In this document: one piece after another, positions 1 through 64,000 of the stretch | How the letters are laid out: each line of letters starts with the position of its first letter | Numbering within the stretch: position 1 is the stretch's first letter | Assembly: GCA_963771885.1 (NCBI GenBank) | Contig: CAVYVF010000023.1 | Span: 320,001 to 384,000 of the forward strand | Length of the DNA stretch: 64,000 bases | Source of the DNA: Candidatus Bathyarchaeota archaeon | GTDB taxonomy: Archaea > Thermoproteota > Bathyarchaeia > TCS64 | Direction: 5' to 3' | The notes under the pieces: model-generated | The model's input: the letters and a program-made list of their open reading frames with translations, nothing else | Databases searched by the model: none | Told to the model about the DNA's origin: nothing | Program-made: the position numbers and the translations under genes

Positions 1-122
1 CCGTTCGCGTCCATGAGTTCGAGGAGCGCATTGAAGGCTCCGTCGTTTTCTCCGGCGCCCTCGACTGCATAGATGGTGGAAACGGGCTTTACCGATGCCT
101 CCCTCGCCTCTAGCGATAACAT
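1..122 (-). CDS. N-terminal fragment of a protein running off the left edge (MLSLEAREASVKPVSTIYAVEGAGENDGAFNALLELMDAN...)
   Basis: Minus-strand ATG at 122, open to the window edge, divergent from the amidohydrolase; product not recognised. Confidence 0.45.
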   Translation of the reverse strand, partial: MLSLEAREASVKPVSTIYAVEGAGENDGAFNALLELMDAN

Positions 123-227
123 GTACGAATCACTGCTTCACGCCCTCATCAACCTTCGCAAATAGCTTGATATCCCACGTCAAATTCCTAGAAGACTATT
201 CGGAGGCATAGAGACACGAAGTCAAAG

Positions 228-1133
228 ATAGGCATCGAGGTCATAGACGCGCACGCCCACTTCATGACAGCGAACTCCATCAAGGCGTGGAGCCAGCGCG
301 GGCGCAGCATGGCGAGCTTCACTAAAAGAACGCAGACGCGCACCGATATGAAGACCATAGAGCTACCCGACGAAGACTACGATGCGGGGCAAAAGTGGGC
401 AGGTGAGCTCGATCGCTACGGCGTAAGCAGCGTCGGCTTGATGATCGGCCCCGAGACCTATGATGAGTTCATCGAGGCGAGAAAGAGGTTTCCAGGGTAC
501 TTCCTCGGCTACCTAAATGTCCAGCCAGCTGACCCGGAGGCTCCGAAAAAGATCAGGCAGGCAGCGAAGGACGGCTTCTACGGCATCAAGCTCTACCCTT
601 CGACGTGGAGGGACATGCACGTCTACGACCAACAGCTCTACCCGATCTACGAGGAGGTACAGAGGAACAAGATGGTCGTCTTCTGCCACTTCGGAGTCAG
701 CATCGGCGGCGACGCCGACCTGCGAAGCGGCAACCCCATCGACATACAAATACCAGCACGCGACTTCCCCGACACCAATTTCATAATCGCCCACTTCGGC
801 GCCGGCTGGTTCCGAGAGGTCCTCCTCCTGCAGTACCAGGCTGACAACGTCTACATGGACAGCAGCGGCAGCAACATCTGGTACAAGTACCTCCCCGAGG
901 ACCTCAGCGTTAGGGACATCTTCCGACACGCTCTGCGTGCCGGAGGACCCGACAAGATACTCTTCGGAACAGACTCCACTTTCTTCCCACGCGGCTTCCG
1001 CTACAACATCCTAGAGGAGCAGTTCAACGCCCTGCAGAGCCTGAAGAAGGACGGCTTCGTAAACGACGAGGGCATCGCAAAGATATTCGCTGACAACCAC
1101 AAGCGTCTTACCGGATACAAGCCAAGGGAATAA
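228..1133 (+). CDS. Amidohydrolase family protein (Amidohydro_2 / TIM-barrel metallohydrolase); start uncertain
   Basis: IDAHAH metal motif encoded in frame at 243-260, upstream of the first ATG (264); GIKLYP, IIAHFG and ILFGTDS motifs. Confidence 0.85.
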   Translation: MGIEVIDAHAHFMTANSIKAWSQRGRSMASFTKRTQTRTDMKTIELPDEDYDAGQKWAGELDRYGVSSVGLMIGPETYDEFIEARKRFPGYFLGYLNVQPADPEAPKKIRQAAKDGFYGIKLYPSTWRDMHVYDQQLYPIYEEVQRNKMVVFCHFGVSIGGDADLRSGNPIDIQIPARDFPDTNFIIAHFGAGWFREVLLLQYQADNVYMDSSGSNIWYKYLPEDLSVRDIFRHALRAGGPDKILFGTDSTFFPRGFRYNILEEQFNALQSLKKDGFVNDEGIAKIFADNHKRLTGYKPRE

Positions 1134-1135
1134 CC

Positions 1136-1817
1136 ATGCCACGAAAGAGGTCGAAGGGGATACCCGACCGCAATCCTCATCGGCCTCGACAATCAGTCCG
1201 CCAACCTCTGGCTCGTCTACAGTGAATCGCTGAAACAGGGAAAGACGATAACGAAGATAGGCAACGACGAAAAAACGGCCTATAAGCACTACGAAGAGAT
1301 TGTGGAAGCTATTAGAACACTGCTGCCTGAGGGCTTCAACCAACTCCTCATCGCCTCAACGGAGAAATACACGAGAAAATCCGGATTCATAGAATATATC
1401 AACCGCAGCCACAGCTGGCTCACAAAGAAACTCACAGTAAAGTTGCTAGACAAGAAAGCGGTGACGAAAATGGATGTCCTCCAGCTCGTCAAGATGAACA
1501 TTATACAGGAGAGTGTCGCCGAGGCGGCAGTTGAATCTAATGAGAATGTCATGGAGATGCTAGAGAAAGCCCTGAACAGCGGCGACGTTATGTTCACAAT
1601 AGAAGAATTATCTTACGCCCTCCGCGACGAGGCTGTGCCTGAGTTCATCCTCGTCACCGAAAAATTCGACAACTCATGGAGGGGAAACCGCCGCTACCAA
1701 AGCATGATCCAACGCGTTAAGAACATGAAAGCAACATTCACAATAGTAAAGCACGATACCCCTGCTAACGTACGCCTTGAACAGCTCGGCGGATTCGTCA
1801 GTGTAATTCGGCGGTAA
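1136..1817 (+). CDS. Pelota/aRF1 domain 2-3-like protein lacking the N-terminal domain; apparent +1 frameshift near 1151
   Basis: ATG 1136 (MPRKR) joins the RRGYPTAILIGLD... frame after one extra base; C-terminus TIVKHDTPANVRLEQLGGFVSVIR resembles the eRF1_3/Pelota C-terminal motif. Confidence 0.6.
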
Positions 1818-1972
1818 CCTGAAACCAAATATGCCTTTTCGCCGCAAGGTGGAAATAACCCCCTTACTAAATTATACAATGAAATAGTTATTTATATCAA
1901 CATAGAGTAACATCGACGACCACGACGCAGCAAAAAGATATAGATGCTCTCAGATTAAGAGAGGAAGAAACG

Positions 1973-3350
1973 TTAAATCTCGTCTAAGAAAGCATGCGCC
2001 TTTTCTAAGAATTGACTTGGTATGTAAGTATCAGCTGTCGGTACGCCCATCTTCCTCAGTTTTTCGATCGCTGAAGCTGTATATGGTCTAAATATTTCCT
2101 TATGCGCTAGGGGACTTATCCCGGCGAATACTCTGATGCCGTCGTCAAGCATCCGTCCGATTACCTCATAGTTCTGTCTGTTTTCTACGTCGTCCTTCCC
2201 TGGATCGGTGAGGACGAAGTCACTGAAGTAGAAACATATGCGGTCGCTACGCTCCGAGGCCTCAGCGAGCTGGTCGTAGGCCCACTGTATGCTCTTGTTC
2301 GGCACGGTACCGCCCCAGGTGGAGCCCTCGACTGTTCCGCGGAACCTGAACTCCATCTGCGTCGTCGTCATCGTAATCATATCGAGAAGCTGCTCAAGGA
2401 CGGGCTCAAGGTCAATCTCATCGCTCAAGTCCTTGATGACGTGGCTGTTGCTCTCGTAGAGAATGAGGCCCCACTTATCGTTGCGCAGCCCCCACATGAG
2501 TGGTATGAGGCTCAGTATACTGTAGTTGACAGAATTAATGCCCTCAAAGTCGTAGAACATAGTGTTACTGATATCTTGGATGTAGACGATGCTCCTGTTC
2601 TTCTTCTTGCGCTTGAGCATCATGAAGTCATCAGGGCGTATCTCCTCGAGCTTCCTGCCGAGGTCAATGATATTCTCGAGACTCCGGTCTTCATCGATGG
2701 AGTCTGTGTCCTCGCCGGGCTGGAACGGGCGCACCGAGGCTACCCTGCTCCAGTCATCCTTCCTCTCAAGCTCCCTTCCGAGCTTCATGAGGCGCTCCTT
2801 GAGGAGGTGGGCGAGGAGCTTACGCATCTTCTCGTCCCTCTCCTCCTTGAAGGTCTTGGCGCCGAACTTCAGTATCTTGTCCTCGCCGGGGCCAACGCCG
2901 ATGTCGGGTTTGTTGCTCAGTTTCTTGAACTGATCTGGCCCTGTGATACTGGGGTTGTCGTTGACAATGTTCTGTTCAAGCCCCTTCGCATGTGGTGTGA
3001 CGTAGACCTCCTGGCTCTTCTTGCTGAGAAGGCTGAGGAGCTGGTCGCCGTCCATCTCGTCTTGGGGCTCCTCCTCGTACTCGTCAATGTTAGTGAGGAT
3101 ATCGAGGGCGATCTTCTCCGCCATCTTCTGATTGTCGACCTGGCTCGTGATCACCGCAGCGCGGAGCAGATCACGTGAATGTTAGACAACCGTTACGCAT
3201 GTAGCCGGGGAGCAGAATTTTCCCCATGTTTATGCTCTGGCGGGGGCTCGGTTTCTCGACCACCTCCCTGCTCTTCCGCATACGCTGAATGAACTCGGGT
3301 ATGAAGTAGTTCGCGTAGTGGAAGGGGTACTCCAGGGAGGAGGTGGACAT
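1973..3350 (-). CDS. VWA (von Willebrand factor A) domain protein, MoxR partner; apparent +1 frameshift near 3173
   Basis: MIDAS-like IVYIQDISNTM, WGGT and FYFSD motifs; ATG 3350 follows the MoxR stop directly and reads MSTSSLEYPF...CLTF, then shifts into DLLRAAVITSQ. Confidence 0.8.
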
Positions 3351-3351
3351 C

Positions 3352-4251
3352 TCAGCCCAGTACCTTCTTGATTATCTCATCGACGACCTTCGACACCGTC
3401 TTACCCTCTTCACCCCTCACCTTCATCTCCTTGGCGAGCACCGCGGGGGCGAAGAACCTGATGGTGGCGTCCTCGGTCTCGAAGCGGTCGATATACTTGT
3501 TGACGAGGCGGGTAAGATAGATTCCGCTGCGTGGCGATGCGGGGATCTCAAGCACCGGGCTCTCTCGAGTAGCCTTGACAATCTCGTAAATTTTATCAAG
3601 GGCGCTTATGGGGAGGCTGAAGGCGGGGGTGTTCTCTTTGAGTATCTCGAGCTCCGTCTCCTTCGTCGGGTATGTGAGCCTGATCCAGCAGCCTATACGG
3701 TCGACGAGGACCTTACTGAGCCTGTAGGTTCCGGAGGTCTCAATAGGGTTCTGGGTTGCGACGAAGGCGAAGCTCTCCTGCGCCTTGACCATGCCAAGGG
3801 GGAAGAGGTGGTAATGGCGCTCCTCCAGCGGCGCGATGAGGCTGTTCTGACAGAACTCTGTTGCGCGGTTAAGCTCATGGGCGACGAAGAGGCCCCCCTC
3901 GACCATAGCGCGGATGAGTGGACCCGGCTCGAAGCTGCTGATGTTCCTACCACTACGTACAACGAGTGCAGGGTCGAAGCTTCCGATGAGGCGGCTCGGC
4001 GTCACGTTCTCGTCGAAGAAGACCTCGTGGAAGCTACGTTGCGTGTCTTCGGCGACTTTTCGGGCTAGGAGGCTCTTGCCTACACCGGGTGGGCCGACGA
4101 GACAAGGGGTGATGCCTGTGTCTAGGGCATCCTTCAATAAGCTGTAGGCGGTCTCGTACTGTCCCTTGAGTACAACTGGATGCTCTATGCGAATGTTCTC
4201 GACGATGCTCTTCTCCAGCATCTTGCGGAAGCCCTGCTCCTTCTCCGCCAT
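3352..4251 (-). CDS. MoxR-family AAA+ ATPase
   Basis: Walker A GPPGVGKS, FEPGPL, variant Walker B FVAHELNR, ATQNP-E--GTYRL, SPR sensor. Confidence 0.9.
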   Translation of the reverse strand: MAEKEQGFRKMLEKSIVENIRIEHPVVLKGQYETAYSLLKDALDTGITPCLVGPPGVGKSLLARKVAEDTQRSFHEVFFDENVTPSRLIGSFDPALVVRSGRNISSFEPGPLIRAMVEGGLFVAHELNRATEFCQNSLIAPLEERHYHLFPLGMVKAQESFAFVATQNPIETSGTYRLSKVLVDRIGCWIRLTYPTKETELEILKENTPAFSLPISALDKIYEIVKATRESPVLEIPASPRSGIYLTRLVNKYIDRFETEDATIRFFAPAVLAKEMKVRGEEGKTVSKVVDEIIKKVLG

Positions 4252-4656
4252 GGTTTAGTCCATCAACCATTAACTAGCCTTAATTTAAATCTTCAACCCC
4301 GGCAGCGTTAACACTCTAATCAAAGATTGACGATTCAAATAGGCGGTATTGGCTGAATAAAATAATTGCTTGAGTGAGCAGATATTTACGGTACTATTTA
4401 ACCAATTGAAGTAATTACAACACCTGTTTTTAGGCTGCTTGACTGTATATTACCCATTTTTTTGGTCGTTTAAAGTGTATTTCTGCCTGTTTATGGGCAT
4501 ATTATCTATTTTTCGAGCAATGGAGAGAGTATTTTTCATCAAATGAATATTTCATAGTCAACCTTTAAATCCTCCTTCGCTGACTCTTTACGGAATCGTT
4601 ACTCTTTTAACAGTCAAGGTTAGAGTGGTAACGAATCACTGAGGGATAAATGACCC

Positions 4657-5481
4657 GTGATTGAGATAAGGTTGCACGGCAGGGGCGGCCAAGGGGCCGT
4701 CACCGCCTCTAGGATCATCGCCACGGCAGCCTATGAGGAAGGCAAATACAGTCAGGCCATCCCCATGTACGGCACCGAGAGGCGAGGAGCACCTCTCACC
4801 GCGTACGTCCGCATCGACAACGTACGTGTTAGGGAGAGGGAGCTTGTTCATACTCCCGGCATCAGTCTCTGCTTCGACCCACTGATCAGCCTGCAGCAGG
4901 CTGTCGCAAACGACCTACTGCCCGGTGGCCAGGTCCTGCTCAACGCCCCGTTCTCGCCTGAGAAGAGCGAGCTAGCGGGCGACATCAACATTGCCACGGT
5001 CGACGCCACCAGCATCGCGCTCGAGACGCTCGGCAGGCCCATCACGAACACCGCCCTTCTGGGCGCCTTTGCGAAGGCGACCGGCGTCGTCAAGCTTGAG
5101 TCCATCGAGAAGGCCATCAAGAAGTACTTCCCAGGCAGACTAGGCGATATGAACATCGCCGCTGTCAGGAAGAGCTACGAGAAGGTCTCCCCCTGGGTCC
5201 CCGCGAAGAACAAGGTCGCCCCCAAGATGCAGGTTGACCTCAACGTCGGCGGGTACGGCACCCTTAAGGACGTCAGTAGCTGGCGTGTCTTCTACCCCGA
5301 GGTAAACGAGGAGAAGTGCATCGGCTGTAAAACGTGCTGGATCTTCTGCCCTGAGGCCGCTCTTGAGTGGAAGGAGAACAACAAGCCAGCGATGGTCGAC
5401 CGCGCCTGCAAGGGTTGTGGAGTCTGTGCAAATGAGTGCCCAGTCAAGGCCATCGAGATGAAGAGGGTGGAGATCAAGTAG
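4657..5481 (+). CDS. 2-oxoacid:ferredoxin oxidoreductase gamma-delta fusion subunit
   Basis: IRLHGRGGQGAVT and YGTERRGAP (gamma), plus a C-terminal 2x[4Fe-4S] ferredoxin CIGCKTCWIFCP/CKGCGVCANECP (delta). Confidence 0.92.
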   Translation: MIEIRLHGRGGQGAVTASRIIATAAYEEGKYSQAIPMYGTERRGAPLTAYVRIDNVRVRERELVHTPGISLCFDPLISLQQAVANDLLPGGQVLLNAPFSPEKSELAGDINIATVDATSIALETLGRPITNTALLGAFAKATGVVKLESIEKAIKKYFPGRLGDMNIAAVRKSYEKVSPWVPAKNKVAPKMQVDLNVGGYGTLKDVSSWRVFYPEVNEEKCIGCKTCWIFCPEAALEWKENNKPAMVDRACKGCGVCANECPVKAIEMKRVEIK

Positions 5482-5493
5482 GAGGATAATGAA

Positions 5494-6687
5494 ATGTCAT
5501 ACGAAGTAATGGTCGGTAACAAGGCGACGGCCGTCGGCTGTAAACTCGCACGCGTTAAGGTAGCCGCAGTCTTCCCAATCACACCGCAGACGACGATCAC
5601 CGAGTACCTCTCGGAGATCCACGCCTCGGGTGAGCTACCCAACTTTGAGTTCATCAACGCTGAGGGAGAGCTCGCCAGCCAGGTCATCGCCCAAGCGGCG
5701 GAGGCCACCGGCGCGCGTAGCTTCACATGCACCTCAGGTCCCGGTCTCCTATACATGCACCACCCGATGCAGGAAACTGCCAGCAAAAGGCTACCCCTCG
5801 TCATGGCGGTCGTCCACCGCGGCGTCAAGAGCATGCAGCCTGACCACAGCGACCTAATGTCGCAGCAGTGGCAGGGCTGGCTCCACATATATGTGGAGAA
5901 CGCCCAGGAGATACTAGACACGACAATTATGGCGTACAAGATCGCCGAGGACAAGAGGATACGACTCCCAGTCGCAATGGGCTATGACGGCTACGTCCTC
6001 AGCTACACGGCTGAGCCCGTCGAGATTCCATCGCAGGAGGAGATAGATGCCTTCTTGCCGCCCTACAAGCCAATGCCAGGAATACTCCCCGTATCGGATG
6101 ATGCGAAGTGGAAGGACTTTGAAGTCAACCCTAATACCTTCGGCGCCGGATGGGGCGAGGGTGACCCCATGAAGCCGTGGCAGGTCCACAACGAAGCGGT
6201 CCTTAACGGTGAGAAGGTCATCAAAGAGGTCTTCGCCGAGTGGAGTAAAAAATTCGGCCGCACATACGGTAACGGCATGATTGAGCAGTACCGCGTCGAG
6301 GGAGCTGACTGCGTCATCACCGCGATGGGCACGATCGCCGGAACCGCGATGGCAGCCATCGACAAGCTCTGGGCGGACGGCAAGAAGGTCGGGCTCGTGA
6401 AGATCAGGAGCTTCCTGCCCTTCCCGAGGACCGACTTCCAGGAGATCGCCAAGAATGTGAAGGCCATAGGTGTCTTCGACCGCAGCTGCCAGCCTGGCAT
6501 GTGGGGCCCCGTCTATCACCAGATGAGGAGCACCCTCTACGACGAGGCGAAGCAGACCCCCGTCATCGGTTTCATCGGTGGCCTCAGTGGAAAGGAGGTG
6601 CGCGTAGGCGACATGTACAAGATCGGCGAGAAGACCCTAAAGGTCGCTCAGGGTGGGAAGCCGGATGCTCCCATCCAGTGGGTGTAG
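5494..6687 (+). CDS. porA: 2-oxoacid:ferredoxin oxidoreductase alpha subunit (POR/VOR type; substrate uncertain)
   Basis: FPITPQT, TSGPGLLYM, DHSD and DGYVLS motifs; operon position; SD GGAGG. Confidence 0.88.
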   Translation: MSYEVMVGNKATAVGCKLARVKVAAVFPITPQTTITEYLSEIHASGELPNFEFINAEGELASQVIAQAAEATGARSFTCTSGPGLLYMHHPMQETASKRLPLVMAVVHRGVKSMQPDHSDLMSQQWQGWLHIYVENAQEILDTTIMAYKIAEDKRIRLPVAMGYDGYVLSYTAEPVEIPSQEEIDAFLPPYKPMPGILPVSDDAKWKDFEVNPNTFGAGWGEGDPMKPWQVHNEAVLNGEKVIKEVFAEWSKKFGRTYGNGMIEQYRVEGADCVITAMGTIAGTAMAAIDKLWADGKKVGLVKIRSFLPFPRTDFQEIAKNVKAIGVFDRSCQPGMWGPVYHQMRSTLYDEAKQTPVIGFIGGLSGKEVRVGDMYKIGEKTLKVAQGGKPDAPIQWV

Positions 6688-6702
6688 GAGAGGTAATGTG
6701 AA

Positions 6703-7602
6703 ATGAGTGCAAGCATGAAGATGACGAGAGCCCAGGTCCCCATGGATGAGATGATTCTTGCGCCGGGTAGCACCTGCCAGGGTTGCGGTGCCGCCATGGC
6801 CGCGAGGCTCACCTTCAAGGTCTTAGGCTCCAACCTCATCAGGCACGGAATCCCGTGCTGCCCCGACCACGTCTCGAAGCACCCCCGCGCGGGCTCGGTC
6901 TTCGAGGCAGGAGGCGCATCCCTGACTGGTACCTCCCGAGCCCTAAAGGCTCTGGGAAGGACCGACGTCAAGGCCGTAGCCTTCTACGGAGACGGCGGAA
7001 CCTACGACATAGGCTTCCAGGCGCTATCGGCCGCTGCTGAGCGCAACGAGAACATCCTTGTGATAACGAAGGACAACGAGGCCTATATGAACACGGGCGG
7101 ACAGAGGAGTGGAGGAACCCCCAAGTACGCGGAGACCACCACTAACCCGGTTGGCCCGAACAGCAGGGGTAAGAACGAGCCAAAGAAGAACATACCCATG
7201 ATCTTTGCGGCCCACTACGTTCCCTACATCGCCACCGCCTCAGTCGCCTTCCCCGAGGACCTCATGCAGAAGGTCAAGTACGCCAAGGACATCGAGGGTT
7301 TCAGGATGATACTCATCCAGGCCCCGTGCCCCGTCGGTTGGCGCTTCGACCCAGCAAAGACGATCGAACTCGCGCGCTCCGGCGTCCAGGCGGGCGTCTG
7401 GCCGCTCTACGAGATCGAGCACGGCACAAGCTTCAAGCTCAACTATAAGCCGAAGGAGCTGAAGCCCGTGAGCGAGTACCTCAAGCCTCAGAGCCGCTTC
7501 CGCCACATGACGGAGGCCGAGGTCAACGAGGTACAAGGCAACGTCACGACCAACTGGGCGAGACTCCTTAAGGCAGACGAGCTGAAGACGGTAGTCCTGT
7601 AA
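6703..7602 (+). CDS. porB: 2-oxoacid:ferredoxin oxidoreductase beta subunit (TPP-binding)
   Basis: CQGCG, GDGGTYDIGFQALS...DNEAYMNTGGQRSGGTP TPP motif, PCPVGW. Confidence 0.9.
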   Translation: MSASMKMTRAQVPMDEMILAPGSTCQGCGAAMAARLTFKVLGSNLIRHGIPCCPDHVSKHPRAGSVFEAGGASLTGTSRALKALGRTDVKAVAFYGDGGTYDIGFQALSAAAERNENILVITKDNEAYMNTGGQRSGGTPKYAETTTNPVGPNSRGKNEPKKNIPMIFAAHYVPYIATASVAFPEDLMQKVKYAKDIEGFRMILIQAPCPVGWRFDPAKTIELARSGVQAGVWPLYEIEHGTSFKLNYKPKELKPVSEYLKPQSRFRHMTEAEVNEVQGNVTTNWARLLKADELKTVVL

Positions 7603-7611
7603 GACTACCAA

Positions 7612-7622
7612 GCCCTTTTTTC
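7612..7622 (+). terminator. Probable archaeal T-tract terminator of the oxidoreductase operon
   Basis: CCC followed by a T run about 10 nt after the stop codon. Confidence 0.4.
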
Positions 7623-7699
7623 ATATCTAGCTCCGCCCAGCGGATGCTGGATTTTTTCTCCTAAAGTTTATCCCCTGATGTGCCCCCCGTCTCTGCGTC

Positions 7700-8884
7700 T
7701 TGTCGACTCTGGATCGGCTGAGAGGGGGACTACCGGGGAGCTTCTACGCAGTCGCCTTCGCGGGCTTCCTCTGGGAGATGGGCCTCTTCATGACGCAGCC
7801 GATACTGACTCTCCACTACCTAAACATCGGTGCGTCAATCCTATTCATAGGTGTGATATTGGGGCTGCAGGCCTTCCTACTAATCTTCCTCAGGCTGCCG
7901 CTGACTATTCTAGCGACGCGTGTGGGGGAGAGGAGGATGCTCGCTGTGAGCTTCGGGGCTCAAGCTCTGCAGCTTGCCCTCATCGGGTTCGCGCCAAGCC
8001 CAGCATGGCTCTACTTCATACCTATCGTGCAGCTTGTGGCCACGGGGACTTTCTTCCAGCTCATCACGGCGATGAACAGCGAGCAGGCGCCGCCGGATAG
8101 GCAGGGAGACGCCCTCGGGAGGCACATGACGATCGTCTCGTCTGGGATGTTCATAGGGCCGGCTCTCTGCGGGGTACTTGTTGCCCCCCTCGGCTACCCG
8201 CGGGTGTTCCTTATCGCCTCGTTATTTCCCCTAGCGGGGTTGGCGATACTGCTCCGGGTGACTGGCCTCGGGGCGGGTAGGAACCTGCGTAGCCATGAGC
8301 TGCCCTCCCTTACGTCGCTCAAGACGCTGCTGGGGCAGAGGAACGTCGTTGCCCTCGCCGTGATACGCACACTCTACTCGACCTCGAACAACCTCTTCCT
8401 CACCCTCTTCAGCATCTACGCCGTGCAGAGTCTAGGCTTCAACCCGTCACTGGTCGCTATCCTATACTCGATCCAAGGCGTCGCTAACGCGTTCGTGAAG
8501 GTGCCGATGGGCTGGGCGTCGGATAAGTGGGGTCGCAAGACTGTGCTCCTGGTGACCTTCTCGGGGATCGTTCTCAGTTATGTTGGCTTCGCGTCGCTGA
8601 CCGCCTACCCGCTTATCGCGGCTGTGATGCTCTTCTTCGGCGCCTGTTGGGGGGCTCGCGCCGTGACTGAGTGGGCGTTCCTCGCCGTCATAGTGCCCCC
8701 CGAGTCGCGTACGATTGCCATCGGCTACATGGAAAGCTTCTGGGACATCGGCAGCAGCGCCGGGAGCCTCCTCGCCGGCGTCGCCATCGGGCTCCTACCC
8801 TACCAGACTATCTTCCTGCTTCTCGCAGCGCTTAACCTCCCAGCGATACCCTCCATACTCTTGATGAGGGAGGAGCGGAAATGA
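7700..8884 (+). CDS. MFS transporter
   Basis: About 12 hydrophobic helices; motif A variants ATRVGERR and GWASDKWGRK. Confidence 0.88.
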   Translation: MSTLDRLRGGLPGSFYAVAFAGFLWEMGLFMTQPILTLHYLNIGASILFIGVILGLQAFLLIFLRLPLTILATRVGERRMLAVSFGAQALQLALIGFAPSPAWLYFIPIVQLVATGTFFQLITAMNSEQAPPDRQGDALGRHMTIVSSGMFIGPALCGVLVAPLGYPRVFLIASLFPLAGLAILLRVTGLGAGRNLRSHELPSLTSLKTLLGQRNVVALAVIRTLYSTSNNLFLTLFSIYAVQSLGFNPSLVAILYSIQGVANAFVKVPMGWASDKWGRKTVLLVTFSGIVLSYVGFASLTAYPLIAAVMLFFGACWGARAVTEWAFLAVIVPPESRTIAIGYMESFWDIGSSAGSLLAGVAIGLLPYQTIFLLLAALNLPAIPSILLMREERK

Positions 8885-10049
8885 GAGTCAACAGCTTGCT
8901 CAGGCACTCGGGCGATCCTCTTCGGCGGCTTCCTAGCCCTCACCGTCCTCGCCATCATGAACTCCGCCTACAGCTACGTTTTAGGTTCCATCAAGGATGA
9001 GATGGCGCTAAGCTACACTGAGAGCGGGGCGCTTATGTCGGCGTACTTCAGTGGGTACACTGTAGGGCAGATCCCGTGGGGGCTCCTCGCAGATCGCTTT
9101 GGGAGCAAGCGTATTATGTCGGTGAGCGTTCTCGGCGTCTCCGCGGCGACGGTTCTCTTCGGCTTCGGAGACGACTTCCTCGGGCTGGCTGCGGCACGCT
9201 TCGCGGCGGGGCTTCTCGGGGCAGGCGTCTTCGTCCCGGCGGTTAGGCTTATCGCAGGGTGGTACGAGGCGCGTGAGAGGGGAACGGCGCTGGGCATTCT
9301 GAACATCGGCGGCAGCATCGGGCTAATAATTGTCACCTGGTCGTCGCCTCTACTCGCCCTCGCCTACGGGTGGAGGTTCTCAATAATAGTACAGGGCGCC
9401 GTAGGCGTGGCGGCGTCAGTGCCTAGTCTGGCTCAGCCTCAAGGACGGGACTCGGAGCGGCAAGGTCTCAGGCGGCGCCGTCGTCTCAGCGATGAAACGC
9501 GGTAGCTTCTGGGTGCTCGCCCTGTCCCAGTTCATACGCTTAGGTAGCTACTATACGTTCCTCGCCTGGCTCCCCCTTCTGCTCAAAGAAGACTACGGGT
9601 TAGATATGGTGCTCGTCGGCACCGCGATGAGCCTCTTCAACTTCGCTGGTATGGTGTCGAATCCCGCCGGTGGGATTCTCGCGGACTTCATCGGGGAGAA
9701 GAAGGTCCTCGCTGCCAGCTTCGTTCTTCTGTCTATGAACGTCTACGCCCTCACGGTGCTGCCGGATGGAACATGGATACTTGTAGCCTCCTTCCTGCTT
9801 GGGTGGCTGATCAACTTCGTCAGGAGCCCGGCTTTCACGATAATCCCGCGCTTATTTGGGGCTGAGACTGCGGGGAGCCTCTCAGGTTTCCACAACACTT
9901 TCGCGAGTCTCGGGGCACTTACATTGCCACTTGTTCTCGGGATAGTCAGAGATGCTACAGCGAGCTATGACATAGGCTGGTTTGCGCTGAGCACTCTTAT
10001 GCTCGTCGGCACAGGCCTGATAGCCGTCATTCGGGTTCCGGATAGCTGA
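8881..10049 (+). CDS. MFS transporter with two apparent +1 frameshifts (about 8909 and 9422)
   Basis: ATGA overlap with the upstream gene; GLLADRFGSKR and GILADFIGEKK motifs; fragments 8957-9505 and 9492-10049 join into one 12-TM protein. Confidence 0.8.
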
Positions 10050-10102
10050 CAAAACTATACCCTTTTAAGCTGATTTTTCAACTCCACCATGAAGTGAACC
10101 GT

Positions 10103-10627
10103 ATGCCGTACTGCCCTAAGTGTGGTAAGGAAGTCAAAGAGGACGCTGTCTTCTGCCCCTACTGCGGTGAAACCATGAAAGCTGGGGAGCGCGTGGTTTA
10201 CGCGCGTGCCCGTGACGAGAAGGATGAGAGAGGCGAGAAGGGGGAGAAGAACGAGAAGAATGAAAAGTCTGAGAAGAACGAAGGCGCCGGCGGCATGTGG
10301 AGCGGCGTCATGGGCGGCCTCATACTGCTCTGGCTGGGCGTGACCTTCCTGCTCCGCCAGTACAACTACATCGCATCAAACGATTGGTGGAACATATTCC
10401 TCATTGGTCTGGGAGCTATCATAATCCTCCGCGGCCTCGCCCTGTACATGCAGCTTAACAACTGGCGCGCAGCAAGCGGCTTCATAATCGGCGGAGGCAT
10501 AGTTGCGCTGATAGGCGCGGCGACATTCGTCGGCCTCAGGGACTGGTGGGCTGTGCTACTCGTCCTCGCTGGCCTATGGATAATCCTCAACGCCTACATG
10601 AACAGGAATAAGCACCCGCGCCCCTAA
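10103..10627 (+). CDS. Zinc-ribbon membrane protein with (xEK)n linker and 4 TM helices
   Basis: CPKCG...CPYCG, charged repeat linker, hydrophobic C-terminal half. Confidence 0.8.
   Translation: MPYCPKCGKEVKEDAVFCPYCGETMKAGERVVYARARDEKDERGEKGEKNEKNEKSEKNEGAGGMWSGVMGGLILLWLGVTFLLRQYNYIASNDWWNIFLIGLGAIIILRGLALYMQLNNWRAASGFIIGGGIVALIGAATFVGLRDWWAVLLVLAGLWIILNAYMNRNKHPRP
10214..10285 (+). repeat. Degenerate 9-bp tandem repeat (NNNGAGAAG)x8 encoding xEK repeats
   Basis: gacgagaag gatgagaga ggcgagaag ggggagaag aacgagaag aatgaaaag tctgagaag aacgaaggc. Confidence 0.75.
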
Positions 10628-11769
10628 ACCGCCCAGCCGACAAACAATTTCCATAATAGATGTTCTAGGACCACCTCGGGCTTGTCTCGCCCGAATATCC
10701 TGAAGTGGTTCTTCCCCATCGCCTCGACAAGGTCTCCGATGCGGTATCGGGGCAGCATGACGGTGGAGATTATTATCCGCCCCCATTCCCCCCGCTTCAT
10801 CTCATGGAGCATCTTCAGGCCCGAGGCCGTCTCGACCTCGAAGAGGTAAACATCGTAGTTGGGTGAGACGTAGGGGAGTTCGTTCCTCTGCTGGGCGAAG
10901 GCGCCCTCGGTCGCGCTGTATAGCTCCACCACAGGGACGTCGCCGTAGAGGGCTCGCAGCCGCGGCGCGTACTCCTGCTGTATCTTCGCCACACTCGTGC
11001 TGTAGATGACCTTGAGCTTCCAGATGTCCTTGGGTGCGACGCCGTGCTTCTTTTTGACGTATCTCGCGAAGCCCATCTCGACGGGTGCGACGCCTATTAT
11101 GCTGGTGACCTCTTTCTCTTTCGCTTTCTGGTAGATGAACTCGTAGCGCTTTTCCCATCCCTCTGAGGTGAGGTCGGTCTTGAGGGCGTCTATCTCCTCC
11201 TGCCGTGGCACCAATGCGAGCCCCATCATCATCGGGTTGAGCTTCGCGTATGTCCCCGAACTGAAGCCGTAGACCACCTCCTTACTCCCCTGGGTGAGGA
11301 CTCGCATGTTGCTGGGAAACTGCAGGTTCAAAACACCGCCAGCAAGCAGGTCTAGCCCACCATTGTTCATCGAAAAGTTGAGAACCGCCCTGGAGCCGCA
11401 CCTGATGAGATCTTGTAAGTGCTTCGGTGTAACTGGGATGACCTTTGATTCCCCGGTGGAGCCGCGGGTCATAACCCACGTTATAGGCTCCTCGTCGAGG
11501 AAGACGAGGTGCCCCTCGCTGCGCACCCTTTCAAACCACGGCTCTAGATCTCGATACCTGACGGCGGGGAACCTCTCCCTGTACTCGGCGATGGATGAGA
11601 TGCCCTCGACGCCGTATGTCCGTCCGTACTCCGTCTTTGCGTAGCCATCTAGCAGTTTGCGCAGAACCTTGTCCTGCGCTGCGGCGGGGTCGGCGAGCCC
11701 CTGCTCCCATGCGGCGAGGTTCCTTGTGATCCGTCCTATAGGGTCCTCGAACAAATTCTGACGAGCCAA
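10624..11769 (-). CDS. GH3-family (ANL superfamily) acyl-adenylate-forming enzyme
   Basis: AQDKVLRKLL...TEYGR, TRGSTGESKVIPVT, ELYSATEG, YLFE and RYRIGDLV motifs. Confidence 0.8.
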   Translation of the reverse strand: MARQNLFEDPIGRITRNLAAWEQGLADPAAAQDKVLRKLLDGYAKTEYGRTYGVEGISSIAEYRERFPAVRYRDLEPWFERVRSEGHLVFLDEEPITWVMTRGSTGESKVIPVTPKHLQDLIRCGSRAVLNFSMNNGGLDLLAGGVLNLQFPSNMRVLTQGSKEVVYGFSSGTYAKLNPMMMGLALVPRQEEIDALKTDLTSEGWEKRYEFIYQKAKEKEVTSIIGVAPVEMGFARYVKKKHGVAPKDIWKLKVIYSTSVAKIQQEYAPRLRALYGDVPVVELYSATEGAFAQQRNELPYVSPNYDVYLFEVETASGLKMLHEMKRGEWGRIIISTVMLPRYRIGDLVEAMGKNHFRIFGRDKPEVVLEHLLWKLFVGWAV

Positions 11770-12218
11770 TATTGCGAACTCATCGTTATAGAGATTCGCC
11801 CACGCTCAACCCGCGCCGCACACGCTAAAAGAGGGAGGAGTACACAAAATAACTAGAAAAAGATCCCGTTGGTTGAAAGAAGCTAAACAAATAAGCTTGT
11901 TAGAGATCGAAAGTGTACATTTTACACAATGACGCTAAACTATACAAAAAGTGCACTCAAAACGACGTTTTCGGACACGCTGCCCTACATCGCTGCGAAA
12001 TAACCCGTTTTCCATATGAACTACAAGCACACCGGTTATAAAAACGGGGTCATCCCAATCGGCAAAAAAACACGCCGTTCCCTTAGAGGGTTCCGGAAAC
12101 ACCACCAATCTCAACAAAAGAAGCATATACACCCTACAAATCCCCGCAGAGAATCACCCGCACATTCGACCCAAAATAAAGGCTCCACTTTTTATTCGGA
12201 GACCCACCCGATACCCCA

Positions 12219-12971
12219 GTGAAACCCATGAAGAAACAAGTCATCCTCACAGTAGCCGAGTCGAAGAGGCTAATCGCAAAGGGAGTCGCCGCCCTACCCG
12301 AGGTACAAGGCGCAATGCAAGAGGGATACGTCGTAGTCGCCACGGGTACAACTAACGCCTACATCCTCCAGGAGCTAAAGGGCGAGAAGTTCGACCTACG
12401 CAGATACCGTAGCGGAATCACAACCCCACAGGTACCCGAGAAACAGCCAGAGAAACAGGGCGAGCCCATCCCCGACGTCGTCTTCCGAAAAGGCGAGGTC
12501 GCCAAGGAGCTCGACCGCTACAACGCCGTCAAGGTAATGGGCAAGAACGACGTCTACATCAAAGGCGCCAACGCCCTCGACTACGTCGGGCAGATGGCAG
12601 GGGTCCTCATCGCAGGCGAATCCGGCGGCACAGTCGGCGCCGTCCTAGGCACAATAATCGGCAAGAAGATCACACTCCTTATCCCCATCGGGCTCGAAAA
12701 GCTCGTCTACGAGGACATGAACGAGCTACACATGCTAACCATGGACCCCGACAGCGAGGGACCAGCCATCTGGCCCATAACCGGCCTCATCTTCACCGAG
12801 ATCGAGGCACTCGAGGTCCTCTGCGGTGTACAGGCTACCCTCATCTCAGCCGGCGGAGTCGCCGGAGCCGAGGGGAGCGTCCGCCTCCTCATTGAGGGCA
12901 TCGACGAGGACGTGGAGGCCGCCGCTGAGCTCGTCAAGGGCATCAAGGGCGAGCCCCGCTACCTACTCTAA
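12219..12971 (+). CDS. Conserved hypothetical protein
   Basis: 250-aa ORF with host-like codon use; LTVAESKRLIAKG, GTTNAY, KGANALD and PIGLEK blocks; function not recognised. Confidence 0.75.
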   Translation: MKPMKKQVILTVAESKRLIAKGVAALPEVQGAMQEGYVVVATGTTNAYILQELKGEKFDLRRYRSGITTPQVPEKQPEKQGEPIPDVVFRKGEVAKELDRYNAVKVMGKNDVYIKGANALDYVGQMAGVLIAGESGGTVGAVLGTIIGKKITLLIPIGLEKLVYEDMNELHMLTMDPDSEGPAIWPITGLIFTEIEALEVLCGVQATLISAGGVAGAEGSVRLLIEGIDEDVEAAAELVKGIKGEPRYLL

Positions 12972-12974
12972 ACG

Positions 12975-13838
12975 GTGCTCACGGTGCTCAGAGACGAGAC
13001 CTTAAACCGCCTTGCGAAGCACAGACTAACCGCCGAGGCTACACTCGACGAGCAGCAGCTCATCGACGCTGGGGTAATAACTGCCCTCATCGACGCTTCT
13101 GGTCTCAAAGCGGAGGATACCGCACTGGAGATCGGACCAGGCGCGGGCAACATCACCGTCGAGCTGGCGAAGAGGAGTAAAAAAGTCTACACAGTTGAGA
13201 AGAACCCAAAGTTCCTCCCACTCCTCAAGGAGAGGCTAGAGGGGAGCAACGTTGAGGTCATACTCGGCGACGCCCTCACAATCTACCTCCCACAGTTTGA
13301 CGTCCTCGTCTCAAACCTACCCTATGCAATAATCGAGGCAGTCATGCAAAGGCTAAAGTATCTACATTTCCGAGCCGCATCCCTTCTAGTTCCGATCTCA
13401 CTCGCCAATATTCTCACCGCGAGACACGGCGAGCTACAATACAGCAAGCTAACCCTCGAAGCTAACCTCTTCTTCCACGTCTCTCTAGTGAAGGTGGTCA
13501 AGCAGTCCGCTTACCACCCTGAGCCGAAAACGGAGACCGCCATAATCAACCTGAAGCCTAGGAAGGCAACCGAAAAAGGCGAAGCCGTCATCTGGCACCT
13601 CCTCAAGCAGAGGGACAAGAAAGTAACTAACGCGCTGCGGGAAGCTCTCATCTCCATAGAGGGGTATCCCCAAACGAAGAATGCGGCTAAGGAAGCGATC
13701 ACAATGCTCCAATTGAACAATCAACTACTCGAGAAACGTGTCTACTCCCTCAGCCTCGCAGACGTCGAGTTGATACGCAGCCGTTTAGACGAGGACGCCG
13801 CTAAACACCCGCCAGGCGAGCACCGATATAGCGGGTAG
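12975..13838 (+). CDS. RsmA/KsgA/Dim1-family rRNA adenine methyltransferase (divergent)
   Basis: SAM motif LEIGPGAGNIT, VSNLPY, YSKLT, YHPEPKTET. Confidence 0.8.
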   Translation: MLTVLRDETLNRLAKHRLTAEATLDEQQLIDAGVITALIDASGLKAEDTALEIGPGAGNITVELAKRSKKVYTVEKNPKFLPLLKERLEGSNVEVILGDALTIYLPQFDVLVSNLPYAIIEAVMQRLKYLHFRAASLLVPISLANILTARHGELQYSKLTLEANLFFHVSLVKVVKQSAYHPEPKTETAIINLKPRKATEKGEAVIWHLLKQRDKKVTNALREALISIEGYPQTKNAAKEAITMLQLNNQLLEKRVYSLSLADVELIRSRLDEDAAKHPPGEHRYSG

Positions 13839-14014
13839 ACAGAGCGCACCCAAAACTAGGGCAAGCTTTGCGATACTCTTCACCGGCATATTCTTCACAC
13901 ATAACAGCCCCGCAGCCACAGTCTTAATCCTAGGGAACCGAACAACCGTTCTAAAACCCCGAACGCTATGGCGAAATTGAAATAGTACAGATGCGAAGTG
14001 CCTATTGAGAGACC

Positions 14015-14260
14015 TTGAAGGCATACGTACTCTTGAATACTGAGCTAGGGAAGGAACCCGAGGTCATCAAGGCGATGAAGGGCGCTAAGGAGGTCAAAAA
14101 CATATACAGCCTCTACGGCATCTACGACGTAATCGTCGAGGTCGAGGCCGAGACGATGGAGAAAGTGAAGGAGGTCGTCTTCAACCGCATAAGGCGGCTT
14201 GACAACGTGAAGAGCACCATCACCCTGATCACTTACGGCGAACCTGTAACTAACCCGTAG
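14015..14260 (+). CDS. Lrp/AsnC ligand-binding-domain-only protein
   Basis: KAYVLLNTELGKE...YGIYDVIVEVE...IRRLDNVKSTITL. Confidence 0.88.
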   Translation: MKAYVLLNTELGKEPEVIKAMKGAKEVKNIYSLYGIYDVIVEVEAETMEKVKEVVFNRIRRLDNVKSTITLITYGEPVTNP

Positions 14261-14399
14261 ATGTCTACATCTAGACCGCCGACCTCCACACGTTTCTTAG
14301 ACGACCGACAATACACGCCCGCGAGCCCTCTATAGAGACAATACTCGCAATAAGATACGGTTTTATCTCTGTTTGAGAGTCTCCATCGCGGTAAAGAAC

Positions 14400-15479
14400 A
14401 TGAGCAACGGTGGAGCAATAGGCTTCGGCGGATTCCTCCTCGGACTTGGGGCCGGATACCTTGTGTTCAGGGAGCTCAACCTCGCGGTGAATAGCCTCGC
14501 GTGGATACTGATGATAATCGGGGCGACCATCATACTCTCAGCCTTGATACGCTATGCAAGTCCAAACCTCGGGATACACAGGATAGTCGGCGGACTCGCC
14601 GGCGGACTCGTCTTTGCCCTATTCCTCACCCAGGGATTCAACTTCTTCTCAGGAATATTCAACACAGGCAACACCCTCCTACCCTACTCGACGACAGAGG
14701 TAAAGACCTATACGGGACCCAGCCCAAGCGACTCCATCTACCTCCGCCTCGGCTCGATAAACGGGCAGATCATGCTCAGCACATGGGACAAGCCCGAGTA
14801 CAGCATCGAGGCGACAATCATCGCCCGCGGCGCCACCCAGTCTGAGGCAGATAGCAACCTCGCCGCCCTTAACAAGGAGCTCACAACGGAGGAGACTACC
14901 GCCCAGCAGAAGCTCACACTCCTCTACACATCCAACCTCCTCAACAACCCTCACCAGATCAACGTTGTAGTCACGCTCCCCGCATCAGCTACCCTCGATC
15001 TCGACCTCACGAGCAGCAACGGCGACATCACTCTCACAGATGTAGACGGAGGTTCCGTTGTCGTCCACACGAGCAACGCAGCGCTACAGCTCGACAACGT
15101 GCGCGCTGACACCATCCGCGCATCGACATCCAACGGTGCTATAACGGGCACAGTCGACGCCTCAAACTGCATACTCGACACCAGCAACGCACGCATCAAC
15201 ATACAGGTCCTTTCTACCACCAGCGGGTCATACACACTTGACACGAGCAACGGCGCGGTGAATCTCACAGTCGGCTCATCAGCCTCCTACAGGCTCAATG
15301 CCGAGACAAGTAACGCCGACGTCACTTTCACCCTCCCCAACTTGACATACACACGCGACACCAGAACATCCAAGGTAGCCCAGACAGTCGGCTACGACAC
15401 TGCGGACACTAAGATAACCGTGAACATCCAAACCAGCAACAGCGACGTAACAGTGAACAGGAACGTCGCTGGCATCTAG
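14400..15479 (+). CDS. Membrane-anchored DUF4097-like beta-repeat (adhesin-like) protein
   Basis: Three N-terminal TM segments, then repeated (T/S)SNG/A-I beta units. Confidence 0.8.
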   Translation: MSNGGAIGFGGFLLGLGAGYLVFRELNLAVNSLAWILMIIGATIILSALIRYASPNLGIHRIVGGLAGGLVFALFLTQGFNFFSGIFNTGNTLLPYSTTEVKTYTGPSPSDSIYLRLGSINGQIMLSTWDKPEYSIEATIIARGATQSEADSNLAALNKELTTEETTAQQKLTLLYTSNLLNNPHQINVVVTLPASATLDLDLTSSNGDITLTDVDGGSVVVHTSNAALQLDNVRADTIRASTSNGAITGTVDASNCILDTSNARINIQVLSTTSGSYTLDTSNGAVNLTVGSSASYRLNAETSNADVTFTLPNLTYTRDTRTSKVAQTVGYDTADTKITVNIQTSNSDVTVNRNVAGI

Positions 15480-15613
15480 ACAACGTCACGATAAGTTCCA
15501 CGCACCGCCTCGATCACGCCCAGAGGAGGCTGATAGCGTAGAGAACAAGTATGGGACAATTTTAGGTAACGTTTTTATGTTCAACAGTTACAAACTGTCG
15601 GGAGATTTCCGCA

Positions 15614-16102
15614 GTGTCAAGGGAATTCAACTATATAGTAAGGCTACACGGGACCAACCTCGACGGTACAAAGGCGGTCCCCTATGCCATCTCCGCCATC
15701 AAGGGAGTTGGCAGCCGTATGGCTTTATCCTTGACCAAGGCGGTTGGCGTAGATCCGACCCAAAGGTTGGGGAGCCTCTCCGACGCCGAAGTCAAGCGTC
15801 TGGAGGAAGCACTCGACAACCCAGTCAAAGTAGGGCTGCCGACGTGGATGCTCAATCACAGGAAGGATCCAATAACAGGCGGTGACCACCACCACCTCGC
15901 CTCCGACTTGGACATAAGGACCAAGGACGAACTCGAGCTCATGAGGGAAACCCGGAGCTGGAAGGGAGAACGCCACGCAAGAGGCATCAAAGTCCGTGGA
16001 CAACACACAAAGACCACGGCGCGCAAGGGCCGTAGCGTAGGTGTCACCAAGAAGCAGCTGCAGCAGCCAGGCGGCGCAGCAGCCGCGAAGAAGGAGGAAT
16101 AA
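15614..16102 (+). CDS. rps13: 30S ribosomal protein S13 (uS13)
   Basis: YIVRLHGTNLDGTK, IKGVG, SWKGERHARGIKVRGQHTKTTAR. Confidence 0.97.
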   Translation: MSREFNYIVRLHGTNLDGTKAVPYAISAIKGVGSRMALSLTKAVGVDPTQRLGSLSDAEVKRLEEALDNPVKVGLPTWMLNHRKDPITGGDHHHLASDLDIRTKDELELMRETRSWKGERHARGIKVRGQHTKTTARKGRSVGVTKKQLQQPGGAAAAKKEE

Positions 16103-16106
16103 ACGC

Positions 16107-16658
16107 ATGGGAGACCCAAAGAAGCAGCATAAGACGTACACGACTCCACGCGTTCCCTACGACACCGAGATGTTCATGGAGGAGCTAAAACTCCTCGGCG
16201 CATACGGACTACGCAACAAGCACGAGCTCTGGCGAGTCAGGACACACCTGAGTGACCTCCGCCGCAGAGCACGCAACCTCCTCGCCCAGACTGCCACCGA
16301 GCGCGAAAAGCAGGAGAAGGAGATGATCTCCAAGCTCCACAAGATGGGGCTCGTCCAAGAAAACGGAACACTAGACGACATACTCACCCTCAGCATAGAG
16401 GATCTCATGGAGCGCAGACTCCAAACCTACATCTTCAGGAAAGGCATGGTAAAGAGCCTATGGCAGGCACGCCAATTCATCACACACGGACACATCAGCA
16501 TAAACGGCAATGAAATAAAAGTACCCGGCTACCACGTCCTCATAGACGACGAGAAAACCATCGAGTTCACAAACGTCAGCCCATTCAACAACAAAGACCA
16601 CCCCCTCCGCAAGGAGATGTCAGTAAACGAGATCGCAGGAGGAAACAGAGTTGAGTAA
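16107..16658 (+). CDS. rps4: 30S ribosomal protein S4 (uS4)
   Basis: [38 protein letters not shown]. Confidence 0.97.
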
Positions 16659-17112
16659 CGAAACTGAAGCCACTCCGAGCCCGAACGCAACTCCAGCGCC
16701 GACACCAGTCACGACGCCTCCGCCAGCAGGCGACAAGTGGGCAATAGTCCACGTCTTCAGCAGCTTCAACAATACTATCATACACATGACAGATCTCACT
16801 GGCGCCGAGACCTTCGGCTTCGCAACCGGCGGAATGTTCGTCAAGGCAGATAGGCTCAAACCGAGCCCCTACGCCGCGATGAAGGCCGCCCAGCAGATAG
16901 CCGACTGGGGCCGTGACAAGGGCGTCACAGGCATACACATTAAGGTTCGCGCGCCTGGAGGCAGCGGGTCCAAGACCCCCGGCCCAGGAGCGCAGGCAGC
17001 GATCCGTATCCTCGCCCGAAGCGGCTTCAGGATCGGTCGCATCGAAGAGGTCACCCCCGTCCCCCACGATGGCACACGCAAGCCCGGAGGAAGGAGAGGC
17101 AGAAGGCCGTAA
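16651..17112 (+). CDS. rps11: 30S ribosomal protein S11 (uS11) with Pro/Thr-rich N-terminal extension
   Basis: [52 protein letters not shown]. Confidence 0.97.
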
Positions 17113-17127
17113 GCTGGTGGTGCTGCA

Positions 17128-18072
17128 ATGAAGGTAACAGTGCTAAGCGTAAACGAGGACACCATCCGCTTCACGGTAGATGGAATAGACAACGCATTCG
17201 CTAACGCACTACGCAGAACCATGGTCAGCGAAGTCCCAACAATGTCCATTGAGGACATCTTCTACTACGACAACACGAGCGTCGTCCCCGACGAGGTTCT
17301 TGCACACAGGATAGGCATGGTCCCCCTCAAGACCGATCTAGAACACTATAGGCTTCCATCTGAGTGCGACTGCAAGGCCGACCTCGGCTGTCCCAAGTGT
17401 CGAGTCACCCTCAGCCTCAGCGTGAAGGCGGAAGACGAGAAGAGGACAGTCTACTCCGGCGATCTGCAGCCAGTGGACCCCGCCATCACACCCGTCAGCC
17501 CCTATATACCTCTGGCGAAGCTGGCCGCGGGCCAGTCGATAAGCCTCGAGGCGTACGCACAGCTCGGGAAGGGGCGCTTCCACACCAAGTGGAGTCCCGT
17601 TGCGATGGCGATCTACCAGAACGTAGCAGAGATAAAGACGGATGCGGCGACCGCCGCAAAGTGCGCGGAGGAGTCGCCCAAGGGCGTAGTTCTAGCCAAG
17701 AAGGACACAATAAAAGTCGTTGACATTCAGGCCTTCAACCGCAGCCCCACATGTGCCAGCCTCCTGAAGGAGGAAACCCTCAAGAGCCACATGAAGATGG
17801 ACGAATTCGTCTTCATCGTGGAGTCGACTGGCGCACTCGCACCCGAGAAGATAGTCACAGAGGCTGTAAAGATCCTCAACGCGAAGCTCGAGGAGCTCAA
17901 GCGGAAGGTAGACGCGGGCGAGCTGCACGAGGAGATTGAGGACTTTGAGGCTCCCACAGAGGTGGGCAGGCGCCTCTACAGCATAGGCTCCGGTGAGTTC
18001 GACGAGGAGGAAGAGGGAGAGGAAGGCGGCGGCGCAGCAACAGGAAGTGAACCAACATATGATGAACAGTGA
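17128..18072 (+). CDS. rpoD: DNA-directed RNA polymerase subunit D (Rpo3)
   Basis: FANALRRTMVSEVPTMSIE, DEVLAHRIGMVPL, GKGRFHTKWSP, VESTGAL. Confidence 0.96.
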   Translation: MKVTVLSVNEDTIRFTVDGIDNAFANALRRTMVSEVPTMSIEDIFYYDNTSVVPDEVLAHRIGMVPLKTDLEHYRLPSECDCKADLGCPKCRVTLSLSVKAEDEKRTVYSGDLQPVDPAITPVSPYIPLAKLAAGQSISLEAYAQLGKGRFHTKWSPVAMAIYQNVAEIKTDAATAAKCAEESPKGVVLAKKDTIKVVDIQAFNRSPTCASLLKEETLKSHMKMDEFVFIVESTGALAPEKIVTEAVKILNAKLEELKRKVDAGELHEEIEDFEAPTEVGRRLYSIGSGEFDEEEEGEEGGGAATGSEPTYDEQ

Positions 18073-18406
18073 ACTTGAGAAGACTATAAGGGAGTTAAAG
18101 ACGGCGAAGAAGAAGACGGGTCAGCCCATATGGGGTGCCCTCGCCGAGGAGCTCGACAAGCCGAAGAGGATCAGGGTAGACGTCAACCTGAGCAGTATAA
18201 ACAGGCTCACAAAGGAAGGTGAGGTAGCCGCTGTACCCGGCAAAGTCCTCGCAACAGGCAAGCTAGAGCACCCCGTAACCGTCGCAGCGTTCTCCTTCAG
18301 CGACGCAGCCAAGGAGAAGATCGAGGCGGCGGGCGGAGTCGTCAAGTCCCTCACTCAACTGGCCGGTGAAGGCGTCGAGCCCTCAAAGGTCAAGTTGATC
18401 AAGTAA
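18059..18406 (+). CDS. rpl18e: 50S ribosomal protein L18e (eL18)
   Basis: VNLSSINR, VPGKVLATG, VAAFSFSDAAKEKIEAAGG; operon position. Confidence 0.95.
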   Translation: MMNSELEKTIRELKTAKKKTGQPIWGALAEELDKPKRIRVDVNLSSINRLTKEGEVAAVPGKVLATGKLEHPVTVAAFSFSDAAKEKIEAAGGVVKSLTQLAGEGVEPSKVKLIK

Positions 18407-18435
18407 CCTACCCCACTTTTACCGGCCTTCGGGCT

Positions 18436-18449
18436 GAAACGTTTAAATT
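18436..18449 (+). promoter_or_regulatory. BRE/TATA promoter of the tRNA gene
   Basis: GAAACGTTTAAATT ending about 28 nt upstream of the tRNA. Confidence 0.6.
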
Positions 18450-18476
18450 TGGACGCTTGCATGAGTGTTGGCGGTT

Positions 18477-18553
18477 GGGTTCGTAGCTCAGCAAGGTAGA
18501 GCGGCGGCCTCTTAAGCCGTTGGCCGAGGGTCCGAATCCCTCCGAACCCGCCA
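18477..18553 (+). tRNA. tRNA-Lys (CTT), CCA encoded
   Basis: Acceptor stem GGGTTCG/CGAACCC, D arm TAGCTCAGCAAGGTAGAGC, anticodon arm GCGGC-CTCTTAA-GCCGT, T arm GAGGG-TCCGAAT-CCCTC, 3' GCCA. Confidence 0.95.
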
Positions 18554-18701
18554 TTCTTATACACTCTCGCTTATGCCGTGATACTGCGCATATGCCAAAA
18601 CTATTCGTAATATTTAGGGACTCGGCGATAAGAGTCTATATTATGATATAAGAGCCGGCTTTTAAAAAGGCAAATGAGAATATTGGGGAGGTATTGCACG
18701 T

Positions 18702-21431
18702 CTATTTCCAGCGCCAAATCTTCCTGCCGTAGAAGACCTCGGGCAGTATCAGCAGCCCCGTCATGGATGCTGCAAATACTATGACCCAGTCCATCGGGTT
18801 GGTCAGCCAGACCATACCGAAGACGCCGAAGTAGGGCAGGAAGACGGTCAACACCATCGAGACCACCACCGCGCCGAGCAGGAACTTGTTCGACGTGAAC
18901 CCGGTCACGAAGGCGTTGTGCTTTTCAGACCTGCAGTTCCAGACGACGAAGAGCTCCTGTAGCGAGGCGCGCATGAACGCCATCGTCCTCGCGTATGCGA
19001 GCTTGTCGGGCGTGAGCGGCCCAGGCGCTATGTAATACTGATAGTAGAACAGCCCACCGGTGAGGGATAGCTGCAGTATGAAGGTCACGATTATCGAAGC
19101 CATCCGGCCGTGTAAGATTCCCTCGTTGGGGTCGCGCGGCGGGCGCTGCATTACGTCTTTCTGCGGTGGATCCATCGTCAGTGCGAGGGCGGGTCCTCCG
19201 TCCGTGACTAGGTTTAGCCATAGAATCATTGCAGCCGTGAGAGGTAGCTCCAAACCTGCGAGCGCAAAGACGCCTATGATGGCGAGTTCGTCGAAGTTGC
19301 ACCTCATGAGGAAGAACGTGAACTTCCTGATGTTGTCGTAGATGGTTCTGCCGCCCTCGATCGCGCTCACGATTGTGGCGAAGTTGTCGTCGGCGAGGAC
19401 CATATGGGATGCCTCCCTCGTGACGTCGGTGCCGGTGATGCCCATGGCGATACCGATGTCGGACTGCTTGAGCGCGGGGGCGTCGTTTACGCCGTCGCCG
19501 CTCATGGCGACGATATTGCCCTTCGCTTTCAAGGCCCTAACTATCTTGATCTTGTGCTCAGGCGAGACCCTAGCGTAGACATTGACGTCCGAGACAATCT
19601 TCTGGTAGGTCTCGTCGTCCATAGCGTCTAGCTCGGCACCCGTCAGGACCTTGCCCTCCTTGAGGATTCCGAGCTCCTTCGCCACCGCCTCGGCGGTCAA
19701 CTTGTGGTCGCCGGTGATCATCACCGTCTTGATGCCCGCCTCGTCGCACTTCCTGACGGCGTCCTTGACCTCCGCCCTAGGCGGGTCGATCATGCCGATG
19801 AGTCCGACGAATGTGAGCGTCGCCTCAATCTCGTCCTCGCTTAGCTCGTCAACCTTTGAGTCGGGGAGGTTACGGTACGCAACGCCGAGGACGCGTAGCG
19901 CCTTGTGTGCCATCCTCTCGTTTGCCTGCAGGATCTCCTTCCTCTTCTCGTCAGTGAGCTTTACCGATTTTCCGTTCACCATCACCGCCGAGCAGCGTTC
20001 GAGCACGAGCTCTGTCGCACCCTTGACATTGCACACGAGGGTATCTCCCTCGTGCTTGTGGATTGTGGACATCCTCTTCCTCTCAGAGGAGAACGTGATC
20101 TCGTGGACGCGTGGAGCCTCCTTGTCCAGTTCAGGTTTGTTCAGCCCGAGCTTCGCCGCCGCAACGATCAGCGCGCCCTCCGTGGTATCTCCGATGACCT
20201 TTGTCCCATCGAGGATCGCGTTAGAGCATAGAGTCGAAGCCCTCAGGATAAGGTCCAGACTGGGCTTCTCACCCTTCTTCAGGCTTTTACCCTCGAGGAG
20301 GAACTCGCCCTTCTGCTCGTAGCCCACGCCGGTGACCTCTATCGTGTCATGGTCGACGTAGATCTCGCGCACCGTCATCTCTCCCTTCGTCAGCGTACCC
20401 GTCTTGTCCGAACAGACTACTGTGACGGCGCCAAGCGTCTCAGCGGACGAGAGCTTCCTAAGAACCGCGTTCCTCTTCGCCAGCTCCCTCGCACCGAGTG
20501 CGAGCGAGATCGTGACGACAGCAGGTAAGCCCTCTGGGACCGCCGATACAGCTAGTGACACAGAGACCATTAGGGAGTCAAGTATCGACTCGATTCCGAA
20601 ACCGCTCCTGAAGATCTCGACTACAAAGATGAGTATGACGATGCCGATGATGATCTTACCGAGCTTAGTAGCGAAACTCTCCAGCTTCTGTTGTAGGGGG
20701 GTGTCCCCCTCCTCAACACTCTGGACGAGCTCTGCGATCTTTCCGAACTCGGTCGTCATACCTGTCCCGGTTACGACCGCTTTGGCACGCCCATATGTTG
20801 CGTAGGTCCCCATGTACACCATGTTCTTCCTGTCGGCCACAGGGGTGTTATCGGACATCACGCCGCGCTTCTTGCTAACTGGCGAGGATTCACCCGTGAG
20901 GGCAGCCTCCGCCGTCATAAGATCGGTCGACTCGATCAGCACGGCGTCGGCTGGGATATGGTCGCCGGCTTCCAGGATCAGGATGTCGCCGGGGACTACT
21001 TCCCTCGCTGCCAGTACCGTTGGTTTACCATCCCTCAGTACATGGGCGCGCGGGGCCTGGAGCTTCTTCATAGCCTCGATCGCCTTCTCCGAACGATACT
21101 CCTGGACGAAGCCGACCGCCGCGTTTAGGACTACAATGAGACCGATGGTTATGGCATCGATGTACTCGTTCATCGACTCCTCGCCGCCGCTCTTGTACCA
21201 ACCGATGGCGACCGAGACAACTATAGCTACGAGGAGCATTATGACGAAGATGTCCTTAAACTGGTTGAGCAGTATCTGGAGTGGGGTTATCCGCTTCTTC
21301 TCAACGAGTTCGTTGTAGCCGTATTGTTTGATTTTTGCCTCGGCTTCGGAGGATGTGATGCCGTTCTCATTGGTTTTTAGATCACTCAGTATTTCATGAA
21401 CATCTCTTGTGTACCATTGCTTCTTCTCCAA
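18702..21431 (-). CDS. P-type ATPase, type IIA (Ca2+-transporting-like)
   Basis: TGES, VPEGLP, DKTGTLT, KGA, DPPR, TGD, GDGVNDAPAL, LWLNLVTDG. Confidence 0.95.
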   Translation of the reverse strand: MEKKQWYTRDVHEILSDLKTNENGITSSEAEAKIKQYGYNELVEKKRITPLQILLNQFKDIFVIMLLVAIVVSVAIGWYKSGGEESMNEYIDAITIGLIVVLNAAVGFVQEYRSEKAIEAMKKLQAPRAHVLRDGKPTVLAAREVVPGDILILEAGDHIPADAVLIESTDLMTAEAALTGESSPVSKKRGVMSDNTPVADRKNMVYMGTYATYGRAKAVVTGTGMTTEFGKIAELVQSVEEGDTPLQQKLESFATKLGKIIIGIVILIFVVEIFRSGFGIESILDSLMVSVSLAVSAVPEGLPAVVTISLALGARELAKRNAVLRKLSSAETLGAVTVVCSDKTGTLTKGEMTVREIYVDHDTIEVTGVGYEQKGEFLLEGKSLKKGEKPSLDLILRASTLCSNAILDGTKVIGDTTEGALIVAAAKLGLNKPELDKEAPRVHEITFSSERKRMSTIHKHEGDTLVCNVKGATELVLERCSAVMVNGKSVKLTDEKRKEILQANERMAHKALRVLGVAYRNLPDSKVDELSEDEIEATLTFVGLIGMIDPPRAEVKDAVRKCDEAGIKTVMITGDHKLTAEAVAKELGILKEGKVLTGAELDAMDDETYQKIVSDVNVYARVSPEHKIKIVRALKAKGNIVAMSGDGVNDAPALKQSDIGIAMGITGTDVTREASHMVLADDNFATIVSAIEGGRTIYDNIRKFTFFLMRCNFDELAIIGVFALAGLELPLTAAMILWLNLVTDGGPALALTMDPPQKDVMQRPPRDPNEGILHGRMASIIVTFILQLSLTGGLFYYQYYIAPGPLTPDKLAYARTMAFMRASLQELFVVWNCRSEKHNAFVTGFTSNKFLLGAVVVSMVLTVFLPYFGVFGMVWLTNPMDWVIVFAASMTGLLILPEVFYGRKIWRWK

Positions 21432-21546
21432 GCAATCACCGCGTGTCCCTTTCCTAGAAATTCAGTACCCCTAAAAAGATTTGGGCTGATATTTTTCGTG
21501 GATAAAATCTGTTATAGGCTGTAACTGCATCGTTATTCTGACTGTC

Positions 21547-22209
21547 TTGGTTAAGAAAGCGAAAGTCGATTTGGCTCTGATCAGGGAGAAACTAAACTCA
21601 AGCCTACTTAGCGACGTACTCGACGGAATGGGTATAAGGAATCAATGTATGTCTCAGGGGATCCGTCCCGCCTACCCGGGCGCAAAGGTCGTTGGGTGGG
21701 CGCACACGATGCTCATGGTCGACCAGCACGAGCCGGAGCAGGACACATTCAAGCTGCAGCTTGAGGGGATCGACTCCCTGAAGGGCGACGACTTAATGAT
21801 CGTCGCTTCGAACGGCTCGACCTCCGCAGCACTCTGGGGCGAGCTTCTCTCCACAGCCGCACGGTGCAGGGGTGCGACAGGCGCAGTCATCGACGGTCTC
21901 GTCCGCGACATAAGCCAGATCGAGGAGATGAAGTTCCCCGTCTTCGCCTCGGGGATTCGCCCGATCAGCAGCAAGGGGCGTGTCATCGCGATAGGCTATG
22001 GTTGCAGAATAAGGTGCGGGGGTGTAAACGTCGAAGAGGGTGACCTCATCGTCGGTGACGTCGACGGGGTGACCGTCGTCCCGGACACGGCGGTTGAAGA
22101 GGTGGTGAAACGGGCATTTGAGAGGGCAAGCAGCGAGAGAAAGACGCGCAAGGAACTCCTCGCCGGATCCACGCTCAGCGCCGTGTACCAGAAGTACGGC
22201 ACGATCTAG
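21547..22209 (+). CDS. RraA-family / HMG aldolase-like protein
   Basis: LSDVLD, ALWGELLS, VIDGLVRD, FPVFA, GDLIVGDVDGV. Confidence 0.88.
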   Translation: MVKKAKVDLALIREKLNSSLLSDVLDGMGIRNQCMSQGIRPAYPGAKVVGWAHTMLMVDQHEPEQDTFKLQLEGIDSLKGDDLMIVASNGSTSAALWGELLSTAARCRGATGAVIDGLVRDISQIEEMKFPVFASGIRPISSKGRVIAIGYGCRIRCGGVNVEEGDLIVGDVDGVTVVPDTAVEEVVKRAFERASSERKTRKELLAGSTLSAVYQKYGTI

Positions 22210-24161
22210 CCGAAGCCGAGAAATACCAGAACCCGGAAGATTACACCTCCCAGAGCAACAGCTAGAAAAACCTCTACCAAGCTTATCACCGCAGCTGTCC
22301 TCGTACCGAACTCCTTGGCGAGCACCGCAATGGTCGCGAGGCAGGGTAAGTAGAGCATCACGACAAAGGCGAAGACGAACATCTGTGCCGGTGTCAAGAT
22401 AAGGGCAAAGTTCGTAGTCCCCATGATAGACGCGAGGAGGATGAGTGTCAGCTCTTTTCTAAGGACGCCAAAGATAAGCACGACGCCAGTCGCGGCGGGT
22501 AGCCCGAGCCACCACACCGTGACCGGGCTGAACAAATCCTGCACCACATTAAGTAGCCCCAACGTGTTTGCGACATAGATCACAAGGTTCCCAGCGACCA
22601 TAATCGGGAACGCCTCATAGACAAAGTCCTTGACCCTGAACCAAGTCCGCTGCGCCGTAATCTTCGATGAAGGGAGCTTGTAAACAGGCATTTCCATTAT
22701 CAACCCAACTGGTTCCCCGGGGAGCACCTTGAAGGCAACCCTACCCAGCGCAAAGATGATGATGAAGTCGATGAGGTAGAGGGCGACCGCCCACTCGAAG
22801 CCGAGGTACGTTGCGACGAGACCCATGATGACGATGCTCCTCGCAGCGCAGGGCACGAGGCTTGATACAAAGGCGCAGATTAGGCGTTCCCTCTCCGTCT
22901 CCATAATGCTACAGCCGAGGCACGCTGGTACGTTGCACCCGAAGCCAAGCATCATTGGGATGAAGCCCTTCCCGTGCAACCCGATCTTATGCATAAGAGA
23001 ATCCATTAGGAAGGCTATTCTAGCGAGGTAGCCCGAGTCCTCGAGGAGGCTCAGGACGAGGAAGAACGGGACGATGTATGGGAGCGCAATCGAAACGCCG
23101 GCTATCACGCCCTCAATCAGACCCGTCCATATGAACGCTTGAATCACGCCGTCACCCAGCGAGGCGAAGTACACGTTTTTGAATGTCTCGAAGACATTGC
23201 CAAGTATTCCTGTCACAAAGTCCCCGACCGCGAAGATCGAGAGAAATGTCGCTAAGACGACGCTGATCATGATTGCGTATCCGATAACCGGGTGGCTCGT
23301 CGCGTCCTCAAGTTCCCTCAGGATATTTCTCCTCGACTCGACGTGTATCGAAGCCTCGGCTGCTATCCTGCTCGCTTGGATGTACCGCTCCGAAGTTATG
23401 ACACTGGCTGCGTCGTGACCGTGTATTTCCTCCATCTTGCGCCTCGCGGCTGCGACCCGCCCTTCACATGCGGGGCAGTTTGGGTAGACGAGCTTCTCAA
23501 TCTCATCATCGCCCTCAAGGAGCTTTATCGCGACCCAACGCCGGGGGTAGGGGGACTCGACGCCCTCGAGTATCGTCATTATTTCACTGACGGTCTTCTC
23601 TACCTCGGTGCCGAAGGGGAGCGGTCGGGAAACCGGGGAGTCGTTAACATGTATCTTAATCGCCTCGTCCATTAACTCGTGCAGCCCAAGGTTCTTCACC
23701 GCCGTCGTAGCGACGACAGGGACTCCGAGGAGGGTGGAGAGCCTTTGAGCGTTGACGCGTATGCCCCGCTTCTCGGCAACGTCAACAAGATTCAACGCGA
23801 CGACGAGGTGTGGCTCAAGCTCGAGGAGCTGGGCCGTGAAGAAGAGGTTCCTCTCTAGCGCTGAGGCGTCGACGACGTTTATGAGGGCGTCGGGGTGCTC
23901 TACAGCGATGTATTCCCTGCTGACCTGCTCCTCTAGGCTGTAAGTGCTCAGGCTGTAGATGCCGGGAAGATCGACTACATCGATCGTGTAACCATCATGT
24001 ACAAGTGTCCCCTCAGCCCGTTTCACTGTCTTACCCGGCCAGTTGCCGACATGTTGGTGGAGTCCCGTGAGCTGGTTGAAGATAACGCTCTTGCCGACGT
24101 TCGCGTTACCCGCAAGGGCGACGGTCAGCAACCATTCATCTTTGTGGATTATATTCGACAA
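22206..24161 (-). CDS. feoB: Ferrous iron transporter FeoB
   Basis: G1 GNANVGKS, G2 NWPGKT, G3 DLPGIYSL, EDSGYLAR, GFGCNVPA, YLPCLAT. Confidence 0.96.
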   Translation of the reverse strand: MSNIIHKDEWLLTVALAGNANVGKSVIFNQLTGLHQHVGNWPGKTVKRAEGTLVHDGYTIDVVDLPGIYSLSTYSLEEQVSREYIAVEHPDALINVVDASALERNLFFTAQLLELEPHLVVALNLVDVAEKRGIRVNAQRLSTLLGVPVVATTAVKNLGLHELMDEAIKIHVNDSPVSRPLPFGTEVEKTVSEIMTILEGVESPYPRRWVAIKLLEGDDEIEKLVYPNCPACEGRVAAARRKMEEIHGHDAASVITSERYIQASRIAAEASIHVESRRNILRELEDATSHPVIGYAIMISVVLATFLSIFAVGDFVTGILGNVFETFKNVYFASLGDGVIQAFIWTGLIEGVIAGVSIALPYIVPFFLVLSLLEDSGYLARIAFLMDSLMHKIGLHGKGFIPMMLGFGCNVPACLGCSIMETERERLICAFVSSLVPCAARSIVIMGLVATYLGFEWAVALYLIDFIIIFALGRVAFKVLPGEPVGLIMEMPVYKLPSSKITAQRTWFRVKDFVYEAFPIMVAGNLVIYVANTLGLLNVVQDLFSPVTVWWLGLPAATGVVLIFGVLRKELTLILLASIMGTTNFALILTPAQMFVFAFVVMLYLPCLATIAVLAKEFGTRTAAVISLVEVFLAVALGGVIFRVLVFLGFG

Positions 24162-24171
24162 GTTGACCGCC

Positions 24172-24921
24172 TCAGTGGATTACATGGTGGGGACCGTGTG
24201 GGTGTGTGGTCGGCGCGGTTGCCTCACCGACCTCGATGTAGACTTTGTCGGCAAGCCCCCTTCCAATTGCGAGTCGGGTTCCCCTGACCTCTATTTCGAC
24301 GGGTCCTTGAAATGGTGCGGCATTTATTACCTTGACCTCAGCGCCGGGGCAGAGGCCCATGTCACCAATCCTCTGGCAGGCGGTGCCACCGCCTTTCGTG
24401 AATGCGACCTTGCCTGAGTCCCTCGGTCTCATCCGCGACAGCTGCGCGAGGAGGCGCGGACGCCCGCTCTCCCTCTCCCTTAGGTTCTTGCAGTCCTCAC
24501 AGCTACTGTAGTCGAGTGTACAGGGGGGGATTGGGTTGCCGTCGTCTGGACACGTCGAAGGATTGTTGAGTTTCTCGCAGAGCGCACAAGCAACCTCGTC
24601 ACTCACACTGTGCTCGAGCCTGCAAGCCTCGTCATGCACCTTTTCCTTGGAGAACCCGAGAGAGTCGTGTAGGAACCTCTCGAGGAGCCTGTGCTTCCTG
24701 ACGACCTTCTGAGCCCTCGCGTTGCCTACGCCAGTGAGTAGAACGCCCTTGTATGGCTCATATGTTACGAGTCCCTCGTCGGCTAGCTTTTTTATCATCT
24801 GTGTGACGCTGGCAGGGGAGACATGAAGCTTCTCGGCGAGGTCCTGGTTTTTAGCTAGTTCGCCTTTTTCATTGAAAGTGTAGATTGCTTCTAGGTATTC
24901 CTCGACGCTGTCGCTCATCAC
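24172..24921 (-). CDS. DtxR/MntR-family metal-dependent repressor fused to a C-terminal FeoA domain
   Basis: EEYLEAIY, SPASVTQM, RKHRLLERFL, EACRLEH, CPDDGNPIP; FeoA-like DMGLCPGAEV...APFQGPVEIEVRGTRLAIGRG. Confidence 0.92.
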   Translation of the reverse strand: MMSDSVEEYLEAIYTFNEKGELAKNQDLAEKLHVSPASVTQMIKKLADEGLVTYEPYKGVLLTGVGNARAQKVVRKHRLLERFLHDSLGFSKEKVHDEACRLEHSVSDEVACALCEKLNNPSTCPDDGNPIPPCTLDYSSCEDCKNLRERESGRPRLLAQLSRMRPRDSGKVAFTKGGGTACQRIGDMGLCPGAEVKVINAAPFQGPVEIEVRGTRLAIGRGLADKVYIEVGEATAPTTHPHGPHHVIH

Positions 24922-24931
24922 GCCTCAGTCT

Positions 24932-24971
24932 TTTTAGGCATGCCTAAAATATAAAGTTTAGGCTTGCCTAA
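24932..24971. promoter_or_regulatory. Twin TTAGGC-N2-GCCTAA palindromic operators flanking the TATA box of the dtxR-feoB promoter
   Basis: Perfect palindrome TTTTAGGCATGCCTAAAA (24932-24949) and TTAGGCTTGCCTAA (24958-24971), with minus-strand TTTATA between them. Confidence 0.8.
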
Positions 24972-26014
24972 GAAAGAAGGTGATATAAGAAGCGAGGCGT
25001 CCTTAGGCAGCAGCCCTCCGCTCGGTAGTCGATCTTCTTAGATATCCTGCCCGCTGCGATCAGCTCATCGAGCACCTCGATGAAGGGATTGACTATGCTG
25101 ACTCCGTAGTCGCGGCGTAAGGCCCTCCATTCATCCAGCTCTATGCCGTATGCCTTCGCCCAGTGCGTCCTGTCGAGTGCGTACCAGAGGCGATAGAAGT
25201 CGAGGTCGCTTGCGCCGAGGATGCTCGTGATGCCCTCCTTGAGTACCCTTTTGTTTAGCTTCATGTCATGCATCTTATAGTTCGTGTCGAGGACGGAGAC
25301 CTCCGCCTTGCCCCGAGTAAGCTTAATGAGGCTGTTCTTCGGCGGCTGGTAGACCTTCTTCAATTCGTCCTTTATCGGTTCCATGCCGGCAAGGCTACTA
25401 GTCCAAATGACCTCGTCCTTGCCTATTCCTATGCAGCAGGGCTGCCACCTATTAGCGAGCCAGATGGTATCAGGCTCGGACTCGCTTATGAGGCAGAGGA
25501 GGACTTGCCCCGTGAGCTTGGGCATGACTGTATGTAGCGCCTCGTCGAAGCCTGCGCCTTTCTTGATTTCGTCGTCGATCATATGGACGGCGACCTCGCT
25601 ATCTGTGATCCAGTCGATGGCGGGGTTGTACGCCTTGAACTTGTGGCTCGGCTTGAGGCGCGCCCAGTGCTCCTTGAAGTTGGAGATGTCTCCGTTGTGC
25701 ATCATAGCGATGTCGCCAGCGTCGTTGGTGAAGGGGTGGCACATGTTGTCTGCGTCGTACCGGGGGTCCTCGCGGGCGTAGGCGCTGTACCGGCTGTGAC
25801 CAATCCCGATGCTGCCCCTTAGCTTTGCGATCTTGGTGGTTTTCTTGACCATGGCGACTGGACCGGTCGCCTTCTGGAGTTGTATCTTACCCTTGGCGTC
25901 GATGACGCCTATACCCGTCGCGTGGGCGGCGAAGTAGGGTTCTTGGATTTCTAGGGCCTTGAGAACCAGAGACGCTATGGGTCTGTCCCCTATGTATCCG
26001 ACAAGTTGGCACAT
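24968..26014 (-). CDS. Class II glutamine amidotransferase (Ntn hydrolase) domain protein
   Basis: Cys at position 2 (MCQLVG), GIGHSRYS, HPF, MMHNGDISNF, TDSE. Confidence 0.85.
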   Translation of the reverse strand: MCQLVGYIGDRPIASLVLKALEIQEPYFAAHATGIGVIDAKGKIQLQKATGPVAMVKKTTKIAKLRGSIGIGHSRYSAYAREDPRYDADNMCHPFTNDAGDIAMMHNGDISNFKEHWARLKPSHKFKAYNPAIDWITDSEVAVHMIDDEIKKGAGFDEALHTVMPKLTGQVLLCLISESEPDTIWLANRWQPCCIGIGKDEVIWTSSLAGMEPIKDELKKVYQPPKNSLIKLTRGKAEVSVLDTNYKMHDMKLNKRVLKEGITSILGASDLDFYRLWYALDRTHWAKAYGIELDEWRALRRDYGVSIVNPFIEVLDELIAAGRISKKIDYRAEGCCLRTPRFLYHLLS

Positions 26015-26106
26015 TGGGGGAGAGTACGCCTCTGCGTGTATTAAAAACTGAGTATAATCGGAGCAAAACTATGAATAAAAATGGCTAATTTTTTTATCTA
26101 ACTGCG

Positions 26107-26601
26107 CTAGGCGAGCCTCATATTTCCCCGCTCGATGGCGGCTGCGCCGGTCCTGCTCATCTCCTCTATGCCGATGGGCGCGATCTTCTTGAGGAACTCA
26201 TCGATCTCGTCGGTGGGTCCCGTGACCTCTGCGATGAGTATGTCCGGCTCCACATCGAGGATGAGTCCGTGGTATGCGTTTACAGTGTTGACTGCCTCGA
26301 TCCTTGCGATCGGGTCCGATGTCTTCATTTTAATAAGCAGTAATTCCCTGCTGAGTGTCCTGATTGGGTCGAGGCGTTTCACCTTGACGACATCAACCAT
26401 CTTGTCGAGCTGTTCGACTATCTGGTTCAGTATCTTGCTCTCAGCGTCTACTACGACCGTCATTCTACTTAGCGGGCTACCCTCAACTGGGCCGACTGTG
26501 AGGCTCTGGATGTTGTAGCCTCGGCGCCGGAAGAGGTTGGCGACTTTGAAGAGGACTCCCGGTTTGTTTTCGACGAGGAAGCTGACTGTGTGTAGTGGCA
26601 T
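26107..26601 (-). CDS. ilvH: Acetolactate synthase small (regulatory) subunit, copy 1
   Basis: ACT domain VENKPGVL...LFRRRGYNIQSLTVG, QLDKMVDV, RELLLIK, SRTG. Confidence 0.93.
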   Translation of the reverse strand: MPLHTVSFLVENKPGVLFKVANLFRRRGYNIQSLTVGPVEGSPLSRMTVVVDAESKILNQIVEQLDKMVDVVKVKRLDPIRTLSRELLLIKMKTSDPIARIEAVNTVNAYHGLILDVEPDILIAEVTGPTDEIDEFLKKIAPIGIEEMSRTGAAAIERGNMRLA

Positions 26602-26602
26602 C

Positions 26603-28286
26603 TTAGACGCCTCCTAGGAGGATGTCCTTTAGCCCCATGCCCGGCGGGATCATAGGGTAGACGTTCTCCTCTGGGTCGATAGGGACCTCGATGACGGTCG
26701 TCTGCTTGTCTTTGATGCTCCTCTTTATGGCTGACTCTATCTGCTTCGTGGACTCTGCCTTGATACCTACGGCTCCGTAGGTCTCGGCGAGCTTGGCGAA
26801 GTCGGGGTGCTTCGGTCTCGTTATTGTGCTGTATCTGCGGTCGTAGAATAGGCGCTGCCACTGTGCGACCATGCCGAGGACGCCGTTGTTTAGTATGACG
26901 ACGGTTATGGGGAAACCCTCATCCACAGCGAGTGCGAGGTTGTTCTCCGTCATGGCGAAGCTGCCGTCGCCGCTGATGTTGAGGACGGGGAGGTCAGGGC
27001 GCGCTGCCTTGGCGCCGATGGCTGCTGGCGTCCCCCAGCCCATCGTACCGAGACCGCCACTTGTGAAGAACTCGCCGGCGCCGTGTACGTCGTAGTGCTG
27101 GGCCGCCCACATCTGGTGCTGGCCCACGTCGGTCACGACTATGCTCTTCGCGGGCATAGCTCTCCGTATCGCACGGATAACCTCTGGGCCAGAGAGTGGC
27201 GAGGTGTTGAGTGTGTTCGTCTGCGCCCGTAACTCAGCGATCCTCTTTATGAGCGCCTCGTCCTTCTTGCCGGTCTTCCTCTGCTGGGCGACCTTATCTC
27301 CTATCCCGCGTAGGGCGAGCCTTGCGTCGCCCGACTATCCTCGTGATGCTGTCGACGTTCTTGTCTATCTCACTCCTGTCGACGTCGACATGGATGATAC
27401 GAGCGTTCGGGGCGAAGCCCCTGAGCGAGCCGGTTGTGCGGTCGCTGAAGCGCGCGCCGACGACTAGGAGGACATCCGCCTCAGGGACCACATAATTCGC
27501 CTCGCAGCGCCCGTGCATCCCGCAGAGCCCGAGGCTGAGCGGGTGGTCGCTGGGTATGGCGCCCTTTCCCATGAGGCTGTGGGCTACGGGTGCCTGCAGC
27601 ATCTCGGCAAGCTCGATAAGCTCCGACGTTGCCCCTGCTGCGACGGCTCCTCCACCGGCGATGATGACGGGTCGGTGCGCCTTCGAAAGAAGCGTCGCGG
27701 CCCAGTGTATCTCCTGAGGGTTGGGCTCAGCGCTCGGGTGGTACCCGCGGAACTCGACCTTGTCCGGGAAGACCATCTCAGCCCTATCCGTCTGGGTGTC
27801 CTTTGGGATGTCGACTAGGACAGCGCCCTTCCTGCCGGTCGATGAGATGTGGAAGGCGGACTTGATCGCGTGCGGTATCTCCGCCGCCTCCATGACCTGT
27901 ATGTTGTGCTTAGTGACGGAGGCGGTGATGCCTATGATGTCGACCTCTTGGAAGGCGTCGGTTCCCACCATGCTGAGTGGGACCTGCCCCGTGAGGGCGA
28001 CGACGGGCGACGAGTCGAGCTGCGCCGTTGCGAGCCCAGTCACGATGTTGGTCGCGCCGGGTCCGCTGGTCACCTGCACGACGCCAGGTCTCCCGGAGAC
28101 GCGCGCGTAGCCGTCCGCCATGTGGGTGGAGCCCTGCTCGTGGACGCCGCCCACGTAGCGGATCTTCGACTTGAGCAGCTCGTCGCATATCGGGATAATA
28201 GCGGCGCCGGTTATACCGAACAGGTACTCGACGCCCTCCTTTTCAAGCGCCTTGACGTAAGCCTCGGCGCCAGTCATCTCAGGCAT
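26603..28286 (-). CDS. ilvB: Acetolactate synthase large subunit, copy 1; apparent +1 frameshift at about 27331
   Basis: HEQGSTHMADGYAR, TSGPGATN, DAFQEVD, DVGQHQMW, SGGLGTMG, GDGSF; removing one G from GTCGGGCGAC restores one ORF. Confidence 0.92.
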
Positions 28287-28481
28287 GCATGGAATCCTCC
28301 AGTTGTTGAATTTTCTAGGATCATTGATCCAGTTGTCTCTGACGGGAATCTAGGGACTAAGAATACGATTCCCCATTCAGCTCTCCCCCGCGCTCGGGGG
28401 CTCGACAAAGCAATACCCCATGTTCCATCCTCCCTTGCGGGATGTAAGCTAACCAAACTACGGATCGAATAAAAAGGTTTG
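28287..28481 (-). promoter_or_regulatory. Promoter and long structured 5' leader of ilvBH copy 1
   Basis: CAAACCTTTTTATTCG promoter, TACAT, two ATGGGGWATYGYWTT motifs 45 nt apart separated by a GC hairpin; same layout precedes ilvB copy 2. Confidence 0.7.
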
Positions 28482-28515
28482 GAGTAACAAAAACCCAACA
28501 AAATTTGACTTGTAG

Positions 28516-30144
28516 TCACTTCAGGTTTTTCAGGATCGATGAGATGAGACCCTCCTCGGTCTCAGCGTATAAAACGTGTATCTGGTAGAGTTCAGCGAGC
28601 CTAAGCTCCTCCGAATTAGGCGGTATTAGGGAGGCGAGGACGAATCTAGCCGACTTCAGGTCAGAATGAAGGCTACTTCTCTCCACTATCCTGTTGAAAA
28701 CGGAGCCGTCCGTCAGTACGTCTATGCAGAGGCTTGCCTCCATCTTCGGGTTCTTGGCGAACACGTCAAAGAGGTAGGACTTCGATGCACCTTGCAGTGT
28801 GCCCGGCACTTCGACGGACCATTTCTTGTCTTCTAGGGCGTCCCTGATCTTGGTGGCGAGCGTTTCCACCTTGATGCGTTGGGCGACCTGCTTCAACTTT
28901 TCCTGTATCGGCTGCCCGAGCTGCCAATAGTCCCTGAACATCAGGAGCATCGTCTCGACGTAGGCGCTGATGTTTGACCATACTGTGCGTTTCTGGAGAT
29001 CCATGTAGGGGACGTTCATCAGCGCCTCCTTTGCGTCGATGGTAAGGAGGATGAGGTCGGTCGAGGCGGCGTTCTCCGCGATGATCATGTCTTCGCCGGC
29101 GATGTTGGCGAGGTAGGGTAGGTTCTTCGGGTTAGTCTTTGTCAGCACCCTCGTCTTTACACCCTTGACCGTGATGTCATCGATCTCATCGAGAGGCAAC
29201 GGTAAGGCAGTCGAGTCGTTCGCCATGATATCAACTGCTTTGGTGGCTCTCCCTATCATGTCTCTGAAGAGCTTGGTGTACTCCTCGTTCGTCATGTAGG
29301 TGATTATTTCCTGACTTGGTTCCCCGGTCTGGATGGATTTTATCATGGACTCCGCCTCGGGGGCGAGGCTCCAGAGGGCGTCGAAGAATATCCTCATCGC
29401 CGCGACATAGCTCGAGGCGTTTGTCCAGAGCCCGGTGTCTGCCTTCGTCGTCATGCTCATCGAGTCGTCCATGGCGACTGTCGTGAGGGTCTCCCTCCCG
29501 TCGATTATTGCGAACCTTATTGGCGCCGAGAGGATCACGTGGCGGGCCTCGACCAGCCCCAGATATGGCTCGACATTTTTCAGGCCTTCCACATCGATCT
29601 GCGTGAGCACTCTAACCTTCTTCCCATTCTGAGTGAGCGCCTTGAACCTATCGTCAACCCCCCAGAGCGAGAGACGTGCTAGGTCACGCGTCGTCGTGAC
29701 GAGTCGCACCTCTTCCTCCGCCTTGTCACACATCTCCAGTAGGAGGTCGAAAACCTGCTGTCTGCCTTGGAATATTCGGAACTTGAACTCCTCGTCTGTT
29801 GGCTGTGCGGCACCACTTGCGAGGTTCTTCCACTCCTCAACGAGGGTACCGCTGTTCTGTTCGAGGTCCGTTAGGCGCTGCTTAAGCCCACCTTTCTGCC
29901 TGTTTAGTACGTCGATGAGTGGTGTCGCGACGTACCTTATGGGACGCCCAATGAGGCTTTGCACGAGCCCCTTGTCCTCGAGCGTCTTCAGGCTCCTGTA
30001 TGCCTTCATCCTGTTGAGGTTGAATCGGCGGGAGACTATGCGGGCGGGTGACGGCCCCATCGCCGAGAGGAAAACGTATAGCTCCGCTTCGTTTTTTTCA
30101 AGCCCAAGTTCCTGTAGGCGCTTCGTTAGCCTCTCGGTGGACAT
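28516..30144 (-). CDS. TrmB-family transcriptional regulator, extended multi-domain form
   Basis: N-terminal wHTH LQELGL...EAELYVFL...YRSLKTLEDKGLV...RPIRYVA; two internally repeated effector-like domains (AIIDGRETL...WTN...FFDALW; TIDAKEAL...WSN...FRDYW). Confidence 0.85.
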   Translation of the reverse strand: MSTERLTKRLQELGLEKNEAELYVFLSAMGPSPARIVSRRFNLNRMKAYRSLKTLEDKGLVQSLIGRPIRYVATPLIDVLNRQKGGLKQRLTDLEQNSGTLVEEWKNLASGAAQPTDEEFKFRIFQGRQQVFDLLLEMCDKAEEEVRLVTTTRDLARLSLWGVDDRFKALTQNGKKVRVLTQIDVEGLKNVEPYLGLVEARHVILSAPIRFAIIDGRETLTTVAMDDSMSMTTKADTGLWTNASSYVAAMRIFFDALWSLAPEAESMIKSIQTGEPSQEIITYMTNEEYTKLFRDMIGRATKAVDIMANDSTALPLPLDEIDDITVKGVKTRVLTKTNPKNLPYLANIAGEDMIIAENAASTDLILLTIDAKEALMNVPYMDLQKRTVWSNISAYVETMLLMFRDYWQLGQPIQEKLKQVAQRIKVETLATKIRDALEDKKWSVEVPGTLQGASKSYLFDVFAKNPKMEASLCIDVLTDGSVFNRIVERSSLHSDLKSARFVLASLIPPNSEELRLAELYQIHVLYAETEEGLISSILKNLK

Positions 30145-30273
30145 TATGTGAGGGTTGGATCTCTATATTTTTAAATGTTCGTTCATTGAGTGCAAGCATT
30201 CTGCACGTGCATTTGTTACACACCGATCGTTTTCCCCTACACGTAGGACCTTGGATGCAGAGGTGTGTAGGTC

Positions 30274-30537
30274 ATGAAGAGGCTCATTATAAAGGGGAAG
30301 GATCGAATGTGGCCTACCGTGATCTGGCAGGGGTCGCAGCTCGTCGTCTACTATCTAGGCGAGGACGAGAGCGATGTTAAGGTGAAGGAGGCGAACGGCA
30401 TCGATTTCGAGGAGTTCTTCCTTCACCTCGATCGCGGGGGCTCTGTGTTCGTTACAATGAAGCCCAGCGACAGCAATGTGATCGACAACGCCCACGCTGC
30501 AGAGGTAGCTGCCGACGACCTCTATGAATACGCATAA
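30274..30537 (+). CDS. Small acidic hypothetical protein upstream of tfb
   Basis: SD GAGGTG, 87 aa, 17 nt before tfb. Confidence 0.65.
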   Translation: MKRLIIKGKDRMWPTVIWQGSQLVVYYLGEDESDVKVKEANGIDFEEFFLHLDRGGSVFVTMKPSDSNVIDNAHAAEVAADDLYEYA

Positions 30538-30554
30538 TATGGGAGAGATGAAAA

Positions 30555-31523
30555 ATGGAACAGGAATATAATCACGAGTGTCCAAAGTGTCACAGTTCGC
30601 AGATAATTAGAGACAACGAGGCGGGTGAGGAGGTCTGTAGTCAATGCGGCCTCGTCATCTCCAACATGGTTGACTCGGGCGCTGAGTGGAGGGCCTTCGA
30701 GTTCAGCGAGATGGGCAGGTCGCGCGCGGGTCAGGCACTAACCCCCTCCCTCTGGGACCAAGGCATGTCTACGAGCTTCAACTGCCTCAGAGACGGCACT
30801 GGGAAGCCACTCAAACTCGACGCGATCGACAAGATGTACCGCCTAAAGAAGTACGATAATAGGTCGAAGGTCAATGACACTCAGGCGAGGAACCTCAGCA
30901 TCGCTATGGCGGAGCTGAGCAGGCTCTCGACTGCGATCCACCTCCCGGAGAACGCGAAGAACGATGCAGCGACCCTTTACAGGAAGGCCCTCAACAAGGA
31001 TATGATTAGGGGGCGCAGCATTGACTCCTTCATTGCGGCGTGCGTCTATGCGACGTGCAGGCTACGCGGGATACCACGCCCACTAAAGTCAATAGCCACG
31101 GAGAGCCGCAGAGACATGGGTGACGTCGCGAGGACCTACCGTCTCCTAATCCAGGAGATGGGTCTCAAGATGCCCATCAACGAGTCCGAGAAGTTCATCC
31201 CTGGGATCGCCGCCAAGCTGGGGCTGAGGAGGCAGACCGAGCAGCAGGCGGTCGAGATACTCCGCGAGGCAAGGGCGAAGAATCAACTATCGGGCAAGGA
31301 CCCAAGAGGCTTGGCTGCGGCGTCCCTGTACCTATCGTGCATCCGCAACCACGACAAGAGGACGCAGAAGGACGTCGCCGAGGCAGCCGGCACAACCGAG
31401 GTTACCCTCCGCAACAGAGTGAAGGGGCTCGAGGAGTCGATGAACAGGGACGCGATGAACGCGATGCGCCCCGAGGACCAGCCGGCGATGATGGTAGATC
31501 CCCTATACAGCAAGGCCGACTAA
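30555..31523 (+). CDS. tfb: Transcription initiation factor IIB (TFB)
   Basis: Zn ribbon CPKC...CSQCG, GAEWRAF, RNLSIAMAEL, IRGRSI, GKDPRGLAAASLY, TQKDVAEAAGTTEVTLRNR. Confidence 0.96.
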   Translation: MEQEYNHECPKCHSSQIIRDNEAGEEVCSQCGLVISNMVDSGAEWRAFEFSEMGRSRAGQALTPSLWDQGMSTSFNCLRDGTGKPLKLDAIDKMYRLKKYDNRSKVNDTQARNLSIAMAELSRLSTAIHLPENAKNDAATLYRKALNKDMIRGRSIDSFIAACVYATCRLRGIPRPLKSIATESRRDMGDVARTYRLLIQEMGLKMPINESEKFIPGIAAKLGLRRQTEQQAVEILREARAKNQLSGKDPRGLAAASLYLSCIRNHDKRTQKDVAEAAGTTEVTLRNRVKGLEESMNRDAMNAMRPEDQPAMMVDPLYSKAD

Positions 31524-31538
31524 ACAATACCCTTTTTT

Positions 31539-32471
31539 TTAGATTTGACGGAAGACCTCGTCTCGGAGAACCGCGCAAGTCTCCTTCATCTCGGAAAGCT
31601 TTCCGCTTCTCGGGATGGCTATCATCATCTTGTAGCCGCCATCCTCTACGGCTCGCAACTTTTCGATGAGGACCTCTGGGGTGCCTACGAAGACATCTTC
31701 GGCGACCTCCTTGATGGGCTTGTCCTTGGCGATCTTCTTGACTATCTCCTCGGTCTCCACGTCGTTCTTTGTGGGGGTTATCGTTGCGAATCCGTGGAGG
31801 TAGAAATCCTTCATTTTCCGCCCGTTCTTCTCAAGCTCGGGCTCCAGTATCTTGAGGTAGCCTTTTATCGCGTTTTTATTGCCGCTCCCGTTCATGCCGT
31901 CGGCGTACTTGGCGGCGATGCTTATCATGCGCTGCTGGCGGGCACCGACGCTGAGCCTCATCGGTTTCTGGACGGTACCGGGGACGTTGACTGCGTCCTT
32001 GAGCTTCCAGTACTTCCCCTCGTAGCTGAAGACTTCTTTGTCGAACATGCCTCGGAGTATCTGGACGGCTTCCTTAAGGCGAGTAACGCGCTCGCCTGCC
32101 TCGGGTATCCCCCTGCCTTTCTCCATGAGGTCATAGCCCTTGTACTCGGGGTCGTTCCAGCCAGCGCCGATGATGGTCTCGTATCGGCCCCCTGTCATGA
32201 TGTCGAGTGTCGTGATCATCTTGGCGAGGACGGCAGGGTTGCGCATACTGTTGAAGAGGGTTATATGCCCGACCCTGATCTTCTTGGTCTGCATCGCTAT
32301 CCCTGCAATCGTTGTCCACGCCTCGAGGGTGGGTTCCTTGCGGTCTCCACCAAGCCCCTCGAAGTGGTCGTTCAGGAAGACGCCGAATAGCCCGAGCTCC
32401 TCCGCGTAGCGGGACACCTCGAGCATCGCCGGGTATGTGCCGGCTGGTCTTATGTATAGTCCGAAGTCCAT
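31539..32471 (-). CDS. LLM-class (luciferase-like, probably F420/flavin-dependent) oxidoreductase
   Basis: FLNDHF, EAWTTIAGIA, RNPAVLAKMITTLD...GGR, GAGW, YEGKYW; start trimmed to MDFGLY. Confidence 0.88.
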   Translation of the reverse strand: MDFGLYIRPAGTYPAMLEVSRYAEELGLFGVFLNDHFEGLGGDRKEPTLEAWTTIAGIAMQTKKIRVGHITLFNSMRNPAVLAKMITTLDIMTGGRYETIIGAGWNDPEYKGYDLMEKGRGIPEAGERVTRLKEAVQILRGMFDKEVFSYEGKYWKLKDAVNVPGTVQKPMRLSVGARQQRMISIAAKYADGMNGSGNKNAIKGYLKILEPELEKNGRKMKDFYLHGFATITPTKNDVETEEIVKKIAKDKPIKEVAEDVFVGTPEVLIEKLRAVEDGGYKMMIAIPRSGKLSEMKETCAVLRDEVFRQI

Positions 32472-32802
32472 GGGGGCATGAATCCAGTTCGCCGTATTTA
32501 GGGATAACCAGTGGATAGGTGACACTGGTATACGGCTCCTCAATCTCCTTAAACGGCTGCGCCAAGCGTCACCCGACCAACTTTGTGCAGTCATGATGTT
32601 TATGCAGCTAAAAAAGTAAAGCCGAGAAAGTCAGCGAAGATACGCAACCCCGTCGAGGACAAAGTGGTGGATGTGGAGTACATTAGCGCCTCCGCGAGAC
32701 TTACCGAGGCTGTGGAGATTCTGCGTAAGTAGCTATTCCGCGCAGTCAGAGATAATGCTCCAAGCGGCGTGCGCGAGCAATTTCACTTCTATCATTGGTG
32801 AA

Positions 32803-32992
32803 ATGGGAAAGATAGTCAAGTTTCCCATCACCTCGTTTCTCGGCATAATAATCTATTTACACTAGTCTAAAATTTGCGAAAGGGACATGGGAAACGGGGA
32901 AACCAGGGGAAACATCACAGATCTGGGAAAAATGTATCTTTCGGAGGGAAAAATGGGAAACATACCTCTTAGGCGTGGGAAAAACGGGAAAA
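32803..32992 (+). repeat. Cluster of GGGAAA repeats including an inverted pair and a G-quadruplex-type motif
   Basis: Nine GGGAAA on +, one TTTCCCAT inverted copy at 32821; GGGACATGGGAAACGGGGAAACCAGGGG at 32882-32909. Confidence 0.6.
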
Positions 32993-33129
32993 GGCAAACC
33001 GAGTTGTTCGCGCGATAAAATGTGGCGCGCGCAGCTCCTCCTACCTAAGCTGTGAAGATCTTGGGTATGTGGTCGCTCCTACGCCGTCAGGGATATAGCT
33101 CCTAGCGGAGTCTTTGAATCAGACAGACA

Positions 33130-34521
33130 TTGGCAAGAAAGCCGCACCCCTATATCCCAAACTCGGTCCCAGGCGTAAAGGCGGAGATGCTTCATGCCGT
33201 TGGAGCATCGAGCGCCGACGAACTCTACGCGGAGATGATACCAAACAGACTGCTCTTCAAGGGAAAGTTGGATCTACCCGAGGCTCTCCCAGCCGAGTAC
33301 GACCTGAAGAGACATGTCGCCGGGATGCTGTCTCGCGACAAGACAACGAGGGACACAGTCATATTCCTAGGTGGAGGCTGCTGGAACCACTTCGTGCCTC
33401 AGATTTGTGATGATATCGCTGGGAGAAGCGAGTTCCTCACCGCTTATACAGGGGGGTACTATAGCGACCTCGGGCGCTTCCAGGCAAACTGGGAGTTTCA
33501 GAGCCTCATCTGCGAGCTCGTAGGGATGGAGGTCAGCGGGATCCCCACATATGATTGGGGGAGTGCTGCGGGGAACGCGGTGAGAATGGCTTCACGCCTC
33601 ACGGGTAGGCGCGAGGTAATCGTACCCGCGCACATGAGCCCAGCGCGCCTCAGCATCGTCTCCAACTTCTGCAACCCAACTAGGATGCCTGATGCAATCA
33701 AGGTCATCAAGGTAGCATATGATAATACGACGGGAACACTCGACATCAATGACTTGAAGAAGAGGATCAGTGATAAGTCGGCGTGCATCTACTTCGAAAA
33801 CCCCGGCTACCTCGGCACCATTGAGGACCAGGGCGAGGAGATTTCTGAGATTGCTCACAGGGCTGGAGCGGAGGTTGTCGTAGGAGTTGATCCGATAAGC
33901 CTCGGTGTCCTGTCCCCACCGAGCGATTACGGAGCTGACATAGTCTGCGGTGAGGTTCAGCCGCTGGGCGTTCACATGAGCGCAGGCGGGGGACTTGCAG
34001 GCTTTATAGCAAGCAGGGACGAGGAGAGGTACGTGGCGGAGTACCCGCTGCGCCTAATCAGCGTCACCGGCACCACTGTGGAGGGGGAGCGCGGCTTCGG
34101 TCAGGCAAAGTACGAGCGCACAAGCTACATGGCGCGAGAGAAGGCGAAGGATTGGGTCGGTACCACCACCGCCCTTCACGGCATTATTGCGGCGGTTTAT
34201 ATGAGTCTACTCGGACCCGATGGGATGAGAGATGTCGGGGAGGCGATTCTACAGAAGAGCCATTACGCGGCGAGGAGACTCAGCGAAATAGCCGAGGTTA
34301 AGTTCCCTGGCTTCTTCAAAGAGTTCCCTCTGTGCTTCGATGCGTCGAAGAAGAAAGTCGGACAAGTGAATAAGGCCTTACTCAAGAGGGGAATCCTCGG
34401 GGGAAAAGATGTCTCCCGAGAGTTCCCAGAACTAGGACAGTCGGCGCTAACGTGCTTCACCGAGGTGCACTCAAAAGCGGACATAGATGGATTCGCCGAC
34501 GCGCTAGAGGCGATACTATGA
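33130..34521 (+). CDS. gcvPA: Glycine dehydrogenase (decarboxylating) subunit 1-like, divergent
   Basis: HPYIPN, FLGGG, RSEFLTAYT, FENPGYLG, YGADIVCGEVQPLG, FTEVHSKADID. Confidence 0.85.
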   Translation: MARKPHPYIPNSVPGVKAEMLHAVGASSADELYAEMIPNRLLFKGKLDLPEALPAEYDLKRHVAGMLSRDKTTRDTVIFLGGGCWNHFVPQICDDIAGRSEFLTAYTGGYYSDLGRFQANWEFQSLICELVGMEVSGIPTYDWGSAAGNAVRMASRLTGRREVIVPAHMSPARLSIVSNFCNPTRMPDAIKVIKVAYDNTTGTLDINDLKKRISDKSACIYFENPGYLGTIEDQGEEISEIAHRAGAEVVVGVDPISLGVLSPPSDYGADIVCGEVQPLGVHMSAGGGLAGFIASRDEERYVAEYPLRLISVTGTTVEGERGFGQAKYERTSYMAREKAKDWVGTTTALHGIIAAVYMSLLGPDGMRDVGEAILQKSHYAARRLSEIAEVKFPGFFKEFPLCFDASKKKVGQVNKALLKRGILGGKDVSREFPELGQSALTCFTEVHSKADIDGFADALEAIL

Positions 34522-36062
34522 TGACTTGTCCGAAGGTTCGACCATATCACGCAACGGTCTGGAGCGAGCCCCTCATCCACGAACTCGGACGCGAGGGGGA
34601 GAGAGGCGTCATCCTCCCAGCCGTCGAGGCGGAGATAACGGAGAGCGTCGGTGAAGTCGAGTCGCTCATTCCCAAGAAGATGAGGCGGAGGGGGAAGCCG
34701 GAGCTCCCCGAGCTCAGCCAGCCCCAGGTCCTTCGCCACTGGCTACACCTGAGCCAGATGACGCTTGGCATGGAGGGGGACATCGACCTCGGCGTCGGCA
34801 CATGCACTATGAAGTACAGCCCCAAGGTGAACGAGGAGCTCGCCGCAATGATCTCGGGGATGCATCCCGACCAGCCCGAGGAGACGATGCAGGGGCTACT
34901 GGAGTTAGCGTGGCGCTTCGGCGACGTCTACCTCCGGGAGATCAGCGGGATGGAGGCGTTTACGTTCCAGCCTCCGGGCGGCTCGGCGGGTGCCTTCAAC
35001 AATGCCGCCATCATGAGGAAGTACCACGAGCTGAACGGTGAGTTGGGGCAGCGGGACGAGGTCATCACGACAATCTTCAGCCACCCGTGCGACGCTGCGT
35101 GCCCCGCGACGGCGGGCTTCAAGGTGGTTACTCTGTATCCGGACGAGGAAACGGGACACCCCAGCGTCGAGGCGCTTAAGGCGGCGGTCAGCAAGCACAC
35201 AGCGGGGATATTCGTCACCAACCCCGAGGACACGGGCATATTCAACCGCGACATTGACGAGTGGACGAGGATAGTCCACGAGGCAGGTGGACTCTGCGCC
35301 TACGACCAGGCGAACCTCAACGCGGTGATGGGCGTAACACGGGCGAGGGAAGCGGGCTTCGACATGAGCTTCTTCAACTTGCACAAAACGTTCAGCAGCC
35401 CACACGGTTCGTCTGGGCCGGGGTCGGGGGCGGTAGGCGTTACCAAGGAGTTGGAGGACCTGCTTCCCATCCCCGTAATCGTGAAGAAGAAGGAAAAGTT
35501 TCACCTCGACTATAATCGCCCGAAGAGCATCGGGCGTGTACGCGACTTTCTCGGTAACCTGCAGGTTGTCGTACGCGCCTACGCGTGGGCGGTGGCGATG
35601 GGCGCCGAGGGGCTCAGGGAAGCGGCTGAGGTCAGCATGATAAACAACCAGTACCTCAGCGAGAAGATGAGGGAGGTTCCTGGGGTCTCTAAGCCCTACG
35701 GTGGGATGCGACTCGACCAAGCGCGGTGGAGCCTCGAGAAGCTCAAGAAGGAGACGGGCTGCGGGATTGGCGACGTAAACAAGCGTGTCATCGACTATGG
35801 TGTACAGAGCTTCTTCACTAGCCATCATCCCTGGATAGTGCCCGAGCCATTCACCCCGGAGCCATGCGAGACCTACAGCAAAGCTGACATCGACTACTGG
35901 GTTACCGTGCTTAAGCGGGTCTGCGAGGAGGCTTACGAAGACCCGAAGATATTGAAGAATGCGCCGCACAACTCGTCGATACACACGATCGACGTGGCGC
36001 CGTTAGACGATCCGATGCGTTGGGCGATGAGCTGGAGGGCGTACAGGAGGAAAATGAAGTGA
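34518..36062 (+). CDS. gcvPB: Glycine dehydrogenase (decarboxylating) subunit 2-like, divergent
   Basis: LPELSQ, GTCTMKYSPKVNE, PLP lysine motif NLHKTFSSPHG, ANLNA, EPCETYSK. Confidence 0.87.
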   Translation: MMTCPKVRPYHATVWSEPLIHELGREGERGVILPAVEAEITESVGEVESLIPKKMRRRGKPELPELSQPQVLRHWLHLSQMTLGMEGDIDLGVGTCTMKYSPKVNEELAAMISGMHPDQPEETMQGLLELAWRFGDVYLREISGMEAFTFQPPGGSAGAFNNAAIMRKYHELNGELGQRDEVITTIFSHPCDAACPATAGFKVVTLYPDEETGHPSVEALKAAVSKHTAGIFVTNPEDTGIFNRDIDEWTRIVHEAGGLCAYDQANLNAVMGVTRAREAGFDMSFFNLHKTFSSPHGSSGPGSGAVGVTKELEDLLPIPVIVKKKEKFHLDYNRPKSIGRVRDFLGNLQVVVRAYAWAVAMGAEGLREAAEVSMINNQYLSEKMREVPGVSKPYGGMRLDQARWSLEKLKKETGCGIGDVNKRVIDYGVQSFFTSHHPWIVPEPFTPEPCETYSKADIDYWVTVLKRVCEEAYEDPKILKNAPHNSSIHTIDVAPLDDPMRWAMSWRAYRRKMK

Positions 36063-36865
36063 ATAGGCTTGAGGGCAAAGTTGTGGTTGTTACGGGTTCG
36101 GCGCAGGGCATAGGCGCCGGTATTGCGAGGGTGCTCGCCTCACACGGAGCGACCGTCTGCCTCGCCGACATACAGGAGAGCGTCGAGCAGACGGCGGAAA
36201 CTATCCGCATGGTTGGAGGTAAGGCGAGCGCATACAGGATCGACGTGACTAAGTCAGAGAGCGTCGAGGCGACCTTCGAGAAGATATCAACAGACCACGC
36301 ACGCATCGACGTACTCGTCAACAACGCGGGCATCTACCCCCGGCGCAGGCTGTTGGAGATGGACGAGGAGTTCCTTCACCGCCTCTTCGAGATAAATGTC
36401 TTCGGTATGTTCCGCTGCGCGAAGGCGGTGCTTCCCGGGATGATGGAGAGGCGCTACGGGAAAATCGTGAACATGAGCAGTGTAACGGGACCGATGGTGG
36501 GGACACCGGCGGGGGGTCAGACTGCATACGGCTCCTCGAAAGCGGCTGTGATAGGCTTTACGAAGGCCCTCGCCCTCGAGACGGCACAGTACATGATCAA
36601 CGTCAACTGCATACTCCCCGGCTACGTCTACAGCCCGAGCGCATTCGGTATAAGGGGAAGCGCGGGAGGTGAGGATGCTGAGGCGGCAATGCACGAGTTC
36701 GGGCGCAAGATACCCATGTGCAGGCAGGGAAACCCCGAGGACGTCGGAAACCTCGTCCTATTCCTCGCGAGCGACGAGGCGAGCTACCTCACCGGCTCTG
36801 AAGTAGTAATCGACGGGGGGAACATTCTACAGGAGGAGTACCTGGGACCCTACTCCCAAAAGTAG
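36059..36865 (+). CDS. Short-chain dehydrogenase/reductase (SDR)
   Basis: TGSAQGIG, LVNNAG, YGSSK catalytic motif, IDGG; GTGA overlap with gcvPB. Confidence 0.92.
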   Translation: MNRLEGKVVVVTGSAQGIGAGIARVLASHGATVCLADIQESVEQTAETIRMVGGKASAYRIDVTKSESVEATFEKISTDHARIDVLVNNAGIYPRRRLLEMDEEFLHRLFEINVFGMFRCAKAVLPGMMERRYGKIVNMSSVTGPMVGTPAGGQTAYGSSKAAVIGFTKALALETAQYMINVNCILPGYVYSPSAFGIRGSAGGEDAEAAMHEFGRKIPMCRQGNPEDVGNLVLFLASDEASYLTGSEVVIDGGNILQEEYLGPYSQK

Positions 36866-37165
36866 GGTAGTTGCGAATACATGTCTCGTGGCTTGTATAG
36901 AGCCACCAGGAGCTTTTCCTCAACTACCCAGATTGCATCGTTTTCGACTTGTTTCATTTTTTGAAGCTTTTTAATAGTAGTTTATTGGTGGTTGGCGACG
37001 GAGGTTCGGTGGCGTAGCTGTCAATGCGTGGCGCGCAGCCGCTTCCTCTGGGATAGCGACGATAATTACTAGCTTTATTTACTGAGTTGGGGGGGGGCGA
37101 ACGCGTCATACTCCTATAGCCACACTATCACGTTTTATATCCTTCACGGGAAAGTTACACTCGGG

Positions 37166-38479
37166 TTGTCCCCGGATCCCATTCTGGCTCAGACCCTTTG
37201 CTGGTCGGGGCTTCTCTCTTTGCTTGGGTTAGCAGTAGTCTTGAGGCATAGGGCGTCAGGAATACCTGATTTCTCGATCACTGTGTACATCGGGTTGGGG
37301 GTGGTGATGTCTGCCGTCGCTGTGACTATCGGGCTAAACCTTTACGTCGGGCCGGTGTTCGCCTTCGCGGCAGGTTGCCTCCTGGGTCTCGGCCACTACC
37401 GTGGAGTTATTGGGATGATGGAGCGGAGGGGCGATGATGCGGTGAGGCGCTCCTTGGGGGCGATCGGCTTCCAGATCATTGGCAGCGCGCTCCTCGCCTG
37501 CATAGCTTATGGGTTCGACACGCGTCCGGGGGAACGCCTTTACATTTTCCACAGCTTGCAACAGTACGACTTCACGGTAATCGATACAAAGGGCATCTTC
37601 CTAGTCGTGCCACTCGTCTGCATAGCCGTATACTTCGTGATTCTGGCGCTGTCTCGGAGGACTATATTGGGGTCGCTGATCACCGCCTCGGGTGAGGCTC
37701 CCGAACTGGCGATGATTCAGGGTGTGAATCCGTGGAGGGTGAAACTCAACGTATGGGTTTTCTCGGGTGGTCTAGCGGCGCTCGCTGGCTCGCTATTCCC
37801 GCCGTTCTGGCATATAGATCCTGGATGGGAGGCCCCGTTCCTTTTACCGATCTTCGCCGTCGGCGTTCTAAGCGGCTTTGAGTACCTGCTCGTCGCTGTC
37901 ATCGCATCTTACATCGTCGGCATCACTGAGATAATGGGCACACTCTGGGGGCAGGTCAACTTCGGTACATGGGTTGGGGCGTTCAGGCCGCTCTTCTCTA
38001 TGGCGTTCATCTACTTCGGGATGCTGCTCATCCCCCGCGGCCTCGTCGAGGTGAAGGAATTATACACGGACATAAGGGGAGGCGTCAAGCCCATCAGGCG
38101 AAGGCTTTTCGTTGTCTACCTCATCGTACTGGCGCTCGTAGGGATGGCTATCGTATCCGACGTCGTCTACGTTAACTCCAAGGAGGCCTCGATGGTGGAT
38201 ACAACGGCGGGCTGGGTGAACGCCGCTAACAGGGTGGGTGTCGCCGGGGCGAGAATCTATCCGGATACTCAAGACCCCCGTCTACTTAACAGCCAATACT
38301 TCGAGAACGTCTACCCGCCGGATCAGGTGTACACGATCTACTCTATCCGAGAGTTCATGGAGATCATCAAGGTCAGGGAAGCAACCATCGTCTATATGCA
38401 TGATAACGCCCTCTACCTCATCGTCGACCAAACACTCGGCTACGTCTACTACCCAAGCTACGACAACTTCGGGCGCTAG
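37166..38479 (+). CDS. Branched-chain amino acid ABC permease (LivH-like) with C-terminal extension
   Basis: ASGIPDFS, ASGEAPELAMIQGVN, GGLAALAGSL, PRGL; multiple TM helices. Confidence 0.7.
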   Translation: MSPDPILAQTLCWSGLLSLLGLAVVLRHRASGIPDFSITVYIGLGVVMSAVAVTIGLNLYVGPVFAFAAGCLLGLGHYRGVIGMMERRGDDAVRRSLGAIGFQIIGSALLACIAYGFDTRPGERLYIFHSLQQYDFTVIDTKGIFLVVPLVCIAVYFVILALSRRTILGSLITASGEAPELAMIQGVNPWRVKLNVWVFSGGLAALAGSLFPPFWHIDPGWEAPFLLPIFAVGVLSGFEYLLVAVIASYIVGITEIMGTLWGQVNFGTWVGAFRPLFSMAFIYFGMLLIPRGLVEVKELYTDIRGGVKPIRRRLFVVYLIVLALVGMAIVSDVVYVNSKEASMVDTTAGWVNAANRVGVAGARIYPDTQDPRLLNSQYFENVYPPDQVYTIYSIREFMEIIKVREATIVYMHDNALYLIVDQTLGYVYYPSYDNFGR

Positions 38480-39591
38480 ATGGTCTTGATGCGGTAGACG
38501 ACGCGTCTGCCGTAGTCGGTGACGACCTTCGCGTAACCGGTGAGCTCGGTGTCGAGTGCCGGGTCGCCCGTGTCAACTAGGAGTGGCTTGCCGTGGAGAG
38601 TGGCGAGCTTCGCCGGCGTCGCCGCTATGACTATGTTCTTCAGACCTACGGCGCGTATGACGCGTGGGCTTATTTGCTGATTGCCTCGTCCGAAGACGAA
38701 TCCCTGGCCTCCGATGGCAGTAACTATAATCTTAGCTTTCTTCCCCGAGACCAGCTTGAGGAGCTGCTCCTCGTTCACGTCCGAGGCGACTATCCTGCGA
38801 TCTTTCACGACGTCGACGCCGAGGAGCGTCTTCACGAGTCCGAGGTGCTCGGCGACGCTGCTTACCGTAGAGCCAGGACCGAGGACATATAACGTCTCAG
38901 CGTCCATCTCGTCGGTGAGGTCCACCGCGATCGCCCTGAGGTTCTCCCCCTCGTCGACGGGGTTCGCCTCCTTACTCCCTTGAATGTACGCCTCATCCCG
39001 GGGTACGCGTAGGTAGCCGTAGAGGCGGGCGCTTAGCCGGTTGTCCCTGAAGGCGTCTTCATCGATGTCCATGACCTCTGCAAGCTGGACAGACCTCACC
39101 TCTTCGCGTAAGTACTTGGTTGCGAGGTCGCCAGCGGCGGCCGGCGAAACGGCGTAGACACCCGAGTGAATCTTGACACCTGTGGGTATACCGAGGGCTA
39201 CTACCCTGCCGTCCACTACCTCGCAGATGTCCCGCGCCGTGCCGTCGCCACCAGCGAATAGGAGAAGATCGACGCCAAGCCCCATCATCTCTGATGCAGC
39301 GGCCTTAGTGTCGGCAGAGGTCGTCTTGCCCGCTATTATCTTGCCTATGACCCTGGGTGCGAAGCCCGCCGTGCGCGCTTCGTCCTCCCCCATCTCCCTA
39401 GGGTAGGTGACAATTTCGACATCCTTCACGGTAGCGAGGTGCCTGAGTGCTTCCGTAGCCCTCCCCGGCGAGGTCTCAATGGCGCCCAGCTCCCTCGCCA
39501 TCCTCAGTGTCTCCGCGCCGTCACTACCCTTAAGCCCGACGCGTCCACCCATCCCCGCAACTGGGTTAACGATCAATCCGAGGCGCTTCAA
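38476..39591 (-). CDS. ATP-NAD kinase family protein
   Basis: GLIVNPVAGMGG-VGLKGSDG, GGDGTARD, GIPTGVKIHSGV, GGQGFVFGRGNQQ. Confidence 0.88.
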   Translation of the reverse strand: MKRLGLIVNPVAGMGGRVGLKGSDGAETLRMARELGAIETSPGRATEALRHLATVKDVEIVTYPREMGEDEARTAGFAPRVIGKIIAGKTTSADTKAAASEMMGLGVDLLLFAGGDGTARDICEVVDGRVVALGIPTGVKIHSGVYAVSPAAAGDLATKYLREEVRSVQLAEVMDIDEDAFRDNRLSARLYGYLRVPRDEAYIQGSKEANPVDEGENLRAIAVDLTDEMDAETLYVLGPGSTVSSVAEHLGLVKTLLGVDVVKDRRIVASDVNEEQLLKLVSGKKAKIIVTAIGGQGFVFGRGNQQISPRVIRAVGLKNIVIAATPAKLATLHGKPLLVDTGDPALDTELTGYAKVVTDYGRRVVYRIKTI

Positions 39592-39727
39592 CTACCCCTC
39601 AAGGAACAGTGGAGGCGGGAATTTAAACTCCACCCGCCCCAATTATTGAGTATATAGAAACTATTTGGGTTGCACTTATACACCCAGAAATGTGACTCTT
39701 AACTGAAGATAGGAGGAATTAAAAACC

Positions 39728-41578
39728 ATGTCGCTATTCGGTTCGGCAGGTGGTTCAATGGTCACATGGCTAATTATAGCCATAGTGTTACTCGTATTGC
39801 TACTGATCTTCATCCTACCCGGCTTCGCCCTGGTCCGGGACAACGAGGTAGGCATACTAACAAAGAAGATGTCTGGAAAGAAGCTCCCGCAGGGTAAAAT
39901 TATCGCCTCGGAGGGCGAGATCGGTGTCCAGGCTGACACCCTGATGCCTGGGCTATACTGGCGATTCCCAATAATCTGGAAAATAAACAAGAGCCGGGTC
40001 ACCCAGATACCCCAGGGCAGCATTGGCATAATCGAGTCAATAGACGGCCAACCCCTACAGAAGGGCAGACTCCTCGCCGACGACGTCGAGTGCAACTCCT
40101 TCCAGGACGCGAGGGCATTCCTGAGGAATGGGGGTAGGAAGGGGCCGCAGGTAGCCATCCTCCTCCCCGGTACCTACCGCATCAACACGGCGGTCTTCAG
40201 GATAGAGCTCACCCCAGCCCTTCAAGTGCCGAAGGAGATGGTAGGCGTAGTAGTCGCAATGGATGGCACGCCGCTCCCATCCGGTTACATTGTCGCACCC
40301 GCGCCAAAAGGGGATCATAAGCACTTCCAGGACGGCCAGGCTTTCATCAGTGCTGAGGGATATAGGGGGCCACAGCTTGAGACCCTCCAGCCCGGTGAGT
40401 ACTACATTAACAAGCGTCTATTCGCAGTCACCCTCTATAGCGTCGCCGTCGTCCCGCCGGGCTACGTCGCTGTGGTGATCTCCAGTGTCGGCAAGGAGCT
40501 CGCCAGCTCCCCCATGGCGCCCAGTATAACTATCACGCCCGACCTCAGTCAGCCCCTACACGAGGCCGTTGAGTCCCTGCTCATCACCGACAGGAACGAG
40601 CGCGGTATATTCAGGGATCCCATCGCCCCGGGCACGTACAACCTCAACATGATCGCCTACAAGGCTGAGCTAGTACCAACCAGCGCCATCACCATCGACT
40701 GGGCCAGCTCGCAGGGACCCGCCGAGACGAAGATAATTGGCCACCAGAAGGAGGAGGTGGGCCAGAGCGCCAAGATAACCGAGTTCTTCAAGTTCAGCCA
40801 GCTCAAGGTCACATCGAAAGACGGCTTCCAGTTAGACGTCGACGTAAGGCTCATCATACGCATCCCACCACCGAACGCCCCATTCGTCATCGCCCGCTTC
40901 GGAACCGTGAGCAACCTCATCGAGCAGGTCGCCCACCCACTCATCGACAGCAGCTTCCGTAACGAAGCAGGCAAGAAAGCGGCGATGGAGTTCGTGCACA
41001 GCCGCACCGAACTCCAGCTGCAGGCCCTCGAGAAAGCGCGTGAGGAGTTCAGCAAGTACCACGTCGAGGTCCAGGGACTGCTCATCGCCTATATCAACGT
41101 CGACACGCAGCTCCTCGAGACCCAGACAAAAAAGGAGATCGCTGTACAGCAGCAGAAGCAGTACGAGCAGGAGGCGCTTGCTCAGGAGCAGCGCATCGCC
41201 GTTGCCGAAAAAACCGCTAGGGCTAACCAGCAGGAGAATGTCATCTCTGCCAAACTCAGCATCGAGATCGCTGCGGACCGCGCCGAAGCAGCGCGCCGCG
41301 AGGCCGAAGGCATACGCGATGCAACCAAGACCAAGGCCGACGGTACCGCCTACGAGAATGAGCAGGTAGGCGAAGGTCTAGCTGCCGCGTACAGGGCGCA
41401 AACCGAGGTGCTCGGGCAGCAGAACGTCGCCGCACTCAAGCTCTTCGAGGAGATAGCCAACGGCAAGATAGTGATAACCCCCGAGGTACAGGTCACTGGG
41501 GGTGGAGAGAACTCGGGCAACCTCGTAAACGCCTTACTAGCTACGATGCTCAAAAAGAGCAAGACGACTACCCAATAA
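39728..41578 (+). CDS. SPFH/Band-7 (flotillin-like) membrane scaffold protein with N-terminal beta repeats
   Basis: N-terminal TM, repeated G-Q---L-PG-Y units, SKDGFQLDVDV SPFH core, Ala/Glu coiled coil. Confidence 0.85.
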   Translation: MSLFGSAGGSMVTWLIIAIVLLVLLLIFILPGFALVRDNEVGILTKKMSGKKLPQGKIIASEGEIGVQADTLMPGLYWRFPIIWKINKSRVTQIPQGSIGIIESIDGQPLQKGRLLADDVECNSFQDARAFLRNGGRKGPQVAILLPGTYRINTAVFRIELTPALQVPKEMVGVVVAMDGTPLPSGYIVAPAPKGDHKHFQDGQAFISAEGYRGPQLETLQPGEYYINKRLFAVTLYSVAVVPPGYVAVVISSVGKELASSPMAPSITITPDLSQPLHEAVESLLITDRNERGIFRDPIAPGTYNLNMIAYKAELVPTSAITIDWASSQGPAETKIIGHQKEEVGQSAKITEFFKFSQLKVTSKDGFQLDVDVRLIIRIPPPNAPFVIARFGTVSNLIEQVAHPLIDSSFRNEAGKKAAMEFVHSRTELQLQALEKAREEFSKYHVEVQGLLIAYINVDTQLLETQTKKEIAVQQQKQYEQEALAQEQRIAVAEKTARANQQENVISAKLSIEIAADRAEAARREAEGIRDATKTKADGTAYENEQVGEGLAAAYRAQTEVLGQQNVAALKLFEEIANGKIVITPEVQVTGGGENSGNLVNALLATMLKKSKTTTQ

Positions 41579-41988
41579 TTTTTTTAACCCTTCTCGGGGG
41601 CTTACCCGTGAAAACGTTGACACCTGTTACTGGGCTCCCTGCGAGCCTCTTGAAGCTGTTTATCTGCCCCGTAAACGTCAGGGCGTCCGAGAACGGACCA
41701 TTTACCATGTTCCCGAACGGCTTATCACGTATACGGAGCCTGTTAAGTCCTCGTCGCTTATCGCCAGCGCGCACGCGAGGCGCTCACCCAGTTCACGAGT
41801 TCCCAGATGTATAAGACGAGTTCCCCAACACTCATCATGTCATCGGCGGGGCGAAAGGAGAAGTCATCTGGGCGTAGCCATTTAGTGGCTCAATAGAAGC
41901 GGAACCCGAGACCGTCGAGCATTCGCTGAAGCACAGATGTGCCCGAAATGTGATCAGGGTGTTCAGGAATTCTATAGTAATCGTCCAT
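41568..41988 (-). pseudogene. Degraded DinB-like protein gene
   Basis: MDDYYRIPEHP...RMLDGLGFRFY*AT with in-frame TGA at 41892; C-terminal NGPFSDALTFTGQINSFKRLAGSP in another frame. Confidence 0.6.
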
Positions 41989-42027
41989 CTTTCTCACGTT
42001 CGCGCCTTTCCCTAAAAATTTGAGTGG

Positions 42028-43281
42028 CTACTGCTTATTGCACCAGCGGAGTATACTGATGGCGTAAGTCTTCGCTGCCGCCTTGAGGCTGTCGATGCTC
42101 ACGGACTCGTTAGCGGTGTGCGCCTGCCGCAGTTCTCCTGGGCCGAAGATCATCGTTGGTGTATTTCCAAGGTTGACGAGTAGGCGCATATCGCTACTGT
42201 ACGTTTTCCCCTCGACCTTCGGCGTGGAGCCTGAGACGTCCCTGTACGCCGCCTTGACAGTCTCCATAATCGGGTGGTCGCTAGGTATCTTGGCGGGGTC
42301 GAAACGGTAGCCGTTCCAGTCGACCACTGGCTGGTGTGTCTTGAGCCAAGGGTCAGCGTCAGCCGCCCTCTTCACCGCGGACTCTACCTGCCTCTTGACC
42401 AGATCGCAGGTCTCGTCGGTGTGGACACCGACGCGTCCCTCGAAGTAGAGGTTCTCGGGGACGGTACCAGGCCACTCGCCGCCTACTATCTTGCCTATGC
42501 TGAGGGGGGAGGGTACGTCGAAGCTGGCGTATAGGGGGTCCTTGATGCGGGCATTCCTCTCTGCCTCGAGCCTCTTCAGTGCCTCGTAGAGGGGGAGGAA
42601 CTTGTCAATGGCACTTACGCCGTCTGTGCGGAGGCTGGCGTGCGCTGCTTTGCCCTGGACGGTGACGCGGAATGCCATGACGCCGGCGTGGGCTGGGACG
42701 GCACTGAGCTCGCTGGGTTCGGGGACTATCGCAGCGTCCGCCCTGTAGCCCCTGAGAACCGCGTCTAGTGCGCCTACGCCGCCGTCCTCCTCGCCGATGA
42801 CAGTCTCAAGCATCATCTTACCCTTAAGAGGCGTGCCCGAGTCTACGATTGCCTTCATAGCATATAGTGCGGCGACTATTCCTCCTTTCATGTCGGCGGA
42901 GCCTCGCCCGTAGACACGCCCTTCGGAGATAGTTCCCTTCCACGGCGGGTACCTCCACTTCGACTCGTCGCCGGGGGAGACTACATCTATGTGCCCATTG
43001 ACCATCAGGCTTGGTCCCTTTCCCTCGCCGTAGCTTGCGAGTACCCCGATGCCCTCCTTCCGGGGGATCGGCATGCTGAATGCGGGGTGGTGCTTGATCT
43101 TCTCGAAGTCGACGTCCCACGTCTCAACGGCAAGTCCCAACTCCCTCATGTTAGCGGCGATGTTCCTCTGAGCGGCCGTCTCCTGCCCTCCAACGCTAGG
43201 CACCGAAATCAGCTCGCAGAGATACTCAACGAGTCCGTCGACGTCGATTGAGTCCAGAACCCGCCTCTCAACTTCCCTCAT
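42028..43281 (-). CDS. M20 family ArgE/DapE-like deacylase/peptidase
   Basis: NGHIDVV, GRGSADMKGG, GEEDGG, EP, GKAAHA, FGPG...AHTANE. Confidence 0.9.
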   Translation of the reverse strand: MREVERRVLDSIDVDGLVEYLCELISVPSVGGQETAAQRNIAANMRELGLAVETWDVDFEKIKHHPAFSMPIPRKEGIGVLASYGEGKGPSLMVNGHIDVVSPGDESKWRYPPWKGTISEGRVYGRGSADMKGGIVAALYAMKAIVDSGTPLKGKMMLETVIGEEDGGVGALDAVLRGYRADAAIVPEPSELSAVPAHAGVMAFRVTVQGKAAHASLRTDGVSAIDKFLPLYEALKRLEAERNARIKDPLYASFDVPSPLSIGKIVGGEWPGTVPENLYFEGRVGVHTDETCDLVKRQVESAVKRAADADPWLKTHQPVVDWNGYRFDPAKIPSDHPIMETVKAAYRDVSGSTPKVEGKTYSSDMRLLVNLGNTPTMIFGPGELRQAHTANESVSIDSLKAAAKTYAISILRWCNKQ

Positions 43282-43385
43282 AAGCTTCAGGAGTATGGGC
43301 GCCGCCTAAGCATTATAGCCTTACCCGACGTGCGCGAAGCGTTAAAACCGGCACGAAGACTCATTCATGGTATAGGTGCCACGAG

Positions 43386-44411
43386 ATGCGCACAGTTGTT
43401 AAGAGCAAACCCGCCCCCGGCGTTGAGTTCGCCGAGGTACCCAAACCAGAGATCGCCCCCGACGAGGTGCTAATAGAAGTAAAGGCAGCCGCCATTTGCG
43501 GCAGTGACCTCGGCATCTACGACTACACCCCCGCCTACTCGAAGATGAGGCTCCCCGTCGTTATGGGACATGAGTTCTCGGGCAGGGTCACCGAGGTGGG
43601 GAAGGAGGTAAAGGGTTACAAGGCGGGCGACAGGGTCCTCGCCGAATCCGTAAAGGCATGCGGAGTATGCATCTACTGCCGCTCGGGGTACGAGAACCTC
43701 TGCGACGCCTCTACCCTATTCGGCATACACGTCGACGGCGGAATGGCGGAGTACGTCGCCGTCCCCTGCAAGCTCCTGCACAGGCTCCCTGACGAGCTCG
43801 ACTATGACATCGGCGCCTTAATCGAGCCTCTGAGCAACGCCCTCCACTTCGTAAAGGACTGTACCCCCGTCAAGCTCGGCGATCAAGTCGTCGTCCAAGG
43901 TTGTGGCCCCATCGGCCTATTCAGTGCCCAGCTCTTCCGATTAGCAGGGGCTGAGGTCATCGTCACGGGCGTCAACGTAGATACGGAGCGGTTCAAGATT
44001 GCGGAGGGGCTCGGCTTAGAGACAGTGAACGTGGAAAAGGAGGATCTCGCTAAAATCGTGTTGGAGAAGACGGGTGGGCGTGGTGCCGACACAGCCTTCG
44101 TCGCCACCGGTGCGCCACCCGCTGTCGCACAGGCAGCCCAGATAGTAAAGAAGAGAGGCCAGATTACCGTCATAGGAATATTCGGGCGCCCCGTCGAGCT
44201 CCCCCTAACCCAGATGGTGCGGAGAGAGATCACCCTAAGCGGCGCATATGACGCGAAGCCAGAGAACTTTGACCAATCCATAGAGCTCGCGAAGAGCGGC
44301 GCCGTTAAGGTCGAGGATCTCATCACACACCGCTTCCCCCTCGAAAATGCAAATGAGGCGTTCGAGGCGGCAAAGAGCCGCGTCGGTTGCAAGGTCCTCT
44401 TCGTTCCCTAG
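43386..44411 (+). CDS. Zinc-dependent medium-chain alcohol dehydrogenase (Tdh/sorbitol DH-like)
   Basis: ICGSD, GHEFSG, CGVCIYCRSG---LC, GCGPIG. Confidence 0.92.
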   Translation: MRTVVKSKPAPGVEFAEVPKPEIAPDEVLIEVKAAAICGSDLGIYDYTPAYSKMRLPVVMGHEFSGRVTEVGKEVKGYKAGDRVLAESVKACGVCIYCRSGYENLCDASTLFGIHVDGGMAEYVAVPCKLLHRLPDELDYDIGALIEPLSNALHFVKDCTPVKLGDQVVVQGCGPIGLFSAQLFRLAGAEVIVTGVNVDTERFKIAEGLGLETVNVEKEDLAKIVLEKTGGRGADTAFVATGAPPAVAQAAQIVKKRGQITVIGIFGRPVELPLTQMVRREITLSGAYDAKPENFDQSIELAKSGAVKVEDLITHRFPLENANEAFEAAKSRVGCKVLFVP

Positions 44412-44762
44412 ACCTAATTAGCGCCATTTTCAGCCTCGAATCGGTCACGTTGTTCAGGATCGAGAGGTCGATAGCCGCCTGAGGTGACGGATGGGCGTCG
44501 CGTCCTCATCGACCGGTTCAGACCCATAGGTGTCAGTAAGGAGAGGGCAAGGATAGACTAGTGGCTCAAGGAGACGGCGCTAGACAACCAAGCTGTCGCC
44601 TTTAAAGCACTCCTCCTAACTTCCAAAAGTATATCACCTGCAGGGCAGAGATCCTCTTCCCATTCTTGACGAACCTACTCGCCAGTTGACTATATATCCT
44701 ATATTTTCTACGTCGCCAAACCCTATAGCCCAAGGAAAGCACGTCTATATTAGGTGAATGAA

Positions 44763-45011
44763 ATGGACGCGGCGACTACTGCGGCGGTTGCGGCTGAGGC
44801 CCACGCTAGCGGCTACAGGCTCAAGTTTGACAGGGAGGATTTCCTCCAACTCGTCGACATAGCCAAGCCCCGTATCATCTATCGGCGAGGCAAAAACCAC
44901 CTATTCTCCTACGACGGCTTCGTCATGTATAGCCAGAAGTGCAGCGACGAGGACTTAAAGGCCAAGATAATCCACGCCATCGAGTTCAGCAACTACAGCT
45001 GGGAGACCTAG
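44763..45011 (+). CDS. Small hypothetical protein
   Basis: SD GGTGA, host-like codon use, 82 aa. Confidence 0.6.
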   Translation: MDAATTAAVAAEAHASGYRLKFDREDFLQLVDIAKPRIIYRRGKNHLFSYDGFVMYSQKCSDEDLKAKIIHAIEFSNYSWET

Positions 45012-45070
45012 TACCCGTTCTGTCCCATCGGGGCGTGACCATCACCGCCCCGATGCGAGCATCAGCCGTT

Positions 45071-45086
45071 GGAAAACCTTTATAAT
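45071..45086 (+). promoter_or_regulatory. BRE/TATA promoter for rpl13-rps9-rpl13e
   Basis: GGAAAACCTTTATAAT upstream of rpl13. Confidence 0.6.
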
Positions 45087-45150
45087 ATCAGACGTGATGT
45101 AGGCAGGGTGCATCAGGCAGCCTGAGCCGATGAAAGTGGTTGAATCACCG

Positions 45151-45588
45151 ATGAGTACAAGGACAGTCATAGACGCCGACGGCCTCATATTGGGTAGGAT
45201 GGCCAGCGTCATAGCCAAGAGGCTTCTAGCCGGCGAAACGATTGAGCTAGTGAATGCGCAGAACGTCGTCATCTCCGGTAACAAGGGCAAGCTGGTCGAG
45301 GAGTGGAAGGAGTTCGTCCACGTCGGAGGATTCGGCAAGGGCCCGGTCCATCACAGGAGGCCCCACGAGATCGTCCGCAGGACCGTACGCGGTATGCTCC
45401 CATACAGGATCCCGAAGGGCGAGGCCGCCTACAAGAGGCTGCACGTCCACCTCGGCATCCCCGATGAGTTCGCTAAGGCGGAGATGGAGAAGATGCCCGA
45501 GTACCACAGCAGTAAGCTCAACCACAGAGGAGTCACAGTCGGCGAGCTCGCGGAGAGCATCGGCTGGAACAAGATGGGAGTAGAGTAA
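45151..45588 (+). CDS. rpl13: 50S ribosomal protein L13 (uL13)
   Basis: IDADGLILGRMAS, RRTVRGMLP, RLHVHLGIP. Confidence 0.96.
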   Translation: MSTRTVIDADGLILGRMASVIAKRLLAGETIELVNAQNVVISGNKGKLVEEWKEFVHVGGFGKGPVHHRRPHEIVRRTVRGMLPYRIPKGEAAYKRLHVHLGIPDEFAKAEMEKMPEYHSSKLNHRGVTVGELAESIGWNKMGVE

Positions 45589-45589
45589 G

Positions 45590-46018
45590 ATGTCCGCAGC
45601 ACCAGCAGCAGTCCCCAAGAAAAAGTCCACGATCACAACCGGCAAGCGCAAGACCGCGAAGGCACGCGTCGCTGTAACCGAGGGCAAGGGCAGGGTAAGG
45701 ATCAACAACATTCCCGTCCACCTACACCAGCCCATAATGGCACGCGAGATGGTTCTCGAACCATTCCTCATCGCGGGTGACATCGGGACCAAGCTCGATG
45801 TTGACATTCAGGTCCAGGGCGGCGGCCCCCTCAGTCAGGCGGAGGCGGCGCGCATGGGGCTAGCACAGGGGCTCGTTAAGTACACGAAGAGCAAGAGGCT
45901 CAAGAGCACATTCATCGAGCACGACCGCACGATGCTCAGCGGAGACGCGCGCAGGAAGGAGCCGAAGAAGTTCGGTGGACCAAGCGCACGCAGGCGTAAG
46001 CAGAAGAGCTACAGGTGA
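45590..46018 (+). CDS. rps9: 30S ribosomal protein S9 (uS9)
   Basis: GKRKTAKAR, GGGPLSQAEA, RRKEPKKFGGPSARRRKQKSYR. Confidence 0.97.
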   Translation: MSAAPAAVPKKKSTITTGKRKTAKARVAVTEGKGRVRINNIPVHLHQPIMAREMVLEPFLIAGDIGTKLDVDIQVQGGGPLSQAEAARMGLAQGLVKYTKSKRLKSTFIEHDRTMLSGDARRKEPKKFGGPSARRRKQKSYR

Positions 46019-46023
46019 CCTGA

Positions 46024-46326
46024 ATGCCCAGCTTTATTTCGCCTATGGTTTTCCGCCCCGAGACTGTTCGTGAGGGTCGAGGCTTTAGTCTCGCAGAGAT
46101 TCAGGCCGCTGGTTTGAACGCTGGCGAGGCGAAGATCCTCGGCGTCCCAGTGGACTTGCGCAGGAAGTCGAACCATGAGGAGAATGTCGAGATTCTCAAG
46201 GACTTCGCCGCACAGGCGAAGGAGAGCGGCGTAAAGATGCCGAAGCCGAAGCAAACCTCGAAGGGTCAGCGTGGCAGGGCGCAGCGCAGCGTCACCAAGG
46301 CCGGACACAAGAGTAGGGGCATCTAA
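46024..46326 (+). CDS. rpl13e: 50S ribosomal protein L13e (eL13)
   Basis: [16 protein letters not shown]...[16 protein letters not shown]. Confidence 0.9.
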
Positions 46327-46404
46327 ACCCCCTTATCTTCTCGAAAGCATCTACACCCTCTACGGTGTAGTGGGTTGAAAATGAAAAAATGAGCCTCTTC
46401 GGCT

Positions 46405-47559
46405 CTACTTGTTCTTTACTGCTTTCTCAATCCTGTCGAGGGCCTCGCCGAGGATGGACTCGCTTGTAGCGATGGTCATCCTCATGTGCATCTCGCCCTC
46501 TGGACCGAACTCTGTTCCTGTGCCGAGGCCGACTTTCGCCGTCTCCATCATGAGCTTCTCGAGTTCCTTGTGGGTCATCTTCACGTTGAATTTGGGGAAC
46601 ATTAGGTAGGTGCCCTGCAGCTCGGGTACGGTGCAGCCCATCTCGGTGAAGCGCTTCGTAGCGATTCCCCTGATCTTGTGGAGGTGGTTCATGATGTCCT
46701 TGACCCAGTACTCGCTGTGCCTATCGAGTGCAGCTTGGGCGGCGACGAGGCTGAGCGTTGTGGTGCCGCGGAGCACGCCCTTGGCGCGCTTCTTGAGGCT
46801 CTCCATCACATTCGGGGTGGCGGTCAGGTAGCCGCACTGGAGGCCGGGGAGGCCCCACGTCTTACTGATGCCCCAGCTCGTCACCGTGAGGTCAGCGACC
46901 TCGGGGCTGAGCGTTGCGAGGCTGACGTGCTGCCTGCCGTCGAAGACTATGTCGTCCCAGAGCTCGTCGACCATGATGTTGATCTTGTTGTCGACTGCGA
47001 TGTCGGCAATGCCCTTGAGCTCTTCCTTTGTCATGACACGGCCACTGGGGTTGTGGGGGTTGCAGACGAAGATGAGCTTCGTCTTATTCGTGACAGCTTT
47101 CTTGAGTCCTTCGATGTCGAACTTGTAGCCGTCCTCCTCATGGATCTTCCAGTAGCTGGGCTTCATCTGGCAGGTTTCAACGGCGGTGAAGAATGGGTAA
47201 TACATGGGGTCGGTGACTACGATCTCATCACCGGGCTTCGCTCCGCTGTTCTGGATGGAGAGCCACATCGCTGGGATGACGCCCTGCGTGACGTAGATGT
47301 CATCCTTGGTGAGCTTGAAGCCATTCTTCTTGTTGACCCTCTCCGCCATCGCGGCGCGGGCCTTGTCGTCGGTGTTGTAGAGCAGGTCCTCGTCCTGAAC
47401 CGCGTTGATGAGCGCCTTCTTGATCATGGGTGCAGTCGCGAAGTCGGGGTCCGCGAGCCACATGCCGATGACATCTGGGGGGTCGCGGTGCCACTTTATG
47501 CCGGGCGCCGCGAGCATGCCCTCGATGGTTGATGAGTTGAGTACATCCTCGTTGTACAT
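46405..47559 (-). CDS. PLP-dependent class I/II aminotransferase, MalY/PatB-like
   Basis: IKW, MWLADPDF, CNPHNPSGRV, DELW, SKTWGLPGL. Confidence 0.88.
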   Translation of the reverse strand: MYNEDVLNSSTIEGMLAAPGIKWHRDPPDVIGMWLADPDFATAPMIKKALINAVQDEDLLYNTDDKARAAMAERVNKKNGFKLTKDDIYVTQGVIPAMWLSIQNSGAKPGDEIVVTDPMYYPFFTAVETCQMKPSYWKIHEEDGYKFDIEGLKKAVTNKTKLIFVCNPHNPSGRVMTKEELKGIADIAVDNKINIMVDELWDDIVFDGRQHVSLATLSPEVADLTVTSWGISKTWGLPGLQCGYLTATPNVMESLKKRAKGVLRGTTTLSLVAAQAALDRHSEYWVKDIMNHLHKIRGIATKRFTEMGCTVPELQGTYLMFPKFNVKMTHKELEKLMMETAKVGLGTGTEFGPEGEMHMRMTIATSESILGEALDRIEKAVKNK

Positions 47560-47691
47560 AATCCGTTCACTCTTAGCGATTGAAGTGTCCAGCGGATGGT
47601 AATAATCGTTTTGATGGGTTTTCAATCATCTTTGAAGGGCGGAAAACGATAACGATATAAGAGTAATGGCAAACGCTTACGGGAGAATGGT

Positions 47692-47970
47692 ATGAAGATT
47701 CTCCTCTACTTCGACTGGGCGGGCAGCAGAAAGGAGCTTAGGGAGCATGATAAGAGGATGCAGAAGGCCGCCAAGGAAGTCGGCGTCGAGTACATGGGTA
47801 TCCACGGCTCCATGAATCAGAAGTGGAACTACTGCTGGCTCTTCGACGCCCGCAGCTATGACCATTTCATGGAGATGACCGCCAAGATTCCGAGGCCACC
47901 TCAGATGACTCACTACGTTACAGAGCACCTCATTCCCGTAAAACTCCCAGTCGACGAGCCAAACATGTAG
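47692..47970 (+). CDS. Small hypothetical protein
   Basis: 92-aa ORF, host-like codon use, divergent promoter region. Confidence 0.65.
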   Translation: MKILLYFDWAGSRKELREHDKRMQKAAKEVGVEYMGIHGSMNQKWNYCWLFDARSYDHFMEMTAKIPRPPQMTHYVTEHLIPVKLPVDEPNM

Positions 47971-47983
47971 GAGCCCCGCTTTC

Positions 47984-48898
47984 TCACGGGCTATTAGCAG
48001 TTACCCTTGCACCTACTTCATCGATCCCCACTACCACCGACTCTGAGCCGGGGAACCTTTTCTCGATCAGTGTCGCTGCTTCGAGGGCCCTGCTCCTCTC
48101 CATGATGGCGAAGGCGACCTCTCCGAACATCGCCATCGTGAACGTGTAGCCCTCAGCGTCCATCACGTCAAAGACGGCGCGGAGACGCGGCGTGACCAAT
48201 CCAACGTGCTCGGTGAAGGCGCGGCTCAGCCTCATGAACCTCTCCGCCTCCGGGTGCGAGGCGAGTTCGTCGACGGATTTGCCGCCGAGCTTGTTTATCT
48301 TTGCCCTTAAGGCGGGGTTGCTCAGCGCCTCCTTCGTCGGTATGGGACCGTAGTAGATGTAGACGACACGGAACCTCTTGGCGCCGGGGTAGCTTAACGC
48401 CTCGCCGATGCCGGGGGCGCCTGGTTTCGTAAGTATGCCGAATCCTCCCCTCTCCGCGGCGAAGACACTGCCGAGGCCCGTCTTGCACTCGATCTCCGCG
48501 ACGTGAGCAATCTGAGCCGCCTCGACCTTCGTGAGCCCCGCGTCTGCAGCCTCGTTTAGGGCAAGGGCAAGACTGAGAGCTCCCCCGCCGCTACTGCCAA
48601 AGCCGGCGACTGAGGGCGTCTCGACGACGTGTTCAACTGCGAGCTCCTGCGGCTTGATACGCCCCTTAAACTTGTTGAGGACGTACTCGGAGACGAACGC
48701 TTCTCTCGTCTGATTACCGTTGATCTTGACTTTCCAGTTAGTCGCCACGGCGGGTTTAACAGTGACCGTGGTGTAGACACCGAGATCGAGGCTGATGCCT
48801 GAGCCCCGTGCGCCTCTCTGGAGGAGGTCAGCGGCCTGGTCGCATATCTGGAATAAGCCGGTGAGGTGTCCGGGGGCGAATGCCGTGGCTCTTCCCAT
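47984..48898 (-). CDS. pok: Archaeal pantoate kinase (GHMP family)
   Basis: AFAPGHLTGLF, GARGSG, GFGSSGGGAL, AHVAEIECKTGLGSV, PGAPG, MAMFGE. Confidence 0.85.
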   Translation of the reverse strand: MGRATAFAPGHLTGLFQICDQAADLLQRGARGSGISLDLGVYTTVTVKPAVATNWKVKINGNQTREAFVSEYVLNKFKGRIKPQELAVEHVVETPSVAGFGSSGGGALSLALALNEAADAGLTKVEAAQIAHVAEIECKTGLGSVFAAERGGFGILTKPGAPGIGEALSYPGAKRFRVVYIYYGPIPTKEALSNPALRAKINKLGGKSVDELASHPEAERFMRLSRAFTEHVGLVTPRLRAVFDVMDAEGYTFTMAMFGEVAFAIMERSRALEAATLIEKRFPGSESVVVGIDEVGARVTANSP

Positions 48899-48941
48899 AG
48901 CGAATCGCGTCAGGGGTGTTGCCCGGCCGGGATAAGCGTTG

Positions 48942-50162
48942 CTACTTGAGGGAGTGATAGTCGAAGGGCTTCTTCGGGTCGGCGACAGGCGCCTCGACGG
49001 TGAAGAGGTCCGTGTACTTGAGGCCGGAGCCAGTGTTGAAGAGGACGACGCGCTCGTCCCTGTCGACGTGGCCCTGCTCAACCATCTTCCTGAGCGCCGA
49101 AATTGTTGCCGCGCCTTCTGGGCACGCGAATATTCCCTCAAGGCGGCTGATAAGGCGAACATCCGCTATCAACTCCTCATCGCTGACCGCTATCGCCTCG
49201 CCTCCGCTCTCCCGAACAGCCTTTAGGATGAGGAAGTCGCCTAGTGCCTTGGGGACGCGCAGCCCAGCGGCGACTGTATTCGCTCCGGTGAAGAACTCGC
49301 TCTCCTCCTTTCCCTCCTTGTACGCCTTGACAATTGGGCTGCAGCCCTCCGCCTGTACGCTTATCATGCGTGGGCGCTCGCCGCCTATCCAGCCCATCTC
49401 CTCGAGCTCGTCGAAGACCTTCCACATGCCGATGATGCCCGTGCCGCCGCCGGTGGGGTAGATGATGACATCTGGGAGCTTCCAGTCGAGCTGCTCTGCG
49501 ACCTCGAGGCCCATCGTCTTCTTTCCCTCGACCCTGTAGGGCTCACCGAGGGTGGCGACGCTGAACCAACCCATCTCGGGTATGCCGTCTTTAACGAGCT
49601 TGCCAGCGTCGCTGATGAGCCCCTTTACTAGGACGACCTTTGCGCCGACTACGTCGGACTCGACAGCGTTGACCTTGGGGGCGTCTTCGGGCATGAAGAC
49701 ATAGACCTCGAGGCCTGCGCGTGCGCCGTATGTAGCCATGGCGCCCGCTGCGTTGCCGGCGGAGGGAAGGGCGACGCGCTTCACGCCGAGCTCCTTCGCT
49801 TTACTGATCGCCGATGATAGGCCTCTCGCCTTGAAGCTGCCCGTCGGGATAATTCCCTCGTCCTTGACGAGCAGGTTCTTCAGACCGAGCGACTCGCCGA
49901 GCTTGGGCGTCGGCGTGAGGGGGGTCCAACCCTCGCCAAGGGTGACGACGTTCTCCGCCCTTCTAACGGGGAGTATCTCCCTGTACCTCCACATCGAGGC
50001 GACCCTACCCACCAGCTCACGCTTCGTGATCGTCTCCTTCGCCGCCTCAAGGTCGTACCTAGGAAAGAGCGGTTTCCCACACTTACTGCAGACCGTCTGC
50101 ACGACATCCGCGTCGTGGTGGGTGCAGCACTTCGAGCACTCTAGGTGTGTCATCTTACTCAA
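48942..50162 (-). CDS. thrC: Threonine synthase
   Basis: N-terminal CxxC/CxxC, TLGEGWTPL, PTGSFKARG, SAGNA, EGKKTM, PTGGG, NTGSGLKY. Confidence 0.88.
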   Translation of the reverse strand: MSKMTHLECSKCCTHHDADVVQTVCSKCGKPLFPRYDLEAAKETITKRELVGRVASMWRYREILPVRRAENVVTLGEGWTPLTPTPKLGESLGLKNLLVKDEGIIPTGSFKARGLSSAISKAKELGVKRVALPSAGNAAGAMATYGARAGLEVYVFMPEDAPKVNAVESDVVGAKVVLVKGLISDAGKLVKDGIPEMGWFSVATLGEPYRVEGKKTMGLEVAEQLDWKLPDVIIYPTGGGTGIIGMWKVFDELEEMGWIGGERPRMISVQAEGCSPIVKAYKEGKEESEFFTGANTVAAGLRVPKALGDFLILKAVRESGGEAIAVSDEELIADVRLISRLEGIFACPEGAATISALRKMVEQGHVDRDERVVLFNTGSGLKYTDLFTVEAPVADPKKPFDYHSLK

Positions 50163-50246
50163 CGGGGCTCAACCTACGTGTTACAGACGGTCCGCGGGGG
50201 TGTTAAGCGTAGCGCAGCGGCGTTGTGTGTACCGTGAATATTTTCA

Positions 50247-50483
50247 CAAACCTTTTATTCGGAGGTGCGGCTGTTCCCCCTACATACCGTTGGAGATTGG
50301 TGTTATGGGGTATCGCTTTATCATGGCCGCCGAGTGGAGGGTGGCGTAGATGGGGAATTGCTTTATTCGGTAGTTCAAGCCCAGCGAAGGACTCTCAAAT
50401 AGCGGTTTGGAAACGTTTCTCGACACAGGAACCATCCTCGACAGGGATGGGTTCCCGATACTATGCCTCGGAGGTGCAAGCGC
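50247..50483 (+). promoter_or_regulatory. Promoter and long structured 5' leader of ilvBHC
   Basis: CAAACCTTTTATTCG, TACAT, ATGGGGTATCGCTTT (50305) and ATGGGGAATTGCTTT (50350) with a GCCGCC/GGTGGC hairpin between; further hairpin at 50428-50456 before the SD. Confidence 0.7.
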
Positions 50484-52176
50484 TTGGTTGAGATGCCCGG
50501 TACTCGTGCCGTCGTAAGGTCACTCGAATTGGAGGGCGTCAAGCACCTCTTCGGGCTTCCAGGCGGCGTCGTAATCCCGCTTTGCGACGAGATGTTGAAG
50601 GCGGACTTCCGCTTCATACTCGCGCGCCATGAGCAGGGTGCGGCGCACATGGCGGACGGCTACGCGCGGGCCACTGGCGGCGTCGGCGTCTGCCTCGCGA
50701 CATCGGGGCCAGGCGCCACGAACCTCGTCACAGGCGTCGCGACTGCGAACATCGACTCAAGCGCAGTCGTCGCACTCACGGGGCAGGTCACACGCGCCAC
50801 GATTGGTACAGATGCCTTCCAGGAAGTCGACATCATCGGCTGCAGCGCCTCCGTCACCAAGTACAACATGCAGGTCAGGAAGGCGAGCGAGATTCCACGC
50901 GCCGTCAAGTCGGCTTTCCGCATCGCCTCGACGGGTCGCAGGGGCGCGGTGCTCCTCGACCTACCCAAGGACGTAACAACGGACGTCGAGGACATCGTCT
51001 TCCCCGAGAACGTTAAACTCAGGGGCTACCGCCCTAACCACCAACCCGACCCGCGTGAGGTCGAGTGGGCGTCGACGCTCCTCGCCAAGGCTCAGAGGCC
51101 GGTCGTCGTCGCGGGTGGAGGCGTGATCAACGCTGGGGCGACACGTGAACTGGTGGCTCTCAGCGAGTACCTAATGGCTCCGACGGCGACCACCCTCATG
51201 GGCAAGGGCGCGTTCCCCGCCGACCACCCGCTCAGCCTCGGGCTCTGCGGGATGCATGGAACTCAGGCGGCGAACAACCTCGTCCCCGAGGCGGACGTCC
51301 TCCTCATAGTGGGGGCACGCCTCAGCGACAGGACAACTGGCGCGGTGAAGAGCTTCGCCCCCAACGCCAAGGTCATACACCTCGACATCGACAAGAGCGA
51401 GATAGACAAGAACGTGGAGACGGTGACGCGCGTCGTCGGAGACGCTGCCCTCGGGCTCCGCGGGCTCCTCTACAACGTCAGCAAACTCCGCGCGCAGGGC
51501 GACGCGGGCGCACAGTGGAGCAAGAAGGTCTCCGAGTTCAGGTGCCAGGTCCAGCCAAACGGGAACGGGCACAAGTCCGGCTACCTGCGCGCCCCCGACG
51601 TAGTCAAGACCATCCGCAAGACGCTGCCCCGCGAGTCCGTCGTCACGACGGAGGTCGGGCAATGCCAGATGTGGGCGGCGCTACACTACGACGCATACGA
51701 CCCGCGCACGTTCTTCACAAGCGGTGGCCTCGGCACGATGGGCTGGGGCTTCCCCGCAGCAATCGGCGTCAAGGCTGCTCGCCCGGACGTACCCGTCCTC
51801 GACATCGCGGGCGACGGCAGCTTCGGCATGACCGAGAACAACATGGCAACCAGCATCGAGGAGGGGCTCCCCGTCATCGTCGTCGTGCTCAACAACCAGA
51901 TGCTCGGCATGGTCGCACAGTGGCAGCGCCTCTTCTTCGACCACCGCTACTCCGCGGTCAAGCTCAAGGGCAACCCCGACATGGTCAAGCTCGCTGAGGC
52001 GTACGGCGCCGAGGGAGTCAGGGTCGACACCCTCGAGGGGCTCGAGGCGGCGATACAGACGCGCTACGAAGAGCGACGTCTCAACCGTTATCGACGTCCC
52101 CATCGACCCGGAGGAGAACGTCTACCCAATAGTGCCGCCCGGCGCGGGGCTCAAAGACGCGCTACTGGAGGCATAA
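50484..52176 (+). CDS. ilvB: Acetolactate synthase large subunit, copy 2; apparent +1 frameshift at about 52056
   Basis: GLPGG, RHEQGAAHMADGYAR, TSGPGATN, EVGQCQMW, GDGSF; true C-terminus IDVPIDPEENVYPIVPPG in the shifted frame; SD GGAGGTG before TTG. Confidence 0.93.
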
Positions 52177-52179
52177 GAG

Positions 52180-52680
52180 ATGAGCGAGAGACACGTAGTC
52201 GCGTTCCTCGTCGAGAACAGGCCAGGGGTGCTATTCAACATAAGCAACCTGTTCCGGCGCAAGAACTTCAACATACACAGCATCACCGCCGGCACCGTCC
52301 TCGACGATGACACCGTGAGGATCACAATCGTCGTCCAGGCGGACGCCCACGGAGTCAACCAGGTAGTCGAGCAGCTCGACAAGATGGTCGACGTAGTTGA
52401 GGTCAAGCGACTCGACCCGCTCCGCACGGTCAACAGGGAACTGATGCTGGTCAAGCTCACTACAACTGACCCGATGGCACGGGAGGAGGCGCTCAAGTTG
52501 GTAAACGATTACCATGGGCTCATCCTGAACATCGAGCCGGACAACCTTATAGCCGAGGTCACTGGTGAGTCTGAGGATGTAGACGCCTTCCTCGAGGCAG
52601 TCAAGCCCATAGGGGTCGAGGAGGTCTCGAGGACAGGAGTGACAGCCGTCGAGAAGGGGCGGCTCAAGCTGGAGAAGTGA
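52180..52680 (+). CDS. ilvH: Acetolactate synthase small subunit, copy 2
   Basis: VENRPGVL...LFRRKNFNIHSI, QLDKMVDV, RELMLVK, SRTG. Confidence 0.93.
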   Translation: MSERHVVAFLVENRPGVLFNISNLFRRKNFNIHSITAGTVLDDDTVRITIVVQADAHGVNQVVEQLDKMVDVVEVKRLDPLRTVNRELMLVKLTTTDPMAREEALKLVNDYHGLILNIEPDNLIAEVTGESEDVDAFLEAVKPIGVEEVSRTGVTAVEKGRLKLEK

Positions 52681-53676
52681 ATGAATATGGTGAAGGTATA
52701 TCACGAGAAGGACATAGACGACAAAGTTCTGAAGGGCAAGACCGTCGCCGTCATCGGCTATGGAAGCCAGGGCAGGGCTCAAGCCCTTAACATGAAGGAC
52801 AGCGGGGTCGACGTCGTGGTCGGCCTCCGCCCCGGAGGTAAGAGTTGGAAGAAGGCCGAGGCTGACGGCGTCAAGGTGACGACAGTCCTCGAAGCGGCGC
52901 AGGAGGGCGACATCGTGCTGATGCTCGTCCCCGATATGGCGCAGCCGACCGTTTGGAAGGAGGAGGTCGCCCTCGCGATGAAGAAGGGTAAGACCCTCCA
53001 GTTTGCCCACGGCTTCAACATCCTCTACGGCGCCATCAAGCCGCCGAAGGACGTCGACGTCATCATGGTCGCGCCGAAGAGCCCAGGCGCCGAGCTGCGC
53101 CGCCAATACGAGGCGGGCTTCGGAGTGCCGGCGCTTGTCAGCGTCCAGCAGGACGCCTCGGGCAAGGCGCTACAGACAGCGCTTGCCATCGCTAAGGCGC
53201 TGGGGAGCGGAAAGGCGGGCGTCCTCGAGACCTCGTTCAAGGATGAGACCGAGGAGGACCTATTCGGCGAGCAAGCTGTCCTCTGCGGAGGCGCCGACCA
53301 GCTGATCAGGCGCGGTTTCAAGGTGCTCGTGGACGCCGGCTATCCACCGGAGCTCGCGTACTTCGAGGTCTGCAACGAGCTCAAGCTCATCGTCGACCTG
53401 ATCTATACATCGGGTATCGGTGGCATGTACCGTGCAGTCTCCGACACGGCGAAGTGGGGCGGACTCACTGTCGGCCCGGTGATCGTCGATGACCGCGTCG
53501 AGGAGAACATGAGGAAAGTGCTCAAGGACGTCCAGAGCGGCAAGTTCGCGAAGGCGTGGATGCAGGAGTACAAGGACGGCTCCAAGCACTTCAAAGCCCT
53601 CATGGATGAGGTCGACGGGCTCGAGATCGAGAAGGTTGGCAAGCAGATCAGGAAGATGAGCGGGCTCGAGAAGTAG
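52681..53676 (+). CDS. ilvC: Ketol-acid reductoisomerase
   Basis: IGYGSQGRAQALN, FAHGFNI, MVAPKSPG, ETEEDLFGEQAVLCGG, AYFE, SDTAKWG. Confidence 0.97.
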   Translation: MNMVKVYHEKDIDDKVLKGKTVAVIGYGSQGRAQALNMKDSGVDVVVGLRPGGKSWKKAEADGVKVTTVLEAAQEGDIVLMLVPDMAQPTVWKEEVALAMKKGKTLQFAHGFNILYGAIKPPKDVDVIMVAPKSPGAELRRQYEAGFGVPALVSVQQDASGKALQTALAIAKALGSGKAGVLETSFKDETEEDLFGEQAVLCGGADQLIRRGFKVLVDAGYPPELAYFEVCNELKLIVDLIYTSGIGGMYRAVSDTAKWGGLTVGPVIVDDRVEENMRKVLKDVQSGKFAKAWMQEYKDGSKHFKALMDEVDGLEIEKVGKQIRKMSGLEK

Positions 53677-53985
53677 CATACTCTTCTTGAATCGTTTAAT
53701 TGTCTCAGAAATTTCCTTTTTCTGTACTACTACTAGTTACGCCGTACCCTGCTACTAGGTACAACGTTTTTTTCCCCTTTTTTGTCGCGGTGACTGGGGC
53801 GGGCTTGGTGTTAGCGGGGGAGGGGTTTTTGTTGCCATTCGTCGTGGGTGGTAATTTTTTCCCTGCTATACTTGATAAGGAAAAAACTATTTTTACTGTA
53901 ACTGGGAGCAGGGTTTTATACTCTTCGCAGGGCTGCTTATCCTTATTATTACCGTAAGTCTTAGGAGCATTTGTGGTAAGGGCAT

Positions 53986-54609
53986 TTGGATTTCTATGAA
54001 GCGATAGACCGGAGGCGGAGCGTAAGGGAGTTCCAGTCGAGGCCCGTTGAGGAGGAAAAGATTCGGAGGATCCTGGAGGCGGGGCTCAAGGCCCCCTCGA
54101 ACAACCACCTGAGGCAGTGGGAGTTCATCCTCGTCCGGGATCCCGAGCAGAGGGAGAGGGTCGCGGAGCTGGTCTCGAAGGGGAAGAACATTTCGAACGA
54201 GATGGAGCTCGAGAAAGCACTCCATAACTGGTCGGATGAGACGCAGAGGGAGATGTATCGCAAGGCTCTGCCGGTCCAGGTGGAGATGCTGGTGAGCCCG
54301 CCCGAGCTCCTCGTCATCTGTTACAGGCTGAGGAAGCCTCTGAAGGAATGCGAGATATTGTACGACCTCAACGACTTGGCTTCAGTATGGATGTGCATCG
54401 AGAACCTTTTGCTTGCGATGGCGGCGGAGGGGCTATACGGGGTCACCGCCGTGCCCCGCGAGACGGCTGTACTCAAGAGGGTGCTGGGCGTGCCAGAGGG
54501 TTATGAGGTGGCGGCAGCGATCCCGATAGGCTACCCCTTGGACTACTCCGTGAAGCAGAACGCCGTGTACCTCGAGAAGAAGCTGCACATCGATAGATGG
54601 GTTTCCTAG
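53986..54609 (+). CDS. Nitroreductase family protein
   Basis: RRSVREF, KAPSNNH-RQWEFI, IENLLLAMAAEGL, IGYP. Confidence 0.9.
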   Translation: MDFYEAIDRRRSVREFQSRPVEEEKIRRILEAGLKAPSNNHLRQWEFILVRDPEQRERVAELVSKGKNISNEMELEKALHNWSDETQREMYRKALPVQVEMLVSPPELLVICYRLRKPLKECEILYDLNDLASVWMCIENLLLAMAAEGLYGVTAVPRETAVLKRVLGVPEGYEVAAAIPIGYPLDYSVKQNAVYLEKKLHIDRWVS

Positions 54610-54646
54610 GCATCGGTTATATCTGGATTGGCTTGTGTGTGTATCC

Positions 54647-55294
54647 ATGCCTGAAAGGGGTCTCCACGCGGAGCTGAAGGAGTGGCTGCGTGAGCCGGGG
54701 GACCTCGTTGAGGGCACTGTCTGGGGCTACCGGGCGGACATCATCCGGGGCGACCTGCTCATCGAGATCCAGACGGGAAACTTTCCCCAGATCAGGGCGA
54801 AGCTAACGAAGCTGCTCAAGGGGTACCGCGTCAGGCTCGTCCATCCCGTCCCGGAGAGACGCTGGATCATTCGGGACGTCGACGGCAGGAGGCAGCGCCG
54901 CGTCTCGCCGCGCGTCGGCCGCGTCGAGGAGGTCTTCAACGAGCTCGTCTACTGCCCCACCCTTCCCCTTGACCCAAACTTCTCCCTGGAGGTGTTGATG
55001 GTCCATGCCGAGGAGGCGCAGGCTGTCAGGTGGAGGGGAAAAAGGAGGACACGCTACACAGTCACCGAGAGGCACTTCGTCAAGGTCGTGGGCAGGGAGG
55101 TCTTTGAGAAGCCCGTAGATTACCTTCGGTTGATCCCCAACATGCACGGCGCCTTCACGGCGCGCCAGCTCAGCAAAGCGTCCAAACTCAGGATCACACT
55201 CGCCCGCCGCATGGTCTACTGTCTATCCAAGATGGGTGTTATAGAAGAGGTCGGTAGTGTCGCTAGGGCGAAGCTATATCGCGTGAAGCCTTAG
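54647..55294 (+). CDS. Hypothetical protein with PD-(D/E)xK nuclease-like motif and C-terminal winged helix
   Basis: LH-ELK, E, GYRADI, LIEIQT; FTARQLSKAS...ARRMVYCLSKMG. Confidence 0.65.
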   Translation: MPERGLHAELKEWLREPGDLVEGTVWGYRADIIRGDLLIEIQTGNFPQIRAKLTKLLKGYRVRLVHPVPERRWIIRDVDGRRQRRVSPRVGRVEEVFNELVYCPTLPLDPNFSLEVLMVHAEEAQAVRWRGKRRTRYTVTERHFVKVVGREVFEKPVDYLRLIPNMHGAFTARQLSKASKLRITLARRMVYCLSKMGVIEEVGSVARAKLYRVKP

Positions 55295-56547
55295 CGGGGT
55301 ATGTCTAGGTGGTCGATGGGTGCTTCGTATGGGCCGAGGCTGCTCTTCTGTTTGACTAGTATGGTCTTGTCTAACGTTTTCGGGTGTTTGCCGTCAAGCT
55401 CGTCGCGGAGCCAGTCGGCGATATAAGGGTATATCTCGATGCCGCCGATGCCCTCCCGGAGACTGATGCGGTGGAACTCGTTCTCGAGGACCCAGAGCTC
55501 CTTGGGGCACTTGAGCTCCTTGAAGAAGTCTTCGGCTGCCTCTAGGTGACAGAGGGGGTCATACTCGCCCATCGTAAGTAGGGTTGGGCACTTGATCCTC
55601 TCGGCGAAGCCCGCGGTGTCCATCTTCTCAGCCATCGCGTCGAAGTCGGCCTCGTCGGTCTGCCCCGCCATGTACATGAACATCTGCTTGAAGCGGGGCG
55701 ACGCTTCGCCGAAGATGGCTTTCTTGGGACCGACGACGGCGTATGTGGTCGCGAGGGCGCGGACGCGCTTGTCGACCGCCGCTACGCGTACTCCCCAGTG
55801 GCAGCCGAAGCTGATACCAACGATAACGATGTTGTCGGGGTCGACCTCGGGGCGGGAGACGAGCCAGTCGATAGCCGCTGATGCGGCGCGCTCGTAGTTG
55901 TCAGCGGTGACCCTGATCTTGCGGAGGTTGCTTATGCCCTGCCCAGGGCCGTCGATGCTGAGTACGTGGAAGCCCCTCCTGGCGAAGGAGTTGGCGAGGG
56001 GGTTGGGGATCGCCTCCTTAGTCATGTCCATGCCGGGGAGGAAGAGGATCGCCGGCGCCCTCCGCCTGTCCCTCAGGAGGTGCCACCTGCCCTGGATCTG
56101 GGCTCTCTCCCAGGGTATCTCCACCTTTTCGACGGGGTAGTCGGCGTACTGCGCTACCTTGTCGGCGCATTCTACGTGCTTCCCATGGAGGAAAATCTTC
56201 TCAGTGTTGTCGTCCTCGAAGATGCTGTGCTGCGCCTCGTGGTAGACTGCCTGTGCGCGACGGTACAGCTGGCGAGCCGTGTCGGTGTGCCCCGCCGCTT
56301 CCGCCGCCTTGGCGATGCCCTCGATGTGGCTCGCCTCCTTGTATAGGACACGCGGTATCATCCTGTACGACTTGACCTCGGGGGGTAGGTCCCTCTCGTC
56401 GTTGGCGAGGTTCTGCACCCTCCCTGAAGTCTTCACAATCCAGTCCAGCACCCACTGCTGGTCGTCCCTCTTGAGCTTAGGTCTAGTCAATTCTATCGGG
56501 GCATAAGCGCCTCGCCCCCGTGAAGAAACTTTCGACGCCTCCGACAT
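55291..56547 (-). CDS. Alpha/beta hydrolase (FrsA / dihydroxypseudooxynicotine hydrolase-like)
   Basis: PGMDMTKE, IDGPGQG, nucleophile elbow GISFG, GEYDPL, late His. Confidence 0.85.
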   Translation of the reverse strand: MSEASKVSSRGRGAYAPIELTRPKLKRDDQQWVLDWIVKTSGRVQNLANDERDLPPEVKSYRMIPRVLYKEASHIEGIAKAAEAAGHTDTARQLYRRAQAVYHEAQHSIFEDDNTEKIFLHGKHVECADKVAQYADYPVEKVEIPWERAQIQGRWHLLRDRRRAPAILFLPGMDMTKEAIPNPLANSFARRGFHVLSIDGPGQGISNLRKIRVTADNYERAASAAIDWLVSRPEVDPDNIVIVGISFGCHWGVRVAAVDKRVRALATTYAVVGPKKAIFGEASPRFKQMFMYMAGQTDEADFDAMAEKMDTAGFAERIKCPTLLTMGEYDPLCHLEAAEDFFKELKCPKELWVLENEFHRISLREGIGGIEIYPYIADWLRDELDGKHPKTLDKTILVKQKSSLGPYEAPIDHLDIPR

Positions 56548-56778
56548 AGGCTTAAAACCCCTCGACTACAGCCCCCTCAGTTCGGCGAGGTATTTCGAGC
56601 CCATGACGGCGCTGCTCACCCCCCTCGGCTACGAGCAGGGGAGGGGGACAGGCATAGGCTTCAGGATAACCGAGGCCTAGTTGCCCCTTTTGCGACATTC
56701 TACACCTTTTCCACGACATCTATGCCGCTAAATTAATAATGGGCACGTCTCACCGGGAGAAGCATCGAAGGGTACTAT

Positions 56779-57756
56779 ATGGTCAGCAGATACACGGCAG
56801 CCATCGTCCAGTATATGCGCGTAAACCCCGAGGAGATCCCGGACATTAACGAGAGGAAGAAGGTCAACCTCGCCAAGGTCCTCGCCTGCTTCCAGAGTCT
56901 CGAGACGTGGGAGGAGACGATCCCGGTGAAGCTCACCGTCTTCCCCGAGAACATCCTCCGCCACGAGTACGACGAGGCGGATCCCAAGCAGGACCAGAAG
57001 GCGAGGGTCGCCTCGGCGATCGAGATGCCCGGGCCTGAGACGGACGCCATCGCGGGCATGGCGAAGAAGTGGAGCACCTACATCTCCGCGTCGCTGCATG
57101 AGCGGGACCCCGAGTTCCCCGACTACTACTTCAACACCGCATTCATCATGAACCCAAAGGGCAAGATAATCCTCAAATACAGAAAGGTCAACCCGTGGAT
57201 TCCCCTCGAGCTGACGACGAGCCCCCATGACGTGCTTGATGACTACAAGGCGCCCCTCTTCCCCGTGGCGAAGACGGAGCTCGGCAACCTAGCCTGCATG
57301 GTATGTTACGACCAGTTCTTCCCCGAGGTGGCGAGGCAACTTGCCTTCAACGGCGCCGAGGTCATCCTAAAACCCACCGTCTTTCCCCCATACCCGCAGG
57401 AGCTCATGTTCGAACCATACGACTGGTACACGGTCGTGAACAAGATGAGGAGTATTGAGAACATGGTCTATGGCGTCAACGCGAATGAGGCCAAGTACGG
57501 CAATAGCATGATAGTCGACTTCATGGGCAGGACCATCGCTGTCGCCGCGAAGGGGCGTCAGATGACGATAGGCGCAGTCATCGACGTCGATGAACTCCGC
57601 GATTACCGCAAGACGACGAAGCTCCACAACCCCCTCCAGCAGAGCCGAAGCGAGTGCTACACCTACCTCCAGAAGCCGATGTGGCCGAAGAACAAGCCCC
57701 TGCTCAGGAAGGTCGATTACCCGGCGTGGGCGCCGAAGCCCGATTTTTACAAGTAA
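56779..57756 (+). CDS. Carbon-nitrogen hydrolase (nitrilase superfamily)
   Basis: Catalytic triad motifs FPE, YRK and VCYD; FPEVARQLAFNGAEV. Confidence 0.9.
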   Translation: MVSRYTAAIVQYMRVNPEEIPDINERKKVNLAKVLACFQSLETWEETIPVKLTVFPENILRHEYDEADPKQDQKARVASAIEMPGPETDAIAGMAKKWSTYISASLHERDPEFPDYYFNTAFIMNPKGKIILKYRKVNPWIPLELTTSPHDVLDDYKAPLFPVAKTELGNLACMVCYDQFFPEVARQLAFNGAEVILKPTVFPPYPQELMFEPYDWYTVVNKMRSIENMVYGVNANEAKYGNSMIVDFMGRTIAVAAKGRQMTIGAVIDVDELRDYRKTTKLHNPLQQSRSECYTYLQKPMWPKNKPLLRKVDYPAWAPKPDFYK

Positions 57757-57795
57757 GGCGCAGGCTAGATAAGGCATAGAGCCGCCTTCATTCCT

Positions 57796-58515
57796 ATGAC
57801 AGACGTCCTCGCACGCGTCAAGTGGGGCGCACCCGCGCTTAGCCTCCTCGCCGATGCTAAGCGGCTCGCGCCGGGGAAGCCGGCGATCATCCACATCCGC
57901 CACACAGAGCGCCCCGGGGTTACGGGGCCGAACAGCAACATGCTCCTCTCGACGCCGAACGGTAAAGCGGCCGCCATCGAGTTCGGCGAGAACTTGCCCG
58001 CGGAGAGGAGTTACCGTCTCTACTATACAGCCGTCAGCCGCTCAAAGGAGTCGGCGCAATCCATAATCGAGGGGATCAGGAGCAGCAATGGGAAAGCGGA
58101 GATCGTTGGTGAGTTCCCATTCCGCACATCATTCGACCCGCAGGCCCTCGATGACTATATTGACCGCGTGATTAAGAAGTGCGGGGACGAGGACGCCGCC
58201 GTGGCGGAGATGATGAACAGGTGGCTCTCGGGCCTCGCGCCGCCGGACGTGTTCCGCCCCAGCGACGAGTTCGCCAGGCTTGTCGCAGACTACGCCATCG
58301 CTCGCCTCGACACCGCGACGCCGGACACAGTCGACGTATATGTGACCCACGACACGTGGGTTGGTTCATGCCTCTTCCACTGGTTCGGGATACCGATGCC
58401 TCTGGACGGCGTCAGGTTCCTTGACGGCTACCTGCTGCAGCCCCTCGACAGGGAGATGGCTGTGTGGTTCAGGGGCAAGGCGATGAGGATTGAGTACCCC
58501 CACTGGTGGGCTTAG
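57796..58515 (+). CDS. Histidine phosphatase superfamily protein
   Basis: IRHTER, R-KESA and VTHD motifs. Confidence 0.75.
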   Translation: MTDVLARVKWGAPALSLLADAKRLAPGKPAIIHIRHTERPGVTGPNSNMLLSTPNGKAAAIEFGENLPAERSYRLYYTAVSRSKESAQSIIEGIRSSNGKAEIVGEFPFRTSFDPQALDDYIDRVIKKCGDEDAAVAEMMNRWLSGLAPPDVFRPSDEFARLVADYAIARLDTATPDTVDVYVTHDTWVGSCLFHWFGIPMPLDGVRFLDGYLLQPLDREMAVWFRGKAMRIEYPHWWA

Positions 58516-59261
58516 AGACCCTTCCTCAGCGCCTCGACGTCGGATGGCGGGTAGCCCGAGTAGAACTTGCTGAAGTAGCCGTAGGCGTCACGCCCCTCTC
58601 CGAGGTGTCTTTTCACCTTCCCCGCCCACTCGGCGGTCTCCGCCGCCTTGTCCACCTGCACCTCCCCCCTCTCGGCGACCACCGCCTTCCTATCTCCTTC
58701 CCAGCGGAAGTAGGCGAAGCCCGCCGTATCCACCTTGGGCGCCTCCGCCCTGTTTGTCGAGGCGAGGGCGACGCCGTGGTCGCGCAGCAGCTTGTACGTC
58801 TCCTCTGAGAACCAGCCCCGGTTCCTGAATTCGGCGGCGACCAGGCGCTTCCTCGGCAGGGCTTCGAGCAGGTCGTTGAGGGCTTTGTACTCGGGCTTGA
58901 GGAAGGGCGGGAACTGTAGGAGGAGTGGCCCCAGCTTGTTGCCCATCACCTCCATGTGGCGGAGGAAGACGTAGAGCCTCTCAGCGTCGTATCTGAGGCC
59001 GGGAACATGAGTCACGGTCTGGGGGAACTTGGCTGCGAACCTGAACTCCTCGGGTACCGAGTCTCTCCACGCCTCGATGGTGAAGACGCTTGGTATCCTG
59101 TAGAACGTGGCGTCTATCTCGACCGAGTTCATAGTCTTCGCGTACTCGGCGAGGTACCTCGTCGGCTTCGTGCCTTCGGGGTAGAGTTTGCCTACCCAGA
59201 ACCTGTAGCTCCACCCCATCGTGCCGAGGTAGGCTACTCCCGGCGCTTGAAGAGGAGCCAG
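58512..59261 (-). CDS. DUF72 domain protein (first ATG 59219; frame extends to CTG 59261)
   Basis: YLGTMGWSY--W, SVEIDATFYRIP, FAAKFP, LGPLLLQFPP, EFRNRGW. Confidence 0.9.
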   Translation of the reverse strand: MAPLQAPGVAYLGTMGWSYRFWVGKLYPEGTKPTRYLAEYAKTMNSVEIDATFYRIPSVFTIEAWRDSVPEEFRFAAKFPQTVTHVPGLRYDAERLYVFLRHMEVMGNKLGPLLLQFPPFLKPEYKALNDLLEALPRKRLVAAEFRNRGWFSEETYKLLRDHGVALASTNRAEAPKVDTAGFAYFRWEGDRKAVVAERGEVQVDKAAETAEWAGKVKRHLGEGRDAYGYFSKFYSGYPPSDVEALRKGL

Positions 59262-60625
59262 TTCTTCTCACCAGCCTTAGTGAAGTGGACGAGCTCGTAG
59301 CCGCCCCTGAGACGCTCCCCGTGGATGACTATGGAGACCTTCTCCGGCGTCCACTCGACGGTCTCGTAGGTGCCCCTGTCCCAAATCTTGACGGTGCCCG
59401 CACCGTACTCACCCTTCGGGATCTCTCCCTCGAAGCCACCATAGTCTAGGGGGTGATCCTCCACAGCGACGGCGAGGCGCCTCTCCCCCGACTTCTCGGG
59501 CGGCCCCTTCGGCACCGCCCAGCTCTTCAGCGCACCGTCCCGCTCCAACCTGAAGTCCCAGTGCAGGTGGCTCGCGTGGTGCTCCTGGACGACATACATG
59601 TTTCCCTTCAGTTTCGTGCCTTCGCCGACGGGCTCGGGGCTCTTCGAGAAGTTCCTCTTAGAATTGTACTCTTCGAGGGTCAAGGGCTTCACCTGCGATA
59701 GTGTGCAGTCGCGGGGGGTTTTATCGGTTCTCAGTCTGATGAACCGGGGGGCACGCAGGCGGTCGTCGTCGGTTAGGTTCTGGTAACCGACCTCGGCGAC
59801 GACGCTTGGTTTGAGCCATGTGGAGTACGCGGGGATGTCTGGGGCGTCGACCTGTTTCTCCTGCGTCTCGTATGGGCGGAAGGCGGCGATCAACTCGCGG
59901 AGCTTCTTCTCAGTGAAACCCGTACCCACCCTGCCAACGAAGGTCAGCTTATCCCCTTCGTAGAGCCCGAGTAGCAGCGCCCCGAAGGAGTCCGCCCTGT
60001 TACCCGTCCCCCTCGTGTAACCAACGACGACGCAGTCCGCCGTCTTCACCCTCTTCACCTTTAGCCATTCCTTGCTCCTCTCCCCCGGGCGGTAGAGGCT
60101 GCGTAGCTTCTTAGCGACGACGCCTTCTAGCCCTTTCGCGGCGGCCGCCTCGTAGTAGGCCTCCCCCTTCTCCTCGACGTAGCTTGAGACGACGACATGC
60201 TCCCCGTCCCGGAGCGATTCTCTGAGTATCTTCTTACGCTCGTTCAGTGGCTTCGAGGTTAGGGGTTTTCCGTCCTTTTCGAGTATGTCGAAGACGACGT
60301 ATGTGCTCGGCGTCTCCCTTGCCTCCCTTTCTATGTCGCGGGGCTTGGACGCCTGCACCCGCTTAGCGACCGCTTGGAAATCAGGGCGCCCGCCCTTCAT
60401 GACGATAATCTCGCCGTCGACGACGACGTTCGACGCCAGCTTGGTGAGCTCGGCGAGTTCGGGAAACTTCATCGTGATGTCGTTGTCATTCCTACTAAGT
60501 ATCTGTAGTTTCTCGCCGATGTGGGCTATGGCGCGTATGCCGTCCCACTTTACCTCGAAGAGCCATCCACCCCGGCTAAAGGGGGCGTCGGCGGGCTCCG
60601 CGAGCATCGGCTGGTACTTCATCAC
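59234..60625 (-). CDS. ligD: LigD-type ATP-dependent DNA ligase fused to a C-terminal 3'-phosphoesterase domain
   Basis: Ligase motifs EVKWDG, DGEI, FDIL, EGVVAK, WLKVK and OB domain; PE motifs VQEHHASHLHWDFRLE, KSWAVPKGP, EDHPLDY, YGAG-V-IWD-G. Confidence 0.93.
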   Translation of the reverse strand: MMKYQPMLAEPADAPFSRGGWLFEVKWDGIRAIAHIGEKLQILSRNDNDITMKFPELAELTKLASNVVVDGEIIVMKGGRPDFQAVAKRVQASKPRDIEREARETPSTYVVFDILEKDGKPLTSKPLNERKKILRESLRDGEHVVVSSYVEEKGEAYYEAAAAKGLEGVVAKKLRSLYRPGERSKEWLKVKRVKTADCVVVGYTRGTGNRADSFGALLLGLYEGDKLTFVGRVGTGFTEKKLRELIAAFRPYETQEKQVDAPDIPAYSTWLKPSVVAEVGYQNLTDDDRLRAPRFIRLRTDKTPRDCTLSQVKPLTLEEYNSKRNFSKSPEPVGEGTKLKGNMYVVQEHHASHLHWDFRLERDGALKSWAVPKGPPEKSGERRLAVAVEDHPLDYGGFEGEIPKGEYGAGTVKIWDRGTYETVEWTPEKVSIVIHGERLRGGYELVHFTKAGEKNWLLFKRRE

Positions 60626-61416
60626 TTCTTCATCTGCGCCAGTGTCTGCTCTAAGGCTACCATCAGTTCCTTGACCTCCTCCTTCTTCTCGGGTTTTTCG
60701 ACGTGGATAGTCTCGCCTTTGAGCTTCTTCTTGATCAGCTTCTCAACGTTCTCGCGGTAGGTGTCCTTGTACTCGGTTATGTCGAATTCGCCAGTAAGGT
60801 TATCAAGTATCTTGTAGGCGAGCTCCAGTTCCTTCTTGCTCGGCTGCTTCAGCTCCTTCAGGTCCTTGACCGTCATCGGCTCTATGACCTCGTTTGGGTA
60901 GCGTAGCGTCGTGAGTATGAGGGCGCCTTTGTAGCTGTGTATAAGGACGGGGTACTCCTTCGTACGCATTGTGTAGCGCCCCACCCCCGCCATGCCTTTC
61001 TTCTCCAAAGCTGAGTAGAGGAGCCCGTAGGCGTCCACGCTCTTGTCGGGGCCGAGGATGTAACTGCTAAGGAAGTAGAGGGGATCGACGCCCAAGTACT
61101 GGACGAACTTGTCAATCTTAATGCGGCGGTCGGACTCGGGGCGTATGGCGTCGAGCTCCTCCTTCGTGAAGGTGACGAACTCCCCCTTCTCAACCTCGTA
61201 GCCGCGTGCCACGTCCGACCATTCCACGACCTCGTTGTCGTAGGTGCAGACCCTCTGGTACCTCAGCGGACACCCGTCCTTCTTACGTAGGAAGTGGAAG
61301 CTGTAGCTCTTGTCCCTGATCATCGTGTATAGCTTCACGGGCACGTTCACGAGCCCGATGCTTATCATGCCACTCCAAAAGCTCCGTCCGGCTGGCGCCT
61401 GCTCCTCATCGCTCAA
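60622..61416 (-). CDS. ku: Ku DNA end-binding protein
   Basis: RSFWSGMISIGLVNVPVKLY, RGYE, IDKFV, DPLYFLSSY, LTTLRYPNEV, EYKDTY, LMVALEQ; TTG start below an AAAAGGTTAAA promoter. Confidence 0.95.
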   Translation of the reverse strand: MSDEEQAPAGRSFWSGMISIGLVNVPVKLYTMIRDKSYSFHFLRKKDGCPLRYQRVCTYDNEVVEWSDVARGYEVEKGEFVTFTKEELDAIRPESDRRIKIDKFVQYLGVDPLYFLSSYILGPDKSVDAYGLLYSALEKKGMAGVGRYTMRTKEYPVLIHSYKGALILTTLRYPNEVIEPMTVKDLKELKQPSKKELELAYKILDNLTGEFDITEYKDTYRENVEKLIKKKLKGETIHVEKPEKKEEVKELMVALEQTLAQMKK

Positions 61417-61460
61417 TGGTAACCCCGGTTTGAACCTCGGAAGCCATGAGTTTAACCTTT

Positions 61461-61673
61461 TCACACAATGAAACTGAATAGGGTATTTGTCCGCCCCATC
61501 GCGAATGAGAAGATTACGAGCCCAGAGAGTATTATTGCGACTACATCCATCAGTGTCTGGTACCTCGCGTCTAACTTGCTGAACCACCGCCACCAGATGA
61601 ACCAGGAGAAGACAAACGCTAGCAACACGAAGATCGAAATGTCGCTAACGTCGATGAATATTGTGTCACTCAC
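61461..61673 (-). CDS. Small two-TM membrane protein
   Basis: 70-aa ORF with two hydrophobic segments; AT-richer than its neighbours. Confidence 0.5.
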   Translation of the reverse strand: MSDTIFIDVSDISIFVLLAFVFSWFIWWRWFSKLDARYQTLMDVVAIILSGLVIFSFAMGRTNTLFSFIV

Positions 61674-61921
61674 CGGGTGTCAAGCTGGTTCTTAGAACTC
61701 GCCGCTTTAACGGTTTTCTTTGCTTTGGGAAATTATTGGGTGTGTTATTTGGGATGGGTTATCAGCCGCCGTTCACTCGGACCTCTGAAGGCGTGGAAGC
61801 GTGAAGAAGCCGACGAAGGAGCAACTGAAGAAGGGATGCGTCATCTGCGTGAAGTTGATGACGGGTGACTATCACGGCGCGGTCATTGACCTTAGCCACG
61901 ATGCAGGCTTCTTTGACAAGC

Positions 61922-62791
61922 TCATGAGGATGCCTTGGATTCGCGGCTCTTCCACTTCTTAGAAGCCCAGAAGTCCTTCCAGTGGTCCTGCCTCTCCGGG
62001 ACGTTCTTCAGAGTGAATCTTATGGGATCGAGGTCGTCTAGCTCCTCCCACGTGATGGGTGTTGAAACAGTCGCCGATGGCGTTGCTCTAAGGCTGTAGG
62101 GGCACGCCATCGTCCGCCCCCTCCCGTTCTGCGGGTAGTCTATGTAGATCGTCCCCGGCTTCTTCTGCCCCTTTTCAGAGGAGACTATGCCCGTCTCCTT
62201 TGCGAGCTCCACTCCGACGCTGTGGGCGTATGCGCGGGTCGCCTCGTAGGTCTCGCTGCGGTCGAGGCGGGCGACGACGTGGAGCCCCCTCTTCCCCGAG
62301 GTCTTCACACACGCCTCGAAACCCCTATCCTTTAGCTTACCTCTGATGAGGCGTGCCACCTTGACCATCTCTGGGATGCCCGCGGGGGGCTGAGGGTCGA
62401 GGTCGAAGAGCACCATGTCGGGGTGATCAGGTTTATCGATCCTCGCTAGGGGGATGTGAAGCTCAAGTGCTGCGAGGTTCGCGAGCCAGATGAGTGTGTC
62501 GAGGTCGTCGCAGATAATGTAGTCGAGCTCCCTCCCCGCCGCCTCGGAATAGGTATGATGGAGGCGGACCCAGTCCGGCGTCCCCTGAGGCGCGTCCTTC
62601 CCGTAGAAGCCCTCCGTCTCGACTCCGTCGGGGTAACGCGTCACAACAAGCGCCCGCTCCTCGAGGAAGGGCAGCATCCTAGGCGCAACGATGATGTAGT
62701 ACTTCACGATGTCGAGCTTTCTCACCTCCGCGGCGGGGTAGAGGACCTTGTCTAAGTTAGAGAACTGGACCTTGGTGAGCTTCTCCATCAA
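61922..62791 (-). CDS. ligD: LigD polymerase (PrimPol/AEP) domain, stand-alone
   Basis: SNLDKVLYP, RYPDG, ANLAALELH, FDLDP, KTSGKRGLHV, IDYPQNGRGRT--CPYSLR, VSTPITWEEL. Confidence 0.93.
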   Translation of the reverse strand: MMEKLTKVQFSNLDKVLYPAAEVRKLDIVKYYIIVAPRMLPFLEERALVVTRYPDGVETEGFYGKDAPQGTPDWVRLHHTYSEAAGRELDYIICDDLDTLIWLANLAALELHIPLARIDKPDHPDMVLFDLDPQPPAGIPEMVKVARLIRGKLKDRGFEACVKTSGKRGLHVVARLDRSETYEATRAYAHSVGVELAKETGIVSSEKGQKKPGTIYIDYPQNGRGRTMACPYSLRATPSATVSTPITWEELDDLDPIRFTLKNVPERQDHWKDFWASKKWKSRESKASS

Positions 62792-62822
62792 TAGGGCTAT
62801 TGGAACGGTGGCTGATAAGAAG

Positions 62823-63245
62823 CTAGGCTAGGGTTATCTCCGGCTCGAGTGTGACCTTCGCCTTTATTGACTGCCAGATTAGGCTGTACTTCTCCGCCAG
62901 CTCCAGGGCGCGCCTCACCTTCTCTTCGGTGCAGCCGCGTATAACGATCTTCGGCCTGAGGGTAACTGCGTCGAACGTAGATGTCCTGTCTAGGAACTCC
63001 TCGACGTGCCCCTCGGCCTCGCATGTGTAGCTTATGAGGTCAATCTTGAGCCTCTCGACACTCCAGATGAACATTAAGGCGTAGCATGTGTTCAGGGCAG
63101 CAACGAAAGCGTCCTCGGGAGTAAGCACCCCTACCACTCCCTTGATGTCGGCGGGCGCCGAGAAGGGGAGAACGGGGCCGTTACTCAGCGATACCTCGCC
63201 GCTGTGACCCCCCGTCCACCTGGCTGTGGTCCTGTAGGTCACCAA
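62823..63245 (-). CDS. OsmC-family protein
   Basis: FSAP, TPEDAFVAALNTC, VTLRP-I, AEKYSLI. Confidence 0.85.
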   Translation of the reverse strand: MVTYRTTARWTGGHSGEVSLSNGPVLPFSAPADIKGVVGVLTPEDAFVAALNTCYALMFIWSVERLKIDLISYTCEAEGHVEEFLDRTSTFDAVTLRPKIVIRGCTEEKVRRALELAEKYSLIWQSIKAKVTLEPEITLA

Positions 63246-63647
63246 CTACGCGGCCTCCTGAATCTCACCAATCTTCAGGGCGAGCAACTCGGCTATTCGA
63301 CGTGCCGCTTTCAATCCTTCGGAGTCGAGTGTCCTCCTCCCCTTCGGTAGCTCGGCCCCCCACTCATTGAGGAGCGCCTCGACGTCAACGCCCGCGGCGG
63401 GCTCCTTGCTGTATTTTGTTATCGCCTTGTAAGCGCAGTGCTTCCCGCAACCGTCCACCGCGATCGTCGGGTGATCCTTGGCGAAGCTGTGCTCCTGCTC
63501 CTCCCCTGCGAAAAAGAGGGGCAGGCAAATGGTCACGGTCTGATCTGATCCCTCAAGTGCTAGGCGCGTCGCGACCCTGCTTAACGTCCCCAGACCGCAG
63601 CACTCTCCACTGCAGGAGACGACGCCTATCTTCGGCTTTATCTTCAT
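63246..63647 (-). CDS. DGC-domain putative zinc-binding protein
   Basis: SCSG, ICLP, IAVDGC-KHCA. Confidence 0.82.
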   Translation of the reverse strand: MKIKPKIGVVSCSGECCGLGTLSRVATRLALEGSDQTVTICLPLFFAGEEQEHSFAKDHPTIAVDGCGKHCAYKAITKYSKEPAAGVDVEALLNEWGAELPKGRRTLDSEGLKAARRIAELLALKIGEIQEAA

Positions 63648-64000
63648 GGCTGTGCCTCCCAGAGCTCGTCGACCTTCACCGCTAACTTTTCGGCGAGTAT
63701 CTTGGAGAGCTTCTCACCGTCCTCGTCGAGTGTGGTGACTGTGCGTGGGCGTAAGCCGCGGTTCTCCCTAAGCAGGTCCATGACTCGGAAGTGGGCAGCG
63801 ATCCTGCCCCCACTATGCTCGACGTTGTTGCCGGAGCATTCGAGGGTGCATCCGTCTACGGCGATGCATGTGCTCCCTGCTACCTTGCGTCTCGCCTCCT
63901 CGTCGCCCATGACGAGCAGCGAGAGGCAGAGCGTATCCGCCTTCCCCGGGCGCAGTTCATCGCAGACACGGAAAACGGCGTCTCGGCTTATCGAGCCGAA
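63644..64000 (-). CDS. DGC-domain putative zinc-binding protein (5' end outside the window)
   Basis: Frame open to the window edge (FGSISRDAV...TLCLSLLVMGD); IAVDGCTLECS. Confidence 0.8.
   Translation of the reverse strand, partial: FGSISRDAVFRVCDELRPGKADTLCLSLLVMGDEEARRKVAGSTCIAVDGCTLECSGNNVEHSGGRIAAHFRVMDLLRENRGLRPRTVTTLDEDGEKLSKILAEKLAVKVDELWEAQP

Follow-up and report, generated by a model that had tools for sequence, protein, structure and literature searches.

Upstream of ilvB, a genome of Candidatus Bathyarchaeota archaeon (from sediment) carries two tiny open reading frames (mini-ORFs) that abut one another, each led by a Shine-Dalgarno (SD) tract. This raises the question of what such an element, which would form the 5' end of the ilvB message, does for the gene behind it. 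The locus was analysed within a stretch of 64,000 nt of contig CAVYVF010000023.1 (GCA_963771885.1), in the following called the window, and all coordinates are positions within it. By sequence and by comparison the leader is a cassette with an SD tract, a sensor codon that matches the downstream gene, an early stop in frame 0 and a +1 frame that is open to the ilvB start. Judged from the sequence, we consider it probable that the ilvB leader acts as an amino-acid-sensing programmed +1 ribosomal frameshift, which would take place at a 'hungry' codon.

The leader of ilvB copy 1 extends on the minus strand from 28481 to 28350. Besides a TATA-like promoter and the sequence TACAT it contains a pair of hairpins and a pair of mini-ORFs that abut (MGYCFVEPPSAGES and MGNRILSP). 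Every element that an earlier note on this DNA had named here was found again at its position on this strand. The predicted archaeal promoter is the BRE/TATA-like sequence CAAACCTTTTTATTCG (28466..28481). About 20 nt past the TATA-like box follows TACAT (28442..28446), a putative initiator or transcription start. A small hairpin, UCCC-GCAA-GGGA (28442-28431), overlaps the SD tract GGGAGG (28434-28429) of mini-ORF 1. The latter (28377..28421) is opened at 28421 by the motif ATGGGGTATTGCTTT and consists of the cassette AUG GGG UAU UGC UUU, then the sensor codon GUC (Val, 28406-28404) and a short remainder. Within it lies the second hairpin, CCCCCG-AGCG-CGGGGG (28385..28400), whose 3' arm doubles as SD tract for mini-ORF 2. 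The stop codon UGA of mini-ORF 1 abuts the AUG of mini-ORF 2 (28350..28376), which is opened at 28376 by the motif ATGGGGAATCGTATT, such that the motif starts are 45 nt apart. Here the cassette reads AUG GGG AAU CGU AUU, with Ile as codon 5, and is followed by the sensor CUU (Leu, 28361-28359).

Shifted by one base, a +1 frame of 48 sense codons (WGIALSSPRARGRAEWGIVFLVPRFPSETTGSMILENSTTGGFHACLR*, 28274..28420, minus strand) begins at base 2 of mini-ORF 1, crosses mini-ORF 2 and the spacer and closes with a UGA at 28276-28274. This stop shares bases with the second of the in-frame ATGs of ilvB (28277, ATGA) and lies 10 nt past the first (28286). The gene that would be regulated, ilvB copy 1 (26603..28286, minus strand), encodes the large subunit of acetolactate synthase. 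It is broken by a frame change near 27300 in the present assembly, and NCBIfam TIGR00118 matches both pieces. The gene is followed by ilvN (26107-26601), and a TrmB-like HTH gene adjoins it. Since ilvB copy 1 carries a good SD of its own (GGAGGA, 8 nt before the ATG at 28286), some expression independent of frameshifting is likely.

The same layout and the same 45-nt spacing, which the earlier note had reported at 50247-50373, are borne out for ilvB copy 2 on the plus strand, with motifs at 50305 and 50350. A promoter-like CAAACCTTTTATTCGG (50247..50262) is followed at equal distance by TACAT (50281-50285). Mini-ORF 1 (MGYRFIMAAEWRVA*, 50305..50349) has the sensor AUC (Ile, 50320-50322) and a stop UAG that abuts the next AUG; mini-ORF 2 (MGNCFIR*, 50350..50373) has the sensor AUU (Ile, 50365-50367). 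The +1 frame of 61 sense codons (50306..50491) closes with UGA at 50489-50491, leaving a single base in front of the ATG of ilvB copy 2 (50493). This Met is residue 11 of the long ORF, where the family model starts. In an alignment of the genome's own four leaders the mean column identity was 57%, and invariant columns were confined to the promoter T-tract, the G's of the SD, the cassette and the hairpin's CC/GG.

Traces of transcription were sought in RNA runs. None of them contained half of the sampled sequence words; six contained small shares, and four of these were aligned to the window. Three RNA-library contigs, which come from relatives and may reflect DNA carry-over, fall on the copy 1 locus: X18 (245 nt, 10 differences) spans 28167-28411, X16 (170 nt, 2 differences) corresponds to 28149-28307 and X15 (199 nt, 6 differences) to 28454-28650. 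They place leader and ilvB 5' end on one contig but reveal no transcript ends, and gaps in their coverage carry no meaning.

The shared motif ATGGGGWATYGYWTT has seven matches in the genome itself, which precede ilvB (twice), ilvA and valS, while the reversed pattern has none. The window holds four of the matches compared to 0.63 expected, a number that was reached in 1 of 100 shuffles. Absence of the motif from relatives, which according to the earlier note would speak against a control element, was not found: 30 of 41 related genomes (this one included) carry matches against two control matches. Within the family the motif was found in 69 of the 70 genomes searched and within the class in 174 of 401, for which the reversed pattern gave about a dozen matches. 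Kinship inflates these counts as well as those of leaders given below; the events that are independent amount to some six leader classes and 20 clusters of spacers. The G-rich SD tracts and their mini-ORFs, as described earlier from the window, are real, an SD-like tract being present at -18 to -4 in 208 of 227 cassettes with G at about 70% from -13 to -9. The 3' end of the genome's own 16S rRNA (...GGAUCACCUCCU) contains CCUCCU. In all leaders of amino-acid genes frame 0 stops after 6-19 codons (14, 8, 14 and 7 codons in the window). Tandem copies keep the reading phase, with a spacing of 42 or 45 nt in 76 of the 77 stretches found among the genomes of 185,579 species.

Several cassette-like matches were rejected as members: one before htpX (G035), where frame 0 runs for 58 codons, one inside an aminopeptidase gene (L115), one that precedes a transposase (L114), and further ones with a closed +1 frame. 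These rejected matches (16 of 165 leaders) agree in number with the reversed-pattern control.

We tallied codon 6 in 165 distinct leaders from all loci fetched, with gene identities taken from NCBIfam. Before amino-acid genes (149 leaders) all 228 sensors encode the amino acid with which the gene downstream is concerned: Val in front of valS (17/17), Ile in front of LeuA/CimA-family synthases (36/36) and of ilvA (12/12), Trp in front of trpE (7/7), and Ile, Leu or Val in front of ilvB (156/156). The synonymous codons swap while the amino acid remains constant, ATT and ATC each being used 18 times before the synthase. In tandem leaders of the copy 1 ilvB type the first ORF carries Val and the second Leu (29/29 each). 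There is one cognate codon at position 6 (Ile-Leu in MGNRIL) and no codon run. With Val in one ORF of copy 1 and Ile-Leu in the other, the control would therefore be multivalent. UUU or AUU precedes the sensor as the P-site codon, and one base further on the +1 frame reads UUN. A rule by which UUU precedes purine-initial and AUU pyrimidine-initial sensors was dropped because it is broken by seven UUU_CUC cases.

The second conserved property is the +1 frame. In the coupling-type leaders (ilvB, ilvA, valS) this frame, counted from the last cassette, is open over 32-68 codons in 66 of 66 cases, and its stop falls between -17 and +13 nt relative to one of the long ORF's start codons. The +2 frame reaches the main start in none of these 66. 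In a set of 106 leaders the commonest stop offsets are +4 (58 leaders) and -1, i.e. an ATGA overlap (23 leaders). The spacers form 20 clusters of less than 65% identity, for which the shuffle probabilities of staying open multiply to 10^-19.1. One exception is a leader (L066) in which the +1 frame of the first cassette closes after 10 codons. The +1 frame has no conserved start codon of its own: an upstream +1-frame start is absent from 38 of the 66 leaders, including all 17 of valS, and is found at varying places in the other 28. The main starts have their own SD-like tract in 28 of 106 leaders overall and in 11 of 82 for ilvB, and the start codon of ilvA is TTG in 7 of 7; initiation at the main gene would, by these sequences, be weak.

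In front of the LeuA/CimA-type synthase and of trpE the +1 frame does not lead to the gene but is part of it. The conserved N-terminus of the synthase (..RFLDTTLRDGEQ) is encoded in the +1 frame, 37 nt past the AUG, in all 14 leaders that make up a first set and in all 22 of a second. Between the nearest upstream stop and the synthase domain this frame contains no ATG, GTG or TTG in 10 of 14 and 12 of 22 cases (22 of 36 in total). Synthase ORFs called from the next canonical start lack about 26-49 positions of the family model. TrpE is fused likewise in the +1 frame in 7 of 7 leaders. Since here the +1 frame is the enzyme's own frame, no enzyme would be made without a shift. In two leaders (L009, L090) the synthase frames are interrupted. 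A genome of another family (G037) has a cassette variant, ATGGGGTGTTATTTTATT-TAG, that is also +1-fused to the synthase; ordinary start codons are found for a synthase paralogue in the same genome and for homologues in two other genomes. In the genome under study a tblastn search with the synthase product returned one LeuA-family gene (contig C7) with an ordinary ATG and without a cassette, and a search with the TrpE product returned no trpE in this 92% complete assembly.

The mechanism that we propose would work as follows. Each mini-ORF would present AUG GGG WAU YGY WUU and then a single Val, Leu or Ile sensor codon. As long as the charged sensor tRNA is ample, codon 6 would be decoded and translation would end early, such that ilvB would be poorly translated. 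After mini-ORF 1 a ribosome could restart at the abutting mini-ORF 2, by which a second amino acid would be tested. If the charged sensor tRNA is scarce, the A site would stay empty and the peptidyl-tRNA on UUU or AUU would re-pair one base downstream onto UUN. After such a +1 slip the P-site tRNA would retain only two of its three pairs (UUU to UUA or UUG). The shifted ribosome would read the +1 frame across the spacer and end on or beside the ilvB AUG (AUGA in copy 1, UGA-G-AUG in copy 2), and termination at this place would hand ribosomes to ilvB through translational coupling. The internal GGGG, located 6 nt before the shift codon, may be akin to the Shine-Dalgarno stimulator of bacterial prfB.

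For the Bathyarchaeia as a whole the comparison tips us slightly in favour of a portable six-codon sensor made of nothing but the ribosome. Shortage of a charged tRNA would cause a +1 shift that creates the enzyme (CimA/LeuA-type synthase, TrpE) or feeds it (ilvB, ilvA, valS). One codon would suffice to re-program the device, and an in-phase pair would act as an OR gate. As to the slip itself, a 4-nt hop from UUU to UUU was set aside, as it suits AUU-U contexts only. Transcriptional slippage was judged unlikely because the T run is just 3-4 long.

The most serious rival is a classic leader-peptide switch without frameshift. A stalled ribosome would remodel the leader RNA, e.g. by opening CCCCCG/CGGGGG, and either free the next ribosome binding site or prevent transcription termination, in the manner of the bacterial ilv, leu and trp attenuators. 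The mini-ORFs have the appearance that this requires, being short, SD-led and provided with cognate codons, and a hairpin stands where it would be needed. With stable hairpins defined by a minimum free energy of at most -8 kcal/mol in the 36 nt after the sensor, such a structure stands behind the sensor in 72 of the 74 first mini-ORFs of ilvB, in 5 of 5 of ilvA and in 17 of 17 valS leaders, compared to 2 of 79 second mini-ORFs. Where leaders are tandem, the SD of mini-ORF 2 forms its 3' arm, and its 5' arm would be covered by a ribosome that waits with codon 6 in the A site. The hairpin is found in none of the 43 fused leaders, however (0/36 synthase, 0/7 trpE). A run of at least five T, the usual archaeal termination signal, occurs in merely 5 of 106 spacers, and the folding of the two whole leaders in the window is no more stable than that of shuffles (z = 0.44 and 0.04). 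A single sensor codon instead of a run is also not what such a switch would use. It leaves unexplained why all 66 coupling-type leaders keep the +1 frame open up to the main start and why the synthase and TrpE are encoded in this frame, often without any other start codon. We consider a switch of this kind unlikely.

Recoding or unusual initiation without any sensing would account for the +1 frame in another way: either by a constitutive early +1 shift, e.g. on the G run, or by an independent start of the +1 ORF; the frame-0 mini-ORF would then be no more than a ribosome sink. Cassette positions 7, 10 and 13, at which the sequence varies, are the first base of a codon in frame 0 and the third in the +1 frame (WGI[AV][LF]); they vary as +1-frame third positions do, and this variability would also fit a shift before codon 6. 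Val leaders moreover have a +1-frame UUG at +13 with GGGG 7 nt upstream, which could serve them as an independent start. The Ile and Trp leaders, however, have no start codon at +13, and many leaders have a +1 stop 2-14 nt before the cassette and no start thereafter. The agreement of codon 6 with the downstream gene, kept through synonymous changes in all sensors tallied, would be meaningless were frame 0 left before codon 6. Non-sensing recoding thus appears quite improbable to us.

The remaining question is whether the leader RNA, or the motif as such, is recognised by a ligand. The earlier note had suggested an RNA-level control element for branched-chain amino-acid synthesis, to be checked against Rfam and by covariation. 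At E ≤ 1 no Rfam match was obtained in 28200-28520 or 50220-50540, and with Rfam 15 at gathering score the whole window gave one tRNA only. For 14 valS leaders RNAalifold returned four pairs, three of them invariant C-G, from a MAFFT alignment that was poor in the spacer; the only consensus helix, an invariant CCC/GGG stem, is without informative covariation. As the spacer was misaligned, it may still contain a structure, a candidate being the pairing GCGGAC...GUCCGC noticed by eye in the valS leader spacer. Of the suggested element, the conserved cis-regulatory leader of branched-chain amino-acid genes stands, and the folded ligand- or tRNA-binding RNA does not, given the missing Rfam match and a folding equal to that of shuffles. 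What is conserved is the reading-frame architecture, i.e. cassette, sensor codon and open +1 frame, which points to decoding by the ribosome and not to binding of a small molecule. That the 15-nt motif is a protein, tRNA or metabolite binding site (a transcription-factor operator, a T-box-like RNA or a riboswitch), the direction in which the RNA-level element of the earlier note lies, is very improbable: it is conserved at the nucleotide level with Gly always GGG in the matches, stands before four operons like a regulon signal and has the TrmB-like gene beside ilvB copy 1, but the GGG was fixed by our search pattern itself, the motif always begins with an SD-led AUG, tandem copies lie in phase, Rfam matches, excess folding and covariation are lacking, and a binding site would have no need of an open +1 frame.

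Frameshifting at a hungry codon can be compared with several known systems, for which we rely on the accessible parts of a 2016 review (PMC5009743) and of a 2021 review of archaeal recoding (PMC8211752). As far as covered there, a slow A site favours +1 shifts, e.g. at CUU_AGG_C of Ty1, a 5' SD stimulates the RF2 shift, and a short zero-frame ORF can act as sensor and effector (PMC5009743). The autoregulatory +1 shift of bacterial prfB (RF2) has in common with the proposed switch a short zero-frame ORF ending just past the shift site, a slow A site as sensor, a peptidyl-tRNA that pairs anew with the +1 codon it overlaps, an SD-like tract rich in G upstream of the shift site, and a product or access to it in the +1 frame (accessible part of PMC5009743). 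It differs in that a stop codon reads RF2, whereas the Bathyarchaeia sensor would be a sense codon reading the supply of charged tRNA. The archaeal cassette furthermore sits at leader codons 1-6, is modular across several genes and amino acids and shows no homology to prfB; its output in the window would be translational coupling to a separate gene instead of a fused product. We take the prfB shift site (..GGGGGUAUCUUUGAC) to resemble the cassette (GGGGUAUCGCUUU), with presumably 3 nt between SD-like tract and shift codon compared to 6 nt for the GGGG of the cassette.

Yeast Ty1 CUU_AGG_C and hungry-codon shifting in starved E. coli (Gallant) likewise share a P-site +1 slip caused by a slow A-site aminoacyl-tRNA (PMC5009743, accessible part). 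In Ty1 a constitutively rare tRNA sets a fixed Gag:Pol ratio, and the bacterial shifting is known as an error, whereas the Bathyarchaeia leader would be a dedicated feedback switch. Bacteria control branched-chain and tryptophan operons by leader-peptide attenuators (ivbL-ilvBN, ilvL, leuL, trpL). These share the tiny leader ORF upstream of the operon and the codons for the end product, and would share the ribosome as sensor. The Bathyarchaeia leaders, in contrast, have one sensor codon at a fixed position and no run, neither a terminator/antiterminator pair nor a U tract, and a conserved open +1 frame, and the same cassette also stands before valS. With the T-box riboswitches of Firmicutes they would share the regulon logic, namely one family of cis-elements with single-codon specificity that serves synthetase and biosynthetic genes and responds to tRNA charging. 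T-boxes are large folded untranslated RNAs that bind uncharged tRNA directly; in the Bathyarchaeia leaders, which have no Rfam match and no excess structure, the codon lies inside an SD-led ORF.

The earlier note had stated that such a leader is not known in archaea, and our literature search, which included the accessible part of the archaeal review (PMC8211752), indeed found no description of it, nor of amino-acid sensing by a frameshift leader of this type. That part of the review lists a single case in cellular archaeal genes, the programmed -1 frameshift of Saccharolobus solfataricus fucA1 (PMC8211752), and the 2016 review, in its accessible part, knows no example of hungry-codon frameshifting that makes starvation-specific trans-frame proteins (PMC5009743). 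The fucA1 shift takes place at a slippery heptamer (A-AAA-AAT) inside the gene, has no known sensing role and concerns a single gene and not a family. Little is known to us of the means by which archaea adjust the expression of biosynthetic and tRNA-synthetase genes to the supply of amino acids; we know of no T-boxes in archaea and of no archaeal attenuator that has been shown.

For annotation the leaders have practical consequences. The mini-ORFs are unannotated, and the LeuA/CimA-type synthase and trpE of many Bathyarchaeia would appear N-terminally truncated or broken. The sensor codon would provide a free functional label; the Ile codon before the LeuA-family gene, for example, argues for a citramalate synthase. 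The cassette could also become a compact, programmable amino-acid biosensor. If the proposed mechanism is true, it would be the first case in which nature employs hungry-codon frameshifting for regulation, and cellular archaeal genes would have gained their first programmed +1 frameshift. The gaps left by both reviews (PMC5009743, PMC8211752) would be filled with a simple and directly testable device. The Bathyarchaeia would then possess an archaeal functional counterpart of T-boxes and attenuators.

On inspection of the minus-strand sequence, the leader of ilvB copy 1, one of the two ilvB genes in the window, comprises a TATA-like box CAAACCTTTTTATTCG (28481-28466), a TACAT (28446-28442) and a small hairpin that overlaps a GGGAGG tract. 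Mini-ORF 1 (ATGGGGTATTGCTTTGTC..., 28421-28377) encodes MGYCFVEPPSAGES up to its stop and contains the hairpin CCCCCG-AGCG-CGGGGG, while mini-ORF 2 (ATGGGGAATCGTATTCTT..., 28376-28350) encodes MGNRILSP and abuts mini-ORF 1 as UGA-AUG. All elements described in the earlier note were found in place. The recurrence of this layout before ilvB copy 2 (plus strand, 50247-50373) was confirmed as well, with a promoter-like box at 50247, a TACAT at 50281 and mini-ORFs encoding MGYRFIMAAEWRVA (50305-50349) and MGNCFIR (50350-50373), each up to its stop. When the four leaders of this genome were aligned, nothing was invariant outside the promoter T-tract, the G's of the SD, the cassette that opens each mini-ORF (AUG GGG WAU YGY WUU plus a sixth codon) and the hairpin CC/GG. 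NCBIfam identifies both copies as the large subunit of biosynthetic acetolactate synthase; ilvN follows each of them, and copy 2 is additionally followed by ilvC. The RNA evidence is weak: an RNA-library contig of a relative (28167-28411, 10 differences) reaches from the ilvB 5' end across mini-ORF 2 into mini-ORF 1.

The surroundings show several further features. Copy 1 (26603-28286, minus) changes frame near 27300, giving two ORFs of 330 and 184 aa, and relatives have the protein in one piece of about 560 aa; the gene is a pseudogene unless the break is an assembly error. Past the last position of the family model the ORF of copy 2 (50463-52310, plus) continues for about 78 aa, reaching into ilvN (52180-52680); there may be a frame error close to its 3' end. 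On the upstream side of copy 1, 35 nt separate the promoter from the end of a 542-aa protein (28516-30144, minus) that carries a TrmB-like HTH domain at its N-terminus and may be a transcription factor.

The shared 15-mer ATGGGGWATYGYWTT matched 4 times in the window (0.63 expected) and 7 times in the genome, compared to 0 for the reversed pattern. Of the other three genomic cassettes, two stand 42 nt apart ahead of ilvA, which encodes a threonine dehydratase, and one precedes valS. All seven are on contig C23 (G+C 0.577) of an assembly of 23 contigs ranging from 0.44 to 0.58, of which the low-GC ones may stem from another organism. Presence in relatives, a check set by the earlier note, was borne out: the motif occurs in 30 of 41 related genomes (this one counted; control hits, 2), among them all 24 of the same family, and in 174 of 401 genomes across the class. 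Counted per family among the genomes searched, where a zero is no proof of absence, matches were found in 69/70 genomes of the window's family (f1), 61/104 (f11), 19/25 (f13), 3/3 (f18), 5/10 (f23), 2/59 (f26) and 0/14 (f9). In 185,579 prokaryote species, each represented by one genome, a scan for pairs of cassettes with 24-33 nt between them yielded 77 stretches, 72 of them titled Candidatus Bathyarchaeota or Bathyarchaeia. Their start-to-start spacing was 42 or 45 nt in 76 cases, each divisible by three. The recurrence of the cassette exceeds chance and a duplication remnant.

The earlier note had proposed a control element at the RNA level. The idea of a folded RNA was not upheld: the Rfam search it had suggested gave no match at E<=1 in either ilvB leader of the window, and neither whole leader folded better than its dinucleotide shuffles (z = 0.44 and 0.04). 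Of 14 valS leaders folded jointly with RNAalifold, the invariant CCC/GGG stem alone was retained. A hairpin following the sixth codon is present in 72/74 ilvB and 5/5 ilvA long first mini-ORFs and in 17/17 valS leaders, and is rare or absent in second mini-ORFs (2/79) and in leaders fused to their enzyme (0/43). The leader is neither a catalogued nor a visibly folded RNA. In several genera the spacer between mini-ORF and valS start carries GCGGAC-AAGGUUUUAAGG...GUCCGC (about 869400-869480, minus strand of C23 in the window's genome; also loci L007, L029, L039, L041, L086 and others), which MAFFT/RNAalifold left unaligned and whose GCGGAC/GUCCGC could possibly form a long-range stem.

An SD-like tract lies at -18 to -4 ahead of 208/227 cassettes, and the 16S rRNA of this genome ends in ...GGAUCACCUCCU. 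We fetched 204 loci, i.e. 165 distinct leaders, and classed the downstream genes by blast against NCBIfam-named references. Setting aside 16 leaders before or inside unrelated genes, codon 6 is Val before valS (17/17), Ile before ilvA (12/12) and LeuA/CimA-family synthases (36/36; 18 ATT, 18 ATC), Trp before trpE (7/7) and Ile, Leu or Val before ilvB (156/156). In the window it reads Val (ORF 1) and Ile-Leu (ORF 2) for copy 1 and Ile twice for copy 2. The 16 residual leaders (e.g. in the interior of an aminopeptidase gene or at a transposase) carry assorted codons at this position and correspond in number to the reversed-pattern background. From its sequence, the cassette is predicted to be read by ribosomes, with codon 6 as the putative sensor. 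Frame-0 codons 3-6 of all cassettes are pyrimidine-ending (NNY) and from split boxes, and the sensor is NNY too except for Trp (position matrix); the mechanism may depend in part on weak wobble pairs in the ribosomal E and P sites. In two genomes of one genus, a MGNRIP.. cassette (codon 6 Pro) on AT-rich contigs leads in +1 into a SAM-dependent methyltransferase (L022:1501-2269 and L053:428-710, both plus), a candidate switch.

Downstream of the cassette the +1 frame is kept open. For copy 1 it runs from 28420 to a UGA at 28276-28274 (minus) that overlaps the ATG at 28277, 10 nt past the ATG at 28286; for copy 2 it runs from 50306 to a UGA at 50489-50491 (plus), one base ahead of the ATG at 50493. 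The first 86 loci contained 66 leaders of ilvB, ilvA and valS. In every one, the +1 frame counted from the last cassette was open for 32-68 codons and its stop lay -17 to +13 nt from a start codon of the long gene, a start that the +2 frame reached in none. The spacers form 20 clusters of <65% identity; multiplying the probabilities, obtained from shuffles, that they are open gives 10^-19.1, an approximate value that assumes independent clusters. No upstream start codon exists in the +1 frame of 38/66 leaders, including 17/17 valS. Among 106 leaders the commonest arrangements were UGA-N-AUG (58) and AUGA (23), and the main start is preceded by its own SD-like tract in only 28; the ilvA start codon is TTG in 7/7.

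Fused leaders, in which the +1 frame is the enzyme frame, sharpen the case for its use. In LeuA/CimA-type synthases the cassette lies 37 nt upstream of the conserved ..RFLDTTLRDGEQ, the domain is in +1 and frame 0 ends after 6-10 codons (e.g. MGYRFI-stop). In 10/14 and 12/22 leaders the +1 frame holds no ATG, GTG or TTG between the nearest upstream stop, often 2-14 nt 5' of the cassette, and the domain; ORFs that begin at the next canonical start fall short of the family model by about 26-49 positions. Cassettes with a Trp codon (MGNRIW.., MGYRIW..) are likewise joined in +1 to TrpE, whose score exceeds the curated TIGR01820 cut-off. These fusions (MG[NY][RC]IW) are at L095, L098, L099, L108, L122, L123 and L124; in 6/7 a 193-196-codon ORF follows with ATGA or TTGA overlap, taken as trpG from size and position. 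In one genome of another family the exact motif is missing and a variant, ATGGGGTGTTATTTTATT-TAG (MGCYFI-stop), is fused in +1 to the synthase, of which a paralogue and homologues in two other genomes have ordinary start codons.

Several points limit the frameshift mechanism proposed below or weigh against it. The variation at cassette positions 7, 10 and 13 falls on third positions of the +1 frame, Val leaders offer a possible UUG start in +1, the frame is closed from the first cassette of L066, and ilvB copy 1 has a good SD of its own. On re-pairing, only two of three pairs would be kept.

We propose that the leader probably works by an amino-acid-dependent +1 ribosomal frameshift, a combination of known phenomena (slow A site, 5' SD, short zero-frame ORF). 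The cassette sequence GGGGUAUCGCUUU was compared with the prfB frameshift site, which it resembles. A 2016 review (PMC5009743) describes a slow A site favouring the +1 shift at Ty1 CUU_AGG_C and stimulation by a 5' SD tract for RF2, and allows the short zero-frame ORF a sensor-and-effector role. It also regards +1 frameshifting as likely in one virus of haloarchaea and states that no examples are known of hungry-codon frameshifting for starvation-specific products; a 2021 review of archaeal recoding (PMC8211752) states that a single programmed -1 frameshift has been reported in archaea. In agreement with the earlier note, which knew of no such leader in archaea, no description was found in the non-subscription literature searched.

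A ribosome would initiate at the cassette AUG and, with charged tRNA for codon 6 available, complete the mini-ORF. With charged tRNA lacking, the A site would stay empty, the peptidyl-tRNA on UUU or AUU could re-pair on the overlapping UUN, and translation would proceed in +1. In fused leaders this would yield the enzyme itself; in leaders of the window's type it would terminate at the main start codon and couple ribosomes into the main gene. Two in-phase cassettes would offer two chances and two sensors, placing ilvB under multivalent control.

Follow-up and report, generated by a model that had tools for sequence, protein, structure and literature searches.

In bacteria, tRNA charging controls amino acid biosynthesis genes and tRNA synthetase genes by way of the ilv and leu attenuators and the T-boxes. 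The bacterial prfB gene, for release factor 2, regulates itself by a +1 frameshift at a cassette whose internal Shine-Dalgarno (SD) sequence stands at short spacing. The layout of prfB, with its short ORF, is treated in passages of PMC5009743, as are the ermC leader (ketolide-induced) and pheL, in which ribosomes that have shifted translate across the leader spacer, so that the gene behind it is switched on; according to the same passages no starvation-specific functional product of hungry-codon frameshifting was known as of 2016. For archaea, the pertinent section of a 2021 review (PMC8211752) lists a single chromosomal frameshift, with direction -1, and PMC3711429, going by its extract, used 2010 genomes. 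In a search of full-text literature, mostly outside subscription papers, we found no report of an element like the one described here.

The element was met in a 64,000-nt stretch of archaeal DNA (the window, with positions counted from its first letter), where it occurs in two leaders (Table 1). Copy 2 is flanked by a divergent threonine synthase gene on one side and an ilvB-ilvN-ilvC operon on the other, and copy 1 precedes a second ilvB-ilvN (28286-26107, minus strand; both NCBIfam). A preliminary description had reported two motif starts in copy 2 (50305 and 50350, 45 nt apart), a 14-aa ORF abutting MGNCFIR* with a 14-aa counterpart in copy 1, +1 frames reading WGIALS...WGI in both copies and a hairpin (GCCGCC/GGTGGC); all of these were reproduced, and the hairpin folds as claimed. 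The translation of uORF1 is MGYRFIMAAEWRVA, with MGNCFIR (uORF2) directly after, and in copy 1 (28421, minus) the 0 frame reads as the 14-aa ORF and then MGNRILSP*. The promoter-to-TACAT offset, said to be the same in the two copies, is 33 vs 34 nt from the start of AAACCTTTT and equal when counted from the end of the T-run. What had gone unseen was that the +1 frame reaches the ilvB start (in copy 2 the bridge stop TGA, 50489-50491, overlaps the start TTG at 50484 in -8 geometry; in copy 1 the bridge ends in an ATGA overlap with the second ilvB), and that cassettes also stand before the threonine dehydratase gene and valS. A second strong hairpin is found at 50428-50455, within the +1 bridge of copy 2. 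Each ilvB copy has a one-base frame break, one near 27330 and the other near 52050. Errors of assembly are the probable cause, since a relative of 99% identity (L294) shows no interruption at the first of them. An MFS gene (8957-10049) is likewise split. NHEJ clusters are uncommon in archaea, and the window holds one (Ku, LigD ligase and polymerase domains; 58512-62791, minus).

Table 1. Features of the two ilvB leaders (window coordinates)
Feature	Position	Strand	Basis
BRE/TATA-like promoter element	50248..50259	+	sequence; presumed promoter function
Shine-Dalgarno-like bases GGAG, GGTG for cassette 1 AUG	50292..50302	+	
Cassette 1: AUG, SD-like GGGGUAUC within it, UUU at 50317-50319 as proposed slip codon, Ile AUC at 50320-50322 as sensor	50305..50322	+	
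0-frame uORF1, 14 aa, stop abutting cassette 2 AUG	50305..50349	+	
GC hairpin, 3 nt past sensor codon, spanning SD-like bases of cassette 2	50326..50345	+	
Cassette 2 (Ile AUU, 50365-50367) and 0-frame uORF2, 7 aa	50350..50373	+	
+1-frame bridge ORF common to both cassettes	50318..50491	+	
ilvB SD GGAGGTG	50470..50476	+	sequence; genome's 16S 3' end
ilvB-ilvN-ilvC operon, downstream of copy 2 leader, proposed target	50484..53676	+	NCBIfam
Copy 1 leader: Val cassette (28421-28404), hairpin, Leu cassette AUU-CUU (28376-28359), +1 bridge	28274..28421	-	

The cassette measures 18 nt and reads AUG-GGG-WAU-YGY-UUU followed by codon 6; as a rule its 0 frame meets a stop within 6-14 codons. Seven copies of the form AUG-GGG-WAU-YGY-NUU-codon 6 are present in this genome at four loci, namely both ilvB genes, the threonine dehydratase gene (NCBIfam) and valS. 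All seven were recovered in a motif-blind scan of the genome (26 candidates out of 906), in which no further candidate had a NUU slip codon and no cassette for another amino acid appeared; the upstream regions of leuS and ileS carry no cassette, and a candidate at C22:117041 turned out to be an ordinary gene start. Conservation beyond the window was clear: 74 of 79 genomes of the order carry the cassette, against 2 matches of a reversed control pattern. In the class, which record titles identify as Bathyarchaeia, 178 of 401 genomes have it, patchily by family, although these and all other cassette and layout counts overstate independence because the genomes share ancestry. Among the matches listed in a GTDB-wide scan, 71 of 80 titles are Bathyarchaeia or its older or lower names. 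Of 18 matches examined beyond the class, nine were chance matches; nine of nine loci there, from four families, have true cassettes before cimA. One bacterium-titled record (L065) has a typical cassette with cimA and is possibly mis-binned. At three loci (L340 and L341 in G392, L344 in G330) a cimA-type promoter and an Ile cassette precede genes unrelated to branched-chain amino acids, which may be recent duplications or new targets. The deepest-branching cassette (L204, G226:C153) has a longer uORF and a near-canonical internal SD before UUU-AUU. An exact protein look-up gave no match. We conclude that the cassette is a real, widespread and apparently undescribed regulatory element.

Codon 6 follows the gene behind it, a match that, like the cassette itself and the frame layout, emerges from comparison among sequences. 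The set comprised 294 distinct matches, 289 of which were assigned to genes by BLAST. Codon 6 was AUY (Ile) in 158/158 cassettes before a LeuA/CimA-family gene (probably citramalate synthase) and in 6/6 before threonine dehydratase, and GUY (Val) in 28/28 before valS; before ilvB, often in tandem, it was AUY in 41, GUY in 39 and CUY in 17. Several of the searches restricted codon 6, and in the one that left it free it was still AUY, GUY or CUC at 110 of 111 loci. One locus has three cassettes, for Val, Leu and Ile. Acetolactate synthase serves isoleucine, valine and leucine, and CimA and IlvA feed isoleucine, so that the match between codon 6 and gene fits the pathway. In this genome the only leuA operon lacks a cassette and the Ile cassettes sit on the dehydratase gene instead; the matching tRNAs are present. 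CimA and IlvA are named as the two entries to isoleucine in an excerpt of PMC12131731.

Before cimA the 0 frame stops after 6-16 residues, whereas the coding sequence of the enzyme continues straight out of the cassette in +1. This is the layout of a regulatory +1 frameshift of the prfB/antizyme class, with a short 0-frame ORF and a functional product only in +1. It was seen at 30/30 class loci, and a frame-free scan gave offset +1 in 116 of 120 among the matches listed, at least one of the 116 being a chance match. A cassette-blind sample of 30 family loci contained 10 with cassette and +1 layout and 20 ordinary in-frame paralogs; those 10 were all the CimA-type clade members among the 30. 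When 56 proteins were placed in a tree, all 33 with cassettes fell on one side of a single branch (100/98). This separate clade lacks the N/D-x-P-DTVG motif of the in-frame paralogs, and HMMs do not separate the two. The target is named citramalate synthase by JGI and isopropylmalate synthase by NCBI, and our full-text literature search yielded no paper on CimA/LeuA specificity; the target is likely to be citramalate synthase CimA. A third in-frame LeuA-family paralog (L181-L184, L201), with a longer M-(A/V)-W N-terminus, forms its own branch. At 72 of 123 cimA loci no ATG, GTG or TTG occurs in the coding frame near the site; at the other 51 there is some in-frame ATG, GTG or TTG nearby, at unconserved places, which counts against a slip. 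The starts of 120 database entries scatter widely and 13 begin past the catalytic DTT motif, meaning that cimA N-termini of this lineage are mis-called in databases.

At ilvB, ilvA and valS the +1 frame serves as a bridge across the 64-166 nt gap from cassette to gene. In 82 of 83 leaders no stop interrupts it before the last 20 nt ahead of the gene (shuffles expect 20.2); frames 0 and +2 stay open in none of the 83, and the one exception (L230) also has a damaged second cassette. In 73 of 83 the bridge ends in a -4 or -8 stop/start overlap, the overlap or few-base gap expected for coupling; spacings of -4, -1 and -8 are typical of coupled genes according to a portion of PMC12548453. Since the bridges vary in length and sequence, it is translation that appears to be kept and not a peptide, and a conserved leader peptide was rejected in both frames. 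The earlier proposal of selection on an RNA element or leader peptide thus holds for the element and fails for the peptide, and of the mechanisms it offered translational coupling is supported, while attenuation and an RNA-binding protein are not. Attenuation in particular is at odds with a single sensor codon in place of a run. A check of U tracts, the part of a terminator that was covered, gave TTTT in only 12 of 52 ilvB gaps, in 0 of 3 ilvA gaps and in 19 of 28 valS gaps, so that a terminator/antiterminator pair seems improbable at ilvB. A BRE/TATA-like element similar to that of copy 2 is found 40-55 nt upstream of most first cassettes, and an SD-like word (permissive word list) 3-16 nt upstream of 227 of 237 first or single cassettes. 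The valS leaders (e.g. G000:C23 near 869470 minus, L009, L028, L219) contain a conserved GCGGAC and then a TATA-like hexamer, often with a complementary GTCCGC before the SD; this might form a long stem, or be a promoter inside the leader that provides valS with a basal level of expression.

What is informative is codon 6 together with the +1 frame. Both point to a switch of frame, a reading absent from the preliminary description. We hold a codon-6-dependent switch into the +1 frame to be highly probable and a one-base +1 slip at UUU to be its probable route; the slip, its dependence on tRNA charging and the activation of the gene by the bridge are what we infer from the layout. A ribosome would start at the cassette AUG and move on until its P site holds codon 5 (UUU) paired with tRNA-Phe and its A site the sensor codon. 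When charged Ile, Val or Leu tRNA is plentiful, reading would continue to the stop a few codons later and the gene would be off. When it is scarce, the ribosome would wait, the P-site tRNA would re-pair one base on (UUU to UUA/UUG, or AUU to UUC in most Leu cassettes, with two pairs each) and translation would proceed in +1. For cimA the shift would make the enzyme directly, and for ilvB, ilvA and valS the +1 ribosome would reach the stop overlapping the gene start and reinitiate there by coupling. Translation of the bridge possibly also shields the RNA from termination by FttA, which is present in the genome; shielding by ribosomes is put forward as a hypothesis in a passage of PMC11616081.

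The slip codon has the properties of a conserved P-site codon able to re-pair at +1, in that NUU is fixed, if with two of three pairs only. Its third base allowed 3 non-U matches in 71 genomes, none of them UUC, vs 21 control matches, UUU is a minor Phe codon here (12% of Phe codons), and 12 of 17 Leu cassettes use AUU as codon 5. Bases 1-9 of the cassette pair with the 16S end of the genome (mean -7.5 kcal/mol vs -4.8 for a downstream control); the variants GGUGA and AGGGAU keep this pairing and UUU-AUY and change the peptide, and GUG replaces AUG in some variants. A point against the slip is that a prfB-like short internal SD spacing was not found: 5-6 nt separate the SD-like bases from the slip codon, so they may not push the ribosome. 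Changes at position 17 are silent in the 0 frame (123/123). Changes at positions 3-11 are silent in +1 at a rate close to that in 0 (55 and 40 of 104), which counts against a slip, and the slip also leaves G10 and the pyrimidine at 11 unexplained. The main rival starts from this region and gives the same regulatory logic: a ribosome stalled at codon 6 would drop its peptidyl-tRNA, or split, and restart in +1 at a weak AUU, AUC or AUA at positions 7-9. We consider this unlikely; it is nonetheless a real rival, because AUH stands at positions 7-9 in 111 of 123 cimA cassettes. Some weak start occurs at positions 4-10 in 119 of 123, position 9 is never G and position 10 nearly always G, and five database entries begin there (MAL...). 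Restarting leaves without a start the 4 of 123 cimA cassettes that lack a weak one, has SD-like bases overlapping the weak start codon, and does not account for the fixed UU at 13-14 or for AUU at codon 5 of the Leu cassettes.

Another way into +1 would be a hop over the hungry codon to a later +1-frame UUU or UUC, or a shift that takes place before codon 5 (GGG to GGN). A +1-frame Phe codon does stand ahead of the DTT motif in cimA, and the variation at positions 6 and 9 is of the kind seen at wobble positions of the +1 frame. Both forms are nevertheless improbable. The +1 frame is stop-free from the cassette onward, with changes at positions 18-48 most often silent in +1 (1480 vs 825 and 969 of 3638), which speaks against a hop; the variants GGU-GAG and GAA-GGU could not re-pair at codon 2, and with an early shift codon 6 would not be sensed. 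Transcriptional slippage at GGGG or UUU(U), by which a deleted base would fuse the frames, is barely plausible: short runs do exist, but they are of 3-4 nt only, and a polymerase cannot read the amino acid supply. RNA-library contigs of two studies, moreover, span 50307-50842 and 50311-50461 without gaps (50100-50304 is uncovered) and are weak evidence, since contigs drop rare variants, that the leader and ilvB are transcribed unedited.

Tandem arrays would extend the +1 slip to more than one amino acid. Cassettes are spaced by 42 or 45 nt in 48/48 cases, with 0 nt (38 cases) or 3 nt (9 cases) between the 0-frame stop and the AUG of the next cassette, so that unshifted ribosomes would terminate on the next AUG and be tested a second time; shortage of either amino acid would then turn ilvB on, as in an OR gate. 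A hairpin of at least the strength of -8 kcal/mol (<= -8) is found behind codon 6 in 44 of the 45 ilvB cassettes that have a successor and in 23 of 28 valS cassettes, compared with only 4 of 52 last ilvB and 2 of 158 cimA cassettes. Its absence from 156 of 158 citramalate synthase cassettes excludes it as a required stimulator, and, being absent from nearly all last ilvB cassettes as well, it is best seen as accessory. It might hide the SD of cassette 2 until a ribosome arrives, or add a pause. In 33 distinct rows 81% of the cells are paired, more than in shuffles or in slid controls. There is modest covariation, with 3 pairs that differ in both bases, a number reached by 48 of 500 shuffles; the arms are homopolymers and the loop is variable. 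Taken over its full length (50281-50520), the leader has no fold better than that of shuffles (z -0.22). Pro-Pro stalling in uORF1 was rejected, as the copy in the window keeps the hairpin without prolines. The conserved, largely paired hairpin, together with a set of biosynthesis genes and a tRNA synthetase gene that resembles T-box regulons, would suit an RNA-level switch (a tRNA-binding, T-box-like element, an RNA-binding protein or a classical attenuator) with codon 6 as specifier and the frames incidental. We regard such a switch as very improbable, because the hairpin is missing from cimA and last cassettes, and out-of-frame cimA and bridges that end at gene starts are left unaccounted for. 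Nor did Rfam provide a known family, a possibility raised in the preliminary description: scored against the gathering threshold of its covariance models, the window gave only a tRNA, and 50150-50550 two chance hits (E 0.8 and 3.1).

Taken as a +1 slip, the element would be a previously undescribed way of sensing amino acids in a large group of archaea from sediments, upstream of genes for isoleucine, valine and leucine synthesis or tRNA loading, and an 18-nt cassette that changes specificity by one codon. This bears on whether cells use starvation-induced frameshifting on purpose and on how archaea tie amino acid genes to tRNA charging. On balance we favour a frameshift cassette that is portable and programmed by its codon, and through which the ribosome would respond to how well a single tRNA is charged. 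Most Bathyarchaeia, and some other Thermoproteota, would depend on it to make CimA at all, and in front of the enzyme that the pathways share, two or three of them would act together as an OR gate. In the literature searched, no earlier +1 frameshift on an archaeal chromosome, and no earlier case of hungry-codon frameshifting under selection, came to light.

The regulon logic is that of the bacterial ilv and leu attenuators and T-boxes, but with one sensor codon, apparently no terminator/antiterminator or specifier stem, and a change of frame as the proposed output. As in the hungry-codon frameshifting of Gallant, shortage of aminoacyl-tRNA would provoke the slip, whereas the cassette looks selected and gene-specific. 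The influenza PA-X type site UCC_UUU_CGU and the E. coli UUU_Ynn sites, as given in the relevant lines of PMC5009743, also have UUU in the P site and then a slow codon; those re-pair on UUC/UUU, the cassette mostly on UUA/UUG, and the site in the cassette appears regulatory. The shift in pheL is judged incidental in the same lines, unlike that proposed here, and ermC has a drug as trigger where the cassette would have an amino acid, with a bridge that ends in coupling geometry. With prfB the cassette shares the short 0-frame ORF, internal SD-like bases, a U-rich P-site codon, a slow A-site sensor and the product in +1; it would differ in having as sensor a sense codon read by charged tRNA and not a stop, in its SD spacing of 5-6 nt, in being archaeal and in being used as one cassette across a regulon with swapped codons. 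By analogy, the cassette would work like prfB with a sense-codon sensor and, in its bridge form, like the ermC leader, as a member of neither.
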